A stretch of 64,000 nucleotides of DNA from Podarcis muralis (lineage: Eukaryota): positions 434,001 to 498,000 of the forward strand of contig NC_135657.1 of assembly GCF_964188315.1 (NCBI RefSeq), in the 5' to 3' direction. A model generated the notes under the pieces. That model was not told where the DNA came from and made no database searches. It was given only the letters and a program-made list of their open reading frames with translations. The position numbers were made by a program, and so were the translations under genes. Shown one piece after another: positions 1 through 64,000 of this stretch (the first letter of the stretch is position 1; the number at the start of each line of letters is the position of its first letter).

Positions 1-2238
1 CAAGAAAATAATGTGTGTTCAAGTTTTCAAGAATTGCAAAGACCACCACAGGGCAAAGAGCTCACAATAGTACCATCCTCTTTTTTGCTTTGTACAAGTT
101 TGGGTCTACGGTATTTCATCCAGACAAGACCAGCCCTGAGGAGCTATGGGCCAGTGACATCTTCTGGCCATCTCTAGTGGAAGAAACCCTCGCTGCTTCC
201 AAGAGAAGAGCCTTTCCTGGCATGCTTTGTGGCTGAGAGAGAGCATGGATGAGAGCAGGGAACTCACTCAGGCTAGAAGAGCCACGCTTGGGATTGGGGA
301 ACTCCAGGGCGGTGGCGGCTGGCAAGCTTGCACAATGCTCAGAACCCCCCGGGCACAAGAGAGGGGGCTCTGCAGTTGGGCCAAGATGCAGGAGGACCAG
401 GCTGCCACCTGCCCTGTGGCTCCGGATCGTGGCAGAGCTTCCAGCCTGCCTCCACACGGGGACCAACGCCGCTTCTGCTTGACATTATCTCACTGGTGTT
501 CCTGAAGCAGCTGAGTCCAGGGGGTGAAGCAGCTGCTCTTTCAAACTCTCTTGCTCCCCGGGACCTGGCAGGCAGGGGGCAGCAAGGGCTCCACGGCACC
601 ATTTGCGCCTGCCAGCAGCGCCTTTGGCTGGAGCCCTGCTCTGCCCTTGTCTGTTGGGATCCTAGTAGCTGGTGTGGGAGGCCAGCAAATGCCCTTGGCT
701 CTCCCCTCCGAGGCTCCTTTGAGAAGAGGGAGGAGAAGGAAGCGCGGCTGTGGTGTGACTGGCATCTGCGGTGTGGATCTGGCCCTGAAGCAAACTCGGA
801 GGCCTCCGCCTGCCCCATCCTCAACTGGGGCAGGTCCTGCTTCAGGCCCCACGGAACTGGGTGGCTCCTTTGGGTCCCACTGGGCATTGGCAGGCTGGGC
901 TGGGCACAGGCGGCAGAGGGAGAGCCTCCCCTCCTGCCACTCGCCACCTTCGGCTTCCTGGCTGCCACTTCCCCACAACCTCTCGATGAGCCATTTTTGT
1001 ACTTAGTGGGGAACTGAACGGGTGGTTGTCTGACGGGTTTGGTCAGCTGAAGCTGGGGGAGAAATCAGGAGGTGGGCCATTTTCCCTTCCCTTGGGCTGG
1101 GAAGAGCTTCAGGGCCTGCAGCGCTGCTTGGGAGGCTCTGCCTGGCTTTGCCACCTCCTCCCCTAAGTCTGGGAGCAAGTGGATGTAGGCTTGGTTGTGG
1201 TCGTTGTCCCAGCACCAGAACCCTGACCTTAGGATCCCCCCTCTGTCCTCCGCATGCACCTTATTCAGAGACATTTCCCTCTCCCTTCATGCCTCCCCCC
1301 AAATCTGTTAAGATTCCCACCCAACCCCCCGAAGCCAAAAAATCTTTGGAAAAGCCCAGAGCCCTTTTCTGCCTCTTTCCCTGCCTGTTTTCTCTTCCCT
1401 CCATCTCCACTCCCAGCCCCATTGATGATTCAGGGGTGGTGGGGGGCTTCTTGCAGCCCCGGTGGCTGGCAGTTTTGTCCAGGAGGTTCCCACTGCTCAG
1501 CCCCACCTGAGGCTGCCTGTGAGGTGTGCAGAGGAGGCCCTGAAGCTGGGGGGGGGGGGAAGGTCAGGGGGGCTAGTGAAAAGAGGGGAGGCTGCTGGAC
1601 TCCTGGACTGGAGAGGCCTCTGGGCTTGGCTTGGCTGGGAGTGGGGTCGCCAGGCACTCATGGCCTCCCTTCCTCTGGCAGCTGTGGAAGAGGAGCTGCC
1701 TTGGGGAGAGGACTTCAGGCCTCTGTTTCCCCATGACCCACTGGAAATCGGGGGAGGGGGGCAAGGGAGATGGGAAGGCAGCAAGGATCCTGCACTACTA
1801 AATCGCGTGCCCTGGGGAGGGACTTCAAGAGAAGCCCTCCCCTGCCCCACGTGTGCCTGGGCCCCTTCCCCACCCCCCTCCCTTGGCAGGGAGTCTCTGG
1901 TCTGCTCCTGGGCCCAAGTGGTGGCTGAGCCAGAAGCAGCTCCTGGCCTGGTCAGCCCCTTTCCCGGATGCCTGCCCTGCTGGGGTGGCCAATGGGCAGC
2001 TTCTTGGGGGCTGAGCTCTGTCCTGGCAGGAGCAGGGAAGGGCCTTGTCCCAGGAGCCCCCCACCCTCCATCGCCTTCCGCTGTGGCTGGCTAGGCAAGG
2101 ACCGCCTCTCCCTGCCCGGTTGTGGCGGCCGTGGGCGCTGTGGCTGCTGAGGTGAAGGGCTGACCCCTCGGCGCCCGCCATGTCCGGTTTTACTTCCTGC
2201 TTATATGGGCTGCCTCTTTCTCTCTCTCTCGCCAACAG

Positions 2239-2262
2239 TCTTTCATAGGATTTTTGCTAATG
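2239..2262 (+). CDS. NRBP1: NRBP1 alternative 24-nt microexon encoding (V)FHRIFAN(V)
   Basis: The sequence is ctctctctcgccaacag|TCTTTCATAGGATTTTTGCTAATG|gtgagc. It is phase 1/1 and frame-preserving. The peptide matches the VFHRIFAN insert I recall from the longer NRBP1 isoform and the VWHRIFSN segment of NRBP2. Confidence 0.88.
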
Positions 2263-4128
2263 GTGAGCAAATCTCTCTGCTCTGTGATGTGACTGTGACC
2301 TTTGGAGCATCTATCTATAGAGATATAGATATGAGAGCATCACTTTGTATATTGGCATATATGACGCTCGTTTTCTTCCCTGGTGAAGGCTGGCACCTGG
2401 GCTCTATGTAGCGCCACCCCAGTCCTGCCACCTGTTGGGGCTCCTCGTGTGGGGGGGGGCTGCCTTTCTGCTGCATGGCTGCCTCCTGCATGTGTCCTGG
2501 GCTGCTTGTGCCTGTGGAGAAGCTGCTGCCTCCCTTGCAGCCTCCTCCTCCTGCGCTCGTGGCCCTGGGGGGGGTCCTGCTTGCTGTTTGCTTGTGGCTT
2601 TGCTGCCTCCTCCTCCAGCTCCCTGCGGCCGGCTGCTTGGCAATGGGTCGGACGCGTGTGGCGGAGCCTGACTCTTGGGAGCTGTGTGCCTGGTGCCGCC
2701 TGCGCAGGGGCCTGGAGGTGCTTAGGAGACCCTGGCGGAGCCTTGGAAGTGCTCAGGCCCTGCAGCTGCTCTGCTGCCGCCCCCTTTGGGGAGCTGCCTG
2801 CGTCGAGGTCTGCCTTGGGAAGGGCCTTCTCTTGCTTCCACTGCCAGCAAGGAGAAGACACAGGGCTGGCGGAGAAGGCCAATGCCTGGCGCAAGATGAG
2901 CTGTGCCCTGCAGGCGGTGAGACGGGGGCCCTGGGGTGTCCTCCCCCCCCCCCCCCGGCATGGCCAAGGACTGAAAGAGCCCTTCGCTTTGGGCAGGCAA
3001 GAAATCCTTGGGCACCTTGGTCCAGGCGAGCTCAGTGGAGCGGAGCAGGTGGAAGCTGGACGGGAGCAGGGCCGAGAGGAGAGGTGGCGCTCGTGGCGCA
3101 GAGGCGGCAGGTAACGCGAGGAGGAGGAGGAGGGCGGCCAGGGCGCTGGCGCTGCTTGGGCTGCATGCAGGTGGCATGTCTTGTGTGGAAGGGAGCCTGG
3201 GCCAGGAGCAGAGCTCAGCCTTTTCTCTGGGGTGGGTGAGTTTGGGTGGTGTGCTCAGTGAGTCGGGCGTGGCTGTGTCTCTTGGCGAGGTTTTCATGGG
3301 CTGGGGATGAAATTCCAGGGTCTGTCAAAGGCAGAAGGAAGTTTGCAAAACCAAGCCCGCTTGCTTCCTGGGCGTACCACTGGACAGTGCATTTGATTGG
3401 GACACTTGAAGCCCTAAGTCTGGCAAAGACACGGCAGCTACACCGGAGGGACCTCTTTGGGGCTGGGGGCGCCTGCTATGCACCCCCCCAGAAGACACTT
3501 TCCGGAGGAGCCAAGGTGGTGGTCGGGGGCTGGGTCTTCATCTGCCACAGAGAGAGAGAGAGAACACTTTCAGGGAAGGGAAGCCCAAGCTTATTTGACT
3601 GCGTTGAGCTGGATCCCAAAGAAGGTGGGCAGCAGGAAGATAGCTGCCAGCTGCGTTGGCAAAAGCTTGCCTGGGCAAAAGTGAGCCCAGTGCTCCAGGA
3701 AGCTGAAGGCCCTGCCGTTCTCCGCCAGAGGAAGGACAGAAGCTGCCCTCTTCCGAGTCGAGAGCCGCGTGGCCTTGTCTCTCTTGCCTGATGCCAGCAG
3801 CTCCGCCTTGCTCCGTTTGCCTGCCTGAGAGCCTCAGCCGCAGGTGCTGCAACTTGAATGCCAGACTTTCTTCCTGCAAAGCATGTTCCCCAGCAGAAGG
3901 AAGCCTTTCAGCAAGTCTCCCATTTTTGGCATGAGGGATAAAAACCCCTTTCTGTGACTAGAATACGCTTGCTGTGTACGGAAACTCTGCAGACAGATAG
4001 GATTAGCACATGCAACTCTATTTGGTGGCATATTTCTGAAATTAAAAATATAGGTGCCTTACATTTATTCGGATCAGGACAAGTGTGCCTGAGCTTTTGC
4101 TGGTTGAGAGACTGGGGAGCGTCCAAAC

Positions 4129-4377
4129 CATGGGTAGGCAGACTAAGGCCCGGGGGCTGGATCCGGCCCAATCGCCTTCTAAATCCAGCCCGCAGACAGT
4201 CCAGGAATCAGCATGTTTTTACATGAGTAGAATGTGTCCTTTTATTTAAAATGCATCTCTGGGTTATTTGTGGGGCATAGGAATTCATTCATTCCCCCCC
4301 TCTAAATATAGTCCGGCCCACACAAGGTCTGAGGGACAGTGGACCGGCCCCCTGCTGAAAAAGTTTGCAGACCCCTG
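4129..4377. mobile_element. Non-autonomous hAT (Charlie-like) DNA transposon
   Basis: Imperfect TIRs (catgggtaggcagact / agtttgcagacccctg) and a perfect 8-bp TSD gtccaaac at 4121-4128 and 4378-4385. Confidence 0.85.
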
Positions 4378-4636
4378 GTCCAAACCCTTGTGTACATGTC
4401 TGGCCCCCTGTGTAGAGGCTGAAATTAAAACTAACCAGGAAGTCCAAACCCCTTACAGACACCACAGTTCTAACACCTGGTGGAAACCCAAGGAGGAGAG
4501 GCCAGGATATCGTTCCATGGGTCAGAAGTGGAGTGGGAGATTTGGCTTTGGGGGTCCCTGGGGGGACAGGGAAGCAGCAGGGCTGGCGAGTGCTTATGTG
4601 GAGCTTTGGAGCGAAATTTTAAGTAAAAGACAATTA

Positions 4637-4880
4637 CAGTGGTGCCCCACAAGACAAATGCCTCGCAAGACGAAAAACTCGCTAGACAAAAGGGTTTTCC
4701 GGTTTTTTAGTCGTTCCGCAAGACGAATTTCCCTATGGTCTTGCTTCGCAAGACGAAATGTCTTGCGAGTTTGTTTCCTTTTTCTTTAAGCCGCTAAGCC
4801 GTTAATAGCCGCTAATAGCCGTGCTTCGCAAGACGAAAAAACCGCTGAACGGATTAATTTTGTCTTGCGAGGCACCACTG
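4637..4880. mobile_element. Tc1/mariner-pogo (Tigger-like) MITE
   Basis: TIRs cagtggtgccccacaagac / gtcttgcgaggcaccactg with TA on both sides; internal repeats of cgcaagacgaa. Confidence 0.85.
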
Positions 4881-5888
4881 TATATATAAAAAACCATCAG
4901 GTGGGAGGCTGGGGCAGTGGCTGAGAGGGGAAGGTCCATTCTGTCTGCTAGGGTGAAAAGCACCATTTTAAGCTCAAGTCAGTCTTGGAAAATGGAAAGC
5001 AGAGAACATGAATCTTGCCTTCCTGGCAGTGATCCAAGCGCAAAGAAAACGTTAAAGGGTGCAAGTCAGGAAGTGTTTGGCTTCAGTGTCTGGGAAATGA
5101 CCTTTAAAACCACATCTGAATTGCGGGGGGGGGGGGGGTGAGAGAGAGAGAGAGAATTTGGGGCTCTTCTAGCAGGCGCCTCTGGCCATTGAAACCACTA
5201 GGTTGGTAATTTGAGTTGCGTTGAGGTGGTCCTATGATGGTTTACTGCTTCCAGAAGGGAGTCTGGGGCACTTTGGGAGGACGGGAGAGCTTTGCAGCAA
5301 AGGAGGTGGTGGCAGCAGCTCTGGAGCTCCAGCTTGCCTGAACTGAGCATTCCTGCCATGAAGTCTTCCTCTGCCATTCCAGGCCAAAATTGAGCTTCCT
5401 TCTCATGTGCAGGCTACCAGGTCACAAGCCGGATTTTAGGGGTGCTTTGCCGCAGGCCATAGCTGGCATAATCTTCCCTTCTAAGGCAGCAGCAGCAGCA
5501 CTTGTGTTAGAAAGTGGCTGGTACTGCGTCTGGCTTTGGGTGCCGAGGAGGAAGAGGAGGAGGCTTGGTGCAGCTTCTGCCCCAGCGTCCATCTCCTCCT
5601 GCTCATCGCTACTACCCTCAGGGTGCCCACCAAGTGCTGCCCTCTGTGTGGATCCCTGCTTTGGGGCCTGGGTCTGCGGCACCCTTGGCTCCAGGGCCAC
5701 TGCCCCCTCCCCTTGGCATTTCTAAGGCGACTGGGCCCTTGGGATCTTTGCTCTTGAGTGAATGGATGGGGCAGCAGTGGAGGGGAGGCAGCCCTCTTTG
5801 GTGGGGAGACAGAGGCTGGTGCAAACCTGATCAAGTGGGAACCCCCCTCTCCGTTGCTGGGCTTTCAGGAAAAGGCCTGAAGCCGGCC

Positions 5889-5889
5889 A

Positions 5890-5927
<38 letters not shown>
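5889..5927. repeat. Compound (GT)n(GA)n microsatellite followed by a G-run
   Basis: Read directly from the sequence. Confidence 0.9.
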
Positions 5928-5940
<13 letters not shown>

Positions 5941-6463
5941 AGGACTGTCTTGTCTGTACCCTTCCCTGTCATTCAGGTGTCTGTGGGTGGGTCAGTGTGG
6001 GTGTCTGTGGAACACCAGCTGCTGCTACTGCTCAGGATCCCCCCCCCCTTACTCTGCAGCCCCTTGTGCCTGCCTTAGTGCTGGTCCAGCTGGCGCTCCT
6101 CTGCAGTGGAGACCCAGGAGCAGCAGAAAGGACTTCCTCTGCCTTCTTCCTCCAGCAGTGCTGCCTTGCCCACCCCCACCCCACCCCCCCGCTCCCAATG
6201 GGCTCATCTGCTTTCCCTGGTGGGGTTCCTTTGGCTGCTGGGGCTTGGAGCTCACCCAGGAACGATGGGAGATCTGGAGGAGCATGTGGGCCTGCCTCTC
6301 CCCCCTTTGCTTCTGAGCTGCGCCTGCCCTTGTCTTGTGCTGGGACTGGACTGGGGTGGCGGCAGCTGTGCCTGAATGCCCTCTGCCCGCCCCATGAGAG
6401 CAATTTGGGAGGGAGGAGGAGGCTCAGCCCCTGATTCCTTGCTGTTTCCCCCCCCCCTTCCAG

Positions 6464-9400
6464 TGGCCCCAGACACCATCAACAACCATGTGAAGACGTG
6501 TCGTGAGGAGCAGAAGAACCTGCACTTCTTTGCCCCGGAGTATGGCGGTAAGAAAGGGGGGAGAGCAGCAGCTGAAGTGGAGGGCTGAAGTGGCTCATCA
6601 GGGTTGCACCAAGTTTCCATGTCTTGAGGGGCCCCCCCATGTTTGGTTTCTGTTCAGAGTTCGCACACCAGCTACACTGGGTGGCTTAGATACCAGTCCA
6701 AGGCTAAATGCCCGGAGCATGACTCATCCATCCTTCCTTTCTCTAAGGCAGTGCTTTTCAGCCATGTTGTTGGACTACAACTCCCATCATCCCTGACCAC
6801 TGGTCCTGCTATCTAGGGACAATGGGAGTTGTAGTCCAACAACAGCTGGAGCCCCACGGTTGAGAAATGCTGCTCTAAGGAACGTGTATGGGCAGAGGCG
6901 GCTATAAAGCTGGGGTTGCATTCAGGAGCGTTGCCAGGAGTGTGAGCTCTTCCCCAAGGAGAGCTTTTGCTCAGTGCGAGGTGTTGGTGGAGTAGCTGCA
7001 GGTTACATGCTGTGTGGTTCAAGGCAAGCTAGCAGCGTCAAGTGCTAGTGGATTTCTCTTGTATCTTCACAAGGTCTCCTTCTAAGACCAGAAGAACGGT
7101 ATTCTAGTAGATTAGCTCATGTAGCAGCCTCTCTGAAAGGTTCATGTAGCTGAGGTGTTTATGCTTGTCTTGTGCCATGAGACAATAAGCACTTTGAACT
7201 GAACTGAGTGGGAAAGGAGGTTTCTTAACTGGGAGCTCTGGGAAAGACTGGCTACTGGAAAACAGGAAAACTCTTGATACTCTGCTAGAAGACTCTCCTG
7301 GATTCTGGAGCTGTGCATTCTCTGCTGTTTGCCCTGGTCAAAGTGGGGCGTAGTATCAGCTACAAATGGTGGCTCCAAGTCTTAACAGGTTATGGGCCAA
7401 TAACAACTGGTGCCCCCCAACTTCCCAAGGCCCAGGACTGAGTGGCCACTCTGAATGGCCATTGCCAGCCAGCCAGGGGGGTCCTGATTCCTGGTTTTGT
7501 GTTCCAGAAGTTGCACATGTGACGACCGCGGTGGACATCTACTCCTTTGGGATGTGTGCGCTGGAGGTAAGGCAAGGAGAGCTGTGAAGAGGGAGGGTTG
7601 GGGGGCATAGCTGCTTTCCCCTCCCCCAAACCTCAAATCCTTATGGGAAGGGGCGGCTTGTCCGGCATCCTGGTCTTATCTCGACAGGGTTAGGAGTGCA
7701 CAGTGCATCTCCTTGTGTCGTGGAGGGGGGGTCATTTGGTCTCTGATTTCTGAAACCTCCAGGAAGAGAAGAGAGAGACCCATTTGGAAAGGAGAGAGCC
7801 AGTCCCCTTTCTCTCCCTCCTTGTGTGTGATAGTGGCTGGTGGAGCCCTTTGGTTCCTCCGGGATCGCAGCATGCCAACTGTGGGGCTCAGCCCCCCACT
7901 GAGCTGTGCTTCTGCTGTCCCTGCAGATGGCGGTGCTGGAGATCCAGGGCAATGGCGAATCCTCTTACGTGCCCCAGGAAGCGATCAACAATGCCATCCA
8001 GTTGCTGGAGGATCCCTTGCAGCGGGTGAGGCGCCCCTCCCCTCCTCCCTCCCTCCCTCCTGGGACGGGCACAAGTCTCGGCCTTCATGTCTTCTCCTTC
8101 CTTTCCCTCCTTCCAGGAGTTCATCCAAAAGTGCCTGGAGCTGCAGCCCAGCAAGCGACCCACGGCCCGCGAGCTCCTCTTCCACCAAGCCCTCTTTGAA
8201 GTGCCCTCTCTGAAGCTCCTGGCAGCCCACTGCATTGTGGGCCATCAGCGTGAGTGGAGGCTGGGGAGGCCTAATCCCTTCCTCCGGAGGCCGAGAGCAG
8301 AAGCAGCCAAGGGCACTGAGCAGAGCGGCCCTTGCTGGGTCTGGCCTGGCACCTTTGGCCCTCTGTGCCTTCCCAGCTCCTGGAGAGCTCTTTGGGGCAG
8401 GGTGGAAGGCTGCTGGGGCTTTCTCAGCCCCGAGGGCCCTTTGAGCTGCTCTGACAGGTGGCCCTGGCTGGGTCCCCTCCTTCCCTGCATCAGCCTGGCC
8501 CTCAGTTGGTGCTGTGATGTACATCTTGTGGTGCCGCATTCTGCTTGGGGAGTGGTGGCAGCCCCCACCCCCCACTCTGAAGGCAGGAAGTCCCTGGACC
8601 ACTTTCTGGCTTGGGTTGCCACAGGGGAAATAACTTCCCCTAGGATCCATTCGTCCCTCACCCCACTCTGATTGCTTCTCTTCCTAGTGCTCCTCCTCCT
8701 CCTCATTTTCCCTAAACTGAAAAGGCCCAATTATTTTCACATTCCGTTTTTAGAGAAGGTTCCCAGTATCTTGGTTGGCTTTATCCACGCCCCTCTCCTG
8801 CCTTTATGAACAGATGCTAGGATGTTGGCAGTACAAAAACGCCTTGAAATTCAGGTGCTCTCATAACACACTAGGCGTGGCGTTTTTCTTCCTGCCATCA
8901 CTCACTGAGCGTGTTTTCTGCTGCAGCCCAAAGGCCTCTCCCATTGGCCAGACCCTGTCAGTTTGGATCCCATGGGGCATCTGGGAAGTGTGGGTGTTTC
9001 TGCCCCAGAGGCCACTTGCTTCACTCTGACTCCCACTGCACTTCTTTCAGCCAGTCTGAGAGATCATTTGGGGGCTCTTTGCAAACCACTTGGGCTTCCT
9101 TTGTCCTGAATAATTTGCAAATTTGGCCACTTTTGATGGCTCAGATCATTTCTAGTCCAAGTCATAGAATTGGCCCCCGTACAGACCCTTGGACGGCCCC
9201 TCTCCTGCCTTCCATCAACTGCTTTGAATTGTAGATGGGGAAGGGACCCTGAGGGTCATCTAGCCCGACCCCCTGCAACGTTCCTGAAAGACTCCTTTGC
9301 CTCCTGACAGACATGATCCCAGAGAACGCCCTTGAAGAAATGACAAAGAACTTGGACATGAGTGCAGTGTTGGCCGAGATCAACCATGCCGACCGCGAGG

Positions 9401-10598
9401 GCGTCCGCATGATGTGAGGCTTCTCTGAGGGGCTGGGAATGTGGGGAGGGGAGGGCAAGCAGTGGGTGTCCCTCTGGCCCCTCCCCAAGGAGGCCAGGGA
9501 GGGGAGCAGACAGCAGCGAATTTGCATTCAGCATTGAGGTCCCCCTTTATCTAACTCTGTGCTTTCCCCACCGCACAGCTTCTCCCAGTCCCCAGCCCTG
9601 GAGCTAGACAAGTTTCTGGAGGATGTGAGGTGAGAATTTTCTTCCACCCCCTTCTTGTGTGCCAGGGAGCCTCTCCTGGGCTGGCCAGCCTGGACCCTTG
9701 CCTCCTTCCCTTCTCTTCCACCAAGTGGAAGGCCTGCAACTTTGCTGCCCACCTGGGGAACAGAGCCTGACCCCTCTCCCCCTCTAGGAACGGCATCTAC
9801 CCCCTCACGGCCTTCGGCCTGCCCCGCCCTCATCAGCCGCAGCAGGAGGTGGTGACGTCTCCCATTGCGCCCCCATCGGTCAAGACGCCCACGCCAGAGC
9901 CTGCGGAAGTGGAAACCCGCAAGGTGAGTTGCTGTCCTGCTCCGCTCAGGTCCTGGAGCCTGGCCAGCAGGCACAGCCAGGGCCTCCCACCCCACTCACT
10001 GCCTCCCCTTGCCTCCCGCAGGTGGTCCTGATGCAATGCAACATCGAGTCAGTCGAGGAAGGGGTGAAGCACCATGTATGTACCAACCTGGGCTGGGGGG
10101 GGGTCTCTTCTGCCACGCTGCCCTACTTGAAGGGGCCTGGGTTGGCTGCGCGCCAGGGGCCAGGGACTGACTTTGGCTTCTCTCTGCCCAGTTGACGCTG
10201 CTGCTGAGGCTGGAAGACAAGCTGAACCGACACCTGAGCTGTGACCTGCTGCCTAGTAAGTCCCTCCCTCCCTCCTGGCTGGGCATTGCTGGGCAAGGGA
10301 AGCCCTCCTCTTCCTCCTGACTTTTGCTGCCTCTTCTTCTCCCCCTCTCCCAGGTGACAATATCCAGGAGCTGGCGGCCGAACTGGTCCAGCTGGGATTC
10401 ATCAGTGAGGTAGGATCCTGCCCACTGGCAGGCTGGGTGGGTGGGCTCAGCCCATGAGTGGGGCTCTCACTGGCCTCTCCTTCCCTCTGCCCCTTGCAGG
10501 CTGATCAGAGCCGGCTGAGCTGTTTACTTGAAGAGGCCTTCAGCAAGTTCTTCTACTCGCGGAACGGAGCGCTGGCGGCCGTCACCGTCTCCTCCTAA
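6464..10598 (+). CDS. NRBP1: Nuclear receptor-binding protein 1 (pseudokinase), C-terminal 11 coding exons; 5' exons lie upstream of the window
   Basis: GT-AG exons: 6464-6547, 7508-7566, 7927-8025, 8117-8249, 9311-9413, 9579-9629, 9788-9923, 10022-10075, 10192-10255, 10354-10409, 10500-10598 (TAA). All phases join. The translation [28 protein letters not shown]...[34 protein letters not shown]...[21 protein letters not shown]...AVTVSS matches NRBP1. Confidence 0.97.
6749..6872. mobile_element. 124-bp hairpin hAT MITE
   Basis: Perfect 8-bp TSD ctctaagg at 6741-6748 and 6873-6880; imperfect TIRs; perfect 22-bp internal inverted repeat at 6766-6787 and 6822-6843. Confidence 0.88.
9105..9205 (-). 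mobile_element. Degenerate CR1-type reverse-transcriptase fragment
   Basis: The minus strand reads roughly [12 protein letters not shown]...NDL...KVAKFA, resembling the CR1 RT motif GVPQGSVLGPILF..FINDL..KFADD. Confidence 0.6.
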
Positions 10599-11355
10599 GG
10601 GCTGCCCCCATGCCAGCAGTGCCCGGGCGCTGCCTCCGCAAAGGGCCCCCTCCCCCCGCCAGGCCGCTGCTGCCACCGCTGCACAGAACCAGCTTGGCTG
10701 TGCCTCCTGCATGTGCCGCAGCCGCCAGGAGCCCCGCAGACAATCGCTGCCACCATCGGGAGGGGGGGCAGGAGGGAGGGGGCAAGGCGGGGAAGGGGGG
10801 CTGTGTGCCTTGTCAGTATTATTCCCCCCCGGGGCCAGTGGCCTCCCTCTCCCCCCAGCTCAACGCATGGAGTTTTGTTTTGCTTGAATTGTACAGAGGT
10901 TTTTTTTTGCACAGCACAGAGATGTCTGTCTTGTTATTTAAGGGGGGGGAGGGGGGAGGGGGGAAGAAGAGTAAGGTTGGCTCCTCCCCCTGCCCCTCCC
11001 CCTCTCTCACAGGCTTTCCAGCCCCACAGTCACCCCCTTCCCTGGCAGCCTCACCCTCCTCTGGGCGGCTCCTTTTCTCCCCCTTGCTTGGCTGCCCTTC
11101 TTGCCCTGGGTTGTGCAGCAGAGGCACCTCCCCCTGAGCCCTGGAGAAAGTGGGTGGGCAGGTGGGCACAGGGCCATGAATGTCGCAGGTGCAAGAGGCA
11201 GCCAGCAGCTGGCCAGACACCGCCCCCCCCAAGAGCTGGGTTCCCCTCCCTCCCCCCCTCCCCAACAGGGCTGGGGCCGGTTGCTCAGCGACGGGCGCCC
11301 ATTCCCATCTCCAGAGCTGAGGCTGCTCCAAGTGTTTGTTTCTGTTCCTATTTTT

Positions 11356-11361
11356 AATAAA
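11356..11361 (+). terminator. NRBP1 polyadenylation signal AATAAA
   Basis: AATAAA about 760 nt after the stop codon, in U-rich context (tttttaataaactgttttgt). Confidence 0.75.
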
Positions 11362-12120
11362 CTGTTTTGTAAATAAGCCACAGTGTCCTCATTGTCTCTG
11401 GTCTTTGGGGAGGGGACCAGCCCCCAAGGGGAGTCAGCTCCTGCCTGCAGAGGGGGCGCTCTTCTTTCAAGGCCCCCTTTGAATAGAGAGAGCTGCAGGG
11501 AGCAGCTTGCGCCTCATGCCTCTTCAAAGAAGTACTTGGGCTGGGCAAGGCTGGAGGAGCGGGGGGGGGGGGACCCCCAGCAGGCAGTGGAGGAGCCCTC
11601 CCTGGTGGACTCTTCTTCCCTTGCAGTTTTTAAATGGAGGTCAGATGGTCATCTGTCAGGGATTCTTCCGCTGTGATTCCTGCATTGCAGGGGGTTGGAC
11701 TAGATGAGCCTTAGGATCTTCCATCTCTATGAGCCCTCCTGCATTGAGGGTCAAATTCTCTCCTCCCCTTGTAGCCCTGGCAGCGGGGGGGGGGGGGGGC
11801 AGCAAGTGTGCTGCTGTGTGAAGAAGAGAAAAACCGCTCCTTGAGGCTGCATCTCAGGCAGACAGATGTTAGTCCTCTAGAGGAGTAGCTGCTGGAGTCC
11901 TGCACGTCTCTACTTTTTGAGCCCCCATTGGATGTTAAGGCCACAAAGCCAGAGAGGAGGAGGCCTGGAAGCCTGGGCAGGCAGCTGGTGGGCTTCAGAC
12001 ATTTCCACTCACCTTTTTGGCTGTTTCTGGCTAGAGAGCTTCTTCCACACAGTGGCTGACACTGCTGGTGGCAAGGAGTTCCCTCGATAGGAGCCAGAAA
12101 AAGGTAATGCTGCATACATT

Positions 12121-12480
12121 TTTTTAAAAAAAAAACTTTTTTGATACAACAGGAGAAAGAGGGGAGAAAGAAAAAAAAGAAGAGGGGGAGGGAGAATAAA
12201 ACAAAAGAAAAGGGGCTTTTGATTCTCCTGTTACATAAAAAAATTCAAAACATTCCTTTCATGACAACAACCAACTACTTTACTTTCCATAAACCAGTAT
12301 TTTTCCAGTCTTCAAACCCAGATGTGTTTTCCTTATCCTTTTCACACAAAAAGTCCAAAAGGGGTTCCCAGTTAAGGATACTGATAAATGTCAGCAAGAG
12401 TTTGTCTCAAACATCAACTTTGTCCAACAATTTCACCAACCATGACTATATCAAATAATGATAAATCTTTCCCTCTGCAG
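12121..12480 (-). mobile_element. Degraded L1-like LINE 3' end (ORF2 C-terminus and 3' UTR)
   Basis: AT-rich segment with A/T-run terminus; the minus strand contains a ...WEPLLDF-like ORF2 end. Recognised by resemblance only. Confidence 0.5.
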
Positions 12481-23436: not shown

Positions 23437-26400
23437 TCACTCCGTCGTCACTCCGGCCAAACTGCAGCCGTCGCTGGTGTAGGTGAGCGAATCCGTGGAG
23501 AAGCTTTGGCCCGACGCGGCGCTGCAGAGGCTGTGCTCGTGGGCGGCCGGAGGCTCCGTCTCCACCTCCACCGCCACCTCCACCCTGTTCTGCCCGTCCC
23601 TGCGCGGGGCAGAGACCTGGGTCACTGGCGGTAGTGGCGTAAACAAAGCCGGGGGCATAATTTTATGATAATTCCACTTCTCCCCCACGTTTCCCCTCTA
23701 AGGCGCTCAAGGTGGCTCAGGTGGTTCTCCCCGCCGCATGCTATATCCAGAGCAACCCTGTGCGGGAGCTTGGGCCCGGCGCTCTGGCCACTAGACCGCA
23801 CTGCCCCCGCCCCTGGACTGACCTGCGGGAAGAGGCCTGGGCTGCTTCTTCGCTCCACGGGCTCTCCGGGCCCCTCGGGCAGGACTCCTCCAGCTGCCCG
23901 CTGCTCCGGCTGGGCAGGAAGGGGGCAGCCATGGCGGCGGCGGCAGAAGAGCCCCCTCCCTCAGCCCCCATCGGCGTGGGCAGCGCGGCCAGCAGCTCGT
24001 TCACTGCAACAGGCAGAGGGAGGAGGAGAGAGGCTTTGCGGAGAGGTGACGGGCGGCTAATTTATACAGCATCTTATATCAAAAGTTCTCCGGCTGGATT
24101 TAATAATGGCACTGCAGCAGATAAATGCACAACCAAATGAAAATGTTCCTAGTCCGGTTGGCACCGGCAGGCAAACCCCGGCCCGGAGACAAGGATGACC
24201 GGCAGAGGGTCTCTGCCCTAAAGCCCCTTCTATACCGCAGCCCCCCTCCCGACTGAGAGCTCTCCGCCCACCGGTTAGGACGGAGCCTTGGCGGAGGGAG
24301 AGGGGCTTCCGGGCCAGGCCGCCCGGGACTCACGTACGTTTGGCGAGGTTCTCCAGCTCGACGGCGCTGAGCTCGCCGGCCTTCCTGCGGGCGCCTCCGC
24401 AGCCCCAGCGGTTCCGGCACAGCGAGAGCACCACGACCCCGTAGACGTAGGTGAGCATCAGGGGCACCCCGACGCCTGCGGGCAGAGAGGCTGGCGTGAG
24501 GCGCGGCCCAGGAGCAGAGAAAGCCGCCTCCGGCGAGCTCCAGGCAAGGCGTCTCTCCCAGCCCTCCCTGGACCCGGGACCGTCTGCAGGCCAGGCAGAC
24601 GCTCCAGCGCGGAGCTCCAGCTCCTCCATGAAAATGAAGTAAGATTCTAGTCCTGATGGGACTAACAAGAAGAAGAGCAGCAGCAGCTGCATTCAGTAGC
24701 TCCATGCCCTGTAAACTGACTGGCAGCAGCAACTGCTCTCCGGGGTTCGGGGTGGGGGATTCTCAGCCCTTCCTGGAGACTGACCCCTCCGGGACCTTCT
24801 GGGTGCGAGGCAGGTGCTCTGCCCACTGAGCGGCAGCGCCCTCCGCGCCCCCTGGTGGCCCTTACCCACAGTGACGGCGGTGATGACGGGCGAGACGAAG
24901 AGCGAGAGCAGGATGCTGCTGGCGACCGACAGGCACTGCTGGCAGCCGGAGAGCTTGCTCTTGCGCCCGTGGCTCAGCACCTGGCGGAGAGAGGAGGCGG
25001 CGGAGGGGCAGTGGGTCTCCTCGCTCGGGGCCCCTTCAGGCCGGCGCAGCAGGACGGGGACCCTCGCCCAACCTCCGGGGAGCCGCGGCCCCCTTACCTT
25101 CTTGCCCATGTAGATGGGGATGCCCAGCGTGATGACGGGCACGGCGATCCCCGCCACCAGCGAGATCACCATCGGGGCGCCCAGCACCATCCCCAGCTGC
25201 CACAGGACCTTCCGCGTGCGCGACCAGCGCTTCTTCCCCCAAAAGGTGCAGCCGGAAGGACTGGGGAGGAGACAAGGGGGGAGTCGGCAAGGGGGTGTCG
25301 AAGAGCACCCACAGGAGCACCAGAGCGCCTCTTCTGGGGGGCCCCACCACCGGCTCCCCATTTCGCCTTCGGGGGCTCCGTCCAACTCGACACTTCTGTG
25401 AGTCTATGAATTTTGGAAACCTCTCCCAGATCCCTTGGAAGATTGGAGGGGAACGGATCTTTGACAGGTGGGGCAGCCCAACTCACCTGCCCGTCACGTG
25501 ACATCCTAAGGACTGCCATGTGATTGACAGGCGCCCATCCACCTGCCTAACTTTCGCCTCCCTCCCTCCTGATAATACTCCCGCCCCTCCAGGACATCTT
25601 TTGCTCCGGCGGGACTTTGCTTGGTGGGCCACCTTGGCTGCGTTTCATAGAATCACGGAGCCGTTGAATTTTAAAGGGCTCCCCGGGGTCATCCAGTCTA
25701 ACCCGCTGCGATGCAGGCCTCGCATCCCAAGCATCCCTGCTTGGTTGGGAAACTGTTGCCCACCGAGCTGATTATTTTCTTTGGGTTTAGGTTGCATTCC
25801 GTCCTGTCATTTTAGCAGGAGAGAGGGAGGGAATATTTCGCTGTATAAAAAAGGATAAAAAGGTAAAGGACCCCTGGACGGTTAAGCCCAGTCAAATTCG
25901 ACTCTGGGGTGCGGCGCTCATTTCCGCTTTCAGGCCGAGGGAGCCGGGCTTTGCCCGCAGACAGTTTCTCCAGGTCCTGGACCAGCAGGACCAAACCGCT
26001 TCACTACAAACGCCCAGGGAGGCGCTTGCAAACCCAGCCGAGCTCCCTTCCTCCCTTTCGCGTCCGCTTCGACGGGGCTTCCTCCGGGCAAGCGGAGCGA
26101 GGAGGGCCTTAGGCGGCTTCTGCAGGCTCGGAGGGGCCAAGCCTGGTTCTTCTGCCCTTTCCTTCGGCCGCCCCCCCCCCCGACCCCCAGTCGCACCTGA
26201 GGAAGTGGACGTCGGTGATCTCGCGCAGGCAGAGCCAGCAGAAGAGGCAGCCGCAGATGGTGCAGTTCATGCGGTTGCAGCTGCCGTCGTCCACCTTCAT
26301 GATGAGCGCCCCGCAGCGCGGGCAGACCTTGATGGCGTCCTTGTCTGCGGGGAGGGAGGCGGCAGGTCGGGGCCGGGACTTTCTCCGGCCCGGGGGGCAG

Positions 26401-28430
26401 GCCCAGAGAGAGGGGCGTCTAGGCGGGGAGAGGGCCCCCGAAGCCCCCTGGGCCGCGGCCTGCCGGCGCCCCCTCCGCCCTCCAGAAGGGGGCTGCACTC
26501 ACCCTGCGGGGCCCCCGCCGCCCCGGCTTCCTCCTTCCGGATCAGCTGCAGGGAGAGCTCCGTGGCGCCCAGGGGCGCTTGCTGGCTCCATTCTCGCCAG
26601 GCGGGCTGGCACGAGGCGTCGGGGTGCCAGGGCTGCCGGCAGTGGAAGCAGAACTCGGTGCGGCAGTCCGGGCGGGCGCAGACCAGGCGCGGACACTCGG
26701 CGCAGCCGTAGGCGATGACCGCGTAGCTGCAAGCAGAGGCGCCTTTAGAGAAAGGGGAGCCCGACAGGCGCCCCCCCAAGTCCGCCACTGCTGGGAGCGG
26801 GAGGGAGAGCGGGGCTCAGAATGGGAGGCTGGCTTCGCCCTTCCTGGTCCTCCCCGCACAGTGGGACATTTGCCCCCCCCCCCCCTTTACTGAGACCGGG
26901 CTCTCACCTAACCAGATGGTGGTCCTTTCCTGACCTGGCAGAGGGGGGGGGGAGCAGTGAGCTCCACTCTCCACCCCCCCCCCCCAATAAGGAAGGCTCC
27001 GTGAGACGGCTGGCCGGAGCCGCTGCCTGCTACAGTCTGGGGGCCCCGATTCTGCAGCCGGGAATAACCAAACTCTGGTCTCTGGCCTCCAGGCACCAGA
27101 GGCTCCTGGCCGACCCTGGGGGGGGGGGGGTCCTGGCCAGCTGAGCTTCTGATGTGCCTGGACGGTCTTCCTTCCCGAGACCTTTAGATCTTAATACTTC
27201 CATAATCCAATTCAGAACTACACGTGTTTCATCTTAATTGAGGGGAAATGTGTGATGTACTGAGCCGGGAGGGAGCGGGATAACTTTTCTGTTTTCACTT
27301 TCGCAGTTCCATCCTGGGAACAGACTGAGGAGCTGCCCTTCGGCGGAGTCCGAGCCCTCAGCGGCCTCCCCGGCAGGAAGCACAGCTCCTCCTCACCCCC
27401 CCGCCCCCGGGCCCAAGGGTGCTGAAGGAGTAGGGTGTTGATGGGCGTAGCCAAGGGGGGCAGCTCCCCCCCCCCATATCAAGTAAAACAAGAGAAATAC
27501 TTATCTAACTGAACAATCACGTTTGTTCTGCCCCCTCTAAGAAAAGTTCTGATCTCCCTAAAACCAGGTCCTGCCCGCCTATGGAGGGGGGGTCGCAGCA
27601 CCGCCAGGCGGGGAAACAAAGTGAGCGGACTTGGGGGGCGCGGGCGGGCTGTGTGCAGGGGCGCCTTCCCGGCATCCAGGGGTCAAGGATTGGACGCAAG
27701 GATTGGACCCTGCTCTTTCTGGGGGTCTCCCTGGGAAGACCCAGCCGAGCGGCCTTGAGCGCCCTCTGGTGGGAGGCAAGCGCACAACTGCAACCTCCTC
27801 AGCAGCCGCTTCTGGCGAGGCAGCTCCGGGCGGCCCCACCATCTCCCTCCCTCTCTCCGGGGGGGGGGGGGTCAGGCAGGGGAGGGTCTCCCAGGGCCGT
27901 CGGGGATTGGCCACCGGGCCCTTAGGCGCGCAAAGCCGGTCCTTTCCTGGAGCAATCGGGCCTTTCTCCCCACCCCACCCCGCCGGGCTAGCGCACCTGC
28001 AGTCCGGGGCTGGGCACCAGCGCGTTCCCGGGTCGGCGACGAGCAGGCGGCGGAGCAGGTACTCCTCGTACTTGTCTCGCAAGGCGGGCTCCGGGCGCAG
28101 CAGCTGGTGCACCTGGGCGGGCTGGAGCGGGGCCGGGCAGTGCGGACAGGCCACCTGCACGCGGCTCTCGCTGATCTCGACGCGCAGGTACTGCTGCAGG
28201 CAGGTGAGGCAGGACAGGTGCGCGCACGACGAGAGCTCCGGGAAGGCCGCCGCCGGCTGGGGCAGCAGGCACAAAGGGCACTCGCGCCAGCCCCCCGGCG
28301 CCTCGCCCTCCGTGGACGGGGCCCCCGCCGACGCCGCCTCGGCCGCGCTCAGCGCATCCTCCGGCTCCGGCCTCGCTGCCGGCTGCCCTCCGAAGAGGCC
28401 CGAGGCGCCCCGGGAGGGCGGCCGCTTCAT
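23437..28430 (-). CDS. RNF19-family (Dorfin/NKLAM-like) RBR E3 ubiquitin ligase with two TM segments, 521 aa, 8 coding exons; distinct from RNF19A and RNF19B
   Basis: Minus-strand exons: 28430-27997, 26726-26503, 26344-26197, 25260-25098, 24980-24866, 24475-24338, 24003-23823, 23599-23437 (1566 nt, no stops). RING1 [36 protein letters not shown]; [34 protein letters not shown]; RING2 [43 protein letters not shown]; hydrophobic [18 protein letters not shown] and [24 protein letters not shown]; C-terminal RVEVAVEVE. An in-frame upstream TGA fixes the start. Confidence 0.93.
25851..26001 (-). mobile_element. Sauria SINE 3' half
   Basis: aaaggtaaaggacccctggacggttaag...ccagcaggaccaaaccgcttc is the reverse complement of the 3' part of the 48169-48544 copy. 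Confidence 0.8.
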
Positions 28431-29220
28431 GCTGCTGCTGCTGCCGGGCGACGCTGCTGCTGCTGCTGCTGCTGCTGCCCCCGAGAGTCAGGCCCGCGGG
28501 CTGTCCGGGCGGCGGAGGGGCGCCCCGGGACCCGGCTCTTCCCCATCCCCGCCAGCGCCCTCATAGGGCCCGGCTCATCGCCTGCAGGCTCCCAGCGCCC
28601 TGCGGAGGGAAGGCAGCGAGCGCAAGCCGAGCCCCAGCGCCCCGCGCATCCGCTGCGCCAAACCGCCAAGGTCTCCCGGGGAGTAGGGGACTCCGCTCTG
28701 GCAGGTCGGGCTTCCCCCGGGCCTCTGGTCCTCGGAACCGGCAGGGCTCCGGGGTCGCCGCCGCCTTACCGGCCTGGGTCTGCTCGGCGCTCAGCTGAGC
28801 ATCCCCGCAGCTCCAGCGCCGCCGCCGCCGCCGCACAGCATCTTGGGAAGGTGCCCCCCCCCCCCAGAAAGCCCCGCAGTGACGGCTGCACCGGGAGACG
28901 CCGCTTGGCCCCAAGGACGCGAGCGCAGAGGGAGCGAGCGGGGCGCCCGGGAGACGGAGCCTTGGTCACCAAGGTGCGTGGCTCCCGGCTGGCAGGCAAC
29001 GGTGGCCGCGGGCGGGCGGGCGGGCCGTGGGACCGGACTCCAGCGGACCGCAGACCAAGGAAGCCCCCGCTCCTGGTCGGGGTGCTGCCTGGAGCGGAGA
29101 GGCGGCCGCGCCTTTAAAACGGGGACCGGCCTGAAAAGGCCCCCACGGAAGGCCGGTGAGAGGACCCTCGCGAGGGAGCCGGATGGAGCCCCCAGGGAAA
29201 GGAGCAGTGCAGCCCCGAGG
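27900..29220 (-). promoter_or_regulatory. CpG island, promoter and 5' leader of the RNF19-like gene; probable non-coding exon ending at 28770 (donor GTAAGG) and acceptor near 28599
   Basis: Dense CpG; minus-strand ccg|gtaagg at 28770/28769 and ccttccctccgcag| at 28600. The splicing is inferred. Confidence 0.6.
28453..28478 (-). repeat. (CAG)8 trinucleotide repeat in the RNF19-like 5' leader
   Basis: (ctg)n run on the plus strand, plus a second short run at 28431-28443 abutting the ATG. Confidence 0.9.
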
Positions 29221-30405
29221 AGCAGCTGGGAGGATGGCAGCGCGGGGGTTTCCCCGGCCTGCTTCTGAGCTGCTTGTCTGTCCCCTGCTGGAAACAGAGC
29301 ACTGGGGGTGGCGGGGATTGCCGCATCCACCTGCAGGCCTCCTCGGGCTCTTCCAAAGGCGGGGAGAGGCCTCAGGGCCCACACCCAGGGCTTGGGGTCC
29401 TTTTAGGGGAGCACCATTCTCCGTGCAAGAGGCATCGCCAGCAGCCCTGGAGCGGCAGAGCACTGGGGGTGGCAGGGATTGCCTCCTGAAGCGGCAGCAA
29501 CCAAGGAGAGCCCCCGAGGCAAGCTCTGTCCTACAGCTCTGACCACTGGGCAGTTCCCCCTCACGGTCAGCCAAAGCCGGCTTCCCTGCCCGCCCACCCC
29601 CGCCTGCCTCTAGCTCTTTTATGGATTCAGCTGGAGTCGGAGCTGGGCATGTGTGGCAGCAGAATACTGGTCTATTTTCAAGCCTTTGAGTCCCATCCGG
29701 ATGGACAACCGAGTTGCCTCTTCCTCCACCCTGAAAGACTTGCTTTGCCAGCCCCCCCCCCCCCTCGCCCAGTTCGTCTTCCACTGTGGCTCCAGCACTG
29801 GCCGCAGGAGGACCCAAACTGGACATGGAACCTTTGTGCTTCTGTATATAATGAAAGGCAAGGGGGTACCTAGGACCCCCTGCCCCCCCCACAATGGGAA
29901 ATGGAGCGAGGGGGCGCTATTGCCACCCCACACAAGGGGGCTTCTCAAGGGATCACATGTTTTGTTTTTAACTTTTGCTCATGCAAAGGGAGATCTATTC
30001 TATGCTACAAGAGCAGGGCGCTCTGCAGTTCCTCTCTCTCCACCAAGGGTGATGTAAGAAATTCCCTTAAGAACCAGTGGCGAGACCCGGGATGCAGGAA
30101 TCAGTGTGTGATGGGGCATCACCTCTGAAGCGAAGCCGCCTCCAAGAGGGGAGTGTGTGGAGACCCCATTCTTCTGGGGGCCCCTTTCATCCCCAAAGGT
30201 TCCCTTGGGTGCCGCTGCTGCTGTTCCTCGGCTGCTTCTCCCGGCCGACCAGGCTCCACCGGCAGCCACTTGACTTCAGTAGCGGACAGGGCAAACAGCC
30301 CTGCCTTCACCCTTGGGCAGCAGTGAGGGATCATTGTCTTACTCACATCAAAGTCTTGCCAGTATTCAACATATGAAGTGATGAGAATCAGGCAGGCAGG
30401 AATCC

Positions 30406-31322
30406 TTGTTGTTTAGTCGTTTAGTCGTGTCCAACTCTTCGTGACCCCATGGACCAGAGCACGCCAGGCACCTCTGTCCTCCACTACCTCCCGCAGTTTG
30501 GTCAAACTCATGCTGGTAACCTCGAAAACACTATCCAACCATCTCGTCCTCTGTCGCCCCCTTCTCCTTGTGCCCTCCATCTTTCCCAGCATCAGTGTCT
30601 TCTCCAGGGAGTCTTCTCTTCTCATGAGGTGGCCAAAGTACTGGAGCCTCAGCTTCACGATCTGTCCTTCCAGTGAGCACTCAGGTCTGATTTCCTTAAG
30701 AATGGATGCATTTGATCTTCTTGCCGTCCATGGGACTCTCAAGAGTCTTCTCCAGCACCATAATTCAAAAGCATCAATTCTTCGGCGATCAGCCTTCTTG
30801 ATGGTCCAGCTCTCACTTCCATACATCACTACTGGGAAGACCATGGCTTTAACTATACGGACCTTTGTTGGCAAAGTGACATCTCTACTTCTCAAGATGC
30901 TGTCTAGGCCTGTCATTGCCCTTCTCCCAAGAAGCAGGCGTCTTTTAATTTCGTGGCTGCTGTCACCATCTGCAGTGATCATGGAGCCTAAGAAAGTAAA
31001 ATCTCTCACTGCCTCCATTTCTTCCCCTTCTATTTGCCAGGAGGTGATGGGACCAGTGGCCATGATCTTCGTTTTTTTGATGTTGAGCTTCAGACCATAT
31101 TTTGCGCTCTCCTCTTTCACCCTCATTAAAAGGTTCTTTAATTCCTCCTCACTTTCTGCCATCAAGGTTGTGTCATCTGCATATCTGAGGTTGTTGATAT
31201 TTCTTCCGGCAATCTTAATTCCAGCTTGGGATTCATCCAGCCCAGCCTTTCGCATGATGTGTTCTGCATATAAATTAAATAAGCAGGGAGACAAAATACA
31301 GCCTTGTCGTACTCCTTTCCCA
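30406..31322 (-). mobile_element. 5'-truncated RTE-BovB LINE with an uninterrupted RT/C-terminal reading frame
   Basis: GKGVRQGCILSPCLFNLYAE..NLRYADDTTL..DFTFLGS..WCWRRLLRVPWT..RGRQRTRWLD..VHGVTKSWTRLND; tail acgactaaacgactaaacaacaa. Confidence 0.96.
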
Positions 31323-32899
31323 TTGTCCAGTTGAAACTGGAGATTGCTTTCTGAAGAAGAGCAAAGACATCTTTCCCCATCACAGAGAGGAAAAAGGGCG
31401 TGTAGTGACAGGAAGAAGGAGAGATTATTTTTATATTGTTTCCTTACCGCCACAAAAGTTTAGAGGATATGTGACTATCTAGCCGTCATGCAGATCCTCC
31501 GACATACCTGACAATGCTTGTTTCTAATGGTGGGCTACTTGATATAAAGCAGAAGAGTTTGGGGGCTAAATGTAGCGCCTTCAAGGAAATTCAGGGAGTC
31601 CCATAGGTACCCCGGAAGCTTGAGGAAGGGAGCCCGCAATTGTTATGACACTGCTTCTCAAAACTATCGGGTGCCCAACTGGTGTGCACTTTCCTTTTTG
31701 GCTCGCCGCTCTTCCTCTCCATCCCTCGCTGGGTCCTGGTCCAGGGATGCTCGCGGGGTCCCTCTGTCGGCAGCTTCTCTGCGGACTCAGCTCCACCTTC
31801 TGTCGCTCCTTCCCTTTGTGTCCCCCAGTCTAAGGGGCGATGCTTCCTCACTGGCAGGTGGGAGGGGGCTCCAAAGGGGTTTCAAACTGCGGGTGGCTTG
31901 CAGGTGCTGAGTTCCCGGGGTTACTTTTGGCTTCCATTCCACCGCTGTGCTGGGAGCGTGCAGGATCCCACCTAAAGACTGCAATCTTATGCACACTTAC
32001 TAGGGAGCAAGTCCCACTGATCTGAATGGGCTTATGAATAAATATATTTTGGCTAGAAATGCAAATTGTATGTGTTTTCTCTGCTGATCTTACACCAGCG
32101 TAAGATGGCCAGTTCTGCGGGGCCAGAGCATTGCGCGTGACCTGGGTTAGAAAGAGCAGAGAGCCAGGTCTTCACAGCTCTCATTGTTTCAGGATGGAGA
32201 CCCTCGCAGCTCCGCTGAAACCGCAGGTGTCTCCATTTCTAGCTCTGGGGAATTCTCCCTCTGTGCTCTCAGCATCAAAGGGGCTTTGCAGGAGGAGGCG
32301 GGTTGCCGAGGGAGGGGATGCAAAGCCCCCCCCCGCCCTGCAGACCCTTTTCCCCACCCCATCAATGGGACAGCAGGAGCCCCGCCTTCTTTGGGGCCCC
32401 CCACCCTCAACGCGGGACCCCCAGGACTCCCAAACCCACGAGATGACGCCACCGATGGGCGGATCCATGGTGGCTTCAGCCCCGCCTCCCTCGCTTCGGG
32501 ATTCCTGCGCGTGCGCGGATGGAGGAGCATCCCTAGAGATAGAAGAGGGTAGAGTGATAAGAGCATAGACGGGGCTCCCCGACTCGGAGCGCGGCTCCTC
32601 CCCTTCGCTTTCTCCTTGGCCGTCTCGTGGAGCTGCCGTCCAACTGGGGCTTGTTCTTCGGGGAAGCGGCGGCTGCTCCGCGTGGTTTTGAACTTTAAAT
32701 GCCCTGACACCACTTGGAGCCCAAAAGACCAGGCTGACCGATAGGAATGTAACCCCAGGCGGGCCTTGCGCGCAGAGTTACAAGGAGGGAGGAGTTCTTA
32801 AATGGGAGGATGCCCAAACGGGGCAGGAGGGGCCTTTCCGTGGCTGCTTCCCCCTCTTGGGGCGGACCAGGCGCCAGGCAGCCGATCCCCTCGGGCCCA

Positions 32900-33660
32900 T
32901 GGAAGCGGACACCCGGCTGGTCCCACATTCCTCCCTTCCTCTTCCGCCACGTGGTTCTCTCTCTCTCTCCGAGGCCGACCAGGCTGGACTCTGGAGCTTC
33001 ATGGCGGAGCGCAGAGGCGGGCGGGGAGGACGAGCAGCGGGAGCGGCTGTCAAGGCGGAGCCCGGCGCCCCCTCCCGCTCCGGCCCGGGCCTCGGCCAGA
33101 AGCGGGCCCGGAAGCCGCCGCCCCAGGACGCCTCTGCCCTCCGCGCTGAGTCTGCGCTCTCGCCGCTCTCGCGAGGGCAGCGACTCCGCCTCCCGTCATG
33201 CCGCGCGGCCGGGAGCGGAACCGGAAGCGCGCGCTTCTCTGGCCGCCCGCCCCGCGGATGGGCGGGAGGAGGCGGAGCGGGAGCGGCGGCGGCGGCGAGA
33301 GGCGGGGCGTCGCGGAGGAAGAGGCGGGGCGGCCCCGGAGCAGCGGCGCCCAGCGGCCCGGCGAGCGGGAGGCGCCCAGGGCTGGAGCCGCCCGACGCCG
33401 CCCCGCCAGCCCCGCCGCCGCCCCCGCCTGGGCCGGCCAAGATGCCCCGCCGGAAGCAGCGCCACCCGCAGCCCGTCAAAGGTCAGCCGGGATCGGGGCG
33501 GGGGGGGGGCGGGTCAAGGGAGCCTCTTCCTCCTCCGCTCGGACCGGGTTGGGGGGGGTCGGTCCTTTTCCGGGTTGGGGCGGGGCTCCCGGGACCCCGC
33601 GCCCGTGTCTGACCGGGGCGCCCCGTCCCGCCCTCCTCCCCGTCTCGCTCTCTTGCAGTG
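32900..33660 (+). promoter_or_regulatory. ZNF513 CpG-island promoter
   Basis: Dense CpG; TCTCGCGAG near 33167; CGGAACCGGAAG (ETS) near 33216. Confidence 0.7.
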
Positions 33661-36600
33661 GACGCGGCGGGCGCGGCGGTCGATCCTCCGGGCGAGGAGG
33701 GCCTGGCTCCGCCGGGCGCCTTCCTGTCGGAGCACGAGCTGGAGCTGGAGGACGAGGACGAGGAGGAGGAGAGCGGCGCCGCCGGCCTCGCCTTCGAGAA
33801 GGACTCGGAAGGTGCGGGGGAAGCGGGCGGCGGGCCGGGAGGGGCGGGAGCACAGCGCGGAATCTGGGGGGCGCAGGGGGGCTGCGGGCCGAGGAAGGGC
33901 TTCCCCAGGGCTGCCAGGGGTCGCTCCCCCCTCCCGCCACCGTGGTAACCCCCTGTTGTGCCAGCAGGAAAGGGACGGGCCGAGGTGAGGATGCCCCCTG
34001 CTGCCCCCCTGATGCCCCCTCCTTGTGTGCCGCAGACTCCCTCGGGGGGACGCCCGGACTCTCCTCCTACGTGCTGAGCGATGAGGAGTTCCCGCCCCTG
34101 TGCCAGGCCCAGGACAATGGCGAGGGGCCCGGCCAGGCTTGCCAGCACTGCGGCCTGCCTGCCCCCGCCTCTGCCGCCTGCTGCCCGCCAGAGGAGGAAG
34201 AGCTGGAGGAGGAGGAGGAGGAGGAGGAGGAGGAAGGTTCCGCCAAGGGGCGGGTGGTCTTCTCCTGCCAGCTGTGCCCCTTTGCCTCGCACTACTCCAG
34301 CCACCTCAAGCGCCACATGAAGACCCACAACGGGGAGAAGCCCTACCGCTGCCCGCACTGCCCCTACGCCTCGGCCCAGCTGGTCAACCTGACGCGCCAC
34401 CTGCGCACCCACACGGGAGAGAAGCCCTACCGCTGCCCCACCTGCCCCTTCGCCTGCAGCAGCCTTGGCAACCTCAAGAGGCACCAGCGGGTCCACGGCC
34501 AGGAGCGCCCGCTGCGCTGCGGCTCCTGCACCTGCCGATGCGCCCGGGGCAACCCCCTGCGGCGCCACAGCCCCGGGGCGCAGGGGGAGTCGGAGGCGGA
34601 GATGGAGGGGCCAGCGGCTGCGGAGCAGGAGACAGGTATGTGGGGCAGGCCGGGGGTGGGGGTCCAACCCCTTGCAAAGCAGAAAGATTTCCTGACAGAT
34701 AGCCGCTCAACAGCTGCTTAGCAATCTCTAGTGAAGGAGAGTCCACACCCTTATTAATGAGCCGGTTCCATTCCTGAACAGCTCTTACTGTCAATAGTAA
34801 TAGTAAATCATGTTATTGTTTTTACCCCGCCCGTTTGGCTGGGTTTCCCCTGCCACTCTGGGCTGCTCCCAACAGAATATTAAAAACACGATAAGACATC
34901 AAACATGAAAAGCTTCCCTAAAGAGGGCTGCCTTTAGATGCCTTCTAAAAGTGAGATAGTTGTTTATTTCCTTGACATCTGATGGAAGGGCGTTCCACAG
35001 GGCGGGCGCCACCACCGAGATGGCACTCTGCCTGGTTCCCTGTAACTTGGCTTCCACAATGAGGGAACCACCAGAAGGCCCTCGGCACTGGACCTCAGTA
35101 TCCGGGCAGAATGATGGGGTGGAGACGCTCCTTCAGGTATACTGGGCTGAGGCCGTTTAGGGCTTCAAAGGTCAGCACCAACACTTTGAATTGTGCTTGT
35201 ACCAGGAGCCAATGTAGATACTTTAGCACTGGTGTTACATGGTCCTGGCGGCTGCTCCCAGTCACCAGTCTTGCTGCCGCGTTCTGGATTAGTTTTAGCT
35301 TCCGAGTCCCACCTAGAGTGCATTGCAGTAGTCCAAGCAGGAGATAACTAGAGCATGCACCACTCTGGCGAGACAGTCTGCGGGCAGGGAGGGTCTCAGT
35401 TTATGTACCAGGTGGAGCTGGTAGACAGCTGTCAGGAATCTCTTCCTAATGTTTAATGGGTATCTCCTTCCTAGTTCTTTGAATCAAAGAAAGGAGAATG
35501 TGACTGAATGTTGGGAGTAACTTTCAGACAGTAAGAGCTGTTTAGCTTTGGAACAAAAGGATATTGACAAGCTGGAAGGGAGACCAGGATGAGCAAGGAG
35601 TCTGGAAATCCATCCTTACAAGGAATGGTTGTGGGAGTTGGGTCTGTGTAGCCTGGAGAAGAGAGCCAGAGTTTGACCCCAGGAGGGGAGAAGGCTCTTG
35701 GCCACTGCGAGTACAGGAGGCTTGACTAGAGGGGCCCCTGGCCTGATCCAGCAGGCTTTTCGTATGTTTTTATCAACCCTAGCAATGTAGAGTTGTAAGG
35801 GGGGGGGGCTGAGGGTCATCTAGTGCAGGAATCTCAACTAAAGCCTTCCTGACAGATGACCGTGAGAATCCTGGAAATGCTGTCCCCTGCAAGGTGGAGC
35901 CAGGTTATTTTCTGCTGCTCCAGGGGACAGGATCTGAAGCCTTGGCTTCAGATGACAAGGGAGGAGATTCCGACTTAACATTAGGAAGAACTTTCTGGAG
36001 GTGAGAACTGTTTGAGAGGGGAATGGGCTCCCTCATACGGTGCAGGACTCTTCTTCAGAGCTTGCAGGTCTTTCACCAGAGATTGCTTGGCCATCGATCA
36101 GCGATTCCTGAGCAGCAGCAATTCCTACGTAAGGGATTGGACCAAGGGACCCTGGAAGTCCCTTGCGACTGATTTTAAGCCATTCCCAGCAAGGTAGTGG
36201 GGAACACTCTCCTCAGACCCCTCCTTAGCTAAATAAATGAACCAGCAAATCCCCTTTTCTGCTTCCCAAGATGGTGGCCTCCTCACTGGAAGGGATCTCC
36301 AGCCTAACCTCTACGGGGTCGGCAGAGTCCAGCAGTGTGGGAACCAGCTTTGGAGCAGATAAGAGGATTGGGGGGCTCTTAGGTGGACACTGCGTGCAGG
36401 AGCGCAGAACGTGGGTCCCTCCCCCAGCCCCTTTTGCCCCCCTCACTGCTCTTTCTCCTCCGCAGAGCCTCCGCTCTTGGCCCCGGGCTCCCCGTTCCTG
36501 AGGCCCGAGGACTCTGCGGCAGTCCTCCCGGAGCTGCTCTTCCCCTTCACGTGCCGGGCGTGCGGACTGGTCCTGGAGGCGGACGAGGGCCTGGGCGAGC

Positions 36601-37121
36601 CGGTGTGCGGGCGCTGCAGCCTGGCGGTGCTGGGGGCGGAGCAGTCGTCGCCCAAGGGCTTCTCGTGCCAGCTGTGCCCCTTTGTCACCACCTACCCCAA
36701 CCACCTGGCGCGGCACATGAAGACGCACAGCGGGGAGAAGCCCTTTGCCTGCGCCCTGTGTCCCTACGCCTCGGCACACCTCGACAACCTCAAGCGCCAC
36801 CAGCGGGTGCACACGGGAGAGAAGCCCTACAAGTGCCCGCTGTGCCCCTACGCCTGCGGCAACCTGGCCAACCTCAAGCGCCACGGCCGCATCCACTCGG
36901 GGGACAAGCCCTTCCGCTGCCGCCTCTGCTCCTACTCCTGCAACCAGAGCATGAACCTCAAGCGCCACATGCTGAGGCACACAGGAGAGAAGCCCTTCCA
37001 GTGCCGCATCTGCCCCTACACCACCGGCCACTGGGACAACTACAAGCGCCACCAGAAGGTGCACGGCCAGGGCCTGCCTGAGGAGGAGGGGGGGCCCAGC
37101 CTGGACAGCAGCCTCCCTTGA
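33442..37121 (+). CDS. ZNF513: Zinc finger protein 513, 482 aa, 4 exons
   Basis: Exons: 33442-33481, 33659-33811, 34036-34635, 36466-37121 (1449 nt). MPRRKQRHPQPVK start, acidic FEKDSE region, 3 N-terminal and 5 C-terminal C2H2 fingers (HYSSHLKRHMKTH, YPNHLARHMKTH, GHWDNYKRHQKVH) matching ZNF513. Confidence 0.97.
34800..35421 (-). mobile_element. L2 LINE 3' fragment in ZNF513 intron 3, flanked by CR1 fragments (about 34660-34790 and 35420-36200)
   Basis: The minus strand encodes an L2 ORF2-like end ([25 protein letters not shown]) and shares its terminus with the 51190-51586 copy. Confidence 0.8.
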
Positions 37122-37569
37122 GGGCCCGCGGGGGGAGACCGCGGCACCCGCCACACCAAGGCCCCCGCCTCCTCCCGGGTGCCTCTGCATAGGAATAGGC
37201 TCAGACTGCAGGAGGAGAAAGGGGGGCCCTCTTCCACTCGCCAAACAAGCCCCCACCCCCAGGACTGGGGGAAGCAGCTGTAGGGACCTTTGTGTGGGGG
37301 GGCAGTGCAGTTCGTGCCGGCAGCGGAGCACTGGGACCTCCTTGGCCAAAAGGCGGCTGGGCACTGCCTGCTCCTGCGGATTGGGCCCTTTTCACGTCAC
37401 CTGGAAAAGATTGTATCTGTGGGGCAGCAGAACACTCCCCCCCCCCAAAAAAAACCCTCCGACTGAGGGCGGTTCTTGGTGCTTTCCTGTCCTCTCTGTG
37501 CCTCCTCCCCAGCCCCCTTTAACTGTGGTTGCTGCTTGAGTCTGTGTAATTTATATCGTGTATTAATGC

Positions 37570-37598
37570 ATTAAACCGTTTTCTTATCTTGCTTTATT
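37570..37598. terminator. Opposed polyA signals: ATTAAA (+, 37570-37575, ZNF513) and AATAAA (-, 37598-37593, SNX17)
   Basis: Read directly; TGTA motifs lie upstream of the plus-strand signal. Alternative minus-strand AATAAA at 37833-37838 and 37953-37958. Confidence 0.65.
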
Positions 37599-38546
37599 TT
37601 GGCTGGGGGAGAGCAGCAGATCCGAAACTCACACGCGGCAACCAGCATGGCTGGGAGGTAGCTTCCCCCTCCCCCACAGGAAGTTGGTGGTTTGGGGAGT
37701 CCCCCCCCCCCCCGCGTAAACGGCACAGAAGGGGCAGTTACCCTTTCTCTGTAAAGCAGGAGAAACGCGGCTCACACAACTCTCTGCAATTATATAGAAC
37801 TTTGCAAAGACCAAATGTAAAACTTGGGCATTTTTATTCCACGAAGTGCCCCAGCTGCCACTGCGGTTGGAGCGATTGAGAAGAACGCTACAACACTCCC
37901 AGGGGTGTGGATTATGCTTTAGAAATAATATACTTGTAGCTATTATTTTCTCTTTATTGAAAGGAGATATTGGGTGGGACTTTGGTTTTGGGACATCCTG
38001 TATCACACCTGGACATGATTCTGGTACTGCATATTTTAAGTAAAGGCTGTTATTTAAAGAAACAGACACTTGGTGGAATATAAATGCCCAATTCTTACAT
38101 CTGGTCTTTGCAAAGTTCTGCAGAATTGCGGGGAGTTGTGTGAGCTGTTTCTTCCTTTCTCTGTATTCCTTTGTGTTGCGTAAACACAAGGAGGAGACGC
38201 AGACAGGACTTCCCAATCATGATCTATTTAATCATCGCCACAAACATTCGTTCGTGTTCATCTGTAAACAGCAGGGAGATTAAACGAGATTACAAGCCTA
38301 GCAGTTACACAGAAGTCTATTGGCCAGCGCCAGAGCTGTGTCGGATCGCTGTGCAAAATGTCCACTCTACCCTAATTTGGCGCTTATGGAGCTGAAGCCG
38401 CCAGCCGGCAACCCCACCCGCTGCCCATCCCGGGGCCCGGGGGGGAGGCAAGGTGGGGGGCGAGGAGCCGGCTGGGGTCGAGGCACATCCAGGTCAACCC
38501 GGGAGGTCGTACATTCCACATGGAGGCGGGGGGGGGGGCAGGCCGC

Positions 38547-41500
38547 TCACAGGTCCTCATCGCCGATGCCCTCAAAGGCGTAGTTGCCATGGAAATCGTT
38601 CGCCCCGATGTCGGTGGCGGAGCTGGAATGGCTGATGGCCCTCAGGCTGACCGAGCTGAGCTTGCTCTGGGGGAGGAAGGGGGGGGGAGAGTAAGAACAG
38701 GCTGCCCCTGGGACCTGGGGCTAGATGTCCCCTGGGGGCCCCTTCCACAAGTCAGGGGGGCGGGAGGGGGGCAAAGGGAGGCGCTACTCACCGCAACCTT
38801 CGTGAGGGAGTCCCGGCTGCTGTCGGGCGAATCCTGCAGGGACAGGCAGACATGTCAGAGGAGACCAAGGCCCCCCCCCAGGGGCAGGCTGGGGCAGGGG
38901 TCTGGTGGGGTTAGGGGCTTCTTACCAGGAGAGGGGGGGACTTCACGGCTTGCTGGCTGTCGGAGCGCTGCAGGGCTCCATTGGCTCGCCGGCGAAACAT
39001 CTGGTGGGGGGGGGGACAGCAAAGTAGCTTGGTCTTGTGGCCCTCAAAAAGAGGGTGGCTCTGTTTCCGCCCCCCGCCCTGCCCCCCAGGTCTGCTGGGG
39101 GCCCAAAGCCTCACCTTGCGGATGCTGCCCCCGGACTTCTTCACCATCAGCTCATCCACCATCGACTGCAAGCAGATGCTCAACATTATCGCCTGCAAGG
39201 GGGGGGGGAGACCTTGTGACTTAGTCCCATGTGCAGCGCTGCCCCCGCCCCCCCCAACAAGAGCCCCGGTTTTGCTGACCTCAGGCAGGAAGTCCTGCCT
39301 CTTGCGCCATAATTTTGGGGCTGTGAGTCAGACTAGAATAAAATCCGGTTTGCATTTCTCAAGAAGTGTTTGGAGTGCGTTATTGGGCAGGCATGCTCTC
39401 GAGCGCAGAAGCGGGTATGGGGCAGAGCAAAGGGGTCCCAGTGCGGGCGGAGGCGGCTGCCCCACAGGGCCAAACCCTCCCGCCTCGCTGCTGGGCCTAC
39501 CTGGGGGCTGGTGATGGTGACCCATTGCAGGCGGTCCTTGCTCATCAGGTACTCAAAAGCCAACTCCAGCTTCACCTCCGTCTTGCTGCCTGCTGGGCCG
39601 GACGTCCCGTTGTGCACAGGGACCTGGAAAGGAGCAGGTGTGGGGGTGTGAAGCCTTTCTGCGCTTGCGGGGGGAGGGGGGGGAAACACGACACACCCAC
39701 AAATTGCCAGGGGAGAAAGAGGGCCAAGAGGCAGCCACCTGCCCAACTGGCCAGACGGGCGCAGGACTCTGTGCAACTGAAAGGGGCTCCGCGCATCACT
39801 CACTGAGGACGTGACCCTCCAGCAGCGCATGCGCGTCACTTTGAAGCTGCCCTCCTTGATCTGGTCGCTGGGCAGCTTGACCTGGAAGTTCAGCTCACTG
39901 TTCCCGGCGCCCACAATGACGTGGCAGCCCTTCTCGGGGAAGTCCGTCACGCAGGGGTCAAACTTGAGATAGCCGTAATACTTGAGCGTCTGCGCCAGGC
40001 GGATGAACTGCGCCAAGGAAAAATAGTGGGAATCTCAGCGTTAGAGGGGGTACTAAAGGGTCCTCCAGTCCACCCCTCCAAAACCCAGGCATCGTTAGAG
40101 CCCCCCAAGCAGAGGAGCTGGGGGCTGGCATCACCCGACCCACGCAGGGTCCCAACCAACCTCCTTCTTGGAGACTTTCTCCTGCAGGGACTTCAGCTGG
40201 CGATGCTGCTCTTTGTTTGCCAGGATCCAGCCCCTCTCAATGTCGGCCACCGTCTGGAAGGGGAAAGGAGAGGAATCTTGGGGCTATACAGAGTTGGAGG
40301 GGACACCAAGGGTCATCTAGTCCAACCCCGTAGCCCAGCCAGGGTCCCGGTGCTTACCTGGGCATAGAGCAGGTTCAGCCCCACCCGCTGCTCCATCACG
40401 TCATCGTCGTAGGCGGAGTCCCAGTAGCTGTGGGGAAAAGGGAGCAGGTGCCGTTAGAGGGACTGCTGGCTGGGGGTCTGGCGCCCCCCCCCCCCGTGGC
40501 AGCTGCCGCCCCCTCACCTCTTGCGCAAAAGGATCTTGTACTCGGGGTTGCGGAGGCTGGTGACGGACACATAGGGCAGCTCAAACTCCTGCAGCTTCCG
40601 GATGACTGGGAAGAAAGCCAACACAGAGCTCCAGCACCCAGACCAGCTCCCCCCCCTTCCTGCCACCCCCCAAATTCCCCCTCCTTTCCCTCCCCGGTCC
40701 TGCCAAGCAAGGCGCACATAACAGCAGGGGGGGGCACTCACAGGAAAAGGCCCCGTCCTTGGCTTCTCGCACCAGGAAGAGGTGGAAGTAGCCTATCAGG
40801 TCCTCTGGCAGGTCCAGCTTGGAGGCTACGGCCTGCGGGGAGCAATTGGGGGGGGGGGGGTCACCAAAAGCAGCTGCTTCCTCCCTCCCTCCCTCCCCTG
40901 GGGAAAAAGACCTGCCATCTTAAGAAAGGCAGAAAACACATTCAAGGCATTCAATTACCATCTGCTTTCATGTTTTAACTTTGGTGCGTCCTGCTAAGCG
41001 CCATCGTTAAAGTCCTCTTGGTTTTCTTAATAAACCCTCTGCCCCCCCCCCCAAAAAGGCCTCACCTCCAGGACGTCCTCCGTCTGGTCCGAGGTGAGGA
41101 GGTTGACCTTGACGGTCTGTCCATTGGACAGCAGCACCTCCAGCTGCACCTCCTCTGTGGGGATCTGCTGGGTCTCCTGGGGGGGGCACAAAGAGGGTCA
41201 GCGCCTGGCCCTTCACCCGCCGGTCCCCCCCCCAACTCACCTGCCCTGCCTCACCTGCTGAGCCTTGCGCAGGAAGCTGTTGAAGATCTCGCTGCCTCCC
41301 AGCAAGGGGTCCTGGCGCACTGCGGGGGCACAAGAAGGGCAGCCGTCAGCCCGGGGGGGGGGGGGCTCCTTGCTAGCCCCCCCCGACCCTCAAGCCCACC
41401 TTCCCAGGGACTCACCTGCCTGCATGTATTTCTCTAGCTGCTCCCGCCGCTGCTCCACCTCCAGGGGGGTGAGGGTGAAGATCTTCTTGGGGGGGAAGGC

Positions 41501-42524
41501 GGGCACCACGTTGGCCCCATACTCCTTCCGGAGCTGCAAGGAGGGAGAGCGTTTCTGCGCCCAGCCTGGCTCCAGAACAAGGGGGCCAGACCCCCCCTCA
41601 CCCCAAACACTGGGGGGAAGCACTCAGCCAACCCCCATCGGCCAAGCATGCAATCCACTGGAAGGGACCCCCGAGGGTCATCCAGCCCACCCCCCGCCAT
41701 GCTCCCCCTACCTGTTCATGCAGGCCCAGCAGCTGGCTGTAGCGCACCTGGCAGTGCAAGACGCCGTTGACATGGATGTTGTAGGCCTGGCGGGGGAGAG
41801 AAGGGGGCAGGTCAGGGGCCAGGCGGGCCGCACCCCAAGGACAGTCACGGGGGGTGGGGGGGCAGAGCAACCAAAGGGGCAGCAAGCACGGCGGGGGGGG
41901 GCCTGAACCCACTCCCCCCACCTTCTTCTCCTCCAGAAGGAGGATTTGGGGGGCCGGAGCAGGAAAGTCCGTGGCCCCCCCCCAGCAGGAGCAGAAGGGG
42001 AGGACTCGGTGCCCAAGTGGCCGCTTGGCGCAGCTGGCACACCCCCCAGGCTGGCTGCCCGATGGGCCCTCTCCCTTCTCCGAAGGGGGTCTCGCTTGGA
42101 AATGGACGGGGGGGGGGTGACTCTGCCCCGGTAAGTGGCGCAGGACGGGAGGCCCCGAGCGCGGCGCCCCACACTAGGGCCCTCTGGCCTGGCTGTTTTT
42201 TTTGGGGGGGGCAGCCGGAGCCCGAGCCCGCGGAGCCCTCGTCCCGCTACTTCCCCGGGAAAGAGAAGAGGGCAGCCGGCCAGCCCGGCAGCGGAGGCCG
42301 CCCCGTCGGGGCCCAAGCGGACACCCCACCCACCCGCGGCCCTTTGCAGGCCGGCTGGGGGGGGGGGGACGGGCAGAGCGGGGCTTCCTCTCCGGGGGGC
42401 GTCGGCGTTTCCCTCCCTCCCGGGGGGCGTCCTCCTCCCCCCCCCCCGTCCAGCCACGCACCACGTAGGCGGCGTTGGCGCCGTCCGCGGCGCGGCTCTC
42501 GGTCTCGGGGATGGAGAAGTGCAT
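38547..42524 (-). CDS. SNX17: Sorting nexin-17, 471 aa, 15 exons
   Basis: Exons: 42524-42462, 41786-41712, 41533-41416, 41319-41255, 41176-41066, 40832-40742, 40605-40518, 40427-40358, 40253-40161, 40007-39804, 39623-39501, 39192-39115, 39000-38926, 38833-38792, 38666-38547 (1416 nt). MHFSIPETES, PX domain (FPPKK..RREQLEKY), FERM domain and C-terminal GIGDEDL. Confidence 0.98.
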
Positions 42525-43110
42525 GGCCGCTCGCTTCGCCTCGCCCTCCGCTACCTCCGGCCCGGGCCCAGCTCCGCCGCCCCGACAGCCGCCGCTGCCG
42601 CCGCCATCTTGCGCAAGGAGAGGCGGGTCCCCGTCGGGGCGGGGCGCGGGACGGGGCGGGGCGGCCTGGCGGGGCGGCTCCTCCCCCTCGGGCTCGCCGC
42701 AGACCGGGCGGCGGCCACGAGGGGCGCCAGCAAGCCCGACGCCGCCCCTCCAAGCCCCGGGGGCGAAGGGCAGCAGCAGGCTCCGCCTCTCCCGCTGGAC
42801 GGGGCCGCCGGGACCCGGGAGGACGAAGGGGCCGTCGGGGGAGGAGGGAGCAGCCCCGGGGTGCGGAGGGCTCGGGAGCCCGGCCGCTCCGTCTCGGCCG
42901 GAGGAGGGGGCTCCGCCCCCGACGGCATCCCCGCTCCCTGACGCTGCCTAAGCAGCCGCGGCAAGGGGGGCATCCCAGCCCCGCCGCCACCGGGGGAGGC
43001 GAGCGGCACCGAGGGGGCGGGGCCTGGGGCCTGGCTCCGCCCCCTCCGCTTCTCGTCCGGCCCGCAGGGGGCGCTGCAGCATCCGGTGCCGTCGGAGAGA
43101 GGAGCCGGCG
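42525..43110. promoter_or_regulatory. Bidirectional CpG-island promoter SNX17/EIF2B4 with YY1/TISU motif (42600-42611) and CTCF-like site (43058-43076)
   Basis: The two start codons are 587 bp apart head-to-head; GCCGCCATCTTG; cggcccgcagggggcgctg. Confidence 0.85.
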
Positions 43111-46100
43111 ATGGCGGAGCGCAGCAGCGGCGGCGGCGAGGCCGGCGAGCGGGCCGGGCAGGTAGGGGCGCCGCCGGGATCCGGGGGGAGGGCGCCGTCG
43201 GGGCCGGCTGCCCGCCTTTGACGCCCCGGCGGGGCTCTGCTCTCGCGTCCCCTGCAGGCGCCGTCGGGGCTTCCGAGCGCCGAGGAGAAGCTGCAGCAGC
43301 GGCGGGAGAAGAAGCTGCAGAAGAAGAAGAAGCAGCAGCGCCGCGACGCCGGGAAGGACGAGGCCGGGCAGCAGCAGCAGGAGGCGGCGGAGGGCCCCCT
43401 CCCCGTCGCGGAGCCCGCGCTGCCGCCGCCGCTAGCGCCAGGTCGGGGCACCGGAGGGCGGGCACCGGGCGGCGGGCTGGCTCCTCCCCGGCTGCTCTCC
43501 GCTGACCCTCCGCCGCCTCCCCCTCCTCTCTCCCGCAGGAGCGGAGCCTCCCGCGCCGTCGGCGGGCAAGAGCAAGGCGGAGCTGCGCGCGGAGCGGCGG
43601 GCCAAGCAGGAGGCGGAGCGGGCGCTCAAGCAGGCGCGCAAGGGCGAAGCGGGGCCCCCCGCCGCCGCCCCGCCGGGGCCCAAGGCGCGCCCGCCGCCCG
43701 GCGAGACCCAGCCAGGTAAGGCGGCGCCCCGACGGGGAGGGCGCCCGGGGAAAGCGGCCGCTGCCCGGCCTCACCGCCTGCCCGGCCTGCTCCTTCTCCG
43801 CAGGGGTGAAGCGGCTCCCGGAGCACGTGCAGGTGGATGATGCGGCGGCGCAGAAGAAGCTGGCCAAGAAGCTGGAGCGACAGCAGGTAGGCGGGAGGGG
43901 GCCTCCTCCCGGGATGAAGATGCGCAGCGGAGGGGGCACCACGCCTGCCTCCCCCCCTTTCCTTCCGCCCCTTTTATGTTCCCTTCTCACCCCACAAGTT
44001 TTGCGCATTTGTAAGAACTTCACGGGTTAATCTGGCAGCGCCTGTCCTCTGGAACTCCCTGCCACTTGATCTCAAGCAGGTGCCCTCACTGTAGTCTTTT
44101 TAGCGCTACAATTTGGTGCCTGCTACAAACATTCTATTGGAGTTTGTCTAGGCCAGGCACCCCCAAACTTGGCCCTCCAGCTGTTTTGGGACTACAATTC
44201 CCTTCATCCCTGACCACTGGTCCTGTTAGCTAGGGATGATGGGAGTTGTAGTTCCAAAGGACCGAGTTTGGGGGTGCCTGGTCTAGATGCTTAGGAAGTG
44301 ACTTAAGTTTTATACCTTTTTGCGTTTTAACTTGTGGAAGGTTTTAAAATGCTGTTGTGTAAGAAAACCATTAAAATGGCTTCCAAAAAGGTAACACAAG
44401 AAAATCAAGAAGCTATTATTTATTATTTCTTGATATTTATTAAATTCGTGCGTAGCTCTTCATCCTAGATCTCAGGGCAGTTTGCCCCATAAATTTACAA
44501 GATAAAAACACAACAGACATAATAAAAACAACCTCCGCTCCACTCCCCCCCCCCCCCTGCAAGCACATTTAAAAGCAGGCCTGGCTGGTTAGTCAGCAAT
44601 GCTCTTGGGAGTTAGTGCATCCATTTTATGAAAATCTAATAGTTAAAGTAACAGTAATCAAAATGTTGAGATGTGGGGGACCCTGGAAGGCAGCCCACGG
44701 GGCGGAGGTGGAGGAGGCTGTTGTGGCTCAGGAAGGGAGATCTGGGATGGGGGGGGGCAATCCATCTCCCCTTCCCTTTGGCAGCTGGTTCCACTGATGG
44801 GGCTCAGGAAAGGGAGGCGGCAAAAATTGCGGAAAGTTTCCCCAGGGGCATGGAGGGCAAAGGGCGGTGGGGCACTGCTGCCGCTTCCGGGGGGTGCAGA
44901 GGGTCTCGCCTCCTGCCCTCAGCCCCCCTTTTCTTCCTCTTCCTTGCTGCAGGTGCCTCTGAGGCCGGATTACGGGGCCAAAGTCAGCCTTTTCTCCCAC
45001 CTCCACCAGTACAGCCGCAAGAAGCTGCTGACACAGCAGATGAGGTGGGTGCCCTCCAGGGTGGATAAAAATCAACGGTTTTTTATTTAAAAAAATGATT
45101 TTTTTTTATATCAGATTTTTTAATTTAAATTGGATTTTTTTAAAAAAATGTTTTTGGAGGAAAAAATCTTTCTAAAGATAGTTTTCGATTTAAGTTACAT
45201 TATAGTCTAAAGGCTATTCATCAGGAAGGAAGGATTTCTTTTAAGCTTTTCATGTGTGCTAAAGCTCAGTCTAAGGGTTTTTAATAAAAAAAATGTTTAA
45301 CCACATCAGTTAACAAACATAGATACATATGCTATAATGTTCTTATTTTAGTAAATTGTTTAAATTGTTATTAAGGAAATGATTATTTTTCTCCTTCCAA
45401 TAAAGTATAGCAGAAAAGTTTTCCAAATATAAACAGTTAACTTATTAAACCTCACAATAATTTCATAATTATCTGTCTATGTGTTTCTAATAGCCTAATG
45501 TGTTTCTAATAACCTAATCAGTAATTTTTGATAACTACACTGAAAATTTATTATTCCAAAAATGAAACCTTCCTCTAGTTAAGATGATACCAGCAGGAAT
45601 GAATCTTTCTGTAAAAAAGTGATTGAAGTCTTACGGACTAGTGATTTAAATTGTTTTGATTTAAATCAAATCCACCCTGGTGCCCTCCTGGCGCCCGTCC
45701 GTCACGTTCCGACCCCGGGAGCTCCATACTTCTGCTTCCTTGGAGAGCTCTGTTTCCCCATCCGGGCTGTGGGGCTGCCCCATTCATTTTATGCTGCTTC
45801 TCGCTGGCTTTTGCAGAGTTTGTGATGGGGCTGTTTGTAGATGGATGATGGGAAAAGGGAGGAGGAAGTTGGGGGGCTGCTCCATCCAGCTCAGCCTCGC
45901 CCCTTACAGCCACCGTGGGGCTGAGCCCAGGGGGTTGGGCAAGAAGGAGCCTCTCCCAGGGGGGACCTTGTGGGGCGCACAGCAGAGGGGCGTTCCTACT
46001 GCATTGGCGCTTCTTAATATTATTTATTTCCCAGGGTATATAATTAGAAGTAGAAGATGTAATTAAATTCCCATATAAATGCACAGTGTCTCAAATGTAC

Positions 46101-47078
46101 CTGCCCCGCCCTGCCCCATCAGGCTGCCTGCCTCAGGTGCCATCCTCAGCAATGGGGCACCCAGCCAGTCTCCCCATGGAAACACAGGAATAATGAGGGT
46201 TCTACTAATAATAATTTATTATTTGTCCCCCAGCCATCTGACTGGGTTGCGCCAGTCGCTCTGGGTGGCTTCCAACGAAAAATACAAAGGGGAGAAAACC
46301 AACCACCACCAAACATTAAAAGCTTCCCATCAGAGGACTGCCTTCAGAAGTCTACAAAAAGTTATATAGTTGTTTAATTCTTTGGCATCTGCCAGGAGGG
46401 CATTCCACTGGGCAGGCACAACTCCTGGTTCCCTCTAAATTCACTTTTTGCAATGAGAGAACTACCAAAAAGGCATTTCATTTTAGCACCTCTACTTTCC
46501 TTTTTTGTGGTATCTGAAAAAGGGTGGGGGGGCAGCAATAGCATCGCTGCTTCACAACCCGCAACCTTTCCCCTTCAAAAATGTGTTGAGGTTTTGTATG
46601 GCTTTTTAGAAATGAATCTGTGAAGCGGGAAAAGTACCAGTTTGGCAGTGAACACACAAACCACATGTGTTTTACTCCAGTTCCTTTATTATTGTTGCTG
46701 CTGCTGCTGCTGTTATTTCAGTTATATCACTATCCAAAGATCCCAGAATGGTGTGCAACAATTAGAACATTATTTATATGCAGCATAATAATAATAACAG
46801 AATGCACAGCGAAACAAACAAAAAAATAACAACAACAACAACAGTGGGGGGACCCTTTAACAAACATAAGTTATTTAATGGCCAGAGGCCTGGCTAAAGA
46901 GATATGTTTTCACCTCACGCCTAAATATGTTGTTGTTGTTGTTCTTAAGATTTATATGCTATATACTACCCTTCATCCTAAGATTTCAGGATGGTTCGCA
47001 GGATGCAATGATGGTGCCAGATGAGCCTCGCTGGGGAGAGCATCCCACCACAGAAAAGGCCTGTTCTTTAGTGGGTGC

Positions 47079-47137
<59 letters not shown>

Positions 47138-50100
47138 TTTCTACCCTGCCCATCTGGCTGGGTCTCCCCAGCCACTCTGGGCAGCTTTCAACAGAACCTT
47201 AAAAAGAGAATAAAACTTCAAAAATTAAAAACTTCCCTAAACAGGGCTGCCTTCAGAAGGGAAGCCCTCACAAGCCAAAGTGTGGGGAGAAAGGAAAGTG
47301 TGGCGCCAAGTGCAGAGTCACAAGGGGCACGGAGTTGGGTCGCCAAAGAAAGGTGTGGCGCCTGTGTGAAATGACTTGCGGTGCGTTTGTGTCTTCTTGT
47401 GCTCCCTGCAGCATCCCAGCCTCCGCCATCCACCCGGCGGTGGTGCGCCTCGGCCTCCAGTACTCTCAGGGCACCATCAATGGCTCCAACGCCCGCTGCA
47501 TTGCCCTCTTGAGGGTCTTCAAACAGGTGTGTGGAAGGTTCTGGGTGGGGTTGCGCAAAGGTGGTTTGCTGCAAGGAAGCGCCAAGGTAGGTGCAGTGCA
47601 GCAGAGTAGCCTGACTTCACACCCACACCCTGCCTGGCTGCCAGTCAGGGCTGGCATCGCACTCGCATCTCCCGGGTGAGCAGCCCAGGCAGTGGCAGCA
47701 TCCTGGCGTCACTGACATTTCCGGAGGCTCTTCAGGGGTAGCCCCAAGCAGAGGGTGTGCCAGCAGTCTCAAGAGAGGAGTTGGCCTTTCCAGAAAACAG
47801 GCAAAGCCTGTCTGGGTGGACAGAAGCAAAGCCAGGCTCCAGGGGGACCCCATCTGCAATATGGCAGTGCGGGAATTTCATTCCTGCTGTTGGCCTCCCT
47901 CGGTCTCCAGAGACAATGGAGTGTGCCTCCGGGGGTGAAGCCAAACTGCTGCATTGGAAACAGTGAAGTGACCTCCCCGGGATGCAAACCTGGGCAGCGT
48001 GTCTGGAGGTCTAGGGCTGCCCAGAGAACAAGACCCCCCCCCCCTTGATCTCGCTGATGGGGTCCAAAGGAAAGCAGAGCAAGACATTTGGCACCAGCTT
48101 GGCTGCAGGAGTTGCGGGAATGAGGTGTACCGAGCGCCATCCAACCATCTTGGGTTTACTCCTGAGCAGGATGCGGGTGGCGCTGTGGTCTAAACCACAG
48201 AGCCTCTTGGGCTTGCCAGTCGGAAGGTCGGCGGTTTGAATCCCTGTGGAATAGTTAGCTCCCATTGCTCTGTCCCTGCTCCTGGCAACCTAGCAGTTTG
48301 ATAGCACACCAGTGAAAGTAGATAAATAGGTACCACTGTGGCGGGAAGGTAAATGGCGTTTATGTGCAATCTGGTTTCCATCACAGTGTCCTGTTGTGCC
48401 AGAAGCGGTTTGGTCCTGCTGGCCACATGACCCAGAAAGCTGTCTGTGGACAAACACCAACTCCCTTGGCTGGAAAGCGAGATGAGCGCCACAACCCCAT
48501 AGTCACCTTTGACTGGACTTCACCGCCAGGGGTCCTTTACCTTTTCGCTCCTGAGCCTTTTCTTCCCCCAAAGATGTCCCACAAGCAGAGGTTTAGGATC
48601 TGAGTTTTCCTCCTCCTCGTTGTTGTTGTTGTTGTTGTTATTAACATACATATATTAAATTTAATTATTAATTTTGTATACTGCCTCTTCAAGGCAGTTC
48701 ACAGCAAAAAAAATACAAGATAAAATACAAAAAACAAACCGAAGAAACCAATAATGCACCACTCCCTCCAACAACAACACAAATATTATTATTAAATTTA
48801 TATCCCCGCCCCTCTAGTTTTCCTCATATTGGTGCTCAAGATCAGAGAAGGCAGAATTAACCTATGGAAGCAGCGTTGGGAACTAGCCTTGGGGGCTGTG
48901 GAAGGGCTGGGTGGGATTAGGAGAGGTCTGTGGGTGGCCTCTGTCTCCCGTGCCCCTGCAGAGGTCGGCGGGCCTCCCAGGAGAGGCGTCTGGCTGGCCC
49001 CGGGCGGAATCAGGGCGCTGGGTGAGCTGCCATCTCATGGCCGCCGCCCCTCTTGTCGTCCCGGCAGGTGATTGAGGACTACACCACCCCAGCCAACGAG
49101 GAGCTCTCGCGGGACCTGGTGAACAAGCTGAAGCCCTACATCAGGTGACGGGGAGGGGCTGGCCCCCCTTGGGGAAAGAGAGGGAGGGGGCAGGGGGGGC
49201 CATGAGGCTGGGCTGAGCGCTCCTTTCCTCCTGCAGCTTCCTGAACCAGTGCCGGCCCCTGTCTGCCAGCATGGGCAACGCCATCAAATTCCTCAAGAAG
49301 GAGATCTCTGGGCTGCCCGCCTCCAGGCGCGAGGAGGAGGTGCGTCCAGCAGCGCCTTGGGGGGCAGGGGCCTGGGCTGGCCATGGGGTCCGTGGCAGGC
49401 ACAAGAGGGGCACCGTCTCTCTGCCACGCTCCCTGGCGGGTTTGAGTGGCAGCGGAGCCCACCACAAGTTGTCAGACCTCTCTGGGTTCGTCCTTGGGGT
49501 GGTAGCCCTGTCCCTGTGCCAGCTTGGGAGGCAGAGGGCTTCTTGGTGTCCTCCGGGGGCTCCTCCCGTCTCGGAGATGGGCCAGAGAGTGTGGCGTGAC
49601 CAGGCCCCCCTCCCGTGACAGGCCAAGCGGGACCTCCAAAAGGCCATTGACTGCTACGAGCGGGAGAAGATCGTCTTGGCGGCCAAAGCCATTTCCAAGT
49701 CTGCCTTAGAGAAGATCAACGACGGGGACGTCATCCTCATCTATGGATGGTACGGAGTCGAGGGTCTGGGGTGGGCACCCTGCTGTGGGTGGCAAGGGTC
49801 TTGTCGGCTGGGGAGCCGAGGTGTTGGAGGGGGCTGGCCCCCGGGAGGCCTGTTGGAGCCCGGCCTGCAGCTCCCGCCCCTGGCTGGGCTGACCTGTGCC
49901 CCACGAGCAGGGCCGCCTTACCCATAGGCACTAGGGGTGTGGGGCACCTGGGCACCAGCCCAAGAGTCCGGGGCCTGAGAGTTGAGTCCGGGGAAGAGCC
50001 CGCCCGTCGGTTGGAGTGCCACGGCGGGCTCTTTTGCTGCGGCAGGCTGCACCACGAGTTCGAGGGCGACCGAGAGCCAGCGAGACGCTGAGACAGCCCT

Positions 50101-51189
50101 GCCCGTGAGATGGGTTGTGAGAGCAGCAGAGGGTGGCAGGAGCAGGAAGCCCCCTCCTCACCCCTTGCCTGCGTTTGCCTGCCAGCTCCTCCCTGGTGAC
50201 GCGCATCCTCTGCGACGCCCACACCCAGTGCCGCTCTGCAGGCCGTGCCTTCCGTGTGGTGGTGGTGGACAGCCGCCCACGGCTGGAGGGGCAGGAGACG
50301 CTGCGCCGACTGGTCAAGCAGGGCATCTGCTGCAGCTACGTCCTCATCAACGCCGTCTCCTACGTCTTGCCCGAGGTGAGGAGGCGGCAGGGGAGCGGGC
50401 AGGCTCTTTCTGCTGGCAGGCGGACTCCGCAAAGGCTTTGTGCCTCTGCCCTGGCTGAGTCTGGGCGGGGGCTTCCCCCGGCACCCTCGCTGGGCGTGAA
50501 AGAGTGTCGAGATCCCCAGCTCCGCTTCCTCCCCTGGCAGGTCTCCAAAGTGCTTCTGGGCGCGCATGCGCTGTTGGCCAACGGCTCCGTGATGTCGCGC
50601 ATGGGCACCTCACAGATCGCGCTGCTTTCGAAGGCCCACAACGTGCCGGTCCTGGTCTGCTGCGAGACCTACAAGTTCTGCGAGAGAGTCCAGACTGACT
50701 CCTTCGTCTCCAACGAGCTGGGTACGCTGCAGGTCCCTTGGGGGTGGGGAGTTGGAGGACCCACTAAGAAGAGAGGGAGCATCAGGGAAATGCCCAGCTG
50801 GCACTTTTTGCTAATGCCATGGGAACACCCGTTTCCCTCCCCACAGCCCTCTGTAAGTTGAGAGGGTCTTGGTGCACGTACAGGGCACTCCCTCCCTCAA
50901 CTAGCAGGGGCAACTGTCTGCCATGGCAGCAAGCAGAGTAGGGGAAGCCTGTAGGGCCCCGGGCAGCCCCTCCTGCCTTTGAACTCAGGAAGCCGCCTTG
51001 TCCTCGAAGGTGAACAAGGAGATGCTGCTGAGCTCCTTCTACATGCCAAGCAGATGATCTGCCATGGAGCCCAGGCCCTTGCACTCAAGCCCCGTTATTG
51101 GGGCTGCCCCAGAGCTTGGCCTTGGGAGGGAGGGAGAACCCTAACCCTCCTCTTGCCGGGGGGTGGGGGGGTGGGGAATAATAATAACA

Positions 51190-51226
<37 letters not shown>

Positions 51227-51831
51227 GGCAGCTTCCTCTGGGCGGCTTCCAGCGGAATATTAAAATACAATGGTCTGTTAAACACTAAAAGCTTCCCTAA
51301 ACAGGGCTGCCTTCAGATGTCTTCTAAAAGTCTGGTAGTTGTTCTCTTTGACATCTGGTGGGAGGGGGTTCCACAGGGCGGGTGCCACCACCGAGAAGGC
51401 CCTCTGCCTGGTTCCCTATAACTTGGCTTCTTGCGGGGAGGGAACCGCCAGAAGGCCCTCAGTGCTGGACCTCAGTGTCTGGGCTGAACGATGAGGGTGG
51501 AGACGCTCCTTCAGGTCTACTGGACCGAGGCCATTTAGGGCTTTCAAGGTCAGCACCAACACTTTGAATTGTGCTCGGAAACGTCCTGGCATCATCTCTC
51601 TGACCCCGGCTGTCCGCTGTGCCACTTGCAGATGACCCCGATGACCTGATTGGTGGGAAGCCAGGGAGGACCCTGCTGGCCGGCTGGCAGGAGAGCAAGT
51701 CTCTGCGCCTCCTCAACCTGGTCTACGACGTGACGCCCCTGGAGCTGGTGGACCTGGTCATTACGGACTTGGGGATGATCCCTTGCACCTCCGTCCCAGT
51801 TGTGCTGCGGGTCAAGAATGTGGAGCAGTAA
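43111..51831 (+). CDS. EIF2B4: Translation initiation factor eIF2B subunit delta, 526 aa, 12 exons
   Basis: Exons: 43111-43161, 43258-43441, 43539-43715, 43804-43886, 44953-45044, 47412-47526, 49068-49144, 49237-49339, 49622-49749, 50186-50375, 50541-50721, 51632-51831 (1581 nt). Motifs [94 protein letters not shown]. Confidence 0.97.
44154..44280. mobile_element. 127-bp hairpin hAT-Charlie MITE, same family as 6749-6872
   Basis: TIRs caggcacccccaaact / agtttgggggtgcctg; near-TSD gtctaggc / gtctagat; shared internal gactacaa..catccctgaccactggtcctg core. Confidence 0.85.
45057..45679. mobile_element. 623-bp AT-rich non-autonomous hAT element
   Basis: TIRs cagggtggat / atccaccctg and a perfect 8-bp TSD gtgccctc at 45049-45056 and 45680-45687. 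Confidence 0.9.
46205..46440 (-). mobile_element. L2 3' fragment
   Basis: Same terminus as the other L2 copies (tttgtcccccagccatctgactgggttgc...gactgccttcagaagtc). Confidence 0.7.
47080..47262 (-). mobile_element. L2 3' end with a long (TAA)n tail
   Basis: (taa)n at about 47080-47135; the minus strand reads [13 protein letters not shown]. Confidence 0.8.
47865..48165 (+). mobile_element. Probable RTE-clade LINE 5'-UTR-like fragment
   Basis: Resembles a lizard interspersed repeat I recall (gagacaatggagtgtgcctccgggggtgaag...ccagcttggctgcaggagttgc). Family not verified. Confidence 0.4.
48169..48544 (+). mobile_element. Full-length Sauria-type SINE
   Basis: A-box-like ggtggcgctgtggtctaa, B-box-like ggtttgaatcc, conserved body and ccttt tail. 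Confidence 0.88.
51190..51586 (-). mobile_element. L2 3' fragment with (TAT)n tail in the last EIF2B4 intron
   Basis: The minus strand reads [31 protein letters not shown]. The element ends about 45 nt from the acceptor at 51631. Confidence 0.82.
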
Positions 51832-51848
51832 TGCCAATGGGTGGGGTC

Positions 51849-51854
51849 AATAAA
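51849..51854 (+). terminator. EIF2B4 polyA signal AATAAA
   Basis: 17 nt after the stop codon; followed by GU-rich tgtgtgtg. Confidence 0.8.
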
Positions 51855-52849
51855 CCTGTGTGTGCCCTGCTCCCTGCCTCCGCTGTGTGTGTGCCTGAGC
51901 GCATGGACAGAACAGGACCACTGGAAGACCTTCCCAAAAGGGGTTGTTGCCATGGATGCGTCTCAAAGTGGGGGGTCGACACGGAGCCCAAACTCTGGGC
52001 TGGGATGTGTGAAGGGGCTTTTCTGGTTCCCTCTGAACAGAGAGGCCACCCTTTTCTGCCTCATCGGTTGGGCAATCCAGCTCTGTAGATCCAGCCCCAT
52101 CAGCCTTGCTCTGCATCCCCACATTTCCATCTTGCTTTGACAATAGAGGGACAAACCCTCCCGATAGGCCCCAAGGTGGTTAGAAATCTTTTAAAGTGTT
52201 ATTATTTATTGAATTTCTATAGTGCCCTTCATCCAAAGATCACAGGGCGGTTCACAACATTCAAGGAAGTGCCAGTCACGGCAGAGCCTGATTCTGTTCA
52301 GATCCTGGTTGGTTCCTGTGGCCCAAGGATGCTCACTGATTTCTTTGCCCACTTTTGGGGCCACCTTCTTGGAACAAACCCAGGGCACTTCACAGAAAAA
52401 TCAGTGTAAGCATGAAAACACAGGACAAAAAACCCAGCAGCCCTATTACATTTAAAGCAGAGTATTGTCAGCTCCTCACCAAGGGCCTATCCAAATGTCC
52501 CCTTTTCTCTGCTGTTATTATTGATGCTAAACTTTTGTCCAGGCTTGTGTCAGATTATGGGGGGGGGGGGGTCGGGTCGGGTGAAGACCACCAAAAGCCT
52601 GTGGTCTCCTGTTCCTCTTGGACCAGCAAAAATGAGAGCCTGAAGGAGCCTTCCTGGCCAAGGGTCAAGAACGGCTGTGTGTCATGGAGGCTTCAGCTAA
52701 GATTCCTGCCTTGCAGGGGGTTGGACTGGATGACCCTCGGGGTCCCGTCTGACGCTCCCGCCCTATGATTGGGGGTGTCAGTGTGCAGGGGGGGGAGCCA
52801 CTGCCTTAAGCGAAGTGGCTCCTTGCTGCCCCTTAAAAGCTGGGGGGGG

Positions 52850-53600
52850 GCCTGTGGCCCCAATCAACGGGCCCGAGAGACCCACAGCTCGCTTGGCGAA
52901 GGCGCCTCGCCGGCTGCTTCGGTTGCCCTTGGGGCCTTTCGCGGGTCCGACGCGTGTCTCCGCGTTCCCACGCCCCTCGACCCGCCGCGGGAGGAACAAA
53001 GAAGCTGCGCGCGGCGCTTCGGCCGCCAGGGGGCGCTGCAGCCCCTTTCCCGGCGAGGCGCGCGGAGGAAGTGACGTGGGCGGCACCCGCGGAGGGGGCG
53101 GGGCTCGCGCGGTTCCGCTCGTCGCGGCCGAAGGGGCGGCGGGGCGGGAGCGCGAAGGCGAAGGCGGCTCCCGAGGCTGCGACGCCCGCGGCGAGCGGAT
53201 GAACGAGGCGGGGAAGAGCCGCCGCCAACGCCGCCGGGAGAGCTTCCGCGTCGCGGGACGGAAGTGACGTCAGTGGCCTGCGGTCATCGCTGCGCGCCCG
53301 TGGCGGCCGCCATCTTGGCTGCTGGGGCCGCCGCTGCCGCTGCTGCTTCGGCCGGAGACCGGCTTCGGCGAGCGAGAGGTGAGGCGCGGGCCGGAGTCGC
53401 CCAGGCCGGGCCCAAGACGCCTCCGCGGGCGCCGGGCGGAGCGGACGGGCCTCGTTCTCCGCGGAAAGAGCGCCTGGCCCCGCCCCCTTCCTGAAGACGG
53501 GCAGGTCTCCCGCTCGGGGGTCTCGCCTGCCCGGCGGGGGGGGGGGAGAGGCCCCCGAGATGCTGCCCCCGATGCAGGTCTCTGGCGGGGGGGGGGAGCG
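52850..53600 (+). promoter_or_regulatory. GTF3C2 CpG-island promoter and non-coding exon 1 (donor at 53378/53379)
   Basis: CTCF-consensus cggccgccagggggcgctg at 53020-53038; GGAAGTGACGT at 53067-53077 and CGGAAGTGACGTCA at 53259-53272; YY1 GCCGCCATCTTG at 53306-53317; gag|gtgagg donor. Confidence 0.8.
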
Positions 53601-53983
53601 GCCCTGGCCAGGCAGCAAGTGCAGGTCAGGGATCCCACTGGATCGCCCAGCACATCAGCTCTGGGCGCCAAAGCTGATCCTTGGCCAGTCCATAGAGAAT
53701 CATGAGATTGTAGAGTTGGGAGGGACCCGGAGGATCCGCCCTGCGGTGCAGGATTAGGCAGCTGCCCCTTGCAGAGATCGAACCTGCAGCCTTGGCCTTA
53801 TCAGCACCAGCCTCTCCCCAGCTGAGCTATCCAGCAGGGCATTAAACTCTCCAGATTAATCTGTGTCACTTGATCGATTGCCCACTTTAAGGGGTAATTA
53901 AGGTAACAAAAACCATTCAGGTATCTCAGATGAATGACTCAATCCGTATCTGATGGAATGAAATAAAAGCAGGATATGTTAAG

Positions 53984-54051
53984 AGTGGCGTGCTCTGGTC
54001 CAGGGGGTCACGAAGAGTTGGACACGACTAAACGACTGAACAACGACAACA
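53984..54051 (+). mobile_element. 68-nt extreme 3' end of BovB with TSD
   Basis: agtggcgtgctctggtccagggggtcacgaagagttggacacgactaaacgactgaacaacgac matches the 30406 element's 3' end; flanked by atgttaag at 53976-53983 and 54052-54059. Confidence 0.88.
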
Positions 54052-54339
54052 ATGTTAAGCATGCATGTGCAACAGCCCGTCTTATTTTGCTATGTAACAT
54101 AGCCAGTGGGGAGATTCCCTTGTCTCGTGAGCTTCCCAGGTTTGTGACATTTATTTTTGCAGTTGAGCTTCACCTGAGCCCCATAGATGCTCCAACCTGT
54201 TAGGGATGAGCAGGCTGCTGTGCCCCCTGAGGGGTCCAAATGGTGTGAGGAGCCTCCCTGAGTGCAGAAGGTTTCCTGTTGCTGAAGCAAAGGGCCCACA
54301 GCCCCCCCCCTTCTGCTCACACAGTGATGGTGCATGGAG

Positions 54340-54460
54340 AGGACAGCCAACCTAAGAGACCAGAGTTCAAATTCCCACAACAAGGAAGCTCACTGGGTGA
54401 GCTTGGGTCATTCACTGTCTCAGCCTAACCCACCTCACAGGATGGTTGTGAAACTAAAAT
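54340..54460 (+). mobile_element. CORE/Squam3-like SINE fragment
   Basis: gagaccagagttcaaattccc...ctcagcctaacccacctcacaggatggttgtg; similar to 56405-56610. Confidence 0.65.
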
Positions 54461-54467
54461 TCATTTA

Positions 54468-54709
54468 CAGTGGTACCTCAGGTTACATACGCTTCAGCTT
54501 ACAAACGCTTCAGGTTAAAGACTCTGCTAACCCAGAAATAGTGCTTCAGGTTAAGAACTTTGCTTCAGGATGAGAACAGAAATCGTGCTCCGGCGGCGCG
54601 GCAGCAGCAGGAGGCCCCATTAGCTAAAGTGGTGCTTCAGGTTAAGAACGGTATCAGGTTAAGATCAGACCTCTGCAACAAATTAAGTACTTAACCCAAG
54701 GTACCACTG
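54468..54709. mobile_element. Tigger/pogo-like MITE
   Basis: TIRs cagtggtacct / aggtaccactg with TA on both sides; internal gcttcaggtta repeats. Confidence 0.88.
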
Positions 54710-55233
54710 TATTTATTCGTTTTATTTCTTAAAATTGTATACCGCCCTTCATTTGAAGATCTCAGGGTGGTTTACTTACGGAAGAATTTCAAAGATCATT
54801 TTATGAAACCCAAGGTAACTATAATAAAACGTTAGGTTTATACTAGTTATTTGGCTCACATTACATTTCCACCGTTTTTCTAATACTGGAAAATTACCAT
54901 CGAGGTGCTATATAGTTTATTAGAGTAGTAACCTCCTACATAAAACCCTGATGTTGTGTGAACATGTTCTTGGAAAAAGGAAGTCCCCCCAAAGCATGTT
55001 CAAAATAAGTAGAATAATTTAGCCCCAGTGACATTTATGTGAGCTCCTTGGAGGAAAACATGGGATCTAAATGCAATAAAATAATTAGAACAGCGCCGTT
55101 TCTTTCATCTGCTTATTTGATCTGAGATGACTGTCCTGCCCACAGCTTTCCTTGTTCCTTTGCCTCTCTCTTTCACAGGCAGGTCCCAGTGCAAGATGGG
55201 AGTCGCACCTGCCTGAGTCACTGTGGTGCCTTC

Positions 55234-58200
55234 ATGGAACCTTGCCCCACGCCAAGCTGTGCCATGGGGATAGCCAGGGAAGCCGCAGACCGAGCAGATG
55301 GATGTGCCAGCCGTATCCTTTGCATGGAGCCTTGCCGTAGAGACCCTTGCTGGGGCGGGCAGAACTATCCTGCCCCAGAAGCACTGGCCTCGGCGGGAGC
55401 AGCGTGTCTGAGCGAGGCAAGCACAGCAGCAGCAGCAATAGGCCCCCCTACGGAAAGCTGCCCGCAGGAAGAATGGCCCAAGCCCCAGAGCCCCCCCTGC
55501 AAGAAGAGCGGCCTAGAGACCAAAGGCAAGCTGCTTTCTACACAGCTGAAGGGGCAAGCAGAGGAGACAGGCGCTCGGGAAGCCCTTGGTACGTCTCTGG
55601 GGGCCAGTGGCTGGGATCCTGTAAACCACCTGCAGAAGGGGACTCCCCAACCCCAAGGCCTCCAGGAAGCCGCTTCTGAGTGTCATGCCGGATTAAGACC
55701 TTTAGAGGCCCTAAGCACTTAGAAGATTTTGGTGCCCCCATGTGTATTGAATTCAAAATATAAACAGTAATTAACCATAAAGTAAAAAAAAAATTTTTGA
55801 AATGAAATGAAACTGAGAAAATGAGCTCTCATCGGATTGATCTGTGACCAGCTAACCTGTGACCATTTCTATTGTGCCCACCTTCCCTTGAGGCCCTAAA
55901 CTGGGCTTATTTTGCTTAATCCAGACTTTGGGGACCCTCTGGGATCTGCCTGGGAGGGGGGCCAGGGCTTGCTGAAGGAGCTGCAAAATTAGGCACAGGC
56001 CCCTTGGGCAAGCAGGTCCTCCTTACTGAACATGCCTGGGAAATGGCGGGGGGGGGGGTCTTCTTCCATTCTACATGCAGGGAGATAATCTGGTGCAGAA
56101 GGTGTGGGGTTCAAGTGGGGGGGGGGTGAGAGGGCAGGTTCTGCCTTTATCTTAGGGAGGGTGATGCCTTTGGGGAGTTGTGGGAAGGAGGGAGTTGGGG
56201 CAGCATCACAGCACCTGAAATCTCTGCAGAAATGGTTCTGATGAGATTCTGGGGAGGATTTGGGTAGAACCTGTAACTCCGCAGGGACTGGGAGGAGCGC
56301 TGAGGAAGACCCTGAGGTCCCAGGCAAGCTGGATGAGCAGCTGCTGGACTCCACAGTTAAGGACACAACCACACATACTCTCTGTGATCACTGCCACGGT
56401 CACAGTGTGGTGCAATGCTTGGAGCATTGGACTAGGACTTGGGAGACCAGGGGTTGAATCCACGCTCCGCTGTGAAGCTCGCTGGGTAACCTTGAGAGCC
56501 AGTCACTGCCCCTCGGCCTCACCTACCTCACAAGGTTGTTGTGTGAATGAAATGAGTGGAGATCTGCCCCCATGACCTTGAGACACTTGGAGGAAAAGGT
56601 CGGATATAAATGAAATAAGTGCAGCAATGATGGTTTTTTGCGAGAGGAGGAGCTCCCATCGGCTTGACTAGGAAGACTTTTTTTGTTAACCCTAATTACA
56701 GTGCTAATGAGGTCTTTTTTGCTAGGGTTGCCGTGTGTGTGGAGAAGTTAATCCTTCTCTACCTGTGTGCTGCAGTCCTGACAAAATGACCCCTGCCGAG
56801 AAAGAGGCCATGTGCAGCCCTCCCTATAAAAATAAGTCCATCCCTCTGGCTCCCTGTCCTCAGACCTGGCAGGCTTCAGTTGTGGGGAGCTGAGGCTGGA
56901 AGTGAGGAGGGGAGGCAGGAGCTGGGAGCCCTCTTCTGCCTGGCGTGGCAGCGGCTACTTACCTAACCTGGCCCTTCCTTTTCCAAGCAGATGGACTCTG
57001 CGCTTCCCCAGAGGCAGCCTTGGTTCCTGCCAAAGAGCAGCCGGCAGCTCTCCCGTCCGCCCAGAAGCGCCCGCGTGGTCGCAGGCCCCGCAAGAAGAGA
57101 GGCGCCGCCGGCAGAGGCCCTGCCCGCCAGGAGCCCCAGGGACCCCCCGAGGCCCCCGGGCCTTCGGAGAACGGCCCGCCCCTGCCTGTGAAAGTGCCGA
57201 AGAAGCGGGGGCGCAAGTCCAAGGCGGAGCTGCTCCTGAGGAAGCTGTCGCAGGGACTGGAGTGTCAGGCGCCCGAACCCCTCTGCCAACAGAAGCTGCT
57301 GGCCGGTGATGGAGGGCTGGACTGTCTGGAGACGACGCCCGGGGGGCGCCCAAAGCGGAGGGCGGCAAAAGTGTAAGCGAGAGGCGTTGATGGGCAGGGG
57401 GAGGAACTCGCTGGTGAGTGGCGCTGCCTTCTTAGGCCCAGGGGGGAAAGGAGGCAGCGATGGCCGCCAGCTTGGAAGGCTTTAAAAGGGGATTGAATGT
57501 CAAGAGAGGCTGCTTGATCAGGCCTGTTGCCCATTGAGCCCAGATTCCTGTTCTTACAGTGACCAAATGCCCCAGGGAACCTAGGAATCTAGATAGACTG
57601 CCTCTGGACTTGGATATTCTATAACAACAGAAGAAAAAACTGCTGGATTAAGCCAGCGGCCTATCTAGTCCAGCATCCTGGTCTCTTTTTTTTCCAAATT
57701 TTTTTATTGCTTTTTCACAAAATTTTAAACACACAGATAAACAAATAAACCAACAAACATAAGTCATAACCTTAATCACTTAACATCTTTCTTTCTTTCC
57801 AGTTCAGCATTAAACATATTAATTCATCATATTACATATTTAAATCCTAAGCTTATCTGGTGTTTGCAAGCTTTTCCAATTAGTTTAAAGCTTCAAACCT
57901 TTAGTCCAACTTTTCTATGCTTGCTGTATTACGATTTAAACAATCTCTAATATCATTCAGTATTGTGAATGATTCCTCAAAGGGTTGATTTTTAGAGCCA
58001 CGTCTTGTTTTGTCTGCAGACATAATGGCTTAGGAATTCCAAGGTCGGTCCCACAGCCTGGTGTAGTGAGAGAAAAAAACAGATTCCCTCCACCAGTCCC
58101 ACAGGTGCCAGCCAGACAGCAGCCTCCCTGTTCTTTAAAAACAGGCTGAGAAGAGAGAATTATTTCCCCCCCCAAGTCCCCCCCCTTTTTTAAAAAAAAT

Positions 58201-59350
58201 ATTTGTAGTCAATCCTGAAGGGAAAAGACACTTTTGGACATTTTAAAGTATAACCAGACAGCCGCAGGAGACGATGTAGCAAAGTCAGTGGGAACAGAGA
58301 TGAAATGTTTCCTCCTCCATTGTGACGTCACAATGGAGACTAGCCTTCCCGGGGGGGGGGGGGTCCTGCTACAGAATGTAGGAGCCTCTTTACTCAATAC
58401 CGCAGTCTTCTTTAAAACAGTTTCCCCCTCTTCCCTCTGGAGAAGGGGGGCAGAAGTTTGCCTGCAAAGTTTCAAAGATCTTTTTTTCTTTAAGGCTTCT
58501 GAGCAGGTCAGCACTTCCTAAGAGGTTTTCAAGACGTGGGGAACGGGACTCCATAGGGGCCTCACCTGGTTGCAGAACACGCCCCCCCCCCCCGACACCT
58601 GTGACCTCATGGAGTTGGGGCCAAGCAGAGCCTGTTTTCTGCTGGGCTTTCAGTGGAAGCTGTCCTCTGGTTGTTCGTGTTTTGAATCGAGCAAAAACCA
58701 AGTGGGAAAAGATTAAAGAAATCCTAGTCAACAAATTGTACGGCATAATTAATTGACTCTGCAGATACCTGCATGCAAGGCAAAGTTCTGCAGAATGATG
58801 CCGAGAGAGGAGGGAGCTGGTGCTGGCACTCGGTGGAGTCTGTGTCACAATAACTGGACAAAGACACCTAAGAAGATAAGAATTTGTCTAATCCTCTTTT
58901 AAAGCCATTCAGGTTGCTAGTCCTCACTTCCTCTCATGGGAGCTTCCAGAATTTGTGTGGCACTTGGAGCTGCAGGACTTCTGCAAGCAGCGCTTTGGCC
59001 CAGAGGACGGGGAGGGGCTGGACCCAGGCGGGCTGTGTTTGGGGCCTGCGGCAGCCCCACCCTGTTCCCACCCGTCTTCAGTTCTGGCTCTTGATCTGAA
59101 GATCTGGGGGGTCTTGTGACTATTTGTTCCTCCTTCCTCCCCTTCGGCCCGCAGAGCCCTTCTGTACCTGCAGGAGCTGGCCGAAGAGTTGACCTCTGTG
59201 TACCAGCCGCCCGCTTGCAGAGAGCCCGTGGAGGACGCCCCGCGGCCACAGGAGCCCATCCGGAAGCGGCGAGGCCGGAAGCCCCAGAGCCAGAAGCGGG
59301 AGAGCGAGGAGGATGCGGATTTCAACCCCTCGGAGGAAGGGCTCTTGCAG

Positions 59351-59382
<32 letters not shown>

Positions 59383-61075
59383 CAGCGACCTGCGGCTCAG
59401 CGAGGTCTCCGACTCCGACCTGGAGCCTGGCCTGCGTGGAGCAGCGGTGACTATCTTGGGGGTCTGCTCAGAGGCCTCTGTGAATGAAGAGCAAGCCCGG
59501 CCCTTCTCTGGGGGCTCCTGGCTTGGGAGGGTGGGCTCCGTGGGCCTCTGTCCCTGACCCCCTCCTCCTTCTCCCCAGAGGCCCAAGAGCCACTGCCGAG
59601 GGTTTGCGTCCAATGGCTTACACAATTCCATCATGGCCCCCATCTGGAAGGCGCTCTCCATCACCCACCGTGTGTAAGTCGGGGGCAGCCTGCCCCACTT
59701 TGCCTTGCTGGTGGGGGAACTGAAGCACAGGAGGGGGGAGGAAAGGGGAGGGTCCCTGCCTTGCAGTTGTGCTGCTTCTGATGCCGCCGGGACAGAGCTC
59801 AGCTCCTTTACCGCATGACTCTGCAGTACGGAAAGGAGCTGCGCTCATTGTGCTGCCCTTCAAACAATACGATCGGGGGGGGGGGGGGGAACTGTGCGCC
59901 TGAAACATTCAGGCTGGTGCGGGTTCCAGGGACTCCAGCTGGGGCCCCGAGGGCGAGGACTGTTGTGTCCCAAAAGCAAGGAAGGATTGGACTCTGATTA
60001 ATAAAATATGCACGAGGCTTGACCAGCAAGACTCTGGGAGGGGTGCCAATAATAGTAATCTGTCCACCCCTTGGCCCAGGTCATTTTATTCACAAAAGAA
60101 CTCTTTATATAGTGTCCGTAAGAACCAATCAGATTTCCTCTGAGCATTTCAAAAAGCCCCATGTGGGGACAAAGTTAAAGTTAAAGCTACAAAGAGCTAA
60201 TTTGAGCATGCATACATTCTGGGGTAAATAAAAGAGGACCAGAGGAATGCATTCAGCAACCCCAGAGGTCATAAACAAGCAGTAAACATGAGGGGAAGGA
60301 TGGCAAGGAAGATAGGTATCTTTATCACCTCCTGTGTGAAACTATTTCCTGGCCCTAAGATTAACAAAACCAAAGAGGGGTACATCAAAGAAGGTACCTA
60401 CTATCTTGATGGCCCAGGATGAACAACTGGCCTGTGTTTAGAATGCTGATAGGTGCCTGTCAGGCAGAGAAATAGGACAGAGACGCAGAGGCGTGGATTG
60501 AGCAGAAATCATATCCAAATGGCTCAAACCCAGTCAACGTAATGCTTTCATTGCTGACACAAATGGCTTGCTCCATATTTCATAATTCCTCATAGCAATC
60601 CCACCTGATCGCTACAGAGGACTGCCTGGGTTTGTTCCTGCTGAGGTTGCCGGGATGCCCTCGTGATGCTGTCGCCCTCTGGGCTGGCCCCGTTCCCTCT
60701 TGCAGTTCTCTCTGACGCCATGTGGCTGTGTTTGCTTGCAGGCGTGAGCAGCTCTACTCCCACTGGGAGTTTCCAGAGTGGGTGCCCTCTGCCCGGAAGT
60801 GGGTCTTCCTCTCGGAGAGGTGAGTGGCCTCCTGACAAAGGGGGGGGGGCAGGGGCCAGTAACTCTGAAGAACATCTGGACCCAGGTTGGCAGTTGCAAT
60901 AATGGGGGGGGGAGTGCATGCTGGGGAGAGAGCAGGGAGAGGGTGCCCTGCGTGGCATGCCCTCTGGGCCCTTTGCCACTGCTGCCGCCAGCAGCAGGAG
61001 GAGCCCCAAATCTCCACCAGGAAAGAGGCCGCTTTGCATGGGCAGCCCAGCCCTTTGCGAGAGCCCAGAGGGGTC

Positions 61076-61121
<46 letters not shown>

Positions 61122-63849
61122 AAGGAGATCCTTGGAGTGAGTTTCCCCTCTTTCCTCCTTCCTCTTCCAAAGCGAAGCTGAGGAATACCTCCCCAGAGAG
61201 ACCAAGTCCCCGCTCTTCTGCATCAAGCGCGAAGGCCTCCACGAAGAAAGCAGCGTCCTCTACCGGATCAACAGGTGCCGGTCACTTTATGTAAACGTCT
61301 CTCCTGCCTTTCAGCCGAGAGTCCATCTTGCAGTACTTGGAAGAGCCCAGGAACCGCCTATGGGATCGGGCCAAGAGTCCAGCTCCCTGTTCTCAGTTGC
61401 CTGTGGGAAACCAGCCAGCAGGTTCTGAGCACCAGAGCAAATCACCCGTCCTGGGGCTTCCAAAGCCTGACTCTGGAGGCAGAGAAGTAGCCACTGAGAG
61501 CCCTCTCCTCCTCCAGGAATCTGCCTAATCCTCTTGGTGGCCCTCCCTGCCCTCCTTCAGGAAGGAGTTTCATCTGCCCTGTTTGAAGGGAGACTCCCAG
61601 CCTGTGAGCCCCTTGGCAAGACCCCCCTCCTCTTTCCCCTCTGGCAGGTTCAACGCCTTGCAGCCCCACGAGGAGCGCCTGGACGTCACCTTCTTCGTGG
61701 GGGGTCCCGTCTGGGCCATGGAGTGGTGCCCCACCCCAGAAGGATCCCCGGCCTCCCAGTACGCAGCCATCTACTGCAATCCCGGCATGGACGACCGGCA
61801 CAGCTTGGCGGGGACCCACGCGGGGCCAGCGCTGCTCCAGCTCTGGGAGCTGGGGCCCCTCCAGCAGGAGGCAGGGTGAGTGGGGAGGCCCCCTGCAGCG
61901 CTCCTTGGCCCTGCCTTCCCCTGGCTTCAGCCCCAGGGCAGCCTGGTGGCCGCCCAGTGGAGCTCAGCAGGGACATTTCCTGATCCCCAGGGACCCCTGG
62001 GCAAGGCGGGAGGGCAGGCGAGGAGGGGCTTTCTCTGCCACAGGACCAGAGAGGCTGGCACCTGTGAGCTGGGCCTCTCTGGGCCCCTGGCATGAAAGAG
62101 GGCACAGGTGGGGGGGGGGGAGAAGGAGAGAGGACCAACGGGTTTCCTGCTGCTGTGGAGTTCCCCGAAAGGAGATTCCCAGGACACCTCAGGAAGGCCT
62201 TCCTGCCAGTCTGAGCTGTTCAGCAGTGGACTGGGCTCCCTCCCTTGCTCAGCAGAGGTTGGGTGGCCGCCTGCCAGAGATGCTTTAGCTGTCACCCCTT
62301 TGCTGCAGGGGGTTGGGCTAGATGACCCCTGGGGTCCCTTCTGTGATTCCTCTCGAAGACGTGGCCACGCTGCTATGCTGGAGTCTGAATGGCCACGCTG
62401 CACCTGTGCTATGACCGCCTCCCCCGCCTCCTCTCCCCTTCCCAGGTCAGCCACCAAGCCGGGACTGGCCTACGGCATTGCCACCGACCACGGCTGCATC
62501 TGGGATATGAAGTTCTGCCCCAGCGGCGCCTGGGAGCCCCCTGCCACCCGCCACAAGGTACACCCGCTTCCCAATGCGCTTGAGAGACAGCACAGAGGCT
62601 GCGGGGGGGCAGGCTGACAAAGCCGGCTGCTTGCTGGGCCCCACAGCGTGGCGTCTCCCAGCTTTCTCTCCTGTCCCCAACAGTCGCCCTCCCAGATGAG
62701 CCGCCTGGGGCTGCTGGCCGTGGCCTTCTCTGACGGCAAGGTGCTGCTGTACAGCCTGCCTCACGCAGAGGACCTGCGTGGCTCCCGGAGAGCCCAGGTA
62801 ACAGGTAGGAAGAGCCGTGAAGGGACCCCTCCTCCCCTGGGTCACGGGGAGGGCTGGGTGCCAGGGCTGTGCCAGTGTGGTTCCCTTGGCGGGTGGCAAG
62901 GAGCATCTATTTCTCTTTCTTTCTCTCTCCTCCCCCTTCCTTCCTTCTTTTCTCTCTCTTGCTCTCTCTCTTTTTCTCTTTCTCTCTTTCTCTGCCTTGC
63001 CTGCTGTTTTGCCAGCTCAGGGCTGTTTTATGGGGTAGCGGAAGAGAGTCTCTCACCCAAAATGTTCTGGCAGAGACAGCTGCCCCCTCCCTGGTGGGGC
63101 TGGGGGGGGGCGAGCAGTGGCCTGGGTGCTCAGCCAGCCGTATCAGCTAATGAGCCTTGTAATGATATCTGTCTGCAGGAGTGATGGATGAGGCTGCAGG
63201 CGGGCGGCCTTGGGGGTGCTCAGCCCTGCCTCCTTGTTGGGGATAAAGGAGACTCGGTCCCACCTCCCTCTCCAGACACGCCCTCCATGAGACGCCACTG
63301 CTCAGCCCTCTGCCTGGCAGTGCCTTCCAGGGCATCTCTGGCTGACAGCTGGCTCCCTGACGGAGGTGCAGCCAGCCAGCCTCCCCCCCCCCCCAATCTC
63401 CATCTCCTGGTCCAAGGAGGGCCTTGGAGGAGGCGGCTGCTGCCCCAGCCCAAGAGTCCTCCCCCCCCCCCCCCCGCCTGCGTCTCAGAGATCCCTCAAT
63501 CCTTCTGAAGCAACTGCTCCACTGCCACCCTAAGAGCTATCAGGCAATTTCTCTGCCGGTGCCTTTTTAAAAAGGTCTCTTTTACAAGGCAGGGGCTACA
63601 GCCAGCCTGAGTCAGGAAATGAGGGTGCCGCCTGCGGGTGGGTCTAGAGCACTGTGGGGGGGGGTGTGGGCCTTTGGCTTGAGCAGCCTGAGAATCCTAG
63701 CCTTGCTTGCGTCAGGTAGGAGGGGGCAACCTGGCTTGGCTGAGGTGGGGGTGGGGGCGCTTTCTCTCACCCCACGGAGGCTGCTCCCGGCCTCACAGCA
63801 TCTCTCCCTCCTCCTAGGTGGGTCCTCCCCCCGGCACACCATCTGCAAG
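55234..63849 (+). CDS. GTF3C2: General transcription factor IIIC subunit 2 (TFIIIC110), 5' ten coding exons; gene continues beyond the window
   Basis: Exons: 55234-55588 (least certain), 56991-57372, 59155-59446, 59579-59673, 60742-60819, 61173-61274, 61648-61875, 62446-62557, 62684-62804, 63818-63849. Motifs [107 protein letters not shown]. Confidence 0.93.
55683..55928. mobile_element. Probable hAT-type MITE
   Basis: Inverted ends ccggattaag / cttaatccag, each with a subterminal gaggcccta motif, around an AT-rich core. TSD not resolved. Confidence 0.5.
56405..56610 (+). mobile_element. CORE/Squam3-like SINE
   Basis: gtggtgcaatgcttggagcattggactagg...gggttgaatcc...ctcacctacctcacaaggttgttgtg, with an A-rich tail. 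Confidence 0.7.
57690..57985 (-). mobile_element. L1-like 3' end fragment
   Basis: Poly-T with ttttttattg (AATAAA plus A-tail on the minus strand) and strongly A-rich minus strand. Confidence 0.55.
59961..60616 (-). mobile_element. 656-bp solo LTR in a GTF3C2 intron
   Basis: TGT...ACA termini and a perfect 6-bp TSD gaggac at 59955-59960 and 60617-60622. On the minus strand TATATAAA (60111-60104) is followed by AATAAA (60090-60085); CCAAT at 60125-60129. Orientation is inferred. Confidence 0.82.
61079..61119. repeat. (GT)n microsatellite
   Basis: About 20 GT units, read directly. Confidence 0.95.
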
Positions 63850-64000
63850 GTAAGTCCTGCCAGCCCCACGGAGGATCTCTTGGAGCCGCATCCTGAGCCC
63901 TCCAAGCTGCCCATGTTCTGAGGGGCAGGGACAAAGGGGGGCTCCCTGAGCTTGCCCATGTGCAGCCAGCTGCCTCCCTCATTGGTCCAGCTGCAGCTCT

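Follow-up and report, generated by a model that had tools for sequence, protein, structure and literature searches.

To our knowledge, the human gene list contains two RNF19 genes, RNF19A (Dorfin) and RNF19B (NKLAM or IBRDC3), and no gene of the third type, here called C-type, that we describe in the lizard Podarcis muralis. Reviews of the RBR ubiquitin ligases count 12 to 14 members, a tally drawn from the human set (PMC3940038, PMC7658342). Parkin, HHARI and HOIP are described as having a Cys-His-Glu/Gln triad whose substitution inactivates the ligases in vitro; the triad His of HHARI affects mainly unloading, and HOIP functions with Gln as the third residue (PMC3940038). Mutant SOD1 and the calcium-sensing receptor are among the substrates that the long C-terminal extension of RNF19A is reported to bind (PMC3940038). 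The BRD1732 activity of RNF19A depends on its RBR core, on Cys316 and on one or more transmembrane segments, with the N- and C-terminal extensions being dispensable, and both RNF19A and RNF19B ubiquitinate a small-molecule secondary amine (PMC13038411). No paper on the C-type was found in the literature that we searched, in agreement with an initial annotation of this DNA that had considered the gene probably unstudied in function.

The C-type gene lies on the minus strand of the window, a 64,000-nucleotide stretch of lizard DNA, at positions 28430-23437. Our model, built from the window sequence, has 8 exons and encodes 521 aa; the coding length including the stop is 1566 nt, and GC3 of the coding sequence is extreme (0.94). 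All seven introns have GT..AG borders. Coding exon 1 (27997-28430, with the ATG at 28430-28428) encodes a low-complexity N terminus, RING1 (aa 51-98; 28280-28137) and the first part of the IBR, and its start is supported by the orthologs, which likewise begin with MKRP or MKQP. The remainder of the IBR and a linker are encoded by exon 2 (26503-26726). Exon 3 (26197-26344), assigned by Pfam and alignment, encodes RING2/Rcat and holds the codons for the catalytic Cys242 (26279-26277), for Arg244 at the triad His position (26273-26271) and for Leu253 at the triad Glu position (26246-26244). An 11-residue linker and the first hydrophobic segment follow in exon 4 (25098-25260), the loop and the first half of the second segment in exon 5 (24866-24980; gene model, RNA and hydropathy), and the rest of that segment with a juxtamembrane stretch in exon 6 (24338-24475). 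Exon 6 is 138 nt long, in frame, and left out of annotated snake, bird and alligator isoforms. Its donor is GTACGT at 24337; a second possible GT four bases downstream would break the frame, and a donor at 24334 was rejected on that ground, a choice backed by the orthologs (ENLAK/LNELL) and by an RNA junction. The tail encoded by exon 7 (23823-24003) is disordered and contains an Ala (GCC) run that is polymorphic, as RNA contigs have in-frame additions of 6 nt and of 12 nt at 23932. Exon 8 (23437-23599, stop at 23439-23437) carries the RDGxNxVEVxVEVE motif, common to the whole family, at its beginning and terminates some 40 aa further on.

Spliced mRNA was present in RNA contigs from the same organism, of 2077 nt (run X1) and 781 nt (X5). 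Six junctions were observed in them: 26726/27997, 26344/26503, 25260/26197, 24980/25098, 24475/24866 and 24003/24338. The seventh, 23823/23599, was derived from the contig's own coordinates, as a repeat there was skipped in the alignment. The first record of the X1 contig covers 28487-28807 and 27997-28416, so that the 5' UTR, contiguous with exon 1, occupies at least 28431-28807 on the minus strand; a (CAG)n run lies in it immediately upstream of the ATG. The 5' end of the gene is covered by a CpG island (28000-29300; GC 0.748, CpG observed/expected 0.80), and an AATAAA polyadenylation signal is found 190 nt past the stop (23242-23247, minus strand) from sequence only, with no read reaching the poly(A) site. 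Deep RNA coverage at 23247-23443 and 23838-24034, as well as an apparent joint from 23339 to 23933, was rejected as off-target, given that the reads match just 18-21 nt of low-complexity sequence and then diverge (share 0.98-0.99); an interspersed repeat within intron 3 accounts for the deep coverage at 25808-26004.

The C-type gene is intact and transcribed. Low RNA depth, with single reads only across junctions in two raw RNA-seq runs, could be taken to indicate that the gene is decaying in this lizard or is a relic that is no longer translated, as could the extreme GC3 and the repeat-length polymorphisms of exon 7. We consider this very unlikely, however, given that the 521-codon frame is open over all 8 exons, the indels are in frame, two studies contain correctly spliced mRNA, the zinc ligands are all kept, and omega is 0.22. 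The initial annotation had described a complete 8-exon, 521-aa gene with canonical splice sites, a RING1-IBR-RING2 module, two transmembrane segments, a CpG-island promoter and a polyA signal, which was not a retrocopy, and our analysis bears out this description throughout.

Pfam scans for domains were run on separate exons; database searches used as query the stop-free ORF 27582-28487, of which the exon 1 part alone was scored, and then the database orthologs. RING-type matches in exon 1 alone had E values of 0.003-0.005, under the gathering score for a lone exon; the IBR is divided between exons 1 and 2; and exon 3 matched IBR/IBR_1 with 28.9 and 29.3 bits, over the cut-offs. RING1, IBR and RING2 occur in this order, and every zinc-ligand Cys and His aligns with those of RNF19A, RNF19B and invertebrate RNF19. 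Two hydrophobic stretches (aa 286-321 and 338-381 by Kyte-Doolittle) directly follow RING2 through the 11-residue linker, as is typical of the RNF19 subfamily. In the AlphaFold2 model of the Rhineura ortholog, RING1 is confident (pLDDT 85-96), long helices span residues 284-331 and 336-386, and the tail is disordered. A search of a protein atlas returned generic RBR clusters only. No RNF19 structure was found in the PDB copy that we searched; RING1-IBR matches the structures of ARIH1 and ARIH2 (HHARI and TRIAD1; E 3e-14 to 2e-12), the nearest relatives with solved structures, which share the Cys relay in principle but lack transmembrane segments, carry an Ariadne autoinhibitory domain and keep the His-Glu triad.

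The C-type shares with RNF19B the RBR module, the 11-residue linker, two hydrophobic helices and an acidic tail motif, of the VEVxVDIE type in RNF19B, with about 44% identity over the whole alignment. Its architecture is also that of RNF19A, and it retains the part that RNF19A needs for BRD1732 activity. The positions and phases of all seven introns are identical across RNF19A, RNF19B and the C-type, including a phase-2 intron ahead of the VEV tail motif, and this conservation indicates that the duplication was DNA-based rather than a retrocopy. Unlike both relatives, the C-type has a C-terminal tail of only about 126 aa, compared with roughly 300-450 aa in RNF19A and RNF19B (about 300 aa in RNF19B), and lacks the long substrate-binding extension of RNF19A; the short tail and the EVxVEVE-type motif pointed out earlier are both real.

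A careful maximum likelihood tree placed the lizard protein in a 100/100 clade (C) with squamate, crocodilian and bird proteins named RNF19B-like and a gar/teleost protein of 570-680 aa. The C clade consists of a sauropsid part (100/100) and an actinopterygian part (99/98), and its internal branching matches the species tree. The lizard protein falls outside the canonical RNF19B clade (100/100), which extends from chimaera to sheep (sharks to mammals), and outside the fish RNF19A clade (98/88), with RNF19A represented in the tree by three fishes, a partial bird sequence and a divergent copy from a fish. The vertebrate A, B and C proteins together were separated from those of invertebrates with support of 96/99. 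Owing to the long stem of the C clade, the groupings C+B, C+A and A+B were all left unrejected (p 0.15 for C as sister to A).

Canonical copies occur in addition to the C-type in Rhineura (P0005, C; P0416, B), gar (P0397 and P0520), the pipefishes Nerophis (P0385 and P0122) and Syngnathus typhle (P0389, C; P0123, A), and birds. It is hardly credible that the lizard gene is its canonical RNF19A or RNF19B ortholog, relocated and with no separate canonical copy, given that the protein lies outside the B clade and that Rhineura has both genes. The tail lengths differ as described, and the RNF19B core of at least 13 squamates is 97-98% identical to that of birds, whereas the lizard C-type reaches only 60-67% with its own bird orthologs; between birds and lizards, core identity is about 98% for B and about 65% for the much faster C-type.

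A further alternative is that the gene is a fast-evolving sauropsid- or squamate-specific duplicate of RNF19B or RNF19A, inserted between PPM1G and ZNF513, whose likeness to the fish proteins is due to long-branch attraction. The database name RNF19B-like would agree with this, as would the long stems of the C clade (0.93 substitutions per site) and of its sauropsid part (0.66). However, the AU test rejected a tree in which sauropsid C was forced to join RNF19B (delta lnL 147.8, p-AU 1.3e-34), and fish and sauropsid C have many residues in common, including an Arg in the active site, that depart from the A/B/invertebrate consensus. Fish and sauropsid C genes both stand head-to-head with a ZNF513 ortholog, and the clade branches as the species do, which makes a lineage-specific duplicate most improbable. 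We favor, with a probability of roughly 0.8, the reading that the C-type adds a third gene to the RNF19 (Dorfin/NKLAM) subfamily of vertebrates, orthologous to the sauropsid RNF19B-like proteins and to the gar/teleost gene.

The neighborhood was compared at crane and Takifugu loci, and the same set served for dN/dS. In the lizard window, a PPM1G-type PP2C phosphatase gene (approximately 13856-19500, plus strand; ORFs, Pfam PP2C E 2e-30) lies tail-to-tail with the ligase gene, and a ZNF513-type C2H2 zinc-finger gene (approximately 33900-37121, plus strand; ORFs and Pfam) lies head-to-head with it. The crane locus L002 has the same layout of ZNF513-type, C-type and PP2C genes. In the pufferfish Takifugu (L001), the C-type is head-to-head with the znf513 ortholog, and the lizard ZNF513-type protein is 69% identical over 191 aa to the product of that zinc-finger gene. 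The other family members reside elsewhere: pipefish RNF19A is flanked by PABPC-type and SPAG1-type genes, and fish RNF19B adjoins adenylate kinase, a ZMYM4-type gene, NDUFS5 and plakin, not ZNF513.

Orthologs beside ZNF513 in sauropsids as well as in gar and teleosts mean that three RNF19 genes were already present in the bony-vertebrate ancestor, the third of which is still used by birds, reptiles and fishes. The duplication postdates the divergence from amphioxus and tunicates and predates this ancestor. The distinct and ancient paralog proposed in the initial annotation, as opposed to a lizard-only duplicate, is upheld by the clade and the synteny; its retention in reptiles holds for squamates and crocodilians but is not specific to reptiles, given that birds and ray-finned fishes have the C-type. 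We infer that the C-type is an ohnolog of the 2R whole-genome duplications that sauropsids and ray-finned fishes retained and that mammals would have lost from the PPM1G-ZNF513 interval. Among the homologues retrieved, none was a C-type from a cartilaginous fish, a cyclostome, a coelacanth, an amphibian, a turtle or a mammal, and the 2R origin and the pattern of loss are accordingly presumptive. The putative mammalian loss draws on the human gene catalogue and on the lack of a mammalian match among these homologues. Two N-terminal fragments, P0001 and P0259, were considered as turtle copies but were rejected, as they proved to be from snake or other squamate. On the human map, the pairs SNX17/SNX31, NRBP1/NRBP2, FNDC4/FNDC5, TRIM54/55/63 and SLC30A3/8/2 presumably connect 2p23.3 with 8q and 1p35-36. 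Among old paralogs that mammals lack, the gene is a further example, and one that can be dated. As anticipated, it is annotated as a '-like' gene, although inconsistently: databases name it RNF19B-like, RNF19A-like, RNF19A or RNF19B, and mislabeling of this kind across hundreds of genomes can corrupt orthology-based transfer of function and comparisons of expression.

The C-type is under purifying selection, with an NG86 omega of about 0.22 against crane; the values are 0.19 for the RBR, 0.09 for the membrane region and 0.31 for the tail. Its catalytic Cys is present in 215/215 members of the C clade. The lizard protein lacks the remainder of the RBR triad: Arg244 stands where the His is expected, two positions past the Cys, and Leu253 where the third residue would be acidic or an amide. 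Across the clade, the His position is occupied by Arg in 212 of 215 proteins and the Glu position by Gln in 120 (fishes) or Leu in 95 (sauropsids); in the rest of the family, from arthropods to mammals, His is found in 250/257 and Glu in 241/257, and RNF19A and RNF19B retain both. The triad is a catalytic feature of RBR ligases and does not define the fold. The conserved change from His to Arg offers a natural experiment on the role of the RBR triad His.

We think it fairly likely that the C-type acts as a ubiquitin ligase. Its RING1-IBR-RING2 module would sit at the N terminus on the cytosolic face of a membrane, anchored by the two long helices. The charged E2 bound by RING1 would most likely be of the UBE2L3 type, as for RNF19A and RNF19B, and ubiquitin would pass to a thioester on Cys242 of RING2 and then to the substrate. 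The substrate-binding extension of RNF19A and RNF19B would be reduced to some 126 disordered residues, in which the acidic VEVxVEVE motif is all that remains. Given that the His general base is replaced by Arg and the Glu by Gln or Leu, discharge probably does not proceed as in RNF19A and RNF19B: it would be slower, or would rely on another acceptor or another base. If the C-type behaved like parkin, HHARI and HOIP, the absence of the triad His would cripple transfer to lysine, which counts against the ligase mechanism.

A less likely possibility is that the C-type is not a conventional ligase, and that Cys242 is loaded but discharges poorly to lysine. The protein might then be a regulator, for example by pairing with RNF19A/B or competing with them for E2 or membrane sites, or it might use non-lysine or non-protein acceptors. 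On the most novel form of this reading, the active site may have been rewired to Cys-Arg-Gln/Leu and selected for more than 400 million years, either for His-independent discharge to such an acceptor at the membrane or as a ubiquitin-loaded regulator of RNF19A/B, an activity that mammals would have lost. The near-uniform triad replacement, the inactivating effect of triad changes in other RBR ligases, the role of the HHARI His mainly in unloading (PMC3940038) and the ubiquitination of a secondary amine by RNF19A and RNF19B (PMC13038411) all speak for an unconventional activity. Against it, the catalytic Cys and the zinc ligands are invariant, and omega of the RBR (0.19) is as expected of an enzyme. 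HOIP is active with Gln as its third triad residue (PMC3940038), the residue also found in the fish C-type, but it keeps the His needed for transfer; it is moreover a soluble protein with a linear-chain determining domain, and no close relative. The Arg site also tolerates some change, with His in one eagle and Cys in one falcon.

The window carries a third kind of RNF19-family gene, here called C-type, an ancient paralog that the human gene list lacks and that has a conserved change in its active site. Its coding sequence of 1566 nt (521 codons plus stop) runs on the minus strand from 28430 to 23437 in eight exons (28430-27997, 26726-26503, 26344-26197, 25260-25098, 24980-24866, 24475-24338, 24003-23823 and 23599-23437), and all introns are bounded by GT..AG. 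Only at the exon 6 donor was the boundary ambiguous; the GT at 24333 was rejected because it breaks the frame, and a GTACGT four bases upstream leaves the frame open and reproduces the ENLAK/LNELL junction of database orthologs. When the exons were scanned separately with Pfam, RING-type matches on exon 1 were weak, as an isolated exon would lead one to expect, the IBR was divided between exons 1 and 2, and an IBR/IBR_1 match above the cut-off on exon 3 represented RING2. Hydropathy analysis placed two long hydrophobic stretches at residues 286-321 and 338-381. A CpG island (28000-29300; GC 0.75, CpG observed/expected 0.80) covers the 5' end, and an AATAAA lies on the minus strand at 23247-23242, 190 nt 3' of the stop. 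The initial annotation had described an eight-exon, 521-residue gene with canonical splice sites, a RING1-IBR-RING2 core, two transmembrane segments, a CpG-island promoter and a polyadenylation signal, and we recovered each of these features. In an AlphaFold2 model of the Rhineura ortholog, RING1 was confident, the IBR and RING2 were moderate, two long helices spanned residues 284-331 and 336-386 (pLDDT 72-88), and the tail, including its acidic motif, fell below pLDDT 50. The window contains no N and is GC-rich throughout, with 1-kb bins reaching 0.78; the GC3 of the C-type coding sequence is 0.94, compared to 0.80 in crane and 0.71 in fugu.

The gene is transcribed and spliced as modelled. 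RNA contigs from two runs of the same organism that belong to different studies, X1 (2077 nt) and X5 (781 nt), gave six junctions (24003/24338, 24475/24866, 24980/25098, 25260/26197, 26344/26503 and 26726/27997); the seventh, 23823/23599, is implied by the contig's own coordinates, with a repeat at the site. The 5' UTR reaches at least 28807 in an RNA contig, and eight RNA-type runs of the same organism contained 17-26% of the words sampled from the 5-kb C-type stretch, which is approximately the exon share. Depth was low (4.8-8.6 assembler units), and raw RNA-seq from two runs yielded single reads only across the junctions. Hundreds of RNA reads at 23322-23339 and 23933-23953 were rejected as C-type signal, given that their match covers just 18-21 nt of low-complexity runs, (GGCA)n-like and (GGC)n, beyond which the reads are unrelated (GGCTGGCTGG..., GACGGGACTGGTCGGGG...), so their source lies elsewhere. 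An apparent joint of 23339 to 23933 is likewise false, as an abundant transcript from elsewhere has the same low-complexity words. Over an interspersed repeat at 25808-26004 in intron 3, RNA-contig depth was very high (787-1005), with numerous loose ends; the repeat looks like a SINE-like element whose transcripts come from many loci and not from the C-type gene. RNA contigs also differed from the assembly: the GCC (Ala) run in exon 7 carried in-frame insertions of 6 and 12 nt (23932), and 22 nt were inserted in the 3' UTR immediately past the stop (23430); these are likely alleles. Isoforms without precisely exon 6, about 46 residues shorter, are annotated in snakes, several birds and the alligator (proteins P0002-P0004, P0009, P0016, P0041 and P0064). 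This exon (24338-24475), present in both RNA contigs, codes for the latter half of hydrophobic segment 2 and for a juxtamembrane stretch; skipping it preserves the frame and would change the membrane anchor.

The stop-free ORF containing exon 1, used as query, returned at least about 100 clusters of proteins of 430-529 residues from snakes, Rhineura, Varanus, Tiliqua, Alligator and many birds. Identity to the window protein was 73-77% in other lizards, about 64% in snakes and 60-67% in birds and the alligator. In an exhaustive search of 50%-identity representatives, the best non-sauropsid match of the Rhineura ortholog was a salmon protein that aligned nearly end to end, and its relatives of 570-680 residues occur in gar and across teleosts. 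A bird RNF19B query retrieved canonical RNF19B from chimaera, sharks, sturgeon, gar, teleosts, coelacanth, caecilians, frogs, turtles, many squamates, platypus, marsupials and placentals. Both C-type and RNF19B were found in Rhineura (P0005 and P0416, respectively), gar (P0397 and P0520) and Nerophis (P0385 and P0122), and Syngnathus typhle has C-type P0389 together with RNF19A P0123. Among the matches listed in length-filtered protein searches, none was a C-type protein from mammals, turtles, amphibians, coelacanth or cartilaginous fishes; the clearest hint of absence is that the roughly 100 C-type clusters listed (166-528 residues) contained no turtle or mammal sequence, though many turtle and mammal genomes are annotated. 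Two unnamed fragments considered as possible turtle copies proved to be squamate sequences. The proposal of retention in reptiles stands for squamates and the alligator and was too narrow in that birds, gar and teleosts have the gene as well. The protein is already public under inconsistent automatic names, as had been anticipated: sauropsid clusters are mostly "RNF19B-like", with some "RNF19A-like", "RN19A" or "RNF19B", and fish members are named RNF19A or RNF19B haphazardly. We found no description of a third RNF19 paralog in the literature searched, subscription papers aside, and an RBR survey in human nomenclature gives only Dorfin and IBRDC3 for RNF19 (PMC1570150).

The suggestion of a separate ancient paralog was borne out by phylogeny (IQ-TREE, 48 sequences, 548 columns, LG+C20+F+G4 PMSF). 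C-type proteins formed their own clade (100/100) and did not nest within RNF19A or RNF19B; the clade comprised sauropsids (100/100; squamates and archosaurs) and actinopterygians (99/98; gar, then Scleropages and Megalops, then other teleosts), which matches the species tree and is not the pattern of a recent lizard-only duplicate. The RNF19B clade (100/100) likewise matched the species tree, fish RNF19A formed a clade (98/88), and vertebrate A, B and C grouped together (96/99) against amphioxus, tunicate, crinoid, bivalve, tick and shrimp. Long branches meet in this tree (C stem 0.93, sauropsid stem 0.66). Joining sauropsid C to RNF19B with fish C outside cost 147.8 log-likelihood units and was rejected (p-AU 1.3e-34). 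None of the three possible branching orders of A, B and C was rejected (p 0.51 for C+B, 0.15 for C+A and 0.29 for A+B).

Synteny and intron structure speak to the same history. By ORFs and Pfam, the C-type gene lies tail-to-tail with a PPM1G-type PP2C phosphatase gene with a poly-Glu insert (about 13.9-19.5 kb, plus strand) and head-to-head with a ZNF513-type C2H2 zinc-finger gene (about 33.9-37.1 kb, plus strand), followed by an SNX17 FERM-C exon and an IF-2B (EIF2B4-type) gene; the flanks named in the initial annotation were therefore correct, and in human PPM1G and ZNF513 are known to be adjacent. A reverse-transcriptase fragment (30416-31453, minus strand, 346 residues open; Pfam RVT_1, E 1.5e-18) sits between the C-type CpG island and the ZNF513-type gene, so these two genes have no tight shared bidirectional promoter. 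The crane locus shows exactly the window order (divergent C2H2-ZNF gene, C-type, convergent PP2C gene), and the Takifugu C-type gene stands head-to-head with a zinc-finger gene, the two finger clusters of which are collinear with those of the window ZNF513-type gene (69% identity over 191 residues, 77.5% over 80 residues). Pipefish RNF19A is flanked by PABPC-type and SPAG1-type genes, and pipefish RNF19B is next to an adenylate kinase gene, a ZMYM4-type gene, NDUFS5 and plakin, neighbors that are presumably the same at human RNF19A (8q22) and RNF19B (1p35). The three fish RNF19 genes thus occupy three distinct conserved neighborhoods, of which that of C-type corresponds to human 2p23.3. Exact exon chains were mapped for C-type in the window, crane and fugu and for RNF19A and RNF19B in pipefish, and the seven intron positions and phases were identical: CPAPDC (phase 2), before ..DIK (phase 1), H(Y/F)L before SPSGCTF (phase 2), G(R/K)K (phase 0), (V/S)V before G(V/I)GVP (phase 1), past the second helix (phase 1) and directly before R(D/E)GxN.EV (phase 2). 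The paralogs were therefore made by DNA-level duplication, in line with the earlier statement that the gene is not a retrocopy. We infer a 2R origin from the vertebrate-specific node and from what we take to be paralogous pairs among human 2p23.3, 8q and 1p35-36 (SNX17/SNX31, NRBP1/NRBP2, FNDC4/FNDC5, TRIM54/55/63 and SLC30A3/8/2).

The C-type gene is under purifying selection. Nei-Gojobori omega was 0.22 against the crane ortholog (dS 0.96, near saturation), with 0.19 for the RBR, 0.09 for the membrane region and 0.31 for the tail, and 0.25 against fugu, where dS is saturated. Fish and sauropsid C also have in common several stretches that differ from the family consensus (TRWCPAP, AECP, S(R/Q)TRK, GM(V/L)LGAP, (M/V)VISL and TYVYG). 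RNF19A, RNF19B and all invertebrate RNF19 proteins have a near-identical sequence across RING2 and up to the first helix (DGSCNHMTC..C.(C/A)EFCWLC), and all C-type proteins read (G/A)C(Q/L)FCWLC after a further ten residues. Over all sequences fetched (215 C-type, 257 other family members), the catalytic Cys was invariant in both sets, at 215/215 and 257/257; the zinc ligands of C-type are invariant as well. The triad His, present in 250 of the 257 others, is Arg in 212 C-type proteins, His in two and Cys in one; the triad Glu, present in 241 of 257, is Gln in 120 (fishes) and Leu in 95 (sauropsids). The two His sequences are isoforms of one eagle, Haliaeetus albicilla (P0016 and P0018; CNHMNC), and the Cys is from Falco peregrinus (P0072; CNCMNC); each may be genuine or reflect a sequencing error.

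RNF19A ubiquitinates the small molecule BRD1732 with UBE2L3, for which the RBR core, Cys316 and at least one transmembrane segment suffice and neither terminal extension is needed (PMC13038411). C-type keeps this module, and we consider it an active ligase with a probability of roughly 0.65; ubiquitin would pass from the E2 to Cys242 and on to the substrate at the cytosolic face of the membrane. The Cys-His-Glu/Gln triad is needed in vitro for parkin, HHARI and HOIP, and the main effect of the HHARI His is on the release of ubiquitin from the Cys (PMC3940038). By analogy, the conserved Arg points to an altered discharge step in C-type. Loss of the triad His would also suit a regulator or a user of a non-canonical acceptor, a reading that we regard as less likely.

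The tail was expected to be shorter yet to keep the EVxVEVE motif, and both points hold. It extends 126 residues past the second helix in the window protein, and the last exon measures 160-235 nt in C-type compared to 745 nt in pipefish RNF19A and 430 nt in pipefish RNF19B. The alternating acidic motif begins the last exon in A, B and C, as a 14-residue stretch in the window protein versus VEVQVDIE or LEIQVDIE in A and B, and is similar in crinoid and shrimp. Dragonets (Synchiropus and Neosynchiropus; P0137 and P0402-P0405) have an extra, very divergent "RNF19A-like" protein with a branch length of 1.09, in which RING2 reads DWGCNHMVC.
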